This document shows positions 1 to 64,000 of a DNA stretch of 64,000 nucleotides, one piece after another (positions within the stretch are counted from its first letter, which is position 1; every line of letters begins with the position of its first letter). The notes beneath the pieces were generated by a model that saw nothing but the letters and a program-made list of their open reading frames with translations, was not told the origin of the DNA and did not search any database. A program made the position numbers and the translations under genes. This stretch comes from Carcharhinus amblyrhynchos (lineage: Eukaryota): NCBI GenBank assembly GCA_965287045.1, contig OZ336871.1:97712001-97776000 (forward strand). Reading direction: 5' to 3'.

Positions 1-262
1 AAGTCCCCCTCAACTTTCTCTGCTCTAAGGAAAGGAAGCCCAGTCTAATCAACCTCTCTTCATAGCTGAAAAGCTCCAAACCAGGCAACAGCCTGGTGAA
101 TCCCCTCTGCACCCTTTCTAGTGCAATCACATCCTTACTATAGCGTGGTGACCAGAACAGCACACATTACTCTAGTTGTGGCCTAATGAGCATCTTATAC
201 AGCTCCATCATAACCTCCCTGCTCTTATATTCCATGTTAGTCCTCCCAAAGTGCATCACCTC
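1..262 (-). mobile_element. CR1 LINE fragment (RT C-terminal region)
   Basis: Reverse complement resembles the CR1 'LEYxVxFWSPxY..[14 protein letters not shown]' region seen in other copies in the window. Confidence 0.8.
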
Positions 263-289
263 TCACTCACACATGGTTTCAGCTTGCAC

Positions 290-3200
290 CCTGTGCTAAG
301 CGTGCTGTTGCAGGGCTCAATGCCTCAGCAAGTTGTGAGAGTCTAACATGAATTCAAGCAAGCAAGCATTATTTAAAGAAAACATGCTTCTTTTAAAGGA
401 GCAGGTGCTGCTAGAATGCATTTCATTTTCATGCATGACTTTGATTTGGGAAGGAAACTGAAATGCACAATTTGGCAGAGACCTGGGCATGGGGCATTAG
501 CAGGAGGAGAGAAGTCTCCTCTCCACAGAAGGTGGTGCTAGACAAACTGCAAGGCAATGGGAGAAGATGTCCTTGCAGATGAATGCCAACAATGTTAGGC
601 CCAAGGACTTTAAGGTGATGCCATAAGAAGTTCAACGACATCACATGATTGGTTAAGGTTAGTAATTGCATCATCAAACACCATAATCCACCAACAGTAA
701 CTTCACATACTATACATATAGGTGACACCACATCACTCACCCACCAATAAATTCATTCAGTCATGACACAGGTCACAATTTTTTCATCCTCTTACACTCA
801 GCAGTACTGCAAGCCTCACACCCACACCTCACAACTTGGACACATTGCCAACTATTTACCTATGACAGCCACAACAGGTAAGTGCATTGTACCATGTTCA
901 CTGATATTCTTTCCTCTCCCTTACAAGACAAGGTGGTGAATAACTACAGGGAGCAGCACAGATACAGTTAGAACATAGAACACTACAGCACAAACAGGCC
1001 CTTCAGCCCACAAATTGTGCTGATCATATCCCTATCTACTAGGCCTATCTATAACCCTCAATCCCATTAACACCCATGTACTCATCCAGACGTCTCTTAA
1101 AAGACCCCAGTGAGTTCGCCTTTACCACCACTGACTGCAGCCGATTCCACTCACTCACCACCTTTTGAGTGAAAAACTTACTCCTGACATCTCCTCTGTA
1201 CCTACTCCCCAGCATCTTAAACCTGTGTCGTCTCATAGCGACCATTTCAGCCCTGGGAAATCGCCTCCGAGAATCCACCCTATCTTTACCTCTCAACATT
1301 TTATAAACCTCTCTCAGGTCGCCTCTCAACCTTCGTCTCTCCAGGGAGAAGAGACCTAGTTCCCTTAACCTATCCTCATAAGGCATGCCTCCCAATCCAG
1401 GCAACATCCTTGTAAATCTCCTCTGCACCCTCTCAATAGCTTCCACATCCTTCCTGTAGTGAGGCGACTAGAACTGCGCACAGTATTCCAAGTGGGGTCT
1501 GACAAGGGTCTTATAAAGTTGCAGCATTATAGAACATAGAACACTACAGCACAAACAGGCCCTTCCGCCCACAAGTTGCGCCAATCACATCCATAACTAC
1601 CAGGCCATAGAACTATCTGTAACTCCCAATCCCATTATATCCCATGTACTCATCCAGGTCTTTTCAAAGACGCCAGCGAGTTCACCTCTACCACCACTGA
1701 CGGCAGCTGATTCCACTCACCACCTTCTGAGTGAAAAACGTACCCCTGACGTCTCCTCTGTACTTGCTTCCCAGCACCTTAAACCGGTGTCCTCTCGTAG
1801 TGACCATTTCAGCCCTGGGAAACAGCCTCCGAGAATCCACCCAATCTATTCCTCTCAACATTTTATAAACCTCTATCAGGTCACCTCTCAACCTTCATCT
1901 CTCCAGGGAGAAGAGACCTAGCTCCCTCAACCTATCTTCATAAGGCATGCCTCCCAATCCAGGCAACAGCCTTGTAAATCTCCTCTGTACCCTCTCAATA
2001 GCTTCCACATCCTTCCTGCAGTGAGGCGACCAGAACTGAGCACAGTACTCCAAGTGGGGTCTGACAATCTCCCGACTCTAAACTCAATCCCTCGGTTAAT
2101 GAAGGCAAGTACACCATACGCCTTCTTGACCACATCCTCCACCTGCAAGACCAATTTAAGAGTCCTATGGACCTGGACCCCAAGGTCCTTCTGCTCCTCA
2201 GCACTGCTAAGAATCCTACCCTTGATATTATACTCCTTCATCCCATTGGACCTCCCAAAATGGACCACCACACATTTATCCACATTGAAGTCCATCTGCC
2301 ACTTCTCCGCCCAGCCTTGCATCCTATCTATGTCTCACTGCAACTTCTGACATCCCTCCAGACTATCCACAATACCACCAACCTTCGTGTCATCGGCAAA
2401 CTTACCAACCCATCCCTTCACTTCCTCGTGCAGGTCATTTATGAAAATGACAAACAGCAAGGGTCCTAGAACAGATCCCTGGGGCACTCCACTGGTGACC
2501 GACCTCCATGCAGAAAAAGACCCATCCACAACCACTCTCTGCCTTCTGCAGGCAAGCCAGTTCTGGATCCACAAGGCCAAAAGCCCTTGGATCCCATGCC
2601 CTCTCACTTTTTCAAGAAGTTTTGCAGGGGGGACATTATCAAATGCCTTGCTGAAGTCCATGTAAACCACATCCACTGCTCTTCCTTCAATGTGTTCAGT
2701 CACATTTTCAAAGAACTCAACTAGGCTCATAAGGCACAACCTGCCCTTGACAAAGCCAAGTTGTATGTCCTTACTCCCATAGAGAAAATGGTGCTGACCA
2801 TCACTGAAGCAACGATAACTGAGGTTATAGCCAGTGGCGGGGCTTAGGGGATTGATGATGATGATATCCTCATGCCCAATCCTCCTCCTAACATCCCACG
2901 TCCCACTCATCATACAATCACATCTAAATCCCAAGCTGCACATAGTTCACTTATGACCCTTTTGCCCTCCCACCCTACCCCATCTCCTATCACTGCAATC
3001 CTACCACTTGCCTTTCTTTCAGATCTCTAAGAACGGCCATTTGGCCAGGTGGTGGTGCAGCTGCATGAAGTGAAACAGACTTATGATGATAAAACACCAC
3101 TTTTCAATCTTGCACCTGCACCCAGTAGCTCAGATACTGACACTGCATTTACTTTAGAGAGCAGCATAGAGATGGGATCTGCACATGATGAGTCATTGGT

Positions 3201-3975
3201 GACGAGTGGCCTGCAATCAGGACAGGGGGAGGGGCAGCACAGGTTGAAGGCACACGGGTTCTGCTCAATAGCACAGTTTACAGGGAAAGGTTCTTGGACA
3301 TGTACAGTATGCTTGGTGCACTGGCTGGTCTACAAGAAAACCTACAATCAATGTTATGGAGTGTGGAATACTCTAGCACTGACTTGGTATATGGCTTTGT
3401 GTAGAGCTTTGAGTCTATCTTTTCCAGTGTGGAGATGGCAGTCAGCTCCACAAAAGCAATTGTGGATTTAAACATAATGCAGTGTTTGATGGTCAATGTC
3501 TTCGTTTCCATTGCTGCACAAGCAGGAACTATCCACAATCTGAGTGCTGTGTGGAAGCTTAGCTAAGGCTTATGTAATCGTAGTTTATTGTCAAGCAACC
3601 TCAGTCCGCTGCCATAATGACTATGGACTCCAGTGCTCAAGGGGATTTGCAAAGTTTTGCAGCAGTCCGCAAATTTATCCTCCAACAGATTACTACCGCT
3701 CTGAGCTGGCACCTGAAGTGGGTGACAGTGGCTTCACACAACACAAACCTCTGTCCTCTCTCAAGATGACTGCATCTGTCCTCTCACCACTGCCATTTTG
3801 CCAGTCCTCTCGTTGTTGTCTGTCAGCTAGCTAGCCTAGACTGCCTAGACTGCTGTCATCCATGCCAAAGGGCTGCAAAGAGCTGCAATCCTTCTGGAGT
3901 CAGAGCTGTCTGAGGCCACCTTGCAAGCCTATCTCCCACCAAAGTCTGTCCCACTGAATTGCCAGCCATGCTGCA
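290..3975 (+). mobile_element. Degenerate Harbinger/PIF-like element, Myb/SANT-like ORF remnant, interrupted by CR1 insertions (969-2757)
   Basis: About 540-650 translates across a frameshift as RQWEKMSLQMNANNVRP/RTLR*CHKKFNDIT (Myb/SANT-like W..C.KKFND motif); continues DKVVNNYREQ before the CR1 and EKMVLTITEATITEVIASGGA*GIDDD after it; boundaries approximate. Confidence 0.55.
969..2757 (-). mobile_element. Two CR1 LINE copies of one subfamily, nested (A: 969-1529 + 2068-2757; B: 1530-2067)
   Basis: ORFs 1045-1446, 1688-1891, 1927-2322 and 2335-2943 carry CR1 RT motifs (GVPQGSVLGPLLF, KFADDTK); two (TGTTCTA)n-type tails at about 969 and 1530. Confidence 0.92.
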
Positions 3976-3979
3976 ACTA

Positions 3980-4258
3980 TTAGAATATAGAACATGTAAA
4001 ATAGAACAGTACAGCACAGTACAGGCCCTTTGGCCCTCGATGTTGTGCCGAGCTACGTCCAAATCCAAGATCAAGCTATCCCACTCCCTATCATTCTGGT
4101 GTGTTCCATGTGCCTATCCAATAATCACTTGAAAGTTCCTGAAGTGTCCGACTCCACTATCACAGCAGGCAGTGCATTCCACACCCCAACCACTCTCTGA
4201 GTAAAGAACCTACCTCGAACATCCCTCCTATATCTTCCACCATGAACCTTATGCAATG
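3980..4258 (-). mobile_element. CR1 LINE 3' fragment
   Basis: RYRRDVRGRFFTQRVVGVWNALP; microsatellite-like tail at about 3980. Confidence 0.85.
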
Positions 4259-4299
4259 GCATCTCAATAAGGGCATAACTATAAGAGTGAACAAAGGCA

Positions 4300-6018
4300 A
4301 TAATTTTCAATTCCTGTCTGGAACAGAGATGCCAGAGGACCGGAGGACAACCAATATGGTGCCATTATTCAAGAAAGGAGAAAGGGATAAACCAGGAAAC
4401 AACAGGCCAGTCAGTCTAACCTCAGTGGTGTGGGAACCATTGGAAGCAATTCTGAGACAGGATTAATCTGCATTTGGAGAGGCAGGGATTAATCGAGAAC
4501 AGTTAGCACAGTTTTGTGAAGGGGAGGTCACATCTGACCGACTTGACTGAATTTTGATTGAACAAGTGATCAAGTGATTTGACATGCTCTACTTGGACTT
4601 TGACAAGGCTTTTGACAAGGTTCCACACGGGAGACTGATAGCGAAGCTAAGAGTCCATGGGATCCAAGGAAATTTGGCAAATTGGATCCAGAATCGGCTG
4701 AGTGGAAGCAAAGGGTGATGATCAAGGGGTTTTTTTCAAACTGAAAGTCTGGGGGTCCCTAAGAGGTCAATTTTGGGACCCTTGCTGTGTGTGGTTTATA
4801 TAAATTATGGAGGGTTGATCAGTAAATTCACAGATGATATGAAAATTGATGGGGTGGTAAATAGAGAGGATGATTAGATTAGAGAAGGATATGAATAGGC
4901 TGATCAGATAGGCTGATCAATGGCAAATTGAATTCAATGCAGATAAGTGCGAGGTGATGCACTTGGGCAGGACAAACAAGGCAAGGGAATACAACGTGAC
5001 AGTGGTTAGCACTGCTGCCTTACAGTGCCAGGGATGCAGGTTCAATTCCGGCCTCAGGTAACCGTTTGTGCGGAGTTTGCACATTCTCCCTGTGTTGGTG
5101 TGGGTTTCCTCTGGGTGCTCCGGTTTCCTCCCACACTCCAAAGATGTGCAGATTAGGTTGTGGCTATGATAAATTGGCCCTTAGTGTCAACGAGCTTAGC
5201 AAGGTAAATACATGAGGTTACAGGGATAGGACCTGGGTGGGATTGTTGTTGATGCAAGCTCGATGCTGAATAGTCTCCTTCTACATCGATGATTTCTTTT
5301 TCTATCTTGGGAAGCAGTAGGATCAGAGGGACCTTGGCATGCATGTACATCAGTCTCTTAAGATAGTAGGACAGGTGGATAAAGTGGTTAAGAAAGCATA
5401 TGGTGTTGTTTATCTTTATTAGCTGCGACATAGAGTGTAAGAGCATGGAAGCTATGCTGGAAGTGTATAAAATGTTGGTTGGGCTACAGCTAGAGTACAA
5501 TGTGCAGTTCTGGAATCTACATTATAGGAGGGATCTGATATTACTGGAGATTTACCAGGATGTTGCCTGGGCTGGAGAGTTTTAGTTATGAGGAGAGATT
5601 GGGATAGACTGGGGTTGTTTTCCTTGCAGCAGAGGAGACTGAGGGGGGACATGATTGAGATGTATAAAATTGAGGGACATAGATAGAGTAGGCAGGAAGA
5701 AACTTTCCTCCTTGGTGGAGGGATCAATGACTAGATTCACAAATTTAAGGAAAGGGGGTTATAGTGGGGATGTGAGGAAAAACTTTTTCACCCAGAAGGT
5801 AGTGGGAGTCTGAAACTCACTACCTGAAAGGATGGCAGAGGCTGAGACCCTCATACCATTTATGAAGTATTTAGATGCACATTTGTGACACCAAGGCATG
5901 CAAGGCTATGGGCCAAGTGCTGGAAAATGGGTTTGGAATTGCGAATGGTTTGTCTTTGACCCACGCAGATGCAATGGGCCAAAGGGCCTTTTTCTGTGCT
6001 GTATACCTCTATGACTCT
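4300..6018 (+). mobile_element. Degenerate CR1 LINE (RT region to 3' tail) with a SINE inserted
   Basis: VPLFKKGERDKPGNNRPVSLTSVV; LEYNVQFW; tail ending ctctatgactcta. Confidence 0.88.
4996..5297 (+). mobile_element. HE1-type (V-SINE) tRNA-derived SINE
   Basis: A box tggttagcactg, B box ggttcaattcc, V-domain gtgggtttcctctgggtgctccggtttcctcccaca. Confidence 0.88.
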
Positions 6019-6552
6019 AAAGGCTCAAAAGAAATGTACAAAGGTGATTAGCTAACTTTTGTGTGCAATTTTAATATTTTGTTCGATAAATGTGATTTGG
6101 AATATTTGTTTTGTGGTGGCTTTTATCCCAGCAATAAGCACATGAAGACATTACAATGTACAGTAATAGAGGAAGCTAAGGTGTGTAACTTGTTGAATGG
6201 AGATTTGCGGTTGTGTGTGATACCTGTAGTGCTGAAAAAAATAGGCTGAATTTTTCATCTGTTTGGCACATTAACAGATTCCCACGACAACCACACACGC
6301 TCTCCCATCCCTTGCTCCCTGGGGTAATGAGATCCATTTAAATCAGATAGTTAAAATGATTTAATGAACATTTTATATCTGAACAGCTGAAAATACTAAC
6401 TAAGTGTGTGTATTATAAATGCACATAGCCCCATTCTGTGTCATTGTCTTTGTCCTAGGTCATGTTTCACGCTGTGTCAGATAGGAGTTGCTTCAAGGAG
6501 AATCCATAATGCTAAATGGACATTCATATAAGTTTCATGTGTTTAGAGATTT

Positions 6553-7195
6553 CAAAGAGCAAAGAACAAAGAATAGGCCCTTCGGCCCTCCAAGCCTGCA
6601 CCGACCATGCTGCCCATGTGAACTAAAACCCCCTATCCTTCTGGGGACCATATCCCTCTATTCCCATCCTATTCATGTATTTGTCAAGATGCCCCTTAAA
6701 AGTCACTATCATATCTACCTCCACTACCTCCCCTGGCACTGAATTCCAGGCATCCACCACCCTCTGTGAAAAAAAACTTGCCTTGTACATCTCCTTTAAA
6801 CTTTGCGCTTCACACCTTAAACCTATACCCCCTAGTAATTGCCTCTTCCGTCCTGGGAAAAAGCTTCTGACTATCCATTCTGTCCATGTCTCTCATAATC
6901 TTGTAGGCTTCTATCAAGTCGCCCCTCAACCTCCATCGTTCCAATGAGAACAAACCAAGTTTCTCCAAGCTCTCCTCATAGCGAATGCCCTCCATATCAG
7001 GCAACATTCTGGCAAATCTTTTTTGTACTCTCTCCAAAGCCTCCACATCCTTCTGGTAGTGTGGCGACCAGAATTGAACGCTATATTCCAAGTGTGGCCT
7101 AACTAAGGTTCTATAAAGATGCAACATAACTTGCCAATTTTTAAACACAATGCCCCCACCAATGAAGGCAAGCATGCTGTATGCCTTGTTGACTA
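6553..7195 (-). mobile_element. 5'-truncated CR1 LINE flanked by a 44-bp direct repeat
   Basis: ORF 6810-7175 (LVRPHLEYSVQFWSPHYQKD); flanking repeat at 6490-6533 and 7198-7241. Confidence 0.9.
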
Positions 7196-7276
7196 AGGCT
7201 TCAAGGAGAATCTATAATGCTAAATGGACATTCATATAAGTATTGTTTGTTTAGGGTCTTCGTGACCATTTATCGC

Positions 7277-9120
7277 ATTGCCCAATCCATCACGCAAACC
7301 AGCCTCCCATCCATTGACTCTGTCTACACTTCCCGCTGCCTTGGCAAAGCAGCCAGCATAATTAAGGACCCCACACACCCCGGACATTCTCTCTTCCACC
7401 TTCTTCCTTCGGGAAAAAGATACAAAAGTCTAAGATCACAGACCAAATGACTCAAGAACAGCTTCTTCCCTGCTGCTGTCAGACTGCCGGAAGATTGGAA
7501 AACGGCTAATGTTACGCCGTTGTTTAAGAAGGGTGGCAGGCAAAAGGCAGGGGATTATAGGCCGGTTAGTTTAACGTCTGTTGTAGGTAAAATGTTAGAA
7601 TCCGTCATCAAGGAGAAAATAGCGAGGCATCTTGAGGAGAATTGTTTGATAGGGCAGACTCAGCACGGTTTCGTTAAGGGGAAGTCGTGTCTGACGAATT
7701 TATTGGAGTTCTATGAGGATGTGTCTAGGTGTGGTGTTTCTTGATTTTCAGATGGCGTTTGATAAGGTGCCGCACAAGAGGTTATTACAGAAGGTCAGGG
7801 GGCATGGAGTTGGGGGTAGGGTGTTAGCGTGGATAGGGGATTGGCTGTCAAATAGGAGGCAGAGAGTGGGGGTCAATGGGTGCTATTCGGATTGGCGGTT
7901 GGTGACTAGTGGAGTGCCCCAGGGGTCAGTGCTGGGGCCTCAGCTATTTACCATTTATATAGATGATCTGGAGGAGGGAACCGAGTGTATGGTGTCGAAA
8001 TTTGCTGATGACACCAAGATTGGTGGAACGGCAAATTGTGCGGAGGGTGTGGAAAGTCTGCAGAGGGATCTAGATAGGCTGGGCGAATGGGCCAGGAACT
8101 GGCAAATGGAATTTAATGTTGGCAAGTGTGAAGTTGTCCACTTTGGTAGGAATAATGGTAGGAAGGACTATTACTTACATGGCGAAAAACTGCAGCATGC
8201 GACGGTGCAGAGGGACCTGGGGGTCCTTGTGCATGAGTCGCAAAAACCCAGCTTGCAGGTGCAGCAGGTGGTCAGGAAGGCGAATGGGATGCTGGCCTTC
8301 ATAGCGAGGGGGATTGAATATAAAAGTAGGGAGGTTTTGCTGCAACTGTACAGGGCACTGGTGAGGCCGCAGCTGGAGTACTGTGTGCAGTTTTGGTCGC
8401 CGCACTTACGCAAGGATATTTTGGCCTTGGAGGGAGTGCAGAGGAGGTTTACTAGGCTGATACCGGAGTTGAGGGGGTTGAACTATGAGGAGAGGCTGAA
8501 TAAACTAGGCTTGTACTCATTAGAGTTTAGAAGAATGAGGGGAGATCTCATTGAGACGTATAAGATGATGAATGGGATGGATAGGATAGAGGTGGAGAGA
8601 CTCTTCCCGCTCAGAAAGGACAGTAGGACTAGAGGGCACAGCCTCAAGATAAAGGGGGGGCGGTTTAGAATGGAGTTGAGGAGGAACTTCTTCACTCAAA
8701 GGGTGGTGAATCTCTGGAATTCTCTGCCCGTTGAAGTGGTGGAGGCTGCCTCGCTAAATATATTTAAGACGCGGGTTGATGGGTTTTTGATAAGCGAGGG
8801 GATTAAGGGTTAAGGGGAGAGGGCGGGAATGTGGAACTGAGACACGACAGATCAGCCATGATCTTACTGAATGGCGGGGCAGGCTCGAAGGGCTAGATGG
8901 CCTACTCCTGCTCTTTTTCTTATGTTCTTACTTTTGAATGGACTTACCTTGCATTAAGTTGATCTTTCTCTAAACCCTAGCTATGACTGCAACACTACAT
9001 TCTGCACTCTCTCGTTCCCTTCTCCGTGAGTGGTATGTTTTGTCTGTATAGCGCACACGAAACAATACTTTTCACTGTATGTTAATACATGTGACAATAA
9101 TAAATCAAATCAAATCAAAT
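7277..9120 (+). mobile_element. Rex1/Babar-like LINE 3' end (7277-7484 + 8929-9120) split by a CR1
   Basis: IIKDPTHPGHSLFHLLPSGKRYKSL..LKNSFFPAAVRL continues after the CR1; tail aataaa(tcaaa)n. Confidence 0.75.
7485..8928 (+). mobile_element. Young 5'-truncated CR1 LINE, RT ORF open for 366 aa
   Basis: ORF 7713-8813 with GVPQGSVLGP and FADDTK, intact to its stop; short ACT duplication at the junctions. Confidence 0.95.
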
Positions 9121-9569
9121 GCTATTTGTGAGGCCTTGCAGTGCACAGATTGACTGCTCCATTTCTTTATAGTACAAGAGTTGCCACAATTCCAAAGTGC
9201 TTCATTAGCTGAGGGTTATCCCGAGGTCACAAATAGTGTTGCTTAAATTTAAGTTGGTTCTTTATTTAATACTGAGCCTCATTTCAGGAAGATATATTCC
9301 TTCCATCAAAACTAAACCGGAGCGAACAAATCGAATCTAGGCAGGATGGGATTTTGTGGCAGGTTTTATTTGCTACAGCAACTAAGGTTCCAAAGCAGTG
9401 AACATAACAAGGGAGCCAGAGATTGATGATGCGGCAGTGAATCTGCCTTGGCCAAATGGAACAAGGCAAACTTTGTACTGGCATAACCAATGCTAATTAG
9501 ATTGCATGATTTGGAAAGTGGTGCTTCTGATCATATTCATATGGAATGAGGCAGGAGAAAAAGCACAAT

Positions 9570-9962
9570 GAGAAATGGATGGAGTTTAGGAGAATGAGAA
9601 GTAATTTAGTTGAAGCATATCAAATTCATAAGGGGCTTGACAGGATGGGTGCTTGAGCAAATACTTCCCCTGATTTGGGAATCTACAACATGGGGTCAAA
9701 GTCTCAGAATAAGGAGATGAGGGGAGATTTCTTCACTGAAAGGGTTGTGAATCTTTGAAATTGTCTACCTTACAGCTTTAGCTGCTCAGTCACTGACTAT
9801 GTACAAGAGAGAAGTCGATAAATCTTTTTATACTGAGGGAATTAAGGGATATGAGGCGAGGGGAGTTGAGGTAAAAGTTCAGCTATGATCTTACTGAAAG
9901 ACTGAGCAGGCTTGAAAGACCAAATGGAATGCTCCTGCTCCTATTTCTTAAGTTCTCATGTT
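9570..9962 (+). mobile_element. Old CR1 3' fragment
   Basis: ttcttcactgaaagggttgtgaatc and the CR1 tail ctcctgctcctatttc. Confidence 0.75.
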
Positions 9963-12499
9963 GCTAAGGAGACCTTCATGGTGGAATTTAAAGTAAATCC
10001 ATTAACTAATGTGTATTATTCTTTCAAAATTGGCAACTGAAGGCTAGCTTAATAGTGTCCTGTACATGGAAGGATTACACAATAATACTGATATGAAGCG
10101 TACAGACAAATCCCATCATCACTAGGTGAGGTTATGCACCTGAAGCAAGCTTTCACTATTCTGTTAAAGAACAAAATGTATTGATTACTTTGAATGTTAA
10201 CAGTAAATTTACGGTAATTTAAGTGAGCACTTTGAATAAAAAGAGACAATTTTATATCTTTACTCTGTTAGAAATACCTTAAAGCCTAAAACATACAACT
10301 GAATGTACATCCAGCTCAGCAGGAGTTTGTCACATTTATATTAACAACCTGTTAAATATCCCTCCATTGTTAAACTTGGGTAAGGCATTAAATTCCACCC
10401 ACTTTCTCCTTGTTGACTTGTCTCACAGATACCCAATCTATGTAAGCAACCCCTCACAGTTGTGCTTGTTGTGCTTCCTGGATGGGGAACCCCATTTACC
10501 AAGGCTAATACCAGCAGAGGCAGGTTTTAGCCCATAAGGAGATATCAATTATCCACTTAAGGGCCTCAGTTGATGAAAGGGCAGAAAGGCCATCCACGGT
10601 CTTCCTGCCATGAGCTTATCTGGGGCAGAGGTGCAAGATGGCAGAGTTCCCACCCAATTAAATGCCTCTCCACCACCAAACTGAGGGACGGTATTCATTT
10701 CCATCCATTGTCTCACAGATAGCCAGTCCCTGTGATTCATGTGTCAGCTTTGGTAGAACAAGTCAGCTGTTAATAGAGGGGGGAATGATAAGAGGAGAAC
10801 TGAAAGTCAAAAACTGATCCTGCCTTTACACAATGTCCCCATAAATCATACAAGGTTTGCTGGATAATGACCAGAAATTCTGGTCAATTTCCTTCCCAAA
10901 CATAAAGGTGCTGAGGCCACCACAGCTGAGATCAATTATTCAGTACACTTCAAGGATTGAAGCTGGACTCTATAACACAGTTTTTCATTGTATAATCTCA
11001 ATGAGTCATCAAGGGAGTTTGCTCCACAAAACCTTTACTAATTTGGAAACACTACTACTGGTAATTTGCTGAAGTATGAATGTTAAATTTGTCAGCAGTT
11101 GAATGGCTTTAGCAGCTTATGCACTAAATCTTTTGATAAGCAACAAATGGGTACAGGTAAGTCATAAATAACAGTTTCATTGGGTGCAAATAATCCAAAA
11201 CAGAGCAAGCTATCAAAACCATTCAGTTTTTAATTGGGTTTGACCTTACATAAGTGTCACTGCAGTAACGTTTCTTTGTTCCTTTCTCCTTCTTGTAGCC
11301 ACACTTCCTTTTTATAAAAATAAATGAGCCTGGCATGTAGATTTCTTCAATAGAGATTGTTACTTCTGTTCAGTAATTGGCCAACAGGACATGTGATGTC
11401 CCACCCTGGGGCACATTTACTGCAATCCAGAGTCTGTCTAAGAACTGGTGAAAATGAAGGCAGGCAAACTTCAGCATCAGCTGAGATTAGTACTCAAATC
11501 TGTGACTGACTTCAGAGTATAATAACTTCACACGTTGGAGTTGCTGCACTGTCGAAAGACTTTGTATGAACAGTGGCGTTTTATATATATATGACTCGAA
11601 GAAAATTCTTAAGGCGAATACAACAGTTAAGTCTCCCTTCAGGAATTTAAGTTTTAAAGTTGTTTACTTAACAATTAGCAAGATGTGGCATTAAGATATC
11701 CCCTCTTTTGTACATACACACATATTTCTACATTTAATAAAAGATGATCAAATAATATTCTGAATGATATTTTTGTTGTATTCATTACATCAAGCCATTA
11801 ATTTCTTGAAAAAGATCAATTAAAATGTTCACAAAGACATGTGGAATGCTCTGAAAAAAGGTCAAATAACTGGGAGTGCATAGTTACTATTTTTGTAATA
11901 ATAACCTAATCAGATCAACCAGAAACAAGATGGATGGGAAAGCTATATTTCTGTCAGGTTTAAGAAAATGTGATATTAGAAAAGCAGAATGTGGAGTGAG
12001 GAGTGGAGTCTGCAGGCAGCTGGAATGCATTGAGCTGTTTCAACTGTGGCCTTGTTTTCAGCACACAGCCCTTGTTTTCCTTCCTCTCCTCTCTTTCCTG
12101 TTATAATCTGTTACAGTGCTTATTCCTCAACCTATATTCATTTGTCCTTATTTCTCAATAATTCAACTCCAGTGGACTGCCTTCGAGGCAATATTTCCAT
12201 TCATTTCACTGCACCATCCGAGGAATCAGTTCACCTCATCGAATATGTAATTATTGCTGATGTTATCTGTACCAAACGCTATTACTAAGCAACTAATGTA
12301 AAATATATTATTGATGATACAAATTTATTTTTGATCATTGAATCTGACCATTTGGCAGGAAAATAAAACCGATACCAGAAGTTGTCCCATTTATGATCTT
12401 ACCAATATGTACATAGAGATATAAAATTAACAATGTTCATTCTTTCCTATCATTAGTTTTGCTGATGATTTATTTTACAAAACTGTCCCTTCAATCTTT

Positions 12500-13255
12500 C
12501 ATGTACCCAGTGGCCATTGGACAGTGCCAGCCTGGTAATGCTCAGCTGACACCCTGGCAGTGCCGATCTGGAATCTTGAATTGCCTGGTTGGGCATCAGA
12601 TATACATGTGCTTGTGGCAATGCCAAGGGGATGTGACCTAAATGGGGGTAGGGCTATGACTGGGGAGGGTATACAAAATGACGGGGGGACTTATGTAGGG
12701 GAGAAGCTGTGCAAAGGTGAGCTGTGTAATGGGGGAGCTCTGAAAGGGGAATGCTCTGCAAGGAGGGATCGCGCAGGACAGTCATGTGGAGAAATCATGC
12801 AGGGGGGTTTGTGTGGAGGGGGGATTGCGCAGCAGGTAATGCAGGGTGGGGTCATGTAGGGGGAGTTATGGACGGTGTTGTGACAGGGCAAGCTCGGGAG
12901 TCCGCCAGGAGACTCACTGGGAGAGTCCTGATGCCAGTTACCCATATTGGTAATTGGTGTGGGGGGGGGGGGGGGGCGCAGCAATGCCACCAGTGATTAT
13001 GGGGGCAGGGGGATGGGGCGGTGTCTGATGTCCATGTGGGCAGGGTGGGGGTGGAGATCTCCCAGTTCACTGTGTGATCAGCACACCCTATGCAATAGCA
13101 CCTAAGCGCTCTGCTGCTGGCTTCACCAGCAGACGTAGGCTGTGCCGCCCCATCCAGTGCAAAGCTCCAAGCTGTCAGAAATACTGACTGAGTGCTGGAG
13201 GATCGCAGTGCTGAACTTGCCCAAAAGACTGATGTGGAACGCTCCCGTTTTCATG
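12500..13255. mobile_element. G-rich non-autonomous DNA-transposon-like remnant
   Basis: G-rich low-complexity block with a poly-G run at about 12961-12977; no coding motif; classification tentative. Confidence 0.3.
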
Positions 13256-14660
13256 CTGTTATGAATGGATGAATTTTTCTAGCCTCCTCATGTCCCATTC
13301 ACAACTTACTTTTCCAACCAGCTTTGTGTCATCAGCAAAATTAACAACCATGCCCTCAAACTCTTCATCCAAGTCTTTTATATAAATTGTAAAAGAAAAT
13401 TGTAAAAAATTGATGCCACACCACTGTGGCAAACTACTCATTACATTCTGGCAACCAGAAAAGAAACCAATTTGTTTCCTGTTAGCTAGCCAATTTTCAT
13501 CCGTGCCAATATGTTACCTCTACACCATGAATTTTTAATCTCCACAATAATCTTAACAAATGTCTTCTGGAAATCTAAGTACAGTATATCCACCGGTTCC
13601 ACTTTATCCTCAAAACATGTGACTCCTTCAAAGGATTTCAATAAATTTATTAAATATGATTTTCCTTTCATTAAAATATGTTAACTCTGTTTGATTGTTG
13701 GCTTTTCCTAAGTATCCTGCATTAACATTCTTAATAATAGCTTCTAACATTTTCCCTATGACAGATGGCCTGTCCCCCTCCCTTTTTGAATAAAGGAATT
13801 GCATTTGCTATTTTCAAATCTAACAGAACTTTTCTCAAATTTAAGGAATTCTGGCAAATTAAAACCAGCACATTAACTATCTCGCTAACCATTTAAGACA
13901 CTTGAATAAGCCCACAGCTCCAACAATTTACTAAATATCACTTCCCTGATGATTGTAATTTTCCAGAGTTCCTTCCTCCAATATCTTGATTTAGAACATA
14001 AGAACATAAGAAATAGGAGCAGGAGTAGGCCATCTAGCCCTTCGAGCCTGCCCCGCCATTCAATAAGATCGTGGCTGATCTGAAGTGGCTCAGTTCCACT
14101 TTCCCGCTTTCTCCCCATAACCCTTAATCCCCTTGCCTACCAAAAACCTAAGTACCCGCGTCATAAATATATTTAGCGAGGTAGCCTCCACCACTTCAAC
14201 GGGCAGAGAATTCCAGAGATTCACCACCCTTTGAGTGAAGAAATTCCTCCTCAACTCGGTTCTAAACTGCCCCCTCCTTATCTTGAGGCTGTGCCCTCTA
14301 GTCCTGCTGTCCTTTCTGAGCGGGAAGAACCTCTCCACCTCTACCCTATCCATCCCCTTCATCATCTTATACGTCTCAATAAGATCCCCCTTCATCCTTC
14401 TAAACTCCAACGAGTACAAGCCAGGTCTATTCAGCCTCTCTTCATAGTTCAACCCCCTCAACTCTGGTATCAGCCTACTGAACCTCCTCTGCACTCCCTC
14501 CAAGGCCAAAATATCCTTGCACAAGTGCGGCGACCAAAACTGCACACAGTACTCCAGCTGTGGCCTCACCAGTGCCCTGTACAGTAATTTCTGGAAGATT
14601 ACTTGTATTCTCTATAGTGGAGACTGATGCTAAATACCTGTTTAATTAATCTGCCATTTA
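13256..14660 (-). mobile_element. Old CR1 LINE (13256-13991 + 14586-14660) with a young CR1 inserted
   Basis: NFADDTKLVGKV and YLDFQK motifs in ORFs 13259-13441 and 13486-13671. Confidence 0.8.
13992..14585 (-). mobile_element. Young CR1 3' fragment, same subfamily as 7485-8928
   Basis: ORF 14090-14569 is nearly identical in peptide to the C-terminal part of ORF 7713-8813. Confidence 0.92.
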
Positions 14661-15405
14661 GGTCATTTGGAGGGGCTGGAGAGAGGGATGTGGTCCATGC
14701 ACAGACCATCAGAGTGATCGTGCAGAGGGTGTGAAATAGACTGGAGTGGACGACCGAGGCATTGGAGGTATGATGGACAGAAAGGCCATTTGTGGTGAAA
14801 TTGGGAAGAGGCTGTAGTGATCAGTGGGCCTAACTGTGGAATTCCAATAGCATGTAATAGAAAACAGGTTTGCTTGTGCTGGGGTAGTGGGGAAAGCACT
14901 CCTGGCCCACTAGCAGTGCTAGAAAGGCATTTAACTATTATGTCCAGCCATTCTTACCTCCTTTCAGCTGTTGGATTTGCCAAGCTTTGGGAAACCCAAT
15001 TCGCAGCAATTAAACTTAAAACAGAGCTAAACTTGGAGGCATGCAGCCTCATTAAAATATTTGAATGATAGATCTAACTCTCGTTAGTTCCCCAACCCAC
15101 CTCCATTAATACCAGAAGAGGATGCATCTTTGAAAATAACCAACCCTTTACCCCTCTCTTACTGTTCCTACTGAGGAATTAAGATTCCCCTATGTGTGAC
15201 TGTCTAAAAGTGGCTGGTATAGTTATCATAAGCAGCTTGAAGGATGGTTATCACAAATCAATGGTATGAGATGATTTTCGTTATTTAAACAGGCAGCCAA
15301 ATCATTCATGAGAACATTTGGTGAGTAACATATCATCAGGCAAATGATCAGAATCAATTGCTTTAAGTCACAATAATATAAATGGTAAGCATGGCCATCA
15401 CTTAC

Positions 15406-15550
15406 CAATCTCTGCTGTGGTGAAATCCAGGTGTTTATACTGATAGGCTATTCCCACTTTAGTTTCCACTTGTGGTCGTTTAAGTGTTGAGTATATTTTG
15501 CCTGGGCTGTTCTCATCAGGCTTTTCCAGCTTTGGTAGGCCACAACCCAT
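15406..15550 (-). CDS. RFTN1: Raftlin first coding exon (MGCGLPKLEKPDENSPGKIYSTLKRPQVETKVGIAYQYKHLDFTTAEI+G)
   Basis: Raftlin signature STLKRPQVETK; N-terminal MGC acylation motif; donor G|GTAAGT at 15406/15405; acceptor after a pyrimidine tract at 15562-15563. 48 codons + 1 nt and the ATG in exon 2 favour RFTN1 over RFTN2 (recalled human gene structures). Confidence 0.88.
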
Positions 15551-15561
15551 TGTGACAGATG
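15551..15561 (-). other. RFTN1: 5'UTR part of raftlin exon 2
   Basis: ttttctattttgaattag|CATCTGTCACA-ATG on the minus strand. Confidence 0.7.
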
Positions 15562-16599
15562 CTAATTCAAAATAGAAAAGCACAAAAAGTGATAGAATCA
15601 ACAGCAGAACAGCAATAAATGACAGATTCAGATTCCTCTGGGAAACTAAATAAATCTTAATCAAATAAATGAACCACAAATTGGATGAACTATATTCATC
15701 AAAGATGTCAAATTCAGTTTGTTCAATGGATTTCGTCCTTAGCAACACAACTGCAGTCGTAGAAATATTTAGCAGTATTAACAATGCAACGTCTTAGTGG
15801 CAAGAGGTTTTCTACATTTGGTTTTCTCTGTTTTAACCGTCTGTACTGTTTCACTAATTCAGGGCTAAAATGGTTCTAATTTCCTATACTATATCTAGCA
15901 AATGATGGCACCATTGGGCACACCATTATTACCTAGTTAATGCTTCAACATGGAATTATTGATCACAGTGCTCTTCATTTGTAAAACTCAAAATGTTGAC
16001 CTTTTGATTGCGGTTTTGCATGTTCTCTCTCAGTATCTTTTATCTAATTGCTGATCTGAAAATATTTAATAGCTAATTCTGGAAAAAGATAAAGCGCCGG
16101 TAATATGGAACATTAACACAAAGTATTCGAGATTCCTACCCAATACATTAACCCATCTTTCTATTTCAGCCACTGACATTTCCAGCTTTTCCTGTTTTCA
16201 TTGTTGATAGTTGACATAAAAAGTGCTGGTAGAATTTTATGTGACTGGAATAACTGCTAATTTGGTGGTGATAAAACTGGTACAACAAGAATGAGTTTAC
16301 GCTCATCCGAGAACCAAACAAGCAGACTGTGCTTTAACTCCTAGAGGTCTTGTTCCATTTCTGGGTCATATTAATAAAAACTGCAGACTCTAATTAACAT
16401 ACAAGATCCTGCAAATAAAGTTTTATAATTCCACACACACCTTAATGTTATTTTAGCATTCTTTAAAAAGTCCTTTTCAGATGAGGGAATAAAAAATGTG
16501 CTTCTTTGAAGGTTGTGAAGTTAGGGCTGAACCGTTGATGTAAACCAGCACAGCATACAACATTTGAGAACAATCTGAGAATTGTTTGACCAGAAACAT

Positions 16600-16878
16600 C
16601 CAAGAACTTAAGAAGTGAGAGCAGGAGTGGATCTTTCAGCCCCTCAAACCTGCACTGACATGAGGTACAGTTATGGCCGATCCACAACCTCAACCCCACT
16701 TCCTGTCCAATCCCCATAGCCTGTTCCTGTGTTCAGAAATCTATCTCAGCCTTGAGTAGACTCAATGGCTGAGCAGCTGCAGCTGGCTATGGTAGAGAAT
16801 TCCAAAGATCCGCAGCCCTCTTAGTGAAGGATTTTCTCCTTAACTGAGTCCTATGGTTGCCCCCTCATCCTGAGATTA
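16600..16878 (-). mobile_element. Old CR1 3' fragment
   Basis: ggagcaggagtgg...ttcagcccctcaaacctgc tail; gaattccaaagat. Confidence 0.7.
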
Positions 16879-17669
16879 TAGACTGGATTGTGTGTTGAGA
16901 ACAGGCTCCCATTGTAAATGTCGAGGGGCGGGGGAAGGGGTGGGGAGGGTAACAGGGGGGTGCAGGGGTGAGCCAGCCTCTGTTGGCCTGGCTCATCTGA
17001 CTTTATTTTTTCCAAGCCTTTAATTGTTATGAGGCGAGACTTTCAACCCCATCCAGGAGGAAGTGCCATCTCAGAGAGCTGCCAGCTAATCGGAGATTGG
17101 CAGCTCCACTGTAACTGAGGCACCACCAGGTGCTGTGGCCACTGCCGGTACTGCACTGAGGATATCGAGAAAGTGTTCAGTGATGAACCAAACGTCCACA
17201 CGAGTCTCAGATCTTGCTGTGGCCATGCTGGCAAGCTCCAATGAGAGCGGTGGAGCAGTCATATTGGGCAGAGCAGGGGAGAAGATGAACATGTAGAGGA
17301 AAAACTGCGAAGGAGCCTTCTGATTGGCACAGGAGACAAAGAAAAGAGGAGTGCCCCCCCACCCCTCAACCGCCATGCCCCCACTAAACAGCAGTCCGCA
17401 GGTCTTTTCTACCACGCATTAAATCTGAGTAGTAGCTGGATTAATTACTCACTTAAGGCCCTCATTGGACCAAGGGTGGGCAGTCCACCTGACATCTCCA
17501 CCGCAACTTGTAAAATTGTGGCAGGGTGGCAGGGCAGGTTGATCAGCAGTGGGCACACCGCCTGTGCCACTGCACCCTATTTTATGGGTCCACACAGCTG
17601 CTTTGTCATCCATAGGTGATCTGTAAAATCAAGTGCTACGTTCTGGCTCATGATTCTCCAGACAGGGGA

Positions 17670-18070
17670 AAGAGTCTCTGAGCATTGAACAGGATGCATA
17701 AAGCTGGCTTGTATTCTCTTAAGTTTAGAAGGTTGAAAAAGTATCTGATCAAGGTGTTTCAAATGAAAACAGCATTCAATATATAGAAACCAGTTCCTGT
17801 GACAAGAGGATCTAGAATAAGGGCCAAAGTTAGGACCAAGTCATTCAGGATTAAAACCAGACACGAATGTTACACACAAATGATAGTGGAAATCTGGAAC
17901 TCTCTCCCCGAAAAATTGATGGGTCGTTTAAAATTTTAAAACTGATATCAATAGTTTTTGTTTGGCAAGAGTATCAAGAGTTATGGAGCAAAGATGGGCA
18001 GTAGAGATGAGGCACAGTGACAGATCAGCCATGGTTTAATTTAATGGTGGTATCGGTTCAAGAGGTTGAG
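17670..18070 (+). mobile_element. Old CR1 3' fragment
   Basis: ggcttgtattctct..tttagaagg; gtggaaatctggaactctctccc; agatcagccatg. Confidence 0.7.
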
Positions 18071-18479
18071 GGACAGTCCCCACGAGGCCACTGCAATTTT
18101 AACCATAGGGCCTCATATTAACTCCTGTTCCTCCTGGCCCCACGGAGGAATATAAAATCTTACCTAGAAGTCCTCCTTGGCTCCCCAAACCTCTTCTTGC
18201 AAGGCTTCACCTGGTGTAAAAGCTTGCCCACTCAGAGATTTAAATCGATATTGGGGCCAGATTATATATTCAATTCTGATTAACATATATGCATTCGAAC
18301 CCTATCAGCTTTGGGTGGCAACTCTGCTAAATTAGGGTAACTACAGGAGCTGGCATGCCTTTCTGTATTGCTGCTATTGACAGACAAAGTCAAATCTGCT
18401 CTAAAGTTTGTGTTTGGTGTTTGTTTTGTGGTCTGTTAAGTGGCAGACGGAATATCGATGCACGACTAAGTTCAGTATT

Positions 18480-18692
18480 TACCGTACTAATGCCCCTGAC
18501 ACTAGGACCAATTTAGCATGGCCAGTCAACCTAACTTACACATCTTTGGAGTGTGGGAGGAAACTGGAGCAGCTGAAGGAAACCCATGCAGACACAGGGC
18601 AAACTCCACACAGTCACCCGAGCCGGGAAACAAATCCTGGTTCTTGGCACTGTGAGGCAGCAATGCTGATCAACTGTGCCACCATGCCGCAG
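18480..18692 (-). mobile_element. HE1-type SINE
   Basis: ggagtgtgggaggaaactggagca..aacccatgcagacac..gtgccaccatgccgc. Confidence 0.85.
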
Positions 18693-20036
18693 TGGGTCTT
18701 CTGTGACTCATTAAAACAAATGCCTCAAATGGGAGAGTGACTTCAATATTGAGTCAGTTCTGATTTGCTAAAAATGTTCTATAATTGTTCATAAACAGTA
18801 TCTTTAACAATTATTATTTACAGATAATAATTATCTTTAAACCATTCTTTGTTTTTTAAAGAATTACTTGCAATGAATGTTATGCTTGTTTTTTTCAGTG
18901 ACCAAAGGATTCTATTTTCAAATCTCATATTACATTTATGTTTTAGTCAGGATATTTTTCATTCATAAGTTTACAAGACATCACTGGGAATTCACATCCT
19001 CTTCAGAAGTTACCTAACCTGACTGAGAGGAAACTTCTGTTTTCAATCCATGTGCATAATTGAAATACTGTGCATTTATTATTTCTTCTTTACCTCTACA
19101 ACAGAAACCTACTGAAAGAACTGGAATGGTAGTTAATATGAAAACAAAGGTATTAAATGTATTTTTTAAGGGACTGCAAGCTGGAATTCTCAACGCCAGA
19201 CTCAGTGAGCTGAGGAACAAAGTTTCATCATTAGCTAAATTGTTGGTTTTAGTTTTTTAAATAATTGCCACTAGTTTTCAAAGCACGCTCTATCACATTC
19301 TGTTAAAGTTTTGGAGATTAGTTCCAAACTGTCTTTAACTACAGATAAAACCTTGTAAAATAGTCATTTTTCTTAAAGAAATGTAGCCATGCTGTACTTT
19401 CCAATAAAGTCTGTATTTTATGAGGGGAAGGAGACGCCATTAATACATCATTAAATATGTGTAAAGAATTCAGCATGCAAGTCCAGCTGAATTTTTATTT
19501 ACTCCTGTGGTGTAACAATACTTATGGTGTCAATGGAACAAAAGTAATTCCACATGCATCAGAATTGTGCAAAAATACTTATGAAGCAAATAGTAAATAG
19601 AACATTTAACCCTTTGAAGACTGATGCTCCTTTTATTCCATATGTATAAACTTCATACAGTTGGAATATAAATGCCAACTGATGTAAAGAGATCATTCTT
19701 TCTTCATTATCAATGGGAAACAATATTATTAAATATTCTAAGATAATGCCTTGGAGACTATGTTTTTCAGACATTTATAGACTTAGTTGGTCCATAACGG
19801 GTTAAAGAAAGAGCTCTTCAGACAATTCACGTTTATTTTGTAACACATTTCCTGTGACATTTAATCAAAGGAAAACAAAGGCTGAAAAGAAGGTTTATAT
19901 CGTAAAGACCAAACAAAATACTGTTTACATTGCGGCAATGCTCTCGTGCTCTTTCAGAACTAGCACCAAGGCACACAGTCTACAACGACATTTAGAACTA
20001 TTAACATACAAATTCAAACACAAATAATGGATTTAC

Positions 20037-20268
20037 CTGAGAAAGGCTTGCCCCAAAAATTATTTCAAACAAAACCGGCGGTCTGTTCAGGAATTGCGAA
20101 CAATCCAAATACGACCCACAAAGAAAGGTTCTCTCATCTCAGGGAAGGAAGTTACTGACCCTGAAGGAAACTTGGATGAGCTTTACGAGCAAGAACTAAC
20201 TCGAAAAAGGCTGGAGTGCGACAAAGCACAACAAGCGACTCCCAGAAATACAGGGAGGGGGGAGCCGA
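20037..20268 (-). other. RFTN1: Probable non-coding exon 1 of RFTN1 (5' end estimated)
   Basis: Donor CAG|GTAAAT at 20037/20036; repeat-free and CpG-retaining; TATAAGG on the minus strand starting at 20298. Confidence 0.5.
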
Positions 20269-20269
20269 G

Positions 20270-20770
20270 CCATACGTGAAAGTGGCTCGATCCTTATACA
20301 GATTGTACAAATGAAGTTTGTAGCTCTAAATTTATCCGCTCACTTCCTTTTGCTCTTGCAAAAAAACGTCATGCATCAAAAATTTTAATCTTCATCGCTG
20401 CGTGTTCAGTAAAAAACCACATCCTGTAACAGTTTCGGTGTGTTTTTTTTCCATTCTTTTCCCACTCTACTGGTCAAATCACAATTGCAAGGAAACGTCT
20501 CCAAAATACCAGCTCCAGTCTTGTCGAGATCACTGAAATAAGTGAGCTGGGTACGAGGCGAGAGCAGAGCAGGCAAAAATGTGTCTGAGCCAGCTGAGCT
20601 GTGTGAGCATCAGTGCAGCCGCCAGATGGGTCTGGCCAGCATGCTCTCTTCACTCTTCAATGAAATTCACATTTTAAAACCCGGACCGGCAGAACCCCCT
20701 CCCCTGGGGCTGAAATCCATTAGGGGGATCTCTGGAGGAGACTGTTAAAGGGGGCAATCCACTCCTGGGA
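20270..20770 (-). promoter_or_regulatory. Putative RFTN1 promoter with TATA-like, PU.1/ETS, ETS:RUNX and CTCF-like motifs
   Basis: AAAGGAAGTG (20341-20350, minus); ACAGGATGTGGT (20416-20427, minus); AGTTTCGG (20431-20438); CCGCCAGATGGG (20619-20630). Confidence 0.55.
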
Positions 20771-21136
20771 CAGTCTGGGACTAATTGAAATTTCACTTAA
20801 ATAAAACAGAAAAGATCTGCTGGTCTTGAAAAACAAACTGCCACAGGGGACTCAATTATCTGGTCGATGTCAAAGCAAGAAAGTTTGGAGGATTAACAGT
20901 CCGGAAGAACTGACGATGGATTGATATGAGGCAGCGACCAAGTGGCTGAAAAATCCAATCATAGTCTAGAGAAGGTTGTCTCCCCAATTCAGACTCAGAC
21001 CCCCGTGGTGGCCATGGACAGCTGAGCCGAACTGATGCTCAACAGAACCACTCAAAACTGGTCCGTTTGTGTCTTCAGGACCAGACAAGTTATGCTGGGA
21101 ACATGGATCACACTACGCAGTGCACTGAAGAATAGA

Positions 21137-21351
21137 CATGATGTGGAGATGCCGACGTTGGACTGGGGTGGGTACAGTAAGAAGTCTCACAACACCAGGT
21201 TAGAGTTCAACAGGTTTATTTGGTATCACAAGTTTTTGGAGTGCTGCTCCTTCATGAGGGGACTCACCTGATGAAGGAGCAGCGCTCTGAAAGCTCGTTC
21301 CACCAAATAAACCTGTTGGACTTTAACCTGGTGTTGTGAGACTTCTTACTG
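21137..21351. mobile_element. Penelope-terminus-derived palindromic mini-element
   Basis: 21175-21351 is an inverted repeat (cagtaagaagtctcacaacaccagg...cctggtgttgtgagacttcttactg) matching the termini of the Penelope at 54628-56897. Confidence 0.85.
21264..21299 (+). ncRNA. Minimal hammerhead ribozyme-like motif
   Basis: CTGATGA (21268-21274), stem GGAGC/agc/GCTCT, GAAA (21289-21292), GC, TC; stem I is very short. Confidence 0.5.
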
Positions 21352-21969
21352 AGGATAGAAATTTTGGTCAACTGTGAGACTTCAATTGGAGATTGATGAG
21401 AGGGGGTAATAGTAACTGGCACCCTCCCCTCTTTCTCCCAAAGTACTTCTACAGGACCAGCAGCTTTCTTAAAGGCCATTCACCCAACTGCTTTCCACTT
21501 GAGAAAACTGACTGCAGCACACATGACACATATTCCAGACTACCGGTGGTCAGTTTTCTAAAGGACACTCAAATAAGCCAATCTTCTTATGCAATAGTCT
21601 GACTTCAGCTTAAGGCGAGTATCCTGGATGATTACAGGCCACGTAATGAATATGGTGTGTATTACATGCCTATCCTGCAATGACCACATGCATGACACAT
21701 ATATGACATGCAGCAAGCTTGGAGAGAGGCCATATGGTCCAGAAGCATTATCTCCTGGTCCTGGATCCAGTGTAGGTAACATTTCAATGTTATCCTCAGA
21801 AAGGCAAGCAATGGTGAATTTGTCTCTTTCTTTCTCATCTTGCTCAATCTTGCCCCTTCATCTCTCACCACCCCAAATTCTCTCAACCACATCATTATCT
21901 ATCACATGCAAACACAATACCACATTTAACCTTCAATGCAGATGCACACTCATCACTGCCTTACTATTT

Positions 21970-23180
21970 TCCTCTTGTGGGGCAATCTAGAACAAGACGT
22001 TGTAGTTTTAGGATAAGGGGTAGCAAATTTAAAACATAGATGAGGACAAACTACTTCTCTTAAAGGGTTGTTTATTGTTCAACAATGTTCATAGCTATGA
22101 ACATTGTCGAACAATACAGCAGGATATAGATAGGCTGGAAAATTGGGCAGAGAAATGGCAAATGGAATTTAATCCTGATAAATGCAAGGTGATGCATTTT
22201 GGAAGATCTAATGTAGGGGGGAGCTATACAATAAATGGTAGGGCCATCAAGAGTATAGAAACACAGAGGGACCTAGGTGTGCAAGTCCACAAATCCCTGA
22301 AGGTGGCAGCACAGGTGGAGAAGGTAGTGAAGAAGGCATATGATATGCTTGCCTTTATAAGATGGGGTTTAGAGTATAAAAGCTGGAGTCTGATGTTGCA
22401 GCTGTATAGAATGCTAGTTAGGCCACATTTGGAGTACTGCATCCAATTCTGGTCACCACACTACCAGAAGGACATGGAGGCTTTAGAGAGAGTGCAGAGA
22501 AGGTTTACCAGGATGTTGCCTGGTATGGAGGATCTTAGCTATGAGGAGAGATTGGGTAGACTGGGATTGTTCTCCCCAGAAAGGTGGAGAATGAGGGGAG
22601 ATCTAATAGAGGTGTACAAAGTTATGAAGGGTATAGATAGGGTGAATAGTGGGAAGCTTTATCCCAGATCGGAGGTGACGATCACGAGGGGTCACAGGCT
22701 CAAGGTGAGAGGGGCGAGGTATAACTCCGATATCAGAGGGACGTTTTTTACGCAGAGGGTGGTGGGGGCCTGGAATGCGCTGCCAAGTAGGGTGGTGGAG
22801 GCAGACATGCTGGCATCGTTTAAGAATTACCTGGATAGTCACATGAGCAGCCTGGGAATGGAGGGATACAAACAAATGGTCTAGTTGGACCAATGAGCAG
22901 CACAGAGTTGGAGGGCCGAAGGGCCTGTTTCCTGTGCTGTACTGTTCTTTGTTCTTGTTGTGAATCTGTGGAATTCACTACCCCAGAGTCTGGCAGATGT
23001 GGGAGTAAATTTAAGGATGTGATAGACTTTTTATTAGTAATGGATTGAAGGGTTATGGAGAATGGACAGAAAGTGGAGTTGAGGCTGAAATGAAATCAAC
23101 TACGATTTTATTGAATGGTGGAGCAGGCACAAAGAGCTGAATTGCCCACTTCTGCTCCTAGTTCTATGTTCCTATGTTCT
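21970..23180 (+). mobile_element. Older CR1 3' fragment (21970-22070 + 22958-23180) with a younger CR1 (about 22075-22957) inserted
   Basis: ORF 22075-22884 is a CR1 RT C-terminus; the host phrase agggttg|tgaatctgtggaattc is split across the insert. Confidence 0.9.
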
Positions 23181-23212
23181 TCACAACAGCCACAAGCAGC
23201 ATTTTGTTCTGA

Positions 23213-23605
23213 TATTTTGATTTTTGATTTGATTTATTGTCACATATATTAACATACAATGAAAAGTATCGTTTCTTACGCTCTACACAGACAAAGCATA
23301 CTGTTCATAGAGAAGGAAATGAGAGAGTGCAGAATGTAATGTTACAGTCATAGCTAAGATGTAGAGAAAGATCAACTTAATGCAAGGTAGGTCCATTCAA
23401 AAGTCTGATGGCAACAGGGAAGAAGCTGCTCTTGAGTCAGTTGGTATGTGATTTCAGACTTTTGTATCTTTTTCCTGATGGAAGAAGGCAAAAGAGGGAA
23501 TGTCCGGGGTGCGTGGAGTCCTTAATTATGCTGGCTGTTTTGCCGAGGCAGCAGGAAGTGTAGACAAAGTCAATGGATGGGAGGCTGGCTTGCATGATGG
23601 TTTGC
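23213..23605 (-). mobile_element. Rex1/Babar-like LINE 3' end
   Basis: Reverse-complement match to 7277-7484 and 8929-9120; (TTTGA)n tail. Confidence 0.8.
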
Positions 23606-24775
23606 GATACAATAGCATTTGCAAAACTAGGAATTCCTGGTTCATTTCACATTCCAGTCACTCGCTTTCCATTCAACACTTCACCACCTTGTTTGCATTG
23701 CATTTCTCTCTCTCAGTATCTGCATTCGCAGAAGTCCCATCAATACTAATAACACTAATAAATAAAATTTAAACTTGAAAGCTATGTGCACTTTTCATTA
23801 CAGGGAAGATCACTAATTCTCTTCCTTTCAGAGAAGACAGTGTACAATATGGTAGAAGAGGAAGACTGGCAGAAAAATACCCAACGTGGTGATCCTCTCA
23901 AAGTTACAATGGCACGCTGGACTCTCCAAAGCTGTGCAAACTGGGCATTTTAAAACTGGGGTTTGTCTGAGCAATGGTTATTATCATTATTTGTACCTCA
24001 TCATGTGCATTAGGAAAATACACATTCAGCTAAGCTAACTTGCATCCCTTTCTCCATTTTCTTTTCATTCTCTATAAGATTCCTGAGGGAAAGACAATGC
24101 ATCTTTCCTATGCATCAATATAGGGGCTGGCATCCCCAGTGGTGTCGATAGTGAATTACAGGGGCCTGCACATGCTGTGGCACCCAACATAAATCAACAA
24201 ACGGAACAACTAGTGGCAGGGACAACCCCGGAGATGGCTTCTTGAAGGGTGACATCCTTTCCCAATTCTACCAAGAAGGATAGTGATGCAGACTTTAGGA
24301 ATCTGGTCTTGAAAAGAAAGCCAAAGGAGTCAGCTATGCTGGGCATTGGAATGACTGTCAAGGAGTTTCATCACCACAGCTAAACAAAAAGGCGTCTTCT
24401 TTCAGTTTGTCTGGTGTCAGCTCACACAGCATTGCCACTCTGCAATCTATCTCGTAGAGTGTGGCTACCTCCAGGGACTCTGCAGCCAGACCCTCACAAT
24501 AAGGGTTGTTGTTACAAGTCATTGCAATTTTAGTGACAAGTTCAAGGGATAACTTTACATCTTCTTTCAACTCCTGAGTTTGGATTGTCAGTATGTCACT
24601 GATTTAGAAGTTGATGTTTTGTCTTGGGTTCCGGGTTAGATAGCTTTTTTTTAGCGCTTGCCTTTTACCCTAAGAATGCTACCATAGACATAGAACACAT
24701 TTTTGTTTATTTACAAAACAACGTAAATCATAGTGCTCTACATAAGGTTGTATTTATGCTTCCCACCAGATCTCA

Positions 24776-24895
24776 GGCCAGGATTCTCCGGCCTCATCGC
24801 TGGCTTGGATTTTGTAGTGAGCAGAGATTTGGCTGAGCACCAAATTCTCTATTCTCACTGACAGTGGGAGCATTCGACATCAGAGAATTCTGGCC
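24776..24895. mobile_element. 120-bp MITE, Harbinger-type
   Basis: TIRs GGCCAGGATTCTC / GAGAATTCTGGCC (12/13 match) flanked by a TCA 3-bp duplication. Confidence 0.7.
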
Positions 24896-26769
24896 TCAGT
24901 CTCTAAGCCCAGTGTCATTGCATCATAATTACATCAATAGTTATAACAGATGCTCCTGATGTTAACTCTACATCTTCCCCAGAACTTCATCCTAACTATA
25001 TACATTCTCCTACATCTCCCTACAAAGTCTCAGACCACACAGGTTAGTCTCTGTGATGCCTCGACCAATCTTCTGATCTCGTATTCATTTTGTTTCAAAG
25101 TTGAGGGTGAACTGGACTCTCATCATTCCATTAATCTTTCACTTGGGTGGATGTGGAATTCTATTCCTTTCAGGTTCTTTTTCTCCATCCAGATGTAAAT
25201 AGTATGTCCAAGGTTTTATTAGTTTCCTTCCCGATGATATCAAAGCTTTTCGGTTCCTCCTGATATTTCCCTGGCCTGTCCCAATTCTATAAGATCTTGC
25301 CGGTGGAGATCTTTCTATTACAATGCCTTCTTGCTGTTGATCTTGTATTCACACTTTCTCCCCAGTCCGTAGTACTTTCAAGTCTAGTGTTTTGTGCCTG
25401 ATATTGAAATTATGAGCTTGACTGTTTCTTTGTTGCCCCTCACACTTGCTAACGTTCTCATGATCATCGGAAGTAACGTTAGATTGTTGTGCTTGTAAGT
25501 TGTGTTTGCAGCCATCTGATGGTGAGATCAGATTTCTTTGACAGTGAGGTTCTGCTGTTGAGAAAGGTCAAGTTAATACCTTTGTTCTTTTTCATTCAAC
25601 TTCTTGATTGTTTGAACTTCTCTTTCTGCTTCTCCATTCAGCTGAAGATATCTAGACATACCAGCCACATGCAAGAAACCATGTGCCTGTGCAAATTTAT
25701 TGAACGGCTGATAAATCAATGAGGACTGTTGTCTGACACCAGAACATCCAGGATACCTTGTGTGGCGGAGATTATTTTTAGTGATGTAATGACTGCGTCT
25801 GCCGTGGTATTATGAAGTCTAATCACTACAAACCACCTGGAGTGGTACGCAAAGATAATGATGAAAACTTTGCCTTTAAACTCAAATAAATCCATTTGCA
25901 GGCACCACCATGACTTAAAAGGAAAAGTGAAAAGTACCAAAGGTTCACTCTGTAATCGGCTGTTCAAACATATAAACGTACAAATCTACAAACATACAAA
26001 TAGGCCGGTCACCAGTAAAAGGACACTTGGCCTCTTGAGCCAGCTCTGCCTGTAACCTGTCTGACTGTAACCTCCCGCTTAATGCCACTAATCTTTCACC
26101 TCCTGCAAGAGATTGGTTCAACTGCACCTGTATTGACTGGAATTTAGAAGTGTAAGGGGAATTTCTTGGGGTGTCCCATTGAGGGGTCTTGTAGGCATTC
26201 CTGTACTGTGTCTTGTAATTAGTCAACCAAACCCAGACCTTCTTCCCCTCATTGCCTAGTAACCTTACCTACGCAAATCTTATAGGTTCAAGGTTGCCCT
26301 TAATACCTGCAGTCCTGGGAACCAGAAAGGAATCATCTTCTCTGGTCTGTTTTCTCTCCTTTTATCAGTGGGGTTGAGTTAGTTATTCATTACTGGAGTT
26401 GAATCCTTTTATTCATTTCAATAACCTTGGTTGCTTGTAATTGACTGCCCCTGATAATAGAATATACGCTCTATACTTCATTGTTCCAAAAGAATGTGGT
26501 CTGTCTAATTAAACTTATTTCCCATAATGCTAAGGAGTAAATTGCTTGTTGGCCAAAGCTCACAAGAAAATACAAAAATACAGTTTAAATCTAATAATAC
26601 TTGTTAAAAAATGATTGTATATGTGCTTATACAGACAATATCTTTGTATGATATATATGAGGCACATTGTAATACTTTTGGTATATAAGCACACTGTGAT
26701 CCCCATTTTAAACTAATCTACTTGTTTCAATAGTCCCTAAAGCAGGATTTCAGTATCCCCTGCTACAAG

Positions 26770-27150
26770 AATGGTCAAAGGAGATCTGATTGAAATATAT
26801 AAAATTCTAACTGGGCTGGATAGACTAGATGCAGGGAGGATGTTTTCCCTGATTTGGAAAACCAGGACCAGGGGCACAGTCTCCAGATACAGTGTAATCC
26901 ATTTGGGACTGAGATAAGGAAAGATATCTTCACTCATAGAGAATTCCACAGGTTCTCTACCCTAACGCAGAAGTCTATGGAGGCCACGTCACTGAATATA
27001 TTCAAGAAAGAGATGGTTTTTTTTAAGATTTTAATGGGGAGAAAGTGGGAATATAGCACTGAGGTAGAGGATCAGCCATGATCATATTGAATGGTGGAGC
27101 AGACTTGAAGGGCCAAATGACTTACTCCTGCTCGATGTTTCTATGTTTAT
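26770..27150 (+). mobile_element. CR1 3' fragment
   Basis: ggagatctgattgaaatatataaaattc; tail ctcctgctc..tttctatgttt. Confidence 0.8.
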
Positions 27151-27154
27151 CAAG

Positions 27155-29500
27155 ATGCTACTTACCTCTGCCTTGAAAACATTCAAAGACTCTTCTGCCA
27201 CTGCCTTTTGAGGAAGAAAATTCCAAAGATTCATGACCCTCAGAAAAAAAAATCTTCTCATTTCTGTCTCAAATGGGCAACTACTTATTTATAAATAATG
27301 ACCCCTACTTCCAGATTCTCCCACAGGAGGAAACATCCACTCCACATCCACCCTGTCAAGGCCATCAGCATCTTGAATATTTCAATCGTTGCCTATTTTT
27401 CTTCTAAACTCCATTGGCCACAAGCCAAGCCTGTCCAATCTTTCCTCATAAGACAACCACTGTGACTGGTATTAGTTTAGTAAATCATCTCTGAACTGCT
27501 TTTAATGCATTTACGTCCTTCCTTAGATAAGGAGACTGATACTGTACACAATACTCCAGATGTGGTCTCACCAGTGTCCTCCCTACTGTATACTCAATTC
27601 CCATTGCAATAATTGATAAAATTATTTAAGGTTTCCTAATTAACTACTTACAATGTTTGCATTCTAGCCATTTGTGATCCATGCATTCGAACTCCCAGAT
27701 CTCTATGAATCTCAGAATTCCATTATTTCTCATCATTGAGCAAATTTGCTTCCTTTTTATTTTTCCTGCCAAGATGAATAATTTCACTTTTCCCACATTG
27801 GCCAGACCTTTGCCCACTTGCTTAACCTATCTATGTCCCTCTATATCTTCATGTCCTCTTCACAACTTACTTTCCTACTTATCTTTGTATCATCAGCAAA
27901 TTTAGCAACCATATCTTCAATCCCTTCATCCAAATCATAGCAATATGTCACCCCTGACACCACAAGCTATTATTTTCTGCAATAACTTTTGACATGGAAC
28001 CTTAGCAAATGTCATTTACCAGTACATCTACCAGTCCCCCTTTTATTCACAGCACATATGACTTCTTCAAAGAATTGAAATACACTTTTTAAACATGATT
28101 TCCCATTTACAAAACTATGTTGACTCTGCCTAACTGCCTTGAATTTTCTAAGTGCCCTACCATAATGTTTTAATAATAGCTTACATTATTTTCCCTATGA
28201 CAGGTGTTAGGCTAACTGGCCTGTAGTTTTCTGCTTTCTGTCTCCTTCCCTTTTTGAATAAAGGAGTTACATTTGCTATTTTCCAATCAAATGGAACCTT
28301 CTCTAAATCCGGGGAATTTTGGGAAATTAAAACCAACACATCAATTATCTTGCTAATCAGTTCTTTTAAGATCCTAGGACAAAATCCATCAGGACCTGGG
28401 GATTTGTCAGCCTGCATCTTCAACAATTTGCCAAGTACTACTTCCCTGATGAGTGTAATTGTCCTGAATTCGACCTTCCCTTCCAATTACTGATTTCCAG
28501 TTATTTCTGTGATATTACTTGTATGCTTTATCTTCAGATTTGATGCAAGATACCTAGTCAATTCATCTTTCATTATCCATTATTAATTCCCCAGATTTCC
28601 CCACTTTCCATAGGATCAATGCTCACATTGTTAACTCTTTTCTTATTTAAGGATCTATAGAAAGGCTTACTGTCTATTTTTATATTTTTAGCTTTCGCAC
28701 ATGCGCTAATTTTTTATTTTTGTTATTCTTTGCTGTTCTTTATATTCAGCTCAATCTGCTGATCTGAAAACATTCTTTGAACTCCTTAACTAGGCTAAAT
28801 TTGCTCATCTGATTTCTTGTGGATTAAAATTCCTCATTATTATCGCAGTATCTTTCTGACAAACTCCCATTATTCCTCCCTTTATACTCTGTCATACTAT
28901 GTAGTTACAATGAAGGGGCCTATACAGCACTCCCACAAGTGACTTCTTGTCTTTATTATCTCTCATTTCAGTCCTCACCACTTGTACATGCTGGTTTCCT
29001 GAAGTTAGGTCATCCCTCTCTAATGTGCTAATAGCATCATTAATTAACAATGCCAACCCTCCACCTTTTTCAAGCATTCTGTCCTTCCTTAAAGTCACAT
29101 ATCCATGAGACCATAAGTATAAGACCATAAGATGTAGGAGCAAAAGTAGGTCATTCAGCTTATTGAGTCTGCCACTCAATGAGAGTGACCTGATAATCCC
29201 CAACAGCATTTGCTCGCCTTATCCCCATAACCACTGATTCCATTACCAATTAAAATGTTTCGATCCTACCCATCGATATTCAGTCCCAATCTATGTCAAT
29301 GAGCAGCCTTGTCTCTCTAATGACTATCAGATCATAACTATTTATTTCTATTTGCACCATCAGTTAATCTGTTTTGTTTTGAATATATGCATTTAGATAC
29401 TGCTTTGTATTTTTATTATTTTTGTAACCTCTAGCCTTGATTGCTATTTTACTTTTTAATTTGTACTCTTTATCCTTTCCTGTCACATTCTATACATCAT
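27155..29500 (-). mobile_element. Long degenerate CR1 LINE (EN to RT) with a small CR1 tail insert at about 29110-29260
   Basis: DKSPGPDG..WKIANVTPLFKKG..NYRPVSLT; RKDR..GGGLALLI..LVGVLYRP (APE endonuclease). Confidence 0.85.
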
Positions 29501-31619
29501 TTCCTAGTCACTGCAATGGAAAGCAATTCATGTGTAACTCTTCAATGCAGTGACTGATGCCAGGTCACCAGACTGACTGCTGAGCTCTTGCTCAGCATTT
29601 CACTATTCCCAAGTGACACTGATCGATTTTCTAGAGAACGTCAAGTCAAAGTGTTTTAGGGATGACTAATTTGTTGTCAAAAACTAAGAATGCGTTGATG
29701 TTTGTGAGATGTTTTCTCTGTTCAAAGAATTGGTGAAGTACTGGGTTGTTAGGAGTTAATCTGGCCACCTGTTTTAGCAATACATTTTATCTTGATGTAC
29801 AAATCACCTTTCTGTTGTGCTTGTTTAATTTCTTGTAATTGCTTCTCAGTGGCAGGTAAGTGTTTAGTAATGAGCAAAGTATACACTTCCACTTCTGCAT
29901 AATAAAATTAAAACTTTCCAGTTGGACTCCTTCCACTCGTATTCTTGATAATGCATCTGTCGTTTTCCGGTACCTCCCTGGAACATAATCAGTAACTGAA
30001 TTGTATGTCAAGTCCCAGTCTAAAATATTGAATTCTAGGTGACATTTTTGCAAGTTTCTTTAGATTACGAGTGATCAAAGATCTGTGGTTGTTTTTTTTA
30101 AAATTTAATTCCATGATACAAGAGAACTTTTCAAAGGCCCATGTGGCTATAAATGCTTCTTTCTCAATGGCTGCTTACCTCTTCTCTGTGTTACTGAGAG
30201 ATTTTGAGGTATAATAAACTGGGCTTCTTTATCTTTTTTTAAAATTTGAAACAACAGTGCATCCAAGCCCGTGGATGGTGTGTTAGCTACTACCCATTAT
30301 TGGCAATTACGGATCATAATGTATGAGATCTGTACATTAGGAGAAAGTAGGAGACTTTCGATCTTGCCAAAAGCATTAGCTGGTCCACATTCCAGACCTT
30401 GTCTGAACAGCTTTTATAGCAACTCATTGACTTCCACCAAGTCTGGAAGGGGTTTGCCTATTTGATTGACCACCCCATGAAATCTTCGTTTCTAAGCTGT
30501 GCAAACTCTCTAATGATCTTGGTTTTTCTGTGTGTCAGCCATAGTTCTTGAAGCTCACATAGTGTGTCTTTAAGTTTTATCATAGGTTTTGAAAAGTCAC
30601 ATTTGTCATTTAATGTAAAGTCGGCTTCTTGACAGACTTTGAGCACAGCTCTCACTTGGCGGTCGTGCTCTACATGATCTGTGTTCATGAATGCCATCCA
30701 TTTGGCATATTACTCTTTTCATGGCTTCCAGGGTCTGAGATATTGTCCTTTGGAAGAGCTCAGGTGTAGAAGCAATTTCAAATGGTAACTGGTTAGAACA
30801 ATAGCAACTAAATGGGGTGATAAAATAATTAACAATCTGGAATCTTTGTCTAGAGTTAACTTGCAAAAGGTGCTTTTAGCATCCAATTTTGTGAAGAGGC
30901 TGTTTTTGCTAATTTAGTGAGATTTTCATTCAGTGAAGCCATCAGATGGACCTCGTGTTCTCGTGACTTGTTTAATTGAATCAGGTTCACACAAATTCTG
31001 AGTATTAAGTAATGTGACCATTCCAGAATAGAACTGTTCTTCAAAATGTCCTCTCCAGCAAGCACCAACTGGCTCCTGGTTATATGTGTTGAACCTCTTG
31101 ACAGCACTGAAGAAACCATGCGTATTATTAGTGTCTATGAGTTGTTGGATCCCCTAAGCTCTTTGTGATCCATTATTTGTTCTTTATGTCATGGGGTGAT
31201 GCTGTACCACTGCCTACAACCCTCGTAGGACTGCTGCTTCTCTTGAGCCACGGTGAAGGTTCCAGTCAATGAAAGTTTTATGCCATGCTCAATTAGATCC
31301 TGAAAGGTCCTTGGTCATTTTTGTTGAACCAAGCATATTTTCTGATAGAGAGGTCAAGGACCTCTTCACAGCTGCATGTAATTGTGGACTTTAGATTCAA
31401 CCAGGCACACTGTAACTCCTGGCAGCTGGAGGTTAAAAGGTGAGGTGAGGTACTGACTGCAAAGGGCCATCTGGGTGTATCTTTGAGTCCTTCAATGTTA
31501 ATTGTCTTGTGACATTCCTTCTATTGCCTCTGCTGTTTGGGGGCCGGGCTGAGATAGTGATGCAGATAAAGTCTAGCAGTCGTTCAATACTTGCCATGGC
31601 ACGTATCCCTCATCTGATA

Positions 31620-33128
31620 ACAAGTGCGCATGCCAAGTGATCTCAGGGACACAGATTGTGATTATATTCTACAAGAGAAACAAGACTGATTGTGGTAACC
31701 ACAAAGAGGTCCGCCTGTTGTGGGCTAAAGAAAAGATCTTTGCAAGGATCCTCCTCAAATGCCTCCACCAAGTGGTTGAGGAACTTGTTCTAGAGTCACA
31801 GTACAGCTTTAACCCATCGAAAGGCACCACAGACATGATCTTCACTTCATGGCATATTCATGAAAGGTGCAAGAAACAGTACCAACCATTGTATGTGGCT
31901 TTTTTGACCCAATAAAACTTTCATTCTGTCAACTGTGAAGGTTTATAGGGTATTCTCCTCAAATTTGGCTGCCCTCAGAAAATTGATATCATCTTGTGCC
32001 TATTCCATGATGATATGCAAGATGTGATCCTCCCCAGTGGAAGACTGGGATTAAACAACTCTTCTCCATTTAGTTTTGTTGCAATATAACACCTCACCTA
32101 CAGCAAATTGCCCACAAGCATGGAGATAATCTGCAGACCAGATAGGAAACTGTTCAATCTATGCTGCCTTCAGTCCAAAACCACTCCAACCTCAGTCATA
32201 GAATTTCAGTATGCAGCTGAATCTAGTGTGTATGCTCACTCAGAAACTATACTCCAGTTGACTCCTTCTCTGAAGCATATGAGAAAACGGGCCTTTCTTG
32301 AAATACCAGGAAACCTGACAACCAGCTCACTCACCCCCACCCCCACTCCCTCTCCCCACTCAGTCAATTATGATCAATTGCAAGATGCCAGAAAATGCAG
32401 ACCATTGGCTGTACCATGAGAGCCTCCTCTTAACAAAGGCAGACATAGATGACAAAATTTATTATTGCCTTCGATATGCTAGCTTAGCCTTTGGCCAACT
32501 GGGGAATAGGACCACAAATCAGACGGTAGACAGCAGTGAACCCCACACTCCTATATGTGACTTGGACAACCTATAGCAGTAGAGAAATACCATCAGTGGT
32601 ACCTTCACAAGATTCTCCAAACCTGTTGACAAGAATGGCAATTCCACAGCAGCGTCCTCTCTCGAGCCAACTTGTCCAGCACTGTATTGGCACAAACACC
32701 CTTACTTGGATGGGAAAAGTAGTTTGCATGCCTGACACCAAACTCACAAAGCAACTGCTGTACTTAGAACTCAGCCACTACAGGACACTACCAGATGGAC
32801 AGTTTTGGGCATGCCATGAAAGCATCCCTGAAGAGTCAAACATCTCTGTCGACTCACAGGAGTCCTTGTCTTGTGACTTACAAAAATAGAGAAGATTTCT
32901 TTGTGAAGGCACTGAACACATCGAGAGAATTTGTTGGCAACATGCAAAGGCTAAGTCAAGGAAATGAAAGGAGTGTAAAAACCTCCAAATATTCCAACCC
33001 TTCTAGCACCACCTGCCCCACATGTGGCACAGTCTGCAGAGATCATTCATTTATCAGCCACCTCAGAACCTATTGAACCAGAGTGGGAACAAGTCATCCT
33101 CAAACCTGACGGACGACCTAAGAAGAAT
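31620..33128 (+). mobile_element. Degenerate RTE-clade LINE
   Basis: KTDCGNH..KIFARILL..ESQ..F..KGTTDMIF..QPLYVAF; C-terminal CPTCG..SHLRT; (AAG)n tail. Confidence 0.85.
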
Positions 33129-35444
33129 CTGCATCTTGCTGATAGCTGCATTCCTTTATTCTACTGCCATTGTGTTATCCCTAATATGTATTTCATCTTC
33201 CCATTTTCCCTCTCTGTTTTTCCAAAGATATTATAGCCCGGAATGATTAATTTCCAGTCCTGATTTTTTGATAGCACGTCTCAGTAATTCCTAGTATGTT
33301 TGGTTCTTCCTAACACGTGATTACTTCCAACTGCCATTTTATCATGAACACTCTGCATTGCTGTACACACATTTGTTTTACGTTTAAACATCTTTTTAGA
33401 CTCCTCATCTGTAACTCTTGTTCCTTTGCCGTCATCATCCTCCCTTACTTGATTCTTTCCTCATTCTCCTTTCTTTACATTTGCTTACATTTCTTTCAGA
33501 TCCCTTCCCTTATGCTGCTAGTTTAAAGTCTTTTGCCATTTTTCTATTTAGCTTTTCCGTTAGGATACAAATCCCATCCTGGTTTAGGTGTGATTGGAAC
33601 AGCTCCTTTCTGTCTCAGAACTGGTGCCGTAAAAGGAACCCCTTTTTAACAAACCACCCCTTTAGCTTGAGCAAGTGTGTTGCTGGGTCAACAGATTGGA
33701 TGCAGGATGCAACATCTGACCTACCCAGTTAAAACTGAGTAAGGTTCCTAAAAGCATTATAGGATTCCAGTATGTATGCCCACCTATCTCAACCACCTGA
33801 AGTTACATGGCAGCCAGTATGTTTACAATGGGAATGGGGCATTAAGTGACACTGATATACATTACAGACATAATGACCCTTTGACATAAATCACATCCAT
33901 CAGATGAAGGGAATAAAGATCAACCTCATTTTTAAAAATCTGAAATTTTAGCTTTAATCGAATAGTGATTATTTATAATCCACATTTCTGAAAGTCTATT
34001 AAGTATACTATAGAAGTTGAATTAGCTGCATTTATACATCGTTTTAATACTGGTTAAAAAAAAAGGTCAAAAAGTGTCAGTGATACTTGATTTTGATTTA
34101 TGAAGTATAAAGATCAACGAAGGCCCCATATTTTCCATAACATGAAAAAGTACGACCGTCAATTATACATAACGCAACAGTATGTCAAGTTGTGCTAGTG
34201 TAAATAATTTAGTGCATTCTTTATGATAACCATTCCTCAAGAGAGAAAGAGCCAAGGGGGAAGAAAGGATGTAAATTCCAATTCTTGTTAACAGAATAGT
34301 GTCATCTTGACATTTTTTTCCAATCTTTATTTTTAGAAGAGAGAAAGTTTTAATCACAACGATACCAAGATCAAGAAAGTAATTATGTGTTTTGAAATTA
34401 TTTATATCATTGTATGATGAGAAAAGTTAGGTGGAGAAGGCCATTTGTACCATCTTAACCTATCCATCCACAATAATGTGGACAAAGATTGTTCACAGTG
34501 TAGTGCAATCACGCAAACACTTAACACATTTGCATAGAGTTTCAGTGTCCAATATTTTGATGGAAATAGTCACCTATCTAAGATGAATGGATTAATGGTT
34601 CCCATACCCATGCAATACATGTGGTCCTTTGTATCCACTAGCCTCCCAAAATGACTCTAACTCTTTCACATTTATTAACCTAGCATAAATCCCTCTTTGT
34701 GTGATCAACTACAGCACCGTCCTTAATTTGCCTTTCACCAGTTTGAAGATGTGTTTACTAGTCCCACTTTCATTATTTGCCTTATGGTGCTCTGCATCTA
34801 CCCCTTGTGTATAGTTTAATAGGGTGGATATTCTGGTTGGTTAAGGTCTGTGTGAATACTTAATCTGTATTCATGCTCCCTTCCTGTGCGTGCGATTTCA
34901 TACAACCTTTAACTTGCTTATTTCAAATGGCCTAATTTAAACCTCGATAAAAATAGACCACCATGAATGTAGTAATAGAACATTAGATGTTGGTGCATAA
35001 AGTTTGCTGATCTTAAATCTCATATAGCCACTCTTGTGTATCTTTAACGTCAAATGCAATGGAAAATTTGAAGAAGCAAACAAAGGGCAAAGACCCATAT
35101 TCCCAATTTACCTCAGACCCATATCTGTCTCAGAAGAAAAACCAACGTCTCTTTAATCTGCTTTTAACTAGAAATGTTTGTTGTGATGTGTACAACAGTA
35201 TTTAGATCAATAATATTTCCAAGTGAACAAAAGAAAACAAAAAGAAAATTGATATAAAAACAGATGGCTCCATTTGCCAATGAGGGGAACAAGAATTAAA
35301 AAGGGAATAAGTACTTAGGTCAGGTATTCTTCATTTTGCAGTTGGACCTCTGCATATAAAAGGCATGAACTGTTCCACCCCAATGTACCACCAATTTAAC
35401 TAAGAGATACCGTACGTCCAAACAAAACATCCAGGTCAGGTGCA

Positions 35445-35575
35445 TTTGCCATGCTAAATTCTCCCTCAATGTACCCAAATAGGTGCCGGAGTGTGGCAAC
35501 TCAGGGATTTTCACAATAACTTCATTGCAGTGTTAATGTAAGCCTGCTGGTGACACCAATAAATAAATTTAACAT
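35445..35575 (+). mobile_element. SINE/LINE 3' tail fragment
   Basis: ggagtgtggcaactcagggattttcaca..gtgttaatgtaagcct..aataaataaa. Confidence 0.5.
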
Positions 35576-36379
35576 AAACCCACAATGTAATGATGAGACC
35601 CACTTATAATCCAAGCTAAAGATGGAGTTAAATTAGATCAAGTACTGCCTGCTCCTGGGCATTACACAGCCACGACCTAAAGATGGAGTCTGAGATGTGC
35701 ACATGTATTTTCAAAAACAAGTGTACAGAACGCCATTTAACCACCATTAGCAACAGCATGCGAAGCAGGGGAATGATGATGTAAATCAGTGTGTAAAGCT
35801 GACATGTTGAAACTTCTCACTTCAGCCAATCCCCTGTCTTAACCTTGCACAGCTGAATATGACATTAAACAGTATAAATAGCCCTGGCACTACTTAAAAT
35901 TACCTTGACGTACTTACAAGTGAATTTCCAGATTATTTCTCATGATTATTGGTGCAGGTTTACATGTTTTTGGAGGTTTCTCATATTTAACTGCAGCTGA
36001 AGTACTCTATAGGGACTAGTTTGGTTGGTCTTGCAGTTTATTTTTTGTCTTATAAAATTTTGTGCTAAAATGAGTTGCTTCCAGACTTACATGGGTTACT
36101 AGGGCTTCCTCTTGAAACTGGGCATGACTGGGAGAATGAAGAGACCCCACAGAGCAGAAAAAAAATCTTTCAACCTACTGTTCTAGAAATAAGCAATTTG
36201 TAATTTTGCATTCCCTCTCGCCAGATAAGCAAATGGAGCAAGCAAGAGAGGTTTTACAGACCACAGGCCCTTCTTCCAAACTCGAATTGTTGGCTCTATT
36301 CTCTCTCCACAAATGCTGTCAGCCCCAGAGATTTTCCAGTATTTCCTATTCTTGTCCTCATCCTAAATGATGGGTGAGC

Positions 36380-37025
36380 TCAGCGTGCAATGCAAAAGCA
36401 AATGCTAAGACATTTGCAACCATTTTCAGCCTGAAGGGCTTCTCCTGAGGTCCCCAGCGTCACAGTGCCAGTCTTCAGCCAATTTGATTATTTATGATAT
36501 CAGCAGCTGAAGGTTAGAATTCTTGGGATTCTGAGGCAACTAACTCACATCCTGACCGCCATTTACAAGTGACAAGTCAGGATGGAATACCTTTGATTTA
36601 CCTGGATCAGTACAGCTTCAACAACACTCAAGAAGCTTGACACCACCCATGACAAGGCAGCCCACTTAATTGGCACCCCATTCACCAACTTCGACATTCA
36701 CTCCCTTCACCACTGAGGCACAGGGGCAACAGTGTGTATCATCTACCAGATGTACTGCAGCAACTCGCCGAGACTCCTTCAATAGCACCTTTTAAACCCA
36801 CGACCTAGGACAAGTACAGCAGCTGCATTGGAACACCACCATCTGCAAACTGCCCTCAAGTAACATGCCATCCTTTACTGTCAGTGGAACTCATTCCCTA
36901 ATAGCACTCTGTGTGGACAACAGCAGTTCAAGAAGGTATCTCACCACCACCTTCTCAAGGGGCAATTAGGGATGGCAATAAATGGCCCAGCCAGTGATGC
37001 CTACATCCTGTAATTGAATAAAAGA
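36380..37025 (+). mobile_element. Old CR1-clade LINE 3' part (second family)
   Basis: tail ctcaccaccaccttctcaaggggcaattagggatggcaataaat, shared with 43277-43595. Confidence 0.7.
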
Positions 37026-37179
37026 AAATATTAGGACAGGTGAGGTGGATTTTAAGAGTGTCTTAAAGGAGGCTGCCTCCTCAAAGACAATTAGAGATGG
37101 ACATTTTAATCTTTGTATCTGAATTTCAATTAAAAATTTTTTAATTGAAAAATTTTCAAATAAAACTTTTAGCTAAGAA

Positions 37180-37490
37180 CAGAGGAAGGCCATTCGGCCC
37201 TACAAGTCTGCAACAACTCTCCAAAAGACTATCTCATTCAAGGTCATCCCTCCCTCACACACCCAGGCATCCACCAGTGACAAAGCATCCAATCTATACA
37301 TCAGTGAACACCAAAGGGCAATCCACCTAAATTGTATAGCTTTGAATTGTGGGAGAAAACTGGAGCACCTGGAAAAACCCACACAGACATGGGGAGAATG
37401 TGCAAATTCCACATGGCTACCCAAGGCCAGAATCAATCCGGAATTCCTGGCATTGTGAGGCAGCAGTGCTAACCACTGTGCCAACATACC
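37180..37490 (-). mobile_element. HE1-type SINE
   Basis: gggagaaaactggagcacctgga..ggcagcagtgctaaccactgtgcc. Confidence 0.85.
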
Positions 37491-38027
37491 GTCCACATCC
37501 TACAGGCACAGTACATCACATTCTCTCACACCAAGCCTTCTAGAATACCAACAAAAATCCTTGGTGCACTCTCTCCTGTGGGTTGTTCCACCTTGAAAAA
37601 AATTCCTCGAAATCAATTCACTTCCTGCCACCGTTTTCAACAGCCACAATGCATTTCCCTGGAGGAGCAGCTGGAAACCTTTAAGGTGAACGAGCCACTC
37701 GCATTATTGTTAGCGGCATTTATTTCTTTCATAATGATAAATGTAAGCTGGCTGTGGCGGGGACTCAGGCTGGTAAGAAGGTGGAACTACAAAATGAGGC
37801 TCATACTGAAGTTTTGAAGAGACAGTTTCATCTAAACAAACACATTCGTACATGAGAGAGCAGGCCAATGAGATAGCAGACACACTGAACTAGATAATGA
37901 ACACTCAGGAATGTGTGAATGCCCTTCTTCCTGCCCCAAGATAGTGTAATAGTACCCGTTGTTGGTATACATCTGAGGAAGCTGTCCCTGCTTAGGGCAG
38001 GATATGACTACATACGCATTCTTTGAT

Positions 38028-39203
38028 TGTTACTGTTTGTTAGATAGAAGGATACATATATACATTGCAGCTTTGATATTAAGGGTTGAATTGTTAAATG
38101 GGCACCTAGATTTGAATCAGTGACCACTTGGTATGCAAACTAATGCTCTACCATTGAATTATATCCCCTCCAAGGCCACAAAGGGGTGGTCCTTGATGGG
38201 ATTAATAAGCCAAACAGGCGATCCAGTTCAAAGTATTAACTTATAAGCTAAAGGTCAGGTTAAGGAAAGTGTTTGAAGACCAAGCCTGAAGGACATTGTT
38301 GCTGCAATCAATAGACTGGCCTTAGTCATTCCAAAGTCATTATGGGAGATCTATTGAAGGGTTGCCCACCTAAGATGGACCCTAGCTCAAACAGCTGTGG
38401 CCAAACGGGCCATCTAAAATGGTGTTTTGTAAAGTACTCTGGGACAGTTGGGCAAGAATTAAACAGACAGGCTGCAGCCTAAAAGACAAACAGGCTGCAA
38501 CCCTGACGAGTGAATAAACAGGATATGGGTCTTCTCCAGGATGAAAGGGACTTGATAGTCACACTGGTTTGTTTCATCTCCAGGATGAAAGAGACTTTCT
38601 GGTCACACTGGGTTGTTTACCAGACATAAGGGCACAGTGACCCCTTATTTAGGAGGGAGGTATGTAACCTATGTGCCTCCAGCACCTACAGACATGGCCA
38701 TTGGGGTCACACCCAGAGATCGGTATGGTAGCACCTGATTGGATTCTTATCGATCAGGGGAATCAAGTCCTAATCAATTGATCGGCAATGGTCAAAAGGG
38801 GCGTGAAACCAAACAGGGTATAACCAGGAATCTCTCTCTCTCTCTGACCTCACAAACAAGCTACAATAATGGTGACCATCACCAGAACGAGGAGAGCCAC
38901 CACACCGGAGAAGGAAGGAAGAAAGACCAGAGCCACAGTGCCACATCAGATCAAAGGACCAAACTACGCAGACGACTAGCAAGACCAGTGCACAGATAAA
39001 GGTTAGTATCTGCTTGGGTACTTGCCAGTCACGCAAAGTTAAGTCAGGGTCCTGTATTGGATTTGAACTTCAGTATTTTTCTGTAAGATAACTTATTGTT
39101 GGTCAGGTGGGTGATTATTGATTGTGTGGGTTTAAATAAATATTGTTTGTACTAACAAGACATCTACTCGTAGTCATTTGTCCACCTTATAAGAGTTAAA
39201 ACA
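38028..39203 (+). mobile_element. Solo LTR-like element
   Basis: TGTT...AACA ends, internal 39-bp imperfect direct repeats (38536-38574 and 38580-38618), TATAA at about 38819, AATAAA at 39135; no TSD found. Confidence 0.45.
38097..38168 (-). pseudogene. tRNA-Cys(GCA)-derived pseudogene
   Basis: 72-nt ungapped match to vertebrate tRNA-Cys as recalled (about 55/72 identical by hand); GCA anticodon kept, stems and B box degraded. Confidence 0.75.
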
Positions 39204-39839
39204 GACTGTGCGGCAAGCAATACAGCAGTCCTCAGCAACCAGTACCATTGTATATACTATTAATTGGAGATTTAATAAAGGTACTTCACATTTAATGATA
39301 CAGTATCCCAAGGTACTGTGCGCATTGATATTAAGAGTGAAGACAAGAACGTTTAGACAGAGAGGAATGAATGATCAAGTAGCACTGGCTGCATGCGGTA
39401 ATCACAGAAATTAACAGGCAGCAACAACTTAATAAGCTGTCTGCAGTGTAACCAGTATGTGTTAACCGCATCATTCATACCTATGCCATTCCCAAAACTT
39501 CTTGAATGTTGACCTTAGCACTTGGTGAGTCCAGACACAAGCCTTTGAATTGCTCTACGTTACAATGAGCATGTTAATAAACAGAATGACTTTCCACTCA
39601 ATCTTCCCTTTCTCCCTGACACAGTGGTGGGGTTATATATATATATCATTTATGCCTTTAATGGGACATGCTGTTTATTGTTTTGGAGTCGACTTTCTTG
39701 ACAGGCAATTTTTAGTGCAAACACGACTCCTACTTTGAGCTTTCAGCTGCAAGCCCCAAGCCTACACTTTGTCCTCCATGTTCCAAGTCCAAGGATAGCC
39801 TCCCATCCTTGCCAGCAGTCCTGTCAATAGATCCAGCTC

Positions 39840-39936
39840 AATAAAAGCAGAAAAAGCTGGAAAATCTCAGCAGGTCTGACAGTATCTGTGGGGAGAGAAT
39901 AGAACTAATGTTTCGAATCTAGATGACCCTTCATCC
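39840..39936. mobile_element. Short Penelope-like terminal fragment (second family)
   Basis: gctggaaaatctcagcaggtctg..tttcgaatctagatgacccttcatc; the minus strand shows a GATGA-stem-GAAAC hammerhead remnant. Confidence 0.55.
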
Positions 39937-40899
39937 TTGTAGAACCAGCTACTTTTCTTGCTCCTTTAGCTATGGTTTGAAACAAAAATTTCCATTCTCA
40001 AATTTCTTCTCAAAAATTATTTTCATTGTATAAATTGGGAATCTATGAACTGGTTTGTCTGGCTCCCAATACATAATCCTCAATATGGCACCTTTTTAAA
40101 AAAAAACTTATGTGACTTTGCTTGGTTTCAAAACACACTGCCCCAAAATACTTTAATGAATAGAAAAATCAAATAATATTCTGTTTGCATGCTGTAACAT
40201 GATATAGTCCTTCTGGAATCAACATTTTTTCTTGAATTACAATGAACCACGGCAGCATAATTTGCTGAAACATGGCGCAGGAACTCATGCTGATTACTTC
40301 ATATTGCTAAATAAGGCATGGTCACTAATGCACATTGCTTATGATTCAGTGGTTTGAGACAAGAACCAAAAAGCAGTACTATGTTTTCATCCAGAACAGT
40401 AGTTTGAAGTTTCTGTACAGGAACTAAGAAGAGTAACATAAGTTCTGTGGTTTCAGGTCCTAGACCACAGATATTTAAACATGGCCACGCTTTCTACTCC
40501 ACTTTAGTAAATTGCTTAATCTCCCAAAGACACAACTTAGTTACACAAACACAAGAGAAACAAAAATAGCCAATGTTTGCCGTCTGATGGAATGGAGTAT
40601 AATATCTGTGGATGTCGAAAACATTACACAGCAGCTCATGCAGAAAAAGCTTACAAAGTTAGAACATCAGATCAATGAAGAGGGGTAAATGTTCTTCAAG
40701 GCCATCAGGTTGTAAAGCTCAAAGAATTCTTATTTCTTGGGCAAGTGAGATTAAGGAGTATTATTCATTTTTAGACCAAGTTAATGTTATATAAAATGAG
40801 TTTTGGTGCTAACATTAACTTGTGATGGTATTGGTACCTGTTCATATGTATCAACAGGTGATGATGGCAGACAAAAGCAATTGTGGGTAAACAGATGAA

Positions 40900-42415
40900 G
40901 GCAAATGTTTCAAAAGCTAGTAAACTGGTACAACAAAAAAAAATCAATCAACAAGATTAATGAAATTCTGGCCTTTATCTCAACAGGAATGCAGTTCAAA
41001 GTGAAGGAAATTATACACCAATTCTAGAACCTTCTTTAGATTGCTGATTGTTCTTTAATGCTGTTTGAGGTGTCACACCTCAAGCAGTTTCAACTTGGAT
41101 AGAATAGGGTGTAGACTTACAGGGTTAAAGAGTGATGGCAGCAGGTTATATCAACTTGGACTGTACTTCCTTCTATATAAAATGTTGCTAGGTAATTTAA
41201 ATCAAGGTATTAAAAACTATGGAAGGATCCAATATAGTAGGTATGCGAAAATAATATCCTCTCGGGGGAGATCCAGAATAACAGTTTGTCGTTGAAGAGT
41301 TTGAGAAGCATAGGAGGCCATTTGGCCCATTGTGTTCATGCTGGCCCCCTGTATAAGTCGACTAGTGCCTTCCCATGCCTTTACCCGTAACCCTGTACAT
41401 TCTTCCTTTTCAAATAATGACCTAATCTCTTTTGAATGCCCCAACTGAGCTTTCTTCCATCACAAATGTATTCTAGGCATTTACTTAAATCTGTGCCCTT
41501 TGACTGTCAATCCTTCAAATAATGAGAACAATTTCTCCCTGCCTGTTATGCCCAGAACTTATAGGATTTTAAATACCTCTACCATAGCTCCTCTCAACTT
41601 GCTCTTCTCGAAAAAGAGATTCCCGGTTTCTCCAATCTTTCTATGCAACTGGGTTGAGGAAAGTCATTGTCATTGGCCTTTTCTGTGCCAATACTAAGCT
41701 GTGATACATCTGGAAATGATGCTTTCTATGGTGTTACTGTACAACTTGGTGAGAGTCATAACATGCCAAATTTCCTTAGGCTCTTGAGAAAGTAGAGGCA
41801 GTGTTGGACTTTAACTATAGCGTCGATGTTCTTAACTATTGCACAGGTGTGGAGGACCAGGACAGGTTGTTGGTGATCTGGACACCTAGAAACCTGAAGC
41901 TCTTGACCATTTTCACTTCAGAGCTCTAAAAAAAAGATAGTCTTAGTAATGGTGTGTATATTTGGTCAGAAGCTTATTTCAGGGTCAAATATGACCTTGA
42001 GGCTGTGAGCAGAAAGGGAGCAGGCACCAATAACTGCATCAGTGTTCCCAATATTCATCCAAAGATGACTTCTGCTCAATTTTGCAAGTGAAGGAATTGA
42101 AAGATAGTGGTAAGCGCTGGGTGTTGTCAATGTACATGTAAAAAAAATCATATCTACATTCAGATGATGTCATTGAGGAAAAGCCTATAAATGAAATTTA
42201 GATGACGGCAAGGCACTCCTTGGGGAACACCAGAAATAACAGCGCAGGTAGACAAAAGAGAAACCATGGCAAGGCATACTCTGGATATTACATCGGTAAA
42301 AATGGAGGTTAGTCCACCCACCAGGACAACAGTGGAGAGGTGCTAAAGGGGATGGTGTAGTCAATTACATCAAAGACTACAGATTGGTTGAGAAGGATGA
42401 GGATATTAGTTCATA
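40900..42415. mobile_element. Mosaic of old CR1, Rex-like and L2 fragments
   Basis: CR1 tail at 41305-41650 (minus), Rex-like at 41675-41920 (minus), L2-like tcagggtcaaatatgacc from 41978. Confidence 0.55.
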
Positions 42416-42498
42416 TCATGATGTGTAAGAAAGCAATCTGCAAGGATGACAAGAGTTTTCAAAGGGATATAGATAGGTTGAGTAGATAATGCAAGCTT

Positions 42499-42958
42499 AA
42501 TAAAAGCAAATTACTGCAGATAATGGAATCTGAAACCAAAAGAGAAAATGCTGGAAAATCTCAGCAGGTCTGGCAGCATCTGTAAGGCAAGAAAAGAGCT
42601 GACGTTGAGTCCAGATGACCCTTTGTCAAAGCTAAAAAGGCATAAAAAAAGGGAGAGATTTATATCTCAGGGTGAGGGAATGAAAAATGAGTCATCCAAC
42701 GCTAAGAGAAATGGAAAGCAGTGAAGGTGGACGTGGGGATGGGGGGGAGGGGGGTGGTGGAGGATACATGTACGGAAATGCTGTCAGAGAGAACAGTACT
42801 TCTCCAGGGTAGGCATTCCTGGAAGAGAAGTGGCAGTGAATTAAACACTGGATAAAAAGCAAATTATTGCAGATGCTGGAATCTGAAATCAAAAGAGAAA
42901 ACACTAGAAAATCTCAGCAGGTCTGGCCTGAAACGAAAAGAGAGAACACTGGAAAATG
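42499..42958. mobile_element. Penelope-like terminal repeats (second family), tandem partial copies
   Basis: aaaagcaaattactgcagat..ggaatctgaaa..aaaatctcagcaggtctggc at about 42500 and 42853. Confidence 0.6.
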
Positions 42959-42959
42959 C

Positions 42960-44320
42960 AAGCTTGCTTTAGTGGGAGGACCAGAAAACTAAAATGTTAT
43001 TTAAATAAGAGACATTGAAGAATCATATGGGTGTCCCTGTACATGAATCAAAAAGGTTAGCATGTAGATGCAGCAAGTAATTAGTAAAATTAGTGGAATG
43101 CTGGCCTTTATTGCATAGAGAAAGGAATATTGTGAAGGCTTGTTACAACTGTATAAGGCTTTGGTGGGAGTGGGATAAAGTGGCACTTGGAAGCAATTCA
43201 AAGAAGGGTCACGCTTTGATTCCTGGAATTAAGTGGGTGCTTATCTGGAAAGGTTGATTAGATTAGACCTACACGATTCACCAAGGATCCTTAGACAGCA
43301 CCTTCCAAACCCATAACCACTTCCATCTAGAAGGACAGGAGCGGCAGATAAATGGGAACACCACCACCTACAAGCTCCCCTCCAAGCCACTCACCATCCT
43401 AATTTGGAAAGATAATCACCTTTCCTTCGCAGTCGCTGGATCAAAATCCTGGAATTCTCTTTCTAATGGCATTGTGGTTCAGCCTACAGAACACGGACTG
43501 CAGCGATTCAAGAAGACAACTCACCACCTTCTCAAGGGCAACTAGAGATAGGCAATAAATGCTGAACAGCCAGCAATGCCCATGATTGAATTAAAAAATT
43601 AATTGGCATTCTGATTGTGGAAAAGTAAGTTTCTGTGGGGTGGGGAGGGGTGCTGCAGCTTGAATGGATAAATGCTGAAATGGAGGAATCTAGAACTATG
43701 GGGCACTGATTAAAAAAAAAGTTTCTCATTTAAGGGGCTGTAGATGAAATTCTTTCCTGAGGGTCATTAATCTGTGGCAGTCATCCTTGCAGAGCAGAGG
43801 AAGCTGGATCATTGAATACGAGTTAGGCAGACAAGAGAGTCAAAGGTTCTGATGGAATTTTATAAATCTGCAGTTATTCCACAACTTGAGTACTACGTGT
43901 TGTTCTGGTCATTTCATTACAGAGTATATTTTTCCACTAAAGAGGGTACAGAGATGATTTACAAGGTATGGCCAGGACTGGAATATTGCAACTATGAGGA
44001 AAGATTGGAAAGGCTCAGGTTGTTCTCCTTGAAAGCAGAAAGGGCATGTGATTGAGATATACAAAATTGTGACAGGACTCGAGAGTGTGGATGAGAAGAG
44101 CCTGATTATCTTAAGACACAAAAATAGATGAGAAAGCAAGTGGTGAGGATGACAAAAGTCTACAGAGAGATGTAGACAAGTACACAAGCAAACTTGGCAG
44201 ATGAAATTTAATGTACGAAATTGTGATGTTACATACATTGATAGGTAGAATAAAGGAGTTGAATATTATTTAAATGGAGAAAGATTGCAGAGAACTGCAG
44301 CACAGAGGGATTTGTGACTC
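42960..44320 (+). mobile_element. Old CR1 fragments, with a second-family CR1 tail at 43277-43595
   Basis: QLEYYVLFWSFHYR; cagcaccttccaaaccc..ctcaagggcaactagagataggcaataaat. Confidence 0.7.
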
Positions 44321-45029
44321 CACTAGAAACAAATGTGTTGTCAGTTGCTCTCTTGGACAAAATAAATGGAACTTATGCCGCTTCAGACATTTGCATGTCT
44401 GTTCCAGCTTGGAACCAAGTGGGCGCATATATTGGAGCTCCTACTTTCAGTCATGTCAATGGCAATATTGGGGTGGTTGAAGGCTTCAATTCCAACAGGT
44501 CATTATGAGTACTCCAGTTTTTAGCTTCAAGATCATATGTACCAAAAAAATGACCAAACACCCACAAAAGAAGGCCTCGATGACCAAGGCAAAATAAACT
44601 TTAGGTAATAAACAAGGATCTCTTGGCAAACATCATTTGAACAATCCCTACATGATAGCCTGGATCCACATTACCTTTCAACAGAACATTTTCGAAAAAC
44701 AGTTGCACACAAAATATCAAAACTGTCATTTGAGAGATGTTGAGGATTTTAGGTCATTTTCTCCAAACTTCTCCACACCATCAGCCCTCCTCCCCCAAGC
44801 CAACAAGTAACATGACCAGTGAATTTATGCCATCACTTGGTAATAGCATGGCCTGATGGCCTGAATTTTCACTACCAAGGTAGTGAACTCAAATATGGAA
44901 GTTTCCCGAGGCAGCAGATCCATGCATGGGGCGGAATTTTATGGCCTCGCTCATCCTGAAACCGTAAAATCCTGCCTGAGGTCAATGGATCTATGATCCT
45001 CCCCATACCTGTTCCAATTCCCATGGCAG

Positions 45030-47730
45030 GTACAACACAGAACATTAAAGCACAGTACAGGCCCTTTGCCTCTCGATGTTGCGCCGACCAGTAGAACCAA
45101 TCTAATGACCGTCTAACCTAAACTATTGCAATATTATCCATATGTCTATCCAATGACCATTTGAATACCCTTAAAGTTGGCAAGTCCACTACTGCTGCAG
45201 GCAGGGCATTCCATGCCTTTATTACGCTCTGAGTAAAGAACCTACCTCTGACATCTGTCCTATATTTATCACCCTTCAATTTAAAGCTATGTCCCCTCGT
45301 GTTAGCCATCACCATCCAAGGAAAAAGGCTCTCACTGTCTATCCTATCTAATCCTCTGATCATCTTGTATGCTTCAATTAAGTCACCTCTTAACCTTCTC
45401 TCTTACAAAAACAACCTAAAGTCCCTCAGCACTTCCTCATAAGACTTTCCCACCATACCAGGCAACATCCTGGAAAATCTCCTCTGCACCCTTTCCAATG
45501 CTTCCACATCTTTCCTATAATGCGGCGACCAGAACTGTACGCAATACTCCAAGTGCAGCTGCACCAGGGTTTTGTACAGCTGCAACACGATCTCATGGCT
45601 CCGAAACTCAATCCCTCTACCAATAGAAATTAACATACTACTGTATGCCTTCTTAACAACCCTATCAACCTGGGTGCCAACTTTCAGGGATCTATGCACA
45701 TGGACACCAAGATCTCTCTGCTCATCCACACTACCAAGAGTCTTTCCATTAGCCCAGTACTTTGTAATCCTGTTACTCCTTCCCAAGTGAATCACCTCAC
45801 TTTTCCACATTAAACTCCATTTGCCACCTCTTAGCCCAGCTCTGCAGCTTATCTATGTCCAGCTCTGCAAACTGCAACATCTATCCGCACTGTCCACAAC
45901 TCCTCCGACTTTAGTGTCATCCAGAAATTTACTAACCCATCCTTCTACACCCTCATCCAGGTCATTTATAAAAATGACAAACAGCAGTGGCCCCAAAACA
46001 GATCCCTGCGGTACACCACTAGTAACTGAACTCCACGTTGAACATTTCCCATCAACTACCACCTTCTGTCTTCTTTCAGCTAGCCAATTCCTGATCCAAA
46101 CCGCTAAATCACCCTCAATCCCACGCATCTGCATTTTCTGCAGTAGCTTACTACAGGGAACGCTATCAAACGCTTTATTGAAATCCATATACACCACATC
46201 AACTGCTTTACCCTCATCCACCTCTTTGGTCACCTTCTCAAAGAACTCAATAAGGTTTGTGAGGCACGACCTACCCTTCACAAAACCGTGATGACTATCC
46301 CTAATCAAATTATTTCTCTCCAGATGATTATAAATCCTATCTCTTATAATCCTTTCCAAAACTTTGCCCACAACAGAAGCAAGGCTCACCAGTCTATAAT
46401 TTCCAGGATGGTCTCTACTCCTCTTCTTGAATAAGGGGACAGCATTTGCTATCCTCCAGTCTTCTGGTACTATACCTGTAGACAACGATGACATAAAGAT
46501 CAAAGCCAAAGGTGCTGCAATCTCCTCCCTAGCCTCCCAGAGAATCCTAGGATAAATCCCATCCAGTCCAGGGGATTTATCTATTTTCACACTTTCTAGA
46601 ATTGCTAACACCTCCTCATGAACCTCAATCCTATCTAGTCCAAAAGCCTGCATCTCAGTATTCTTGACTACATTGACTTTTTCCTGTGTGAATACTGATG
46701 AAAAATATTCATTTAGTGCCTCTCCTATCTCTTCAGACTCCACACACAACTTCCCATTACTATCCTTGACTGGCCCTATCTTTCTTTTATTCCTGACGTA
46801 CCTACAGAAAGCTTTAGGGTTTTCCTTGATCCTACGTGCCAAAGACTTCTCATGTCCTCTTCTGGCTCTTCTTAACACTCTTTAGGCCCTTCCTGGCTAA
46901 CCTGTAACTCTCCAGTGCCCTAACTGAGCCTTAACGTCTCATCTTTACATAAGTCTCCTCCTTACTCTTCACAAGTTCCTTAGTAAACCACAGTTCCCTT
47001 GCTCGACCACTTCCCTGTCTTGACAGGTACATATTTGTCAAGAAAATGCAGTAGCTGCTCCTTGAACAAGCTCCACATTTCAAATGTGCCCATCCCCTGC
47101 AGTTTCCTTCTCTAACCTATGTATCCTAAATCTTGCCTAATCACCTCAATTTCCTTCCCCCAGCTATAACGTTTGCCCTTCAGTATATACCTACCCCTTT
47201 CCATCGCTAAGGTAAATGTAATAGAATTGTGGTCACTATCACCAAAGTGCTCACCTACCTCCAAGTCTAACACCTGGTCTGGTTCGTTACCCAGAACCAA
47301 ATCCAATGTGGCCTTGCCTCTTGTTGGCCTATCTACATACTGTGTCAGGAAACCTTCCTGCACACATTGGACAAAAACTGATCCCTCTAAAGTACTCGAA
47401 CTATAGCTTTTCCAGTCAATATTTGTAAAGTTAAAGTCCCCCATAACAACTACCCTGTTACTCTTGCTCCTGTCCAGACTCATCTTTGCAATCCTTTCCT
47501 CTACATCTCTGGAACTTTTCGGAGGCCTATAAAAAAACTCCCAGCAGGGTGACCTCTCCTTTCCTGTTCCTAATCTCAGCCCATACTACCTCAGTATGGG
47601 AGTCCTCATCAAGCATCCTTTCTGCCACCATAATACTGTACTAACCATGCCATACCTCCCCCTCTTTTACCACCTTCCCTGCTCTTACTGAAACATCTAA
47701 ACCCCAGAACCTGCAACAACATTCCTGTCC
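45030..47730 (-). mobile_element. Long CR1 LINE (EN C-terminus, RT, 3' tail) with several frameshifts
   Basis: VVVMGDFNF..LDLVL..GDSDHN (EN); GVPQGSVLGPLLF, KFLDDTK (RT); ORFs spanning 45118-47483. Confidence 0.95.
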
Positions 47731-48056
47731 CTAAAGGGGCAGGGCGGTAGGGTTCCAGCCGTGAGACTGTCGCAGACAACCTTGGCTCTGGGGACTCAGG
47801 GGCATAGTAGAGTCTGATTTTCAGTCTCCAGGAGGCAGTTCAGAAGCAGCCACCCAGACAGGCTACAGAGGTGACCTGCCTAGGTCCTGAGATTTCAGCC
47901 CAGTTTTATAAAACATTGTTAGGCCTTCAAACCCTCACCCATTCCCCATTATATCCCCTTATCATAATAACCACTTCCCCTGTATGTACTATAGGCAGAT
48001 CTCAAGAGTCATGTGAACATAGCAAAATAATTTTCATTCATGAAACTCAAGGATTT

Positions 48057-48260
48057 GGGGCAAGATTCGCTAATCTCCCAGCCACGTTTTCTGCCAGCAG
48101 GAAGTGACGTGTCTTTTGTTAGCAGTAGGATTCTCTGGTCCTGCCTCTTAATGGGAATTTTCATCGACATCACCCCATTCTAGTGGGAAATGCACAGGCA
48201 GGGGTGCGCTGGCAGGACCAGAGAATTCTGCCAGTGTGAATGGCTGGATTTTTTCAGCCT
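48057..48260. mobile_element. MITE-like inverted-repeat element
   Basis: ggattctctggtcctgcc (48128-48145) and ggcaggaccagagaattc (48211-48228). Confidence 0.55.
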
Positions 48261-48589
48261 TCAAATCCTTCAAGTTATCAAAGGCAGTGTTTCAAGAGGC
48301 TATAAAAGGATTCAAAGTGTGAACTCAACCCACCTGCTGAGATGGGTGGTTTTGGACTTTTTGAAACTTAGCCAGGCACTCGTAATTGGGTTAGTTTAGT
48401 AATATGCAGTATGAAGTATCAACGATCAAGTCCAATGAACTACAGGTTTTGTTCTAAGCTACATCAAATGGCCTGTGAATCAATGCACTCCAAGCGTGTT
48501 TATTTCTTCTGACAATTGCAGCTTAAGTTTTCTTCCCAATTTTTAAAGGGCTGGGGATTTAAATAACTTCAGATCATATCGCAATCTTT

Positions 48590-49275
48590 AAAAACCACAG
48601 AAGGCAGCTATTTGAATAATCAAATCTGCACTGGTTTTGAGCATTCTGCTAGTCTCACTACCCTGCCTTATTCCCATTACTATATCAATTTTTTTTCAAA
48701 TAGCAATCAAATCGTTTTGAATACCTCAATCAAACCTGCCTCCACTGCACTCAGTAATTTCATTCCAGACTGCAACCTTTGGTGAAAAATCTTTTTCTCA
48801 TCACTTTTACTCCTTTTGCCCATTTTGAATCTGTACCCTCCAGTTCTAAATGCATTCTTATCTACCCTGTCCATATCCCTCAGAATCATGAGCGCCTCTA
48901 TCAAGTCTCCTTTCAGCCTTCCTTTCTCCAACATCTCTAATCTAGCCTCTCAGCTACAGTTAATACTTGTGAATCGCTGGTGTTCTCTTCAATACCTTGA
49001 CATCCTTCCTCAAGGATGGCACCCAGAACGGGATGGAGTATGCAGATGAGACCTAACTAATGTTCTATACTAGTGCAATATGATTCCATACTCTTGTACT
49101 CAATGCACCTATTTAATTCCTCCATTAGTAAAATCTAAGCTACGCTCTCAACATAACCTGCCATATTCAATGGCATATTCACCAAGGGCCCTTTCCTTTG
49201 TTCCTGTGCCTCCTTTAGAGTTTCTCCCTTTTTATATTGTTGCCACATATTCTTCTTGTCAAAAAGAATCACTTT
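48590..49275 (-). mobile_element. Old CR1 fragment
   Basis: LEKGRLKGDLIEA..DRVD in ORF 48707-48934. Confidence 0.7.
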
Positions 49276-50189
49276 AATGGATGACAAATCATGGCACTTC
49301 AACATTATCCACCTACCAAGACCATTCTCTCACAAATTTGAGAGTCACACAATGGGTTAAGACGATTGAAATAGCAAGTCGGGTTTGTTTAACCTCAAAA
49401 TTATTTTCAAATGGCCCAGATTTTGTTTTGTACCTGGCCCCTACTTCATTTTTCCTCTAACAGAGGAAGCTGTATTGTCCGTAAATGGTGGTGACATTTC
49501 CACATAAATGTCCTGCCCATATTTTCTTTCTAAAATTATCTCTGGAGTACTCCCAACTTGGTGAAAATACAGCCCCATGTTTTCCCTAAAACTCAATTCT
49601 ATTTTAGTTCTCTGTAAAAGGGTAAATTGGGTTAGTCATTGAGGGACCTAAATAATATTCCAGGGGTTGTGTCAACACCTTGAGGGGGTTCAAAAGATAC
49701 TCATGAAATTCTAATGATAGTGGGAACTACAGGTGAGCATCAACAAGCCTCTCTGACTGGGGAACCTTTCAGTACTGGGAAATTGTTGAAATCAGGAGTA
49801 CTCAATTTTCCATACAAAATGTATAGTGCTAGTGATATCCCCCATGGAATGACAATCATTTATTAAGTTTCTATTTATTTCAGTTGCTTTGCTGTAACAG
49901 CAAGAACACCAATGGAACCAAATGCTCCCTGCATATGTGCAGTATTTACAAAACCAGTCATGCCTCAACTAACTTTAGACTCCCCATCCCTCTGGCTCCC
50001 CACCACCCCACCCAAGAAAAACCTTCCTTTCTTCAAAGACTAAACAGATCAAACTGAGGGTGACATGTTAAAAGCCACAAATGCAATAATTCCACTGGTT
50101 CTCTGCAAACTTGAGGGAAATAGCCCTCGATTTGCCAGGGGAAGGTATCTCTCCAGTTTAGTATTAAAGCATTTCCAAAACATTTACTC

Positions 50190-52683
50190 AAACTTTAATG
50201 CAGTACTTTATTCAGAAGTAAGTTTTCATAGTTGAATAAACAGAATCATCTTCAAGCCAATATACTTAGACAGGATAATCTACTGTTGCTGCCACTCTAA
50301 CTCATTACAATGGGTCAAAAATATCTAAATAGGACAGAAATACACTCAAGAACATACAGGTTTCAGATAAACATGTTTCAGATAAAAAAGGCCAACAAAA
50401 GGTACACAAAATTCACAGAAGTATGAAAAATTTGTAAAACGGAGTCATTTATATTTTAAACATGAAAAGCTTTTGCAAACAATGACATTCATTTGACATT
50501 TCAACTCAAGACAAGAAACAAATAAAACTTCATACATATATCTTAAACCTACAAAATTTGTTGTCTTCATGACAACTTATTTTTATCAATATGGAAGGTG
50601 GCTTGTTTTAGTTTTACGCAATGTTTTAAAGTTTCTTTACTAACCAAGTTTGAGATTTTTTTTTCAAATCTTATAGAAGTTTATATTTTTCATTGATTTT
50701 TACTAGATAAATGAAGGAAGTACTGACCCTGCTAAGCTCTGGAAAATGTGATCCCTAATTCAAGTTAAAATTGGAATTGTCATTTAATATGTTCTATACA
50801 CAAAAATGATTTTGGTTTTGGTGTCACAATATTAATCACAAGCCCAAGTTGGTGCCAGATTACCAAACAAGGTCCAGCATGGTTAAAACACAAGCTCGAA
50901 TTAACCTATATTTTATGGAGCAGAAAACTCCAATATTCAGTTCACTGCAGGTTCACCATTTTATCTAAAAATAATATTCAAACCAAATATTTTTCCTTGA
51001 ATGTTTGCTTTAAAGAAAATCAATTTTAAACATTGAAACCAATTAAACATTACCTGAATTAGATGGGCAAGTCAGAAGCAAAGAGTTTAGTTAAAATTAG
51101 GAACTTTGAAGATGGGTATTAATTAAACTGGATTAAAAATCTGTGCAAGATGGCTTTTCACTGAAAGAAAAAATCTTTAATTCTAAGATTCTGGTAATTC
51201 AGGCAGTGCAAAGCATTCAAAACACGATTTATAGACAGGGCAGCCCAGAATTTACAAAATAGATAATGGTTAGATGAGTAGAAGTAAAGAAATTCCAACT
51301 CAACAAAAAGAAAATGGTGCGAGCAACTTAACTTTGGACACATACTCTGTAAAATGCAAGCTGCTTGTAGCCTCTAGTTTCATTTGTGAGCAAAGCCGTT
51401 ATTAGTTTACAGTGGCTAAATTAAAAAAGATGTAATTCCAACATATTAAAAATAGACCCATTACATTACTGTGGGTCACAGTTCAATTGCTTTTCTTGTG
51501 AAACTATAAGACACTGTAAAAGAGAATATGTTAAAAATGTTGGACAGAACTGAGATTTAAATGAGGGCTGAAGTGATTGTTTAACTATTTAGCCCTATAA
51601 AGGCAAAAGTCAGTTCATCCGTATAAAATGGTGTGGATATAAAATACAGGATCAGAATCACATGATATGTAGTGAAATCTCAATATTTGGTCAGAAGAAC
51701 ATCCCCAAATACTGATGCACATTTTCCTTGCCTAACAAATAATTGAAATTCTACTACAGTATGTGATATCTTATACCACGATGATAAAATCTATATTACC
51801 TACAGTTATGGTAAAGCTTCATTTTAACTTTTCTGTAGCTGCTTAAAGATATGAATTTTTAAATTAGTGTATTGCAAGTATTGCTCATCAGCAAGCTGAC
51901 ATCACTATATTTCTCTCTGGAAATCAAACAAAAAGCTTTATGAAGAGAAGAATATCACAAATCTGAAATAAAAACGAAATGTGAAGCAAATGGCTGTTCC
52001 CCCCACAAATGCTGACTGACATACTGCATGTCTCCAGTATTTTGTTACAAAGGCTTGTTTGAACTAGCATTTCAACACAAATGTACATCAGGATTTTACA
52101 TTTTCTTATAATTTAGCTTTGGGGCTCAAAAATAATTACATTCTCCTGAAAATATGAAAGCATCACAAGCGAGGCAATTTTACCATTACTTTTAACTGTC
52201 ATTAGCATTTTCAGTTAACTCAGACTTTACGTAATAAAAAAGGCAAACTGTAATAAGGAAATAATTTAACCTTGTGGTTTATATGACATTCATAAACCAA
52301 TTATGCTTTGCTATTACAGCTAATATCAGAACTTACAAGATAAATTACAATATTAGGACATACTAATCCTAAGTTTGTACATCAGAACTGAAACATGTCA
52401 GAGAAATACAAAGTGGGTCTACTGTCAATCAAGTAGATATAAGAGTGATTCAACTGGAATGTGACCAAGAACACACTTATTAGTGCTTCCAGTAGGAAAA
52501 TGGATTTTAGTTTTACATGATCAAAAGTGCTACATGGCAAGACCAACAATAATAATGTAGCCCAGTCTTAAGGATCAACACAGTATTGATATTAGCAAAG
52601 ATCAGATTTGAAGATTAGTTAGTTTTATCCACCCTATAAACAGGACCAGTTACTTCACTTCAGATTCTGCTGGACTACTTCTT
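50190..52683 (-). other. DAZL: Probable DAZL 3'UTR
   Basis: About 2.5 kb, nearly repeat-free and U-rich on the minus strand, directly after the terminal exon stop. Confidence 0.5.
50207..50212 (-). terminator. Candidate poly(A) signal AATAAA
   Basis: Minus strand TCTGAATAAAGTACTGCATTAAAG followed by GT-rich sequence; further AATAAA at 49874-49879 and 49859-49864. Confidence 0.45.
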
Positions 52684-52713
52684 CTAAACTGTAAATCTGT
52701 GTACTCTTTTCTC
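52684..52713 (-). CDS. DAZL: Probable DAZL terminal coding exon (EKRVHRFTV*)
   Basis: Strong acceptor ttttgctatttttctttcag|GAG; peptide resembles the recalled tetrapod DAZL last exon DKRVHHFRRS; upstream of RFTN1 on the same strand as in mammals; only about 10 codons of evidence. Confidence 0.55.
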   Translation of the reverse strand, partial: EKRVHRFTV

Positions 52714-52959
52714 CTGAAAGAAAAATAGCAAAACGAATGAGCAAATTTAAAGTATGCTTTAACACTACCTTTCTGCTATAATTTAAGTACAACTAACATT
52801 AGGCCAAGACCTCAGGACACTAATAGTATAAATACTTAATTATTTCAGACTTACCACACCTACAATAATTACCAATAAGATTAGCTCAGTATCTTGCTGA
52901 GATGAGTCAAGGAATTGAATAATTTCAGTACACCAGAAATTGCAGTAAGGTAACCAAGA

Positions 52960-53470
52960 CATAACATAGCATCTTTACTATAATAAAGCATCCCAAGGTG
53001 CTTCATAGGAGCATAATGAAATAAAGTGACACCAAATCACATAAGAAGCCATTAGGTCAGCTTGCTCAGAGGTAGATAAGGAATGTAAAGGAAGGCGCCT
53101 ATACAGAGAAGGAATTCCAGAGGCAAGGTCTTCAGCAACTGAAGCCACCAACGTGGAACAATTAAAATCAGGAACGTTCAGGAGTAATAGGACTCAAGAA
53201 GGAAGGGAGGAAGGTGGTCATGTAGGAATTTGAAAACAACGATCAAATCTTTACATGCAAGACATTGCTTGACCAGGAAACAAAGTAGGTCAGTTAGCCC
53301 AAGGGTTATAAGTGAATTGTACTTGGTGCAAATATAGACATGGGCACCTGAGTTTTGGATGACTTCAAGTTTACAACAGGTAAATTTGGGAGACTAGCCA
53401 CATGTTTATTGGAATAGTCAAGTCTAGAAGTAATAATGAATGAGGGCAACGTCAGCATATGAAGCAGAGA
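52960..53470 (-). mobile_element. Old L2 LINE 3' fragment
   Basis: catcccaaggtgcttcatagga tail; ggaatagtcaagtctaga. Confidence 0.6.
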
Positions 53471-54627
53471 AACAACCCTGATTATACTGCGGATTATGAC
53501 TAGATTAATTTAAATTTAATTTTAATTTAAAAGCGTGAAAAGGTTCTATGATGCCAATATTCCAAGTGAACATAAGCAGAGAAAGGAACCCCCCTGCCGC
53601 AGCAAAACAGACACGTCCTCTGTCAGAGGACTTCAGAGGCCTGCTGACACTTGTGGCTTCTGACAAAAAGGGAAACCTCTGCTCCAGAATGGAGCGCTAT
53701 TGCAATTTGATAGCCTGACTGCTGTTCAGGCATCATGGTGATTAGAATGAACAGGCTACTTCAAATTTTCACAGCTGACAGACAGGAATGAAGATGTTGA
53801 TCAGCGTGATCTTCAGATCTATCAGAGATAGTCCAACGAGGAGACCTCTATCTCAGAGAACACAGTAGCAAAGTTAACTCCTTGCTCCCAGCTTGCGCCC
53901 ACCAGACCCCAGTACCCTTGGGGCACCCAACCTACCTCCATAATGCCAAGGCTCCAGGCCAGGGGCAAGTGCATCATTGGCACTGTCAAAACACATGGCC
54001 TGAGGAGTTGTCTGCAGGTGGAGGGGTGACCCAATATTTGGGTGGTGGTTGTGATTGGGGGGGGGGGGGGGCAGTGGAGACAATGTGTTGCCCCTCTATG
54101 CTAAGGGGTTTGCTGGTGCTTCCCTGGGCCCTCAAGGTTCAGCTGATGACCGAAGTCCACCCTGTTCATTTCCAGGGACTCGAGAAAGATGACAGCATGA
54201 TAGAATTGAGTGTTGTCCGTGTATATTTCAATGAAAAGTCATCAACGGAGTCAAGAATGAATCTGGGAGTAATGCTGCAAGATTGGAAGAAAAATTATGC
54301 TGGAAATGCTGTTTCATGACCAGGCAAACGAAGCAAGGGCAATGGCACCGAATTAGACAGTGGAGGACAGACCTTAGTAGAGAATTGTGTAGTCAAGTGA
54401 GCCAAAAACTGCTGACATAAGTGCCACAGGAATGCCACTTGTCACGAGTAGGGCCAGTACAGTGCTGTAACCAGGGCTGAAATCAAACATGGGTTGCAGT
54501 AAATAACAGCACATACTTAGGAGATGATAACCAGTTTTAGAATTGAGTGGAAAATTTTGAAAGAAACAAGGGCGATACACAAAGATCGAGAATAATGTGA
54601 TTTAGTATTGAGCATGAAAGATTGCTT

Positions 54628-56897
54628 TGATGTAGAGATGCTGGCATTGGACTGGGGTAAACACAGTAAGAAGTCTCAACACCAGGTTAAAGTCCAACAG
54701 GTTGATTTTTGGTAGCACAAGCCACTAGCTTTTGGAGCACAGCTCCTTTATCAGGTGATTAGGAGCTCTGGTAACAAACAGGGCATATAAAGACACAAAC
54801 TCAATTTATAAAATAATGGTTGGAATGCAAGTCTTTACAGATAATAAAGTCTTAAAAAGGTACAATGAGTGGAAAGGGTTAAGCACAGGTTAGAGATGTG
54901 CAGCGTCTCCAGCCAGGACAGTTAGTGAGATTTTACAAGCCCAGGAAAATCATGGAGGTTACATGTGTGACGTGAACCCAAGATCCTGGTTGAGGCCATC
55001 CTCATGCATGCAGAACTTGGCTAACAGTCTCTGCTCAGTGACTCTACGTTGTCATGTGTCGTGAAGGCCACTTCGGAGAACACTTACCTGAAGATCAGAA
55101 GCCGAATGCCCGTGAACGCTGAAGTGTTCACCAACAGGAACGGAACAGTCTTGCGTAGGTGATTGTTGGGCAGTGTTCATTCATCCGTTGTCATAGCATC
55201 TGCACGGTCTCCCCAACGTACCATGCGTCAGGACATCCTTTCCTGCAGTGTTTTAGGTAGACAATGTTGGCCAAGTTGCAAGTGTATGTATCATGTACCC
55301 GGTGGATGGTGTTTTCACATGAGATGATGGCATCCGTGTCGATGATCCGGCATATCTTGCAAAGGTTGCTGTGGCAGGGTTGCGTGGTGTTCTCACTGTT
55401 CTCCTGAAGGCTGGGTAGTTTGCTGCGAACAATGGTCTGTTTGAGGTTGTACGGTTGTTTGAAGGCAAGAAGTGAGGGTATGGGGATGGCCTTGGCTAGA
55501 AGTTTGTCTTCATCAATGACACGTTGAAGGCTCTGGAGAAGATGTCATAGTTTCTCCGCTCCAGGGAAGTACTGCACGACGAAGGGTACTCTGTCCACCG
55601 TGTCCTATGTTTGTCTTCTGAGGAGGTCGGTGCAGTTTTTCCCTGTGGCGCACTGGAACTGTCGATCAATGAGTCCGTTGGAACATCAAGGACGATCACC
55701 TCAGCACTTCACTGTACTGCAAGCCCACAGATAACCTTACGATGCTCCACTTCTTCAGCTTCCACCCTAAAACACATTAAAGAAGCTATCTCTGACAGAC
55801 AAGCCCGCCGTATACACAGGATCTGCTCAGATGAGGAGCATCGCTACAAACAACTTCAGGTGCTGAAAGATGCCCTCATAAGAACAGGATATGGCGCTCG
55901 ACTCACTGATCGACAGTTCCAATGCGCCACAGCGAAAAACTGCACTGGCCTCCTCAGAAGACAAATACGTGATACAGTGGACAGAGTACCCTTCGTCATC
56001 CAGTACTTCCCTGGAGCGGAGAAGTTACGATATCTTTGGAGCCTTCAACGTCATTGATGAAGACAAATATCTCACCAAGGCCATCCCCACACCTCCACTT
56101 CTTGCCTTCATGCAACTGCACAACCTCAAACAGTCCACTGTCCACAGCAAACTACCTAGCCTTCAGGAGAACAATGACCATGACACCACACAACCCTGCC
56201 ACAGCAACCTCTGCCGGATGTGCCAGATCATCGACACAGATGCTATCATCTCACGTGAGAACACTATCCAGCAGGTGTACACGGTACATACTCTTGCAAC
56301 TCAGCCAACATTGTCTATCTAATACGTTGCAAGAAAGGGTGTCCCGAGGCATGGTACATTGGGGAGACCATGCAGACACTACGACAACGGATGAACACCG
56401 CTCGACAATCACCCAGCAAGACTGTTCTCTTCCAGTTGGGGAACACTTCAGTGGTCATGGGCATTCGGGCTCTGATCTTCGGGTAAGCGTTCTCCAAGGC
56501 AGCCTTCATGACACCCAATGCAGAATCACTGAGCAGAGACTGTTAGCCATGTCCTGCACATGAGGACGGCCTCAACCGTGACCTCGGGCTCATGTCACAC
56601 TATTTGTAACCCCCATGACTTGCCTGGGCTTGCAAAAGCTCACTAACTGTCCTGGCTGGAGACAATACACATCTCTTTAATCTGTGCTTAACCCCCTCTC
56701 CACTCACATTGTCTGTACCTTTGAGACTTGATTACCTGTAAAGACTTGGATTCCAATCATTATTTTGTAAATTAAGTTTGTGTCTTTATACGCCCAGCTT
56801 GTGAACTGAAATCCCACTCACCTGATGAAGCAGTAGGACCAGGAAAGCTGGTGATTTGTGCTACCAAATAAACCTGATGAACTTTAAACTGGTGTTC
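54628..56897 (+). mobile_element. Penelope-like element with an inverted 5' copy (54628-55677 minus; 55678-56897 plus)
   Basis: HLSTSLY.KPTDN (RT end), RIHRICSDE, VYLIRC..CPEAWYIGET (GIY-YIG endonuclease); about 1-kb inverted arms. Confidence 0.9.
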
Positions 56898-56914
56898 TTT
56901 TGGAAAGATTGCTT

Positions 56915-58363
56915 CCCATACATTAATCAGAGTAGGGATCACAGGCATTTTCAGGTTTTGAAGGTTGTAACAAGGATCAGTGCTGAGGCATCAAGCTGTT
57001 TACAACTGTATTAATGACCTGGGCAATGAAAGGGTAATATAGCCAGGTTTGCTGACAATACAAAGCTAGACGGGAATGCAAGCTGCAAGGAGGTCACAAG
57101 GATGTTACATAGAGATACAGATAGTTAAGTGAGTGGACAACATGTGACAAGCGTAACGTAGGGAAGACAGAGGTTATTCACTTGGTAGTACGAAATAATT
57201 TTTTGTTTAAAAAGTAAAACTTTTAATTGCTGATGCTCAGATTTAGATGTTTTCATAGAAGGAACAACATCGGCAGGCACAGCAGGCAATTTAGGCAGAA
57301 AATGGCATGTTGAGCTTTATTGCAAGGGATACAATTCATCGCTGCAGATACTGCTGAGCACAATATCCTAGGTTTAATCCTCATTAGCTACTTCAAATGA
57401 CCTTTCCTCGATCATATGGCCAGAAGTGGGAACATTCACTGATGAGGACAGTATTCAATACAATTCATAGTTCCTCAGTGAGGTTATTCATGCCCAGAAG
57501 CAGCAAGCCCTGGGCAATCAGGTTTCAGCTAAGTGGCAAGGAACATTCTGGTATGTCACACAATGACCATCTCCAACAAGAGTCTAACTGCTGCCTCTTG
57601 ACATACATTGGTATTACCACAGAATCCCTCATGTCAATGACCCAAAACTGGACTAATCATAAAATAGTGTCTAGAATAGCAGGTTATGTATTCAATTCAC
57701 TACCTGATTCTCTAAAATTGTTCACCATCTACAAGGCACAAGTCACGAGTGTGATGTAATATTCTCCATTTTCCCAAATGATTGCAGTTTCAGCAACATT
57801 CAAAGCTTGACATTATCCAGGGCAAAGCAACCTTCTCGACAGACATCTTATCCACTGCATTAAACATTTATTCTCACCACTATCACTACCTGTGGTCAGT
57901 GTGCACTATGAGATAGTTCTAAGAACTGCCAAGGTTCCTTTGATGGCATCTTTCAACCTCTACCACCTTGAAGAACAAGGGCAATAGATTTGAGGAATCA
58001 CCACCAGCTATACATTCCCATCTTAAGGGCACACCATTATGACATGGGATTCTAATCACTGTTCCTTCACTAAGTCAAAATCTAGAACTCACTCCTCTAA
58101 CAGTACTTTGGTTATGCTCCTAATAGGAATTAGGTAGAAGATGTCATTGAGCGCAGAGGTAGAGGGTATGGTTGATGTATTAAATGAATGCTTTGCACCT
58201 GTCATTACCAAGGAGATAGATGCTACCCAGCGACAGTCGATGAAATTCTATCCCTAGCAGATTCAAAATTTATAAGGAAGAAGGATGAAGTGTTGAGTAG
58301 ATTGTCGGTACTGGCCGCTAACAATGCACTGGGACCAGATGAGATGCAACCAATGGTACTGAA

Positions 58364-58405
<42 letters not shown>

Positions 58406-59790
58406 AATTAGAGGTGTGCTGGCCATAAAATGCAGTCTTCTCTGGACTCCAGGGAAGTGTCAGAGGGCTGGAGAATTGCAAATATTAAACCCTTGTTTAA
58501 AAAAGGTTGTAAGGGTAGCCTCAATTACAGGCCAGTCAGCTAATCACTAGTTGAGCTTCCAGAAATAATTATTCTGGATTGAATTAGCAGTTATGTGGAA
58601 AAATATGGGTTATTAGGAAGAGCCAGCTTGGATTTCAAGGGAAAATCATGTTTAACTAACTTGGACTATTTTGATGGTAGAGTCAATGAGGGGGAATGCT
58701 ATTGACATTGTATTGAAAGTCTTCTGAAAGCCCAAGTGCACAAAGTCACTTGAGAAAAGTTATGAGTCATGGAATAAAAGGGACAGAAGCAACATGGATA
58801 CAAAATTGGCTGGAATAAAAGGAAACAATGTAATGTCAATAGATATTTTCTAGGCTGGGGGTGTAGTGGTGCTCACCAGGAGTTGGTATTGGAACTCACG
58901 CTTTTTGTAATAATTATGAATGATTTAGATCATGGGTGCAGGGGACAGTTTCAGAGATTGCAGATGATACAAAACTTGGAAAGTATTGTAAACTGCGAAG
59001 AGGACAGTGCAGGACTTCAAAAGGGCATATACAAATTGACAGAACGCAGGTATGTGCAGATGAAGTTCACTGCGGAGAAGCACAATTTTTTAAAAAATTA
59101 ATTGATGCATTTTGTTAAGATAAACATGGAGAGAATATAAAACAAGGGGTGCAATGGCATGAGGGACTTGGGTGTATACGTGCATATATCATAAAGTGGC
59201 AGGATAGGTGAACTGCAGAGAGCATTTTAGTATTCTGGGCTTTGTTAATTGGAGCACAGAGTACAAAAATAAAAAGAGATAATGCTGAACTTGTACAAGA
59301 CACGAGCAGACCTCAGCTGGAATATTGATATTGTATACAGTTCTGAGCGCCACATTATAGGAAGGATGCAAATGCATTAGAGAGAGGGTTATAAGAATGG
59401 TTCAAAAACATCAGTTATGAGGATAGATTTGAGGGGTTGGGATTATTTTCCTTGGAGATTGAATAGAGATGTTCAAAATCATAAAGGGGGGAGGTGGGGG
59501 ATTTGAACAGATCAGATGGGGAGAAACTGTTCCTCCTTATAAAAGGAGGAAGAATGAGGTCACAGAATTTGCAAAGAAGCAAAAATGGTGCAAGTAAAAC
59601 TTAAGCGGTTCGGGTCTGGAAGTTGGAGGAAGCTGGTTCAATCGAGGCATTTAAGAGGCATTAGATGATTATTTGGAAGAAATAATGTGTATCGGTACGG
59701 GGATAAGACAGGGAAATGGCACCAAGCCAAAGTTTGGAGAGCTGATGCAGATACGATGGAGCAATGAGTCTCCTGCGCCATAATTCTGTG
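56915..59790 (+). mobile_element. Degenerate CR1 fragments of two families
   Basis: tttgctgacaatacaaag; LFTIYKAQV; IADDTKLG; CR1-like tail at about 59700-59790. Confidence 0.7.
58365..58406 (+). repeat. (GAAA)n microsatellite
   Basis: About 10 tandem GAAA units. Confidence 0.95.
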
Positions 59791-60841
59791 GACATATCTG
59801 TACTACTTGGATTGCAGTTGATCAGGAAGGCATCTTATCATCTCCTTGAAAAGAAAATTAAGGAAGGGCAATTAATACTGGCTTAACACATTGAAAAAAA
59901 CATGATAAGCAGTTTAAAAACAATCTCAATTGTCTACTTAATGCTTAAGACCACTTGTTAAATTATTTTGTCTTGACTTGAGCAACACGGTACCAATGAT
60001 ATGCAGGGTGTAAGTGGATAAGACTTGTTTCTTTTAATCACCAATGCTCTCAGTCTGACTTACCTGTTCCCAACCTTAGTTCCTACCACATTCCAATGCA
60101 CTGTCCAGGCCTTGCATTTACAGGTATCCAACAAACAACTCTTCATAAGAGCCCACCCATTTCTGCTGCTGTTGTTTGGCAGCAGGTCACAATTCCAACC
60201 ACTCCAGCTCCAAATTCTGCCAGCCACCTACTATTTTTACAATGTTTCCATCTATGTCACCAGTGCTTTTTGTTTACCCAATTCCAAAATTAAAATAATC
60301 TATTCCTGCTACGTTATTCAAAAAGTGAGAAGAATGAAAAATTCAAAAGCAAGCAGAAAATTCTAAAAAGACAAGAAAAAAAGATACAAAAAACAAAATC
60401 ACAAGGAACTTTCATAGCATGTCTCCAAGTCCCTGGACAATGGCATGGAAGATTCACACACTGACTTCCCTGAGCAGGGAAAAGTTATTTCAACAGCTTG
60501 AAAACGAAAATCCTGCCTCCATCCTGTGCTCTTAGCATTGAGGAGACTGTGGTTAAAAGCAGGCAGTGGCCTAATTAACCTGCCAATCAGGGTCAAACCT
60601 ACTCAAGCAAGGAGAGGTTCGAATTCTGGTAAACTAACTAAAGGTTTATTAACAGAATAACTATGAACATTACAGAACAAGGGAAACAGTCTCAACTCCA
60701 CAGGCACAAAACTCCGACACCAGGAACAAGCCCAGGGAAAACTAAATGGAACTGCAATTCTGCTCCCAATTGGACCAGTGGGTCACATGATCCTTTCAGG
60801 GAATCAACCTTTAAAGGGCAACAGCACCACAATAACCCAAG

Positions 60842-61045
60842 ATAAATGCAAAATACTGTGGATGCTGGAACCTGAAACAAAACAGAAAAATGCTGGAAAA
60901 TCTCAGCAGGTCTGACAGCTTTGGAGCAAGAATACAGCCAACATTTCAAGACAAAAGGTCATCTAAAGGTGAAACACTGGCTCTATTCTCTCTCCACAGA
61001 TGCTGTCAGATATGCTGAGTTTTCCAGCATTTATCTGTTTTTGTT
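60842..61045. mobile_element. Palindromic Penelope-like mini-element (second family)
   Basis: aaatgctggaaaatctcagcaggtctgacagc ... gctgtcagatatgctgagttttccagcattt inverted arms. Confidence 0.65.
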
Positions 61046-61289
61046 ACAATCGCCCAAGCCCCAGTCTCCTCCCAGTCACAAGGAAGCCCCACTCCAATGT
61101 ATCTGTCCTCTCAAAAATATTCCCACAGATCCCCAGCAATGGGCAACTGCTGCCAAATTTTCACTCCCAAAGGACAGCCAGGTAGCCAAAATGTTTTATT
61201 TAAATTAGGCACCACCTTCAAAATCTAACTCTCACACCATTCCCATCATAGATCTTGCATCACAGTAGAAGTCAATATCTCTAATGATA

Positions 61290-61620
61290 TTGCACAGAGC
61301 AGGAATAGGTGGTCAGCCCCTTGAGCCTGCTCTGCCATTTAATACGATCATGGCTGACTTTACCTCAACTCCACTTACCTGTCTTTTCATCATAACTCTT
61401 CAAACCCTTACTAATTAAAAATGTGCCCATGTCTTTCTTAGATTCACTCAAAGCCCAAGTATCCACCATGCTCTGGACAGTGAATTCCAGACTTATGATC
61501 TTTGTAAGAAGAAATTTCTCAATTTCTGTATTAAATCTGCTATATTGCCCTATGAGTGAAGGAATATCCTCTCCATGCCTATTCTGTCAATCCTCCTTAT
61601 CATCTTGTTTTGTTGCAATG
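61290..61620 (-). mobile_element. Old CR1 3' fragment
   Basis: gagcaggaatagg..cagccccttgagcctgctctgccatt..atcatggctga. Confidence 0.7.
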
Positions 61621-62364
61621 CTCCCAAGAATGTGAAGCTCAATAACAATAACATACATTATACAAAAATTTGGAATGTGGGTCATGCATTCTATTCAAAG
61701 TATTTTCTATAAGCATTCATATGCTAAGATATACCAGTTCACCTGTTAGGGTTCAAAGCATCAATAGGTGGCACTGTAATGAATCTTTGTAAAATAACAA
61801 ATTGTCCATCAAGTCAGTGTTCTGAAGCTTGTTAACCCTACGCTTAAAACATGCCTATAGCTCCATCTGCTGTTTAACATTTTAAATTTAGACCCCTAAC
61901 TGCTTAAAAACAGATTTCACTCCACCAAGCTCAAAGTCCTGATGTGATACCCAGCCCTACAATACCTACTGTAGGACATGTTGCAATGACTTTTCACCAA
62001 AAGCATCTAGTTTTCCAATGTCTGTGGTGTGGACAAATTAGTGGCATCAAACACGAAGGACAGTAGCATTTTCTACATCTGACTAATTCAAACAAATTTC
62101 AGCTCTTGACAAGGACAGCAATTTGCATTTTCCACCACAGAAGACAATAACTATGCATAAAAGGAGCTCAGGCAGTGAGAGCTATTAATCTTACATATTC
62201 AAGATGAGATAGCTGATGACCAGTTAACAATGACTAGTTCACGGTTTGTATGTTTTAGAATGCTACTTTTAGTTTTGGGAAATAAAGTGTTGACTGTGGA
62301 GAATCTGGTTGAGAAACTGACGAGCAACGCTGGGGAGAATACAATTCAAACAAGTTTGGGAGTT

Positions 62365-63098
62365 TGTTACCGGCAACAGGGTGGGAGTCACCTAAAGGTT
62401 AACAGTTAGAAAAATAATAGAAAAGTAATAGAACAGCAAGTGGGCTTCTTAGCAAAAAACTGGTGACATGACATTTTACATTATTTCCAGTATAGAATTA
62501 AGTTATTCTTGTGGCCTCCCAGAATTGTGGAAAGTAATTAGGAAGCAGTTAATTTGTGTTTTATTTGCAGCACAGCCATCAGGCAGGTCTGATTAATGTT
62601 TGGAGAAGCAGCTAGACTGTCAGCTTTGGGTCTTGGGTAGTTATAGCACCTATGGTGTTTAAAATTACTGCACAGGAGTTGTAGTTAAGATAAAACTAGC
62701 ACTGTGGAATCCAGGCTTTTGAGGTCAGTGAAGAAGTTGGAAGAAGCCGAAAGCTAACAGAAGGACCCTAGTGAAATTTTGTATGAGAATAGCTGAAGCA
62801 TCAAAGAGAACTCAAGTGAATGCCACAGAGCTGGGATATACCTTTTGAATTGGTCCCAGGAAAGTGAATGACTGTTAAAAGATTTTTTAAGGGAACTCTA
62901 GTGGAAGTAAATAGCACAAATTTTTATAAAGTTGATGTTTAACTTGAATTATTTTTGATGAATAAAGTTTATTTTTGTTAAAGAAACATGAAATATCTGC
63001 TGATTGTGTCTATTTAACTATTACCACTGAAATCAAATCATTAACACAATAGTGAAAAAAGCCAAAACTTTGTGAAATACATACCTGTAGGTGTAACA
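62365..63098 (+). mobile_element. Solo LTR-like element
   Basis: TGTTAC...GTAACA inverted ends, AATAAA at 62961; TSD not convincing. Confidence 0.45.
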
Positions 63099-63199
63099 TT
63101 GTTGTAGCTCTGTGAAAGATTATGATAAGTGGGACCTTCAGAAGTTTGAAGGATTCAAAACTGCACTGAAATTTCACTTTTGACCTGTTGTAAATGATT

Positions 63200-63505
63200 G
63201 GGGCGGCACAGCGGTTAGCACTGCTGCCTCAGTGCCAGGGACCTGGATTCAATTCTGGCCTCATTCAGTGTGTGAAGTTTGCATGTTCTCCCTGTGTTTG
63301 CGTGGGCTTCCTCCAGGTGCTCCGGTTTCCTCCCATATGCCAAAGAAATGCAGGTTAGGTGGATTGGCCATGTTAAATTGCCCCTTATTTTCAACAGGAT
63401 TAGCAAGGTTACGCGGGGTTATGAGGGTAGGGCCTGGATGGGATTGTGGTTGGTGCAGGCCTGATGGGCCAAATGGCCTCCTTCTGCACTGTAGAGATTT
63501 TATGA
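63200..63505 (+). mobile_element. HE1-type SINE
   Basis: gggcggcacagcggttagcactgctgcc..ggtgctccggtttcctccca..gggccaaatggcctccttctgcactgt. Confidence 0.88.
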
Positions 63506-64000
63506 ATTCTTAAATATTTCTTCTGATTTTCACTCCCCCCCAAACTTCCTATCATCTTTTTAAATTGTTCTATTGCTTTTACTTGCCTGATTGCCTTTTA
63601 AGTATGGCAAAGAACAGGTCCGTTAGGTCGAGAACTAATGGATGTGTGGGCCGTTCAACTACTGCAATTATTCATCTGGTCTCACTGTGCACCACTCTCA
63701 CCTGTACTCGAAGTCCTCCTGTTCTTTCCTTCTTCTAGGTGCCATCTTAAAAGTGTGGAATAAAATAAGCTTGCTGGCTAAAGACTTATAGAGTTCTGCT
63801 ATTGTTCTGATTTCTTCTGAAGACTCTGACCTCCAGCTACATTAGTGTGAACATCTAGCCAACTATTACCAAGTATTATACATGATACTCAAAAAAGTAT
63901 TGGGAAATAAATTTACACTCAAAAGACAATTTTCACATTGCTGGAGCAAAGTCCATAGTAGTGAGATGAATTTGAATTAGAGAAAATAAATATAAAACTG

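What the first reader, a model, noticed from the sequence alone, without database searches (positions are those of the whole stretch)
52650..52735. DAZL-like last exon with its conserved C-terminal motif split across two frames and a new internal acceptor
Seen: after a strong acceptor the exon reads GAG AAA AGA GTA CAC AGA TTT ACA G TTT AGA AGA AGT AGT CCA GCA GAA TCT GAA GTG AAG TAA. Frame 0 gives EKRVHRFTV*. Removing 7 nt (ACAGTTT, a near-copy of the preceding ACAGATTT) gives EKRVHRFRRSSPAESEVK*. Known (recalled): the tetrapod DAZL last exon encodes DKRVHHFRRSRAMLKSV. Inference: a micro-duplication truncated the tail and also created TTTACAG|TTT, a possible second acceptor at 52689/52688 that would give FRRSSPAESEVK* in phase 0, so two alternative C-termini are possible.
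Basis: partly seen in the sequence, partly recalled or inferred. Interest (0 to 1): 0.7.

Follow-up and report, generated by a model that had tools for sequence, protein, structure and literature searches.

The report
Sharks' short DAZL tail, old frameshift
This is the ordinary last exon of the shark germ-cell gene DAZL: seven extra letters, shared with other sharks, rays and a chimaera, end the protein early and leave a piece of the longer tail of land vertebrates stranded out of frame, and the proposed second splice site that would rescue that piece is likely not used.

Summary
The sequence observation is right. The exon at 52713 (minus strand) is the last coding exon of an intact DAZL gene, reached in phase 0, and it reads EKRVHRFTV*. 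The 7 extra letters are not an assembly error and not recent: public models from 13 of 21 cartilaginous-fish species, a chimaera included, end in this tail, and spliced contigs from three other organisms keep the 7 letters and join at 52713. The shifted frame holds QFRRS, which matches the coelacanth and amphibian tail, so it is a real relic; beyond those five residues it matches no better than chance. The AG at 52689 scores like an ordinary intronic AG (71.5th percentile, against 99.9 for the true acceptor), none of 55 models and none of three RNA-like runs use it, and it is best read as the old glutamine codon rather than a new site. Whether sharks gained or bony vertebrates lost the 7 letters is unresolved, because ray-finned fishes stop one exon earlier. 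Rare use of the inner site is not excluded. Low interest.

The parts
52684..52713 (-). Coding part of the DAZL last exon (exon 11 in my numbering, first coding exon not located), EKRVHRFTV* in phase 0
   Evidence: same tail in 26 of 55 cartilaginous-fish models
52714..52740 (-). Strong splice acceptor of the last intron (14 of 16 pyrimidines, CAG)
   Evidence: 99.9th percentile; three RNA-like contigs stop fitting the DNA here while a DNA contig runs on
52692..52698 (-).
   Evidence: no 7-letter gap in any contig
52689..52690 (-). Inner AG proposed as a second acceptor; weak, likely unused; last two letters of the CAG codon of the relic frame
   Evidence: 0.89 bits, 71.5th percentile, 6 of 16 pyrimidines, 4 AGs just upstream; no use seen
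52650..52691 (-). Relic +1 frame QFRRSSPAESEVK*, overlapping the stop codon and the start of the 3' UTR; only QFRRS resembles the bony-vertebrate tail
50207..52683 (-). 3' UTR, end inferred from the first AATAAA (50212); covered by RNA-like contigs over the part tested (51900-52715)
52714..64000 (-). 3' part of the 16 kb last intron; exons 2-10 lie 5 to 77 kb beyond the window's end (G000:C2:97780968-97853347)

Best explanation
This is the normal last exon of shark DAZL: exon 9 or exon 10 is spliced in phase 0 to the strong acceptor at 52713, which is predicted to end the protein with EKRVHRFTV, and the QFRRS piece in the next frame is likely an untranslated relic of one 7-letter indel older than the split of sharks and chimaeras. 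Shown: gene structure and phases in this genome; an exon 9 to exon 11 junction in one contig of a related organism; the same tail in models of 13 species. Inferred: the age (from the species that share it), that the inner AG is the old Gln codon, and that it is silent or used only at noise level. The direction is open; I lean about 65:35 towards a slippage duplication in the cartilaginous-fish ancestor, because it explains why a near-tandem repeat sits there. The C-terminal variation that the data do show comes from exon 10, which has a GC donor and is included, skipped, trimmed or read through.
For: Ten exons join into an 873-base frame with no internal stop, all acceptors AG, donors GT except GC at exon 10, last intron phase 0. 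RRM groups with named DAZL, 100/100, apart from a BOULE gene on another contig. 26 of 55 models, 13 of 21 species, end in KRVHRFTV; two further species' models cross the same exon in other frames and keep the 7 letters. Contigs of runs X17, X20, X22 (three organisms, three studies) fit up to 52715 with no 7-letter gap and no joint at 52688; the depth bins equal one contig per run; the X17 loose end equals the last letters of exon 9, 30 of 30. The +1 frame drifts: the white-shark model differs at 3 of 20 residues, one inside FRRS, and X20 lacks 3 letters there, while 8 of 9 frame-0 columns are invariant in 13 species against 63 of 131 in the region before it.
Against: All protein evidence is predicted gene models; 29 of 55 models end otherwise, among them the chimaera entry with an NP_ accession. 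Contigs drop rare variants, the runs are only guessed to be RNA, their tissue is unknown, and none is from this organism. The acceptor model rests on 9 sites, and the true acceptor of exon 9 also scores low (85.8th percentile). The inner AG is kept in at least two other sharks, and the one indel seen in the relic frame keeps the frame. The 13 species in the invariance count were chosen because they had this tail.
Confidence: 0.85

Rival explanations
1. One reading: the inner AG at 52689 is a real alternative acceptor, and a minor isoform ends in FRRSSPAESEVK, which keeps the relic under selection.
For: TTTACAG is a legal acceptor end and the phase fits. The AG is kept in the white-shark and Mustelus models. 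QFRRS is still recognisable after a very long time. The 3-letter loss in X20 keeps the frame.
Against: 0 of 55 models and no contig in 3 runs use it; 71.5th percentile, purine-rich, 25 letters behind a far stronger site. The isoform would lose KRVH, the best-kept half of the motif. QF and the first R overlap frame-0 codons and the stop codon, which can explain most of their conservation. R to S inside FRRS in the white-shark model.
Confidence: 0.07
2. The +1 frame is reached through the main acceptor from a phase-2 donor 23 letters into intron 10, giving a longer tail that ends in LQFRRSSPAESEVK, as one public white-shark model has it.
For: Model P0017 is built this way; the GT exists here at the matching place, phase 2; the GC donor of exon 10 is read through in 10 of 55 models.
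Against: 1 of 55 models; the donor GAA|GTATAG is far from consensus (consensus from general knowledge); no read support was seen; 3 of 20 residues differ between that model and this genome.
Confidence: 0.04
3. The short tail is the ancestral state of jawed vertebrates, and the long tail arose when a 7-letter deletion between the two near-repeats pulled 3' UTR into frame in the bony-vertebrate line. This changes the history, not how the shark gene works; the number given is for the direction alone.
For: No outgroup was found: ray-finned fishes stop in exon 10, BOULE-type proteins lack the motif. The relic frame shows no similarity past QFRRS. Deletions between short repeats are common (general knowledge).
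Against: It needs the near-tandem repeat to exist beforehand; a duplication explains it directly (inference). The relic frame ends 12 residues after and including F, close to the 11 of 85 of 99 long tails, though open frames of that length are common (36%).
Confidence: 0.35
4. The 7 letters are an assembly error or a private mutation, or the exon belongs to a pseudogene.
For: None found.
Against: DNA contig X1 matches with 0 differences and 0 gaps (may be the source sample); 15 of 21 species' models show the 7 letters; single copy in this genome; intact upstream frame.
Confidence: 0.01

Closest known systems
Cartilaginous-fish DAZL gene models (for example XP_038653747.1 Scyliorhinus canicula, XP_007895787.1 Callorhinchus milii, XP_072909049.1 Hemitrygon akajei)
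   Same: Same exons at 75-100% identity per exon and the identical tail KRVHRFTV.
   Different: Nothing of substance; none of these models uses the inner AG.
Coelacanth, amphibian and amniote DAZL
   Same: Same last-exon start (KRVH-type motif) in 99 of 110 proteins; Q before F in coelacanth and the three amphibian rows, as in the shark's +1 frame.
   Different: They run on in frame through FRRS for 9 to 14 residues; the shark tail leaves that frame after the H and stops.
Ray-finned-fish Dazl (sturgeon, paddlefish, gar, bowfin, teleosts)
   Same: Share the exon-10 motif VDxGVQT.
   Different: The protein ends a few residues after that motif; no last-exon motif was found in any fish row, so the tail is dispensable in that lineage.
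BOULE (BOLL)
   Same: Related RRM; also lies upstream of a Raftlin gene in this genome.
   Different: A separate gene on contig C11; falls in the other clade, 100/100.

Membership tests
DAZL (DAZ family) | Single N-terminal RRM of the DAZ type | tested here: met
   Exon 2 hits solved DAZL chains 2xs5, 2xs2, 2xsf; RRM exons at 100% identity to shark DAZL models; PF00076 on the closest model
DAZL (DAZ family) | Groups with DAZL, not BOULE, in a tree, with BOULE present separately | tested here: met
   18-row RRM tree, 100/100 split; own C2 gene with 11 named DAZL, own C11 gene with 5 named BOULE
DAZL (DAZ family) | Neighbour of a Raftlin gene on the same strand (synteny recalled from human, not from a call) | tested here: met
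   Raftlin first coding exon at window 15416-15550, minus strand, downstream; RFTN1 versus RFTN2 not distinguished
DAZL (DAZ family) | DAZ repeat (PF18872) | tested here: inconclusive
   No match in the genome or in P0005, but the family is also not listed for bird, reptile, amphibian or fish DAZL; a Y/P/Q-rich exon 7 sits at the expected place
DAZL (DAZ family) | Germ-cell-specific expression and RNA binding | not testable with these tools
   Tissue of the runs is not on record; a preprint uses Dazl reads as a germline check in bamboo shark gonads (passage)
Functional alternative 3' splice site | Pyrimidine tract and AG-free zone ahead of the AG | tested here: not met
   6 of 16 pyrimidines and 4 AGs, against 9-14 and 0-1 for the ten true acceptors
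Functional alternative 3' splice site | Transcripts that join at the site | tested here: inconclusive
   None in 55 models or 3 contig sets; raw reads were not available and contigs drop rare forms
Dual-coding exon | Second frame kept by selection | tested here: inconclusive
   Leans against: 3 of 20 residues changed in the one comparable model, a 3-letter loss in X20, no similarity past QFRRS; no codon-level alignment across species could be made

The most novel reading that the evidence does not exclude
Cartilaginous fishes have kept a dual-coding last exon in DAZL for over 400 million years: the main acceptor gives the short FTV tail, while an inner acceptor or a phase-2 donor behind the weak GC site of exon 10 restores the FRRS tail in some germ-cell stage.
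Probability: 0.1. Interest if true: 0.5.

Novelty: new member of a known kind. Interest (0 to 1): 0.18.

Why it matters
Modestly. It shows that the end of DAZL exists in three forms in jawed vertebrates: long in lobe-finned fishes and tetrapods, cut by a 7-letter frameshift in cartilaginous fishes, and absent in ray-finned fishes. The FRRS half is therefore likely not needed for the core germ-cell function, which is a useful prior when judging variants or antibodies aimed at the last exon. The intact gene beside a separate BOULE also contradicts the 2010 statement that Dazl is absent from cartilaginous fishes (PMC2904765), but public annotation and a 2025 preprint already treat shark Dazl as given. 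If the second frame were used after all, it would be a very old dual-coding exon in a germline regulator.

Tried and rejected
PF18872 search of the genome found nothing and its control rang nowhere, so it says nothing. No RNA holder listed on record for the stretch; this is no evidence on expression. A base-by-base table of the exon in the more distant organisms was cut short (46 rows and 128 loose ends not shown), so the synonymous sites of the exon, the exon that X20 and X22 join from, and organisms A to F remain unexamined. No bichir, lungfish, lamprey or hagfish DAZL came up in three protein searches and one representative search (each lists only its best 120-150 rows), so polarity stays open. 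The Atlas gave no hit over 0.84 for the C11 exon; the tree was used instead. I considered that exon-10 skipping removes a dynein-light-chain site: a review reports the DAZL-dynein link (PMC3329454, passages), but PMC6607443 lists both human DAZL peptides, one from each of the last two exons, with N, which I read as non-binding (table rows seen, header not seen), and the primary paper is not held; left as a lead. A PDZ-type reading of the FTV end rests on recalled consensus only and was not tested. U-rich DAZL-type motifs are barely richer in the UTR than in the intron (5.6 against 4.4 per kb). Three look-ups of earlier findings returned nothing. No structure or complex was predicted: a 9-residue tail gives nothing to fold.

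Full report
Observation. Frame 0 gives EKRVHRFTV*, the +1 frame RKEYTDLQFRRSSPAESEVK*. The window lies in a 2.9-Gb genome at G000:C2:97712001-97776000, and the exon has one copy there. The organism is a shark, judged by the similarity of its proteins.

The gene. I fetched 200 kb beyond the window. Named DAZL proteins place nine further exons there, and joined with this exon they give 873 bases, no internal stop, AG at every acceptor, GT at every donor except GC after exon 10, and phase 0 before the last exon whether exon 9 or exon 10 precedes it. The first coding exon was not located. In an 18-row RRM tree the gene falls with 11 named DAZL proteins, split 100/100 from 5 named BOULE proteins and from a second gene of this genome on contig C11. 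A Raftlin gene follows on the same strand, first coding exon at window 15416-15550; that this is the human arrangement is recalled. So the exon is the DAZL last exon.

The 7 letters are real and old. A DNA contig of run X1, which may be this assembly's source, covers 51900-53200 with no difference and no gap. Of 55 cartilaginous-fish DAZL proteins, 26 end in KRVHRFTV; by the names given these are 13 of 21 species, among them sharks of several orders, five rays or sawfish and the chimaera Callorhinchus. The white-shark and Mustelus models cross the same exon in the other two frames and keep the 7 letters. The other 27 models are partial or end in other exons or in intron read-through, among them the chimaera entry with an NP_ accession. 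All are models, not sequenced proteins. Sharing between chimaeras and elasmobranchs puts the event over about 400 million years back (date from general knowledge).

Which acceptor is used. Runs X17, X20 and X22 (organisms G, H, I; three studies; RNA is the tool's guess, tissue unknown) each give one long contig that fits from the UTR up to 52715, which is 52713 plus the AG shared with the upstream exon's end, and then leaves the DNA, while the DNA contig runs on. The loose end of X17 equals the end of exon 9 at 30 of 30 letters, so it is a spliced form that skips exon 10. No 7-letter gap and no joint at 52688 is listed, and the depth of the two bins over the exon start equals one contig per run. 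Contigs drop rare forms, so this shows the main form only. The upstream letters of X20 and X22 were not shown. None of the 55 models uses the inner site. With a weight matrix from this gene's nine other acceptors, 52713 scores 12.6 bits (99.9th percentile of 5659 AGs in the gene) and 52688 scores 0.9 (71.5th); it has 6 of 16 pyrimidines and four AGs in the 25 letters before it, against 9-14 and 0-1 for true sites. The matrix is small, and the weakest true acceptor scores 3.0 (85.8th).

The relic frame. Of 110 bony-vertebrate proteins listed, 99 have the long tail. So the better alignment pairs the shark's CAG TTT with the QF of coelacanth and amphibians, and the AG of the proposed acceptor is then the old Gln codon, not a product of the event (inference). 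QFRRS beats all 1726 UTR control windows, but the 8 residues after it are matched by 44% of 1346 windows, and 909 of 2501 UTR starts are open for 13 codons. Part of QFRRS overlaps frame-0 codons and the stop, which can hold it in place without a second product. The +1 frame also drifts: 3 of 20 residues differ in the white-shark model, one inside FRRS, by changes that would be silent or lie after the stop in frame 0 (codons inferred), and X20 lacks three letters at 52678.

Direction. Sturgeons, paddlefish, gar, bowfin and teleosts end a few residues after VDxGVQT, inside the exon-10 equivalent, and no fish row has the last-exon motif. BOULE-type rows lack it too. With two lineages and no outgroup, insertion in cartilaginous fishes and deletion in bony vertebrates cannot be told apart; I lean 65:35 to insertion because of the near-tandem repeat.

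Where the variation is. Among the 26 models with this tail, 11 come from exon 10 through the GC donor, 11 skip exon 10, 2 use a GT six letters earlier and 2 come from other exons; 10 further models read through the GC donor. Exon-10 skipping also appears in 3 of 15 listed squamate models. This, not the inner AG, is the C-terminal variation with support.

Literature. Ten full-text searches showed no title or abstract start on the DAZL tail of cartilaginous fishes; most subscription journals are not covered and no supplements were read. I read passages only: PMC2904765 found no Dazl in elephant shark and placed its origin in bony fishes; bioRxiv 10.1101/2025.03.13.642935 uses Dazl reads as a germline check in bamboo shark; PMC3329454, PMC3995210 and PMC6607443 concern the dynein light chain; PMC9492771 and PMC5080839 added nothing on the tail.

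Verdict. A correct and careful observation of an ordinary gene. The short tail is the lineage-wide, already annotated end of cartilaginous-fish DAZL; the stranded QFRRS is a small evolutionary footnote that I did not find in print; the second acceptor is unsupported. Interest 0.18.

Noticed in passing
G000:C2:97780968-97781063 (L001:4968-5063), exon 10: Exon 10 ends in a GC donor with a GT six letters before it; public models include, skip, trim or read through this exon, and the X17 contig skips it. It carries VDRGVQT, the one C-terminal motif shared by all three vertebrate lineages.
   Followed up: partly
window 52710-52715: The acceptor is a tandem CAG GAG; the second AG (52710) scores 6.9 bits (97.6th percentile) and would drop one Glu in frame. 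No use seen.
   Followed up: partly
window 54700-56870: A long inverted repeat in the last intron: nine arm pairs of 42-149 letters at 80-89% complementarity around a 224-letter centre. It looks like two head-to-head copies of a decayed mobile element; two ORFs there hit no Pfam family. It could form a long double strand in the pre-mRNA.
   Followed up: partly
window 15416-15550, minus strand: First coding exon of a Raftlin gene, 37 kb downstream of DAZL; a second Raftlin gene on C11 has BOULE upstream, so the two gene pairs look like old duplicates.
   Followed up: partly
window 51900-52715: The 3' UTR aligns at about 90% identity over 800 letters with contigs of two more distant organisms.
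   Followed up: no
window 7695-8813, 45853-46881, 22033-22884: Reverse-transcriptase fragments (PF00078; the third below the cut-off), ordinary retroelement remains.
   Followed up: no
G000:C2 about 97799388-97799430 (L003): A weak match (69% over 13 residues) to an extra small exon that some Pristiophorus models place between exons 9 and 10; its acceptor was not established here.
   Followed up: no
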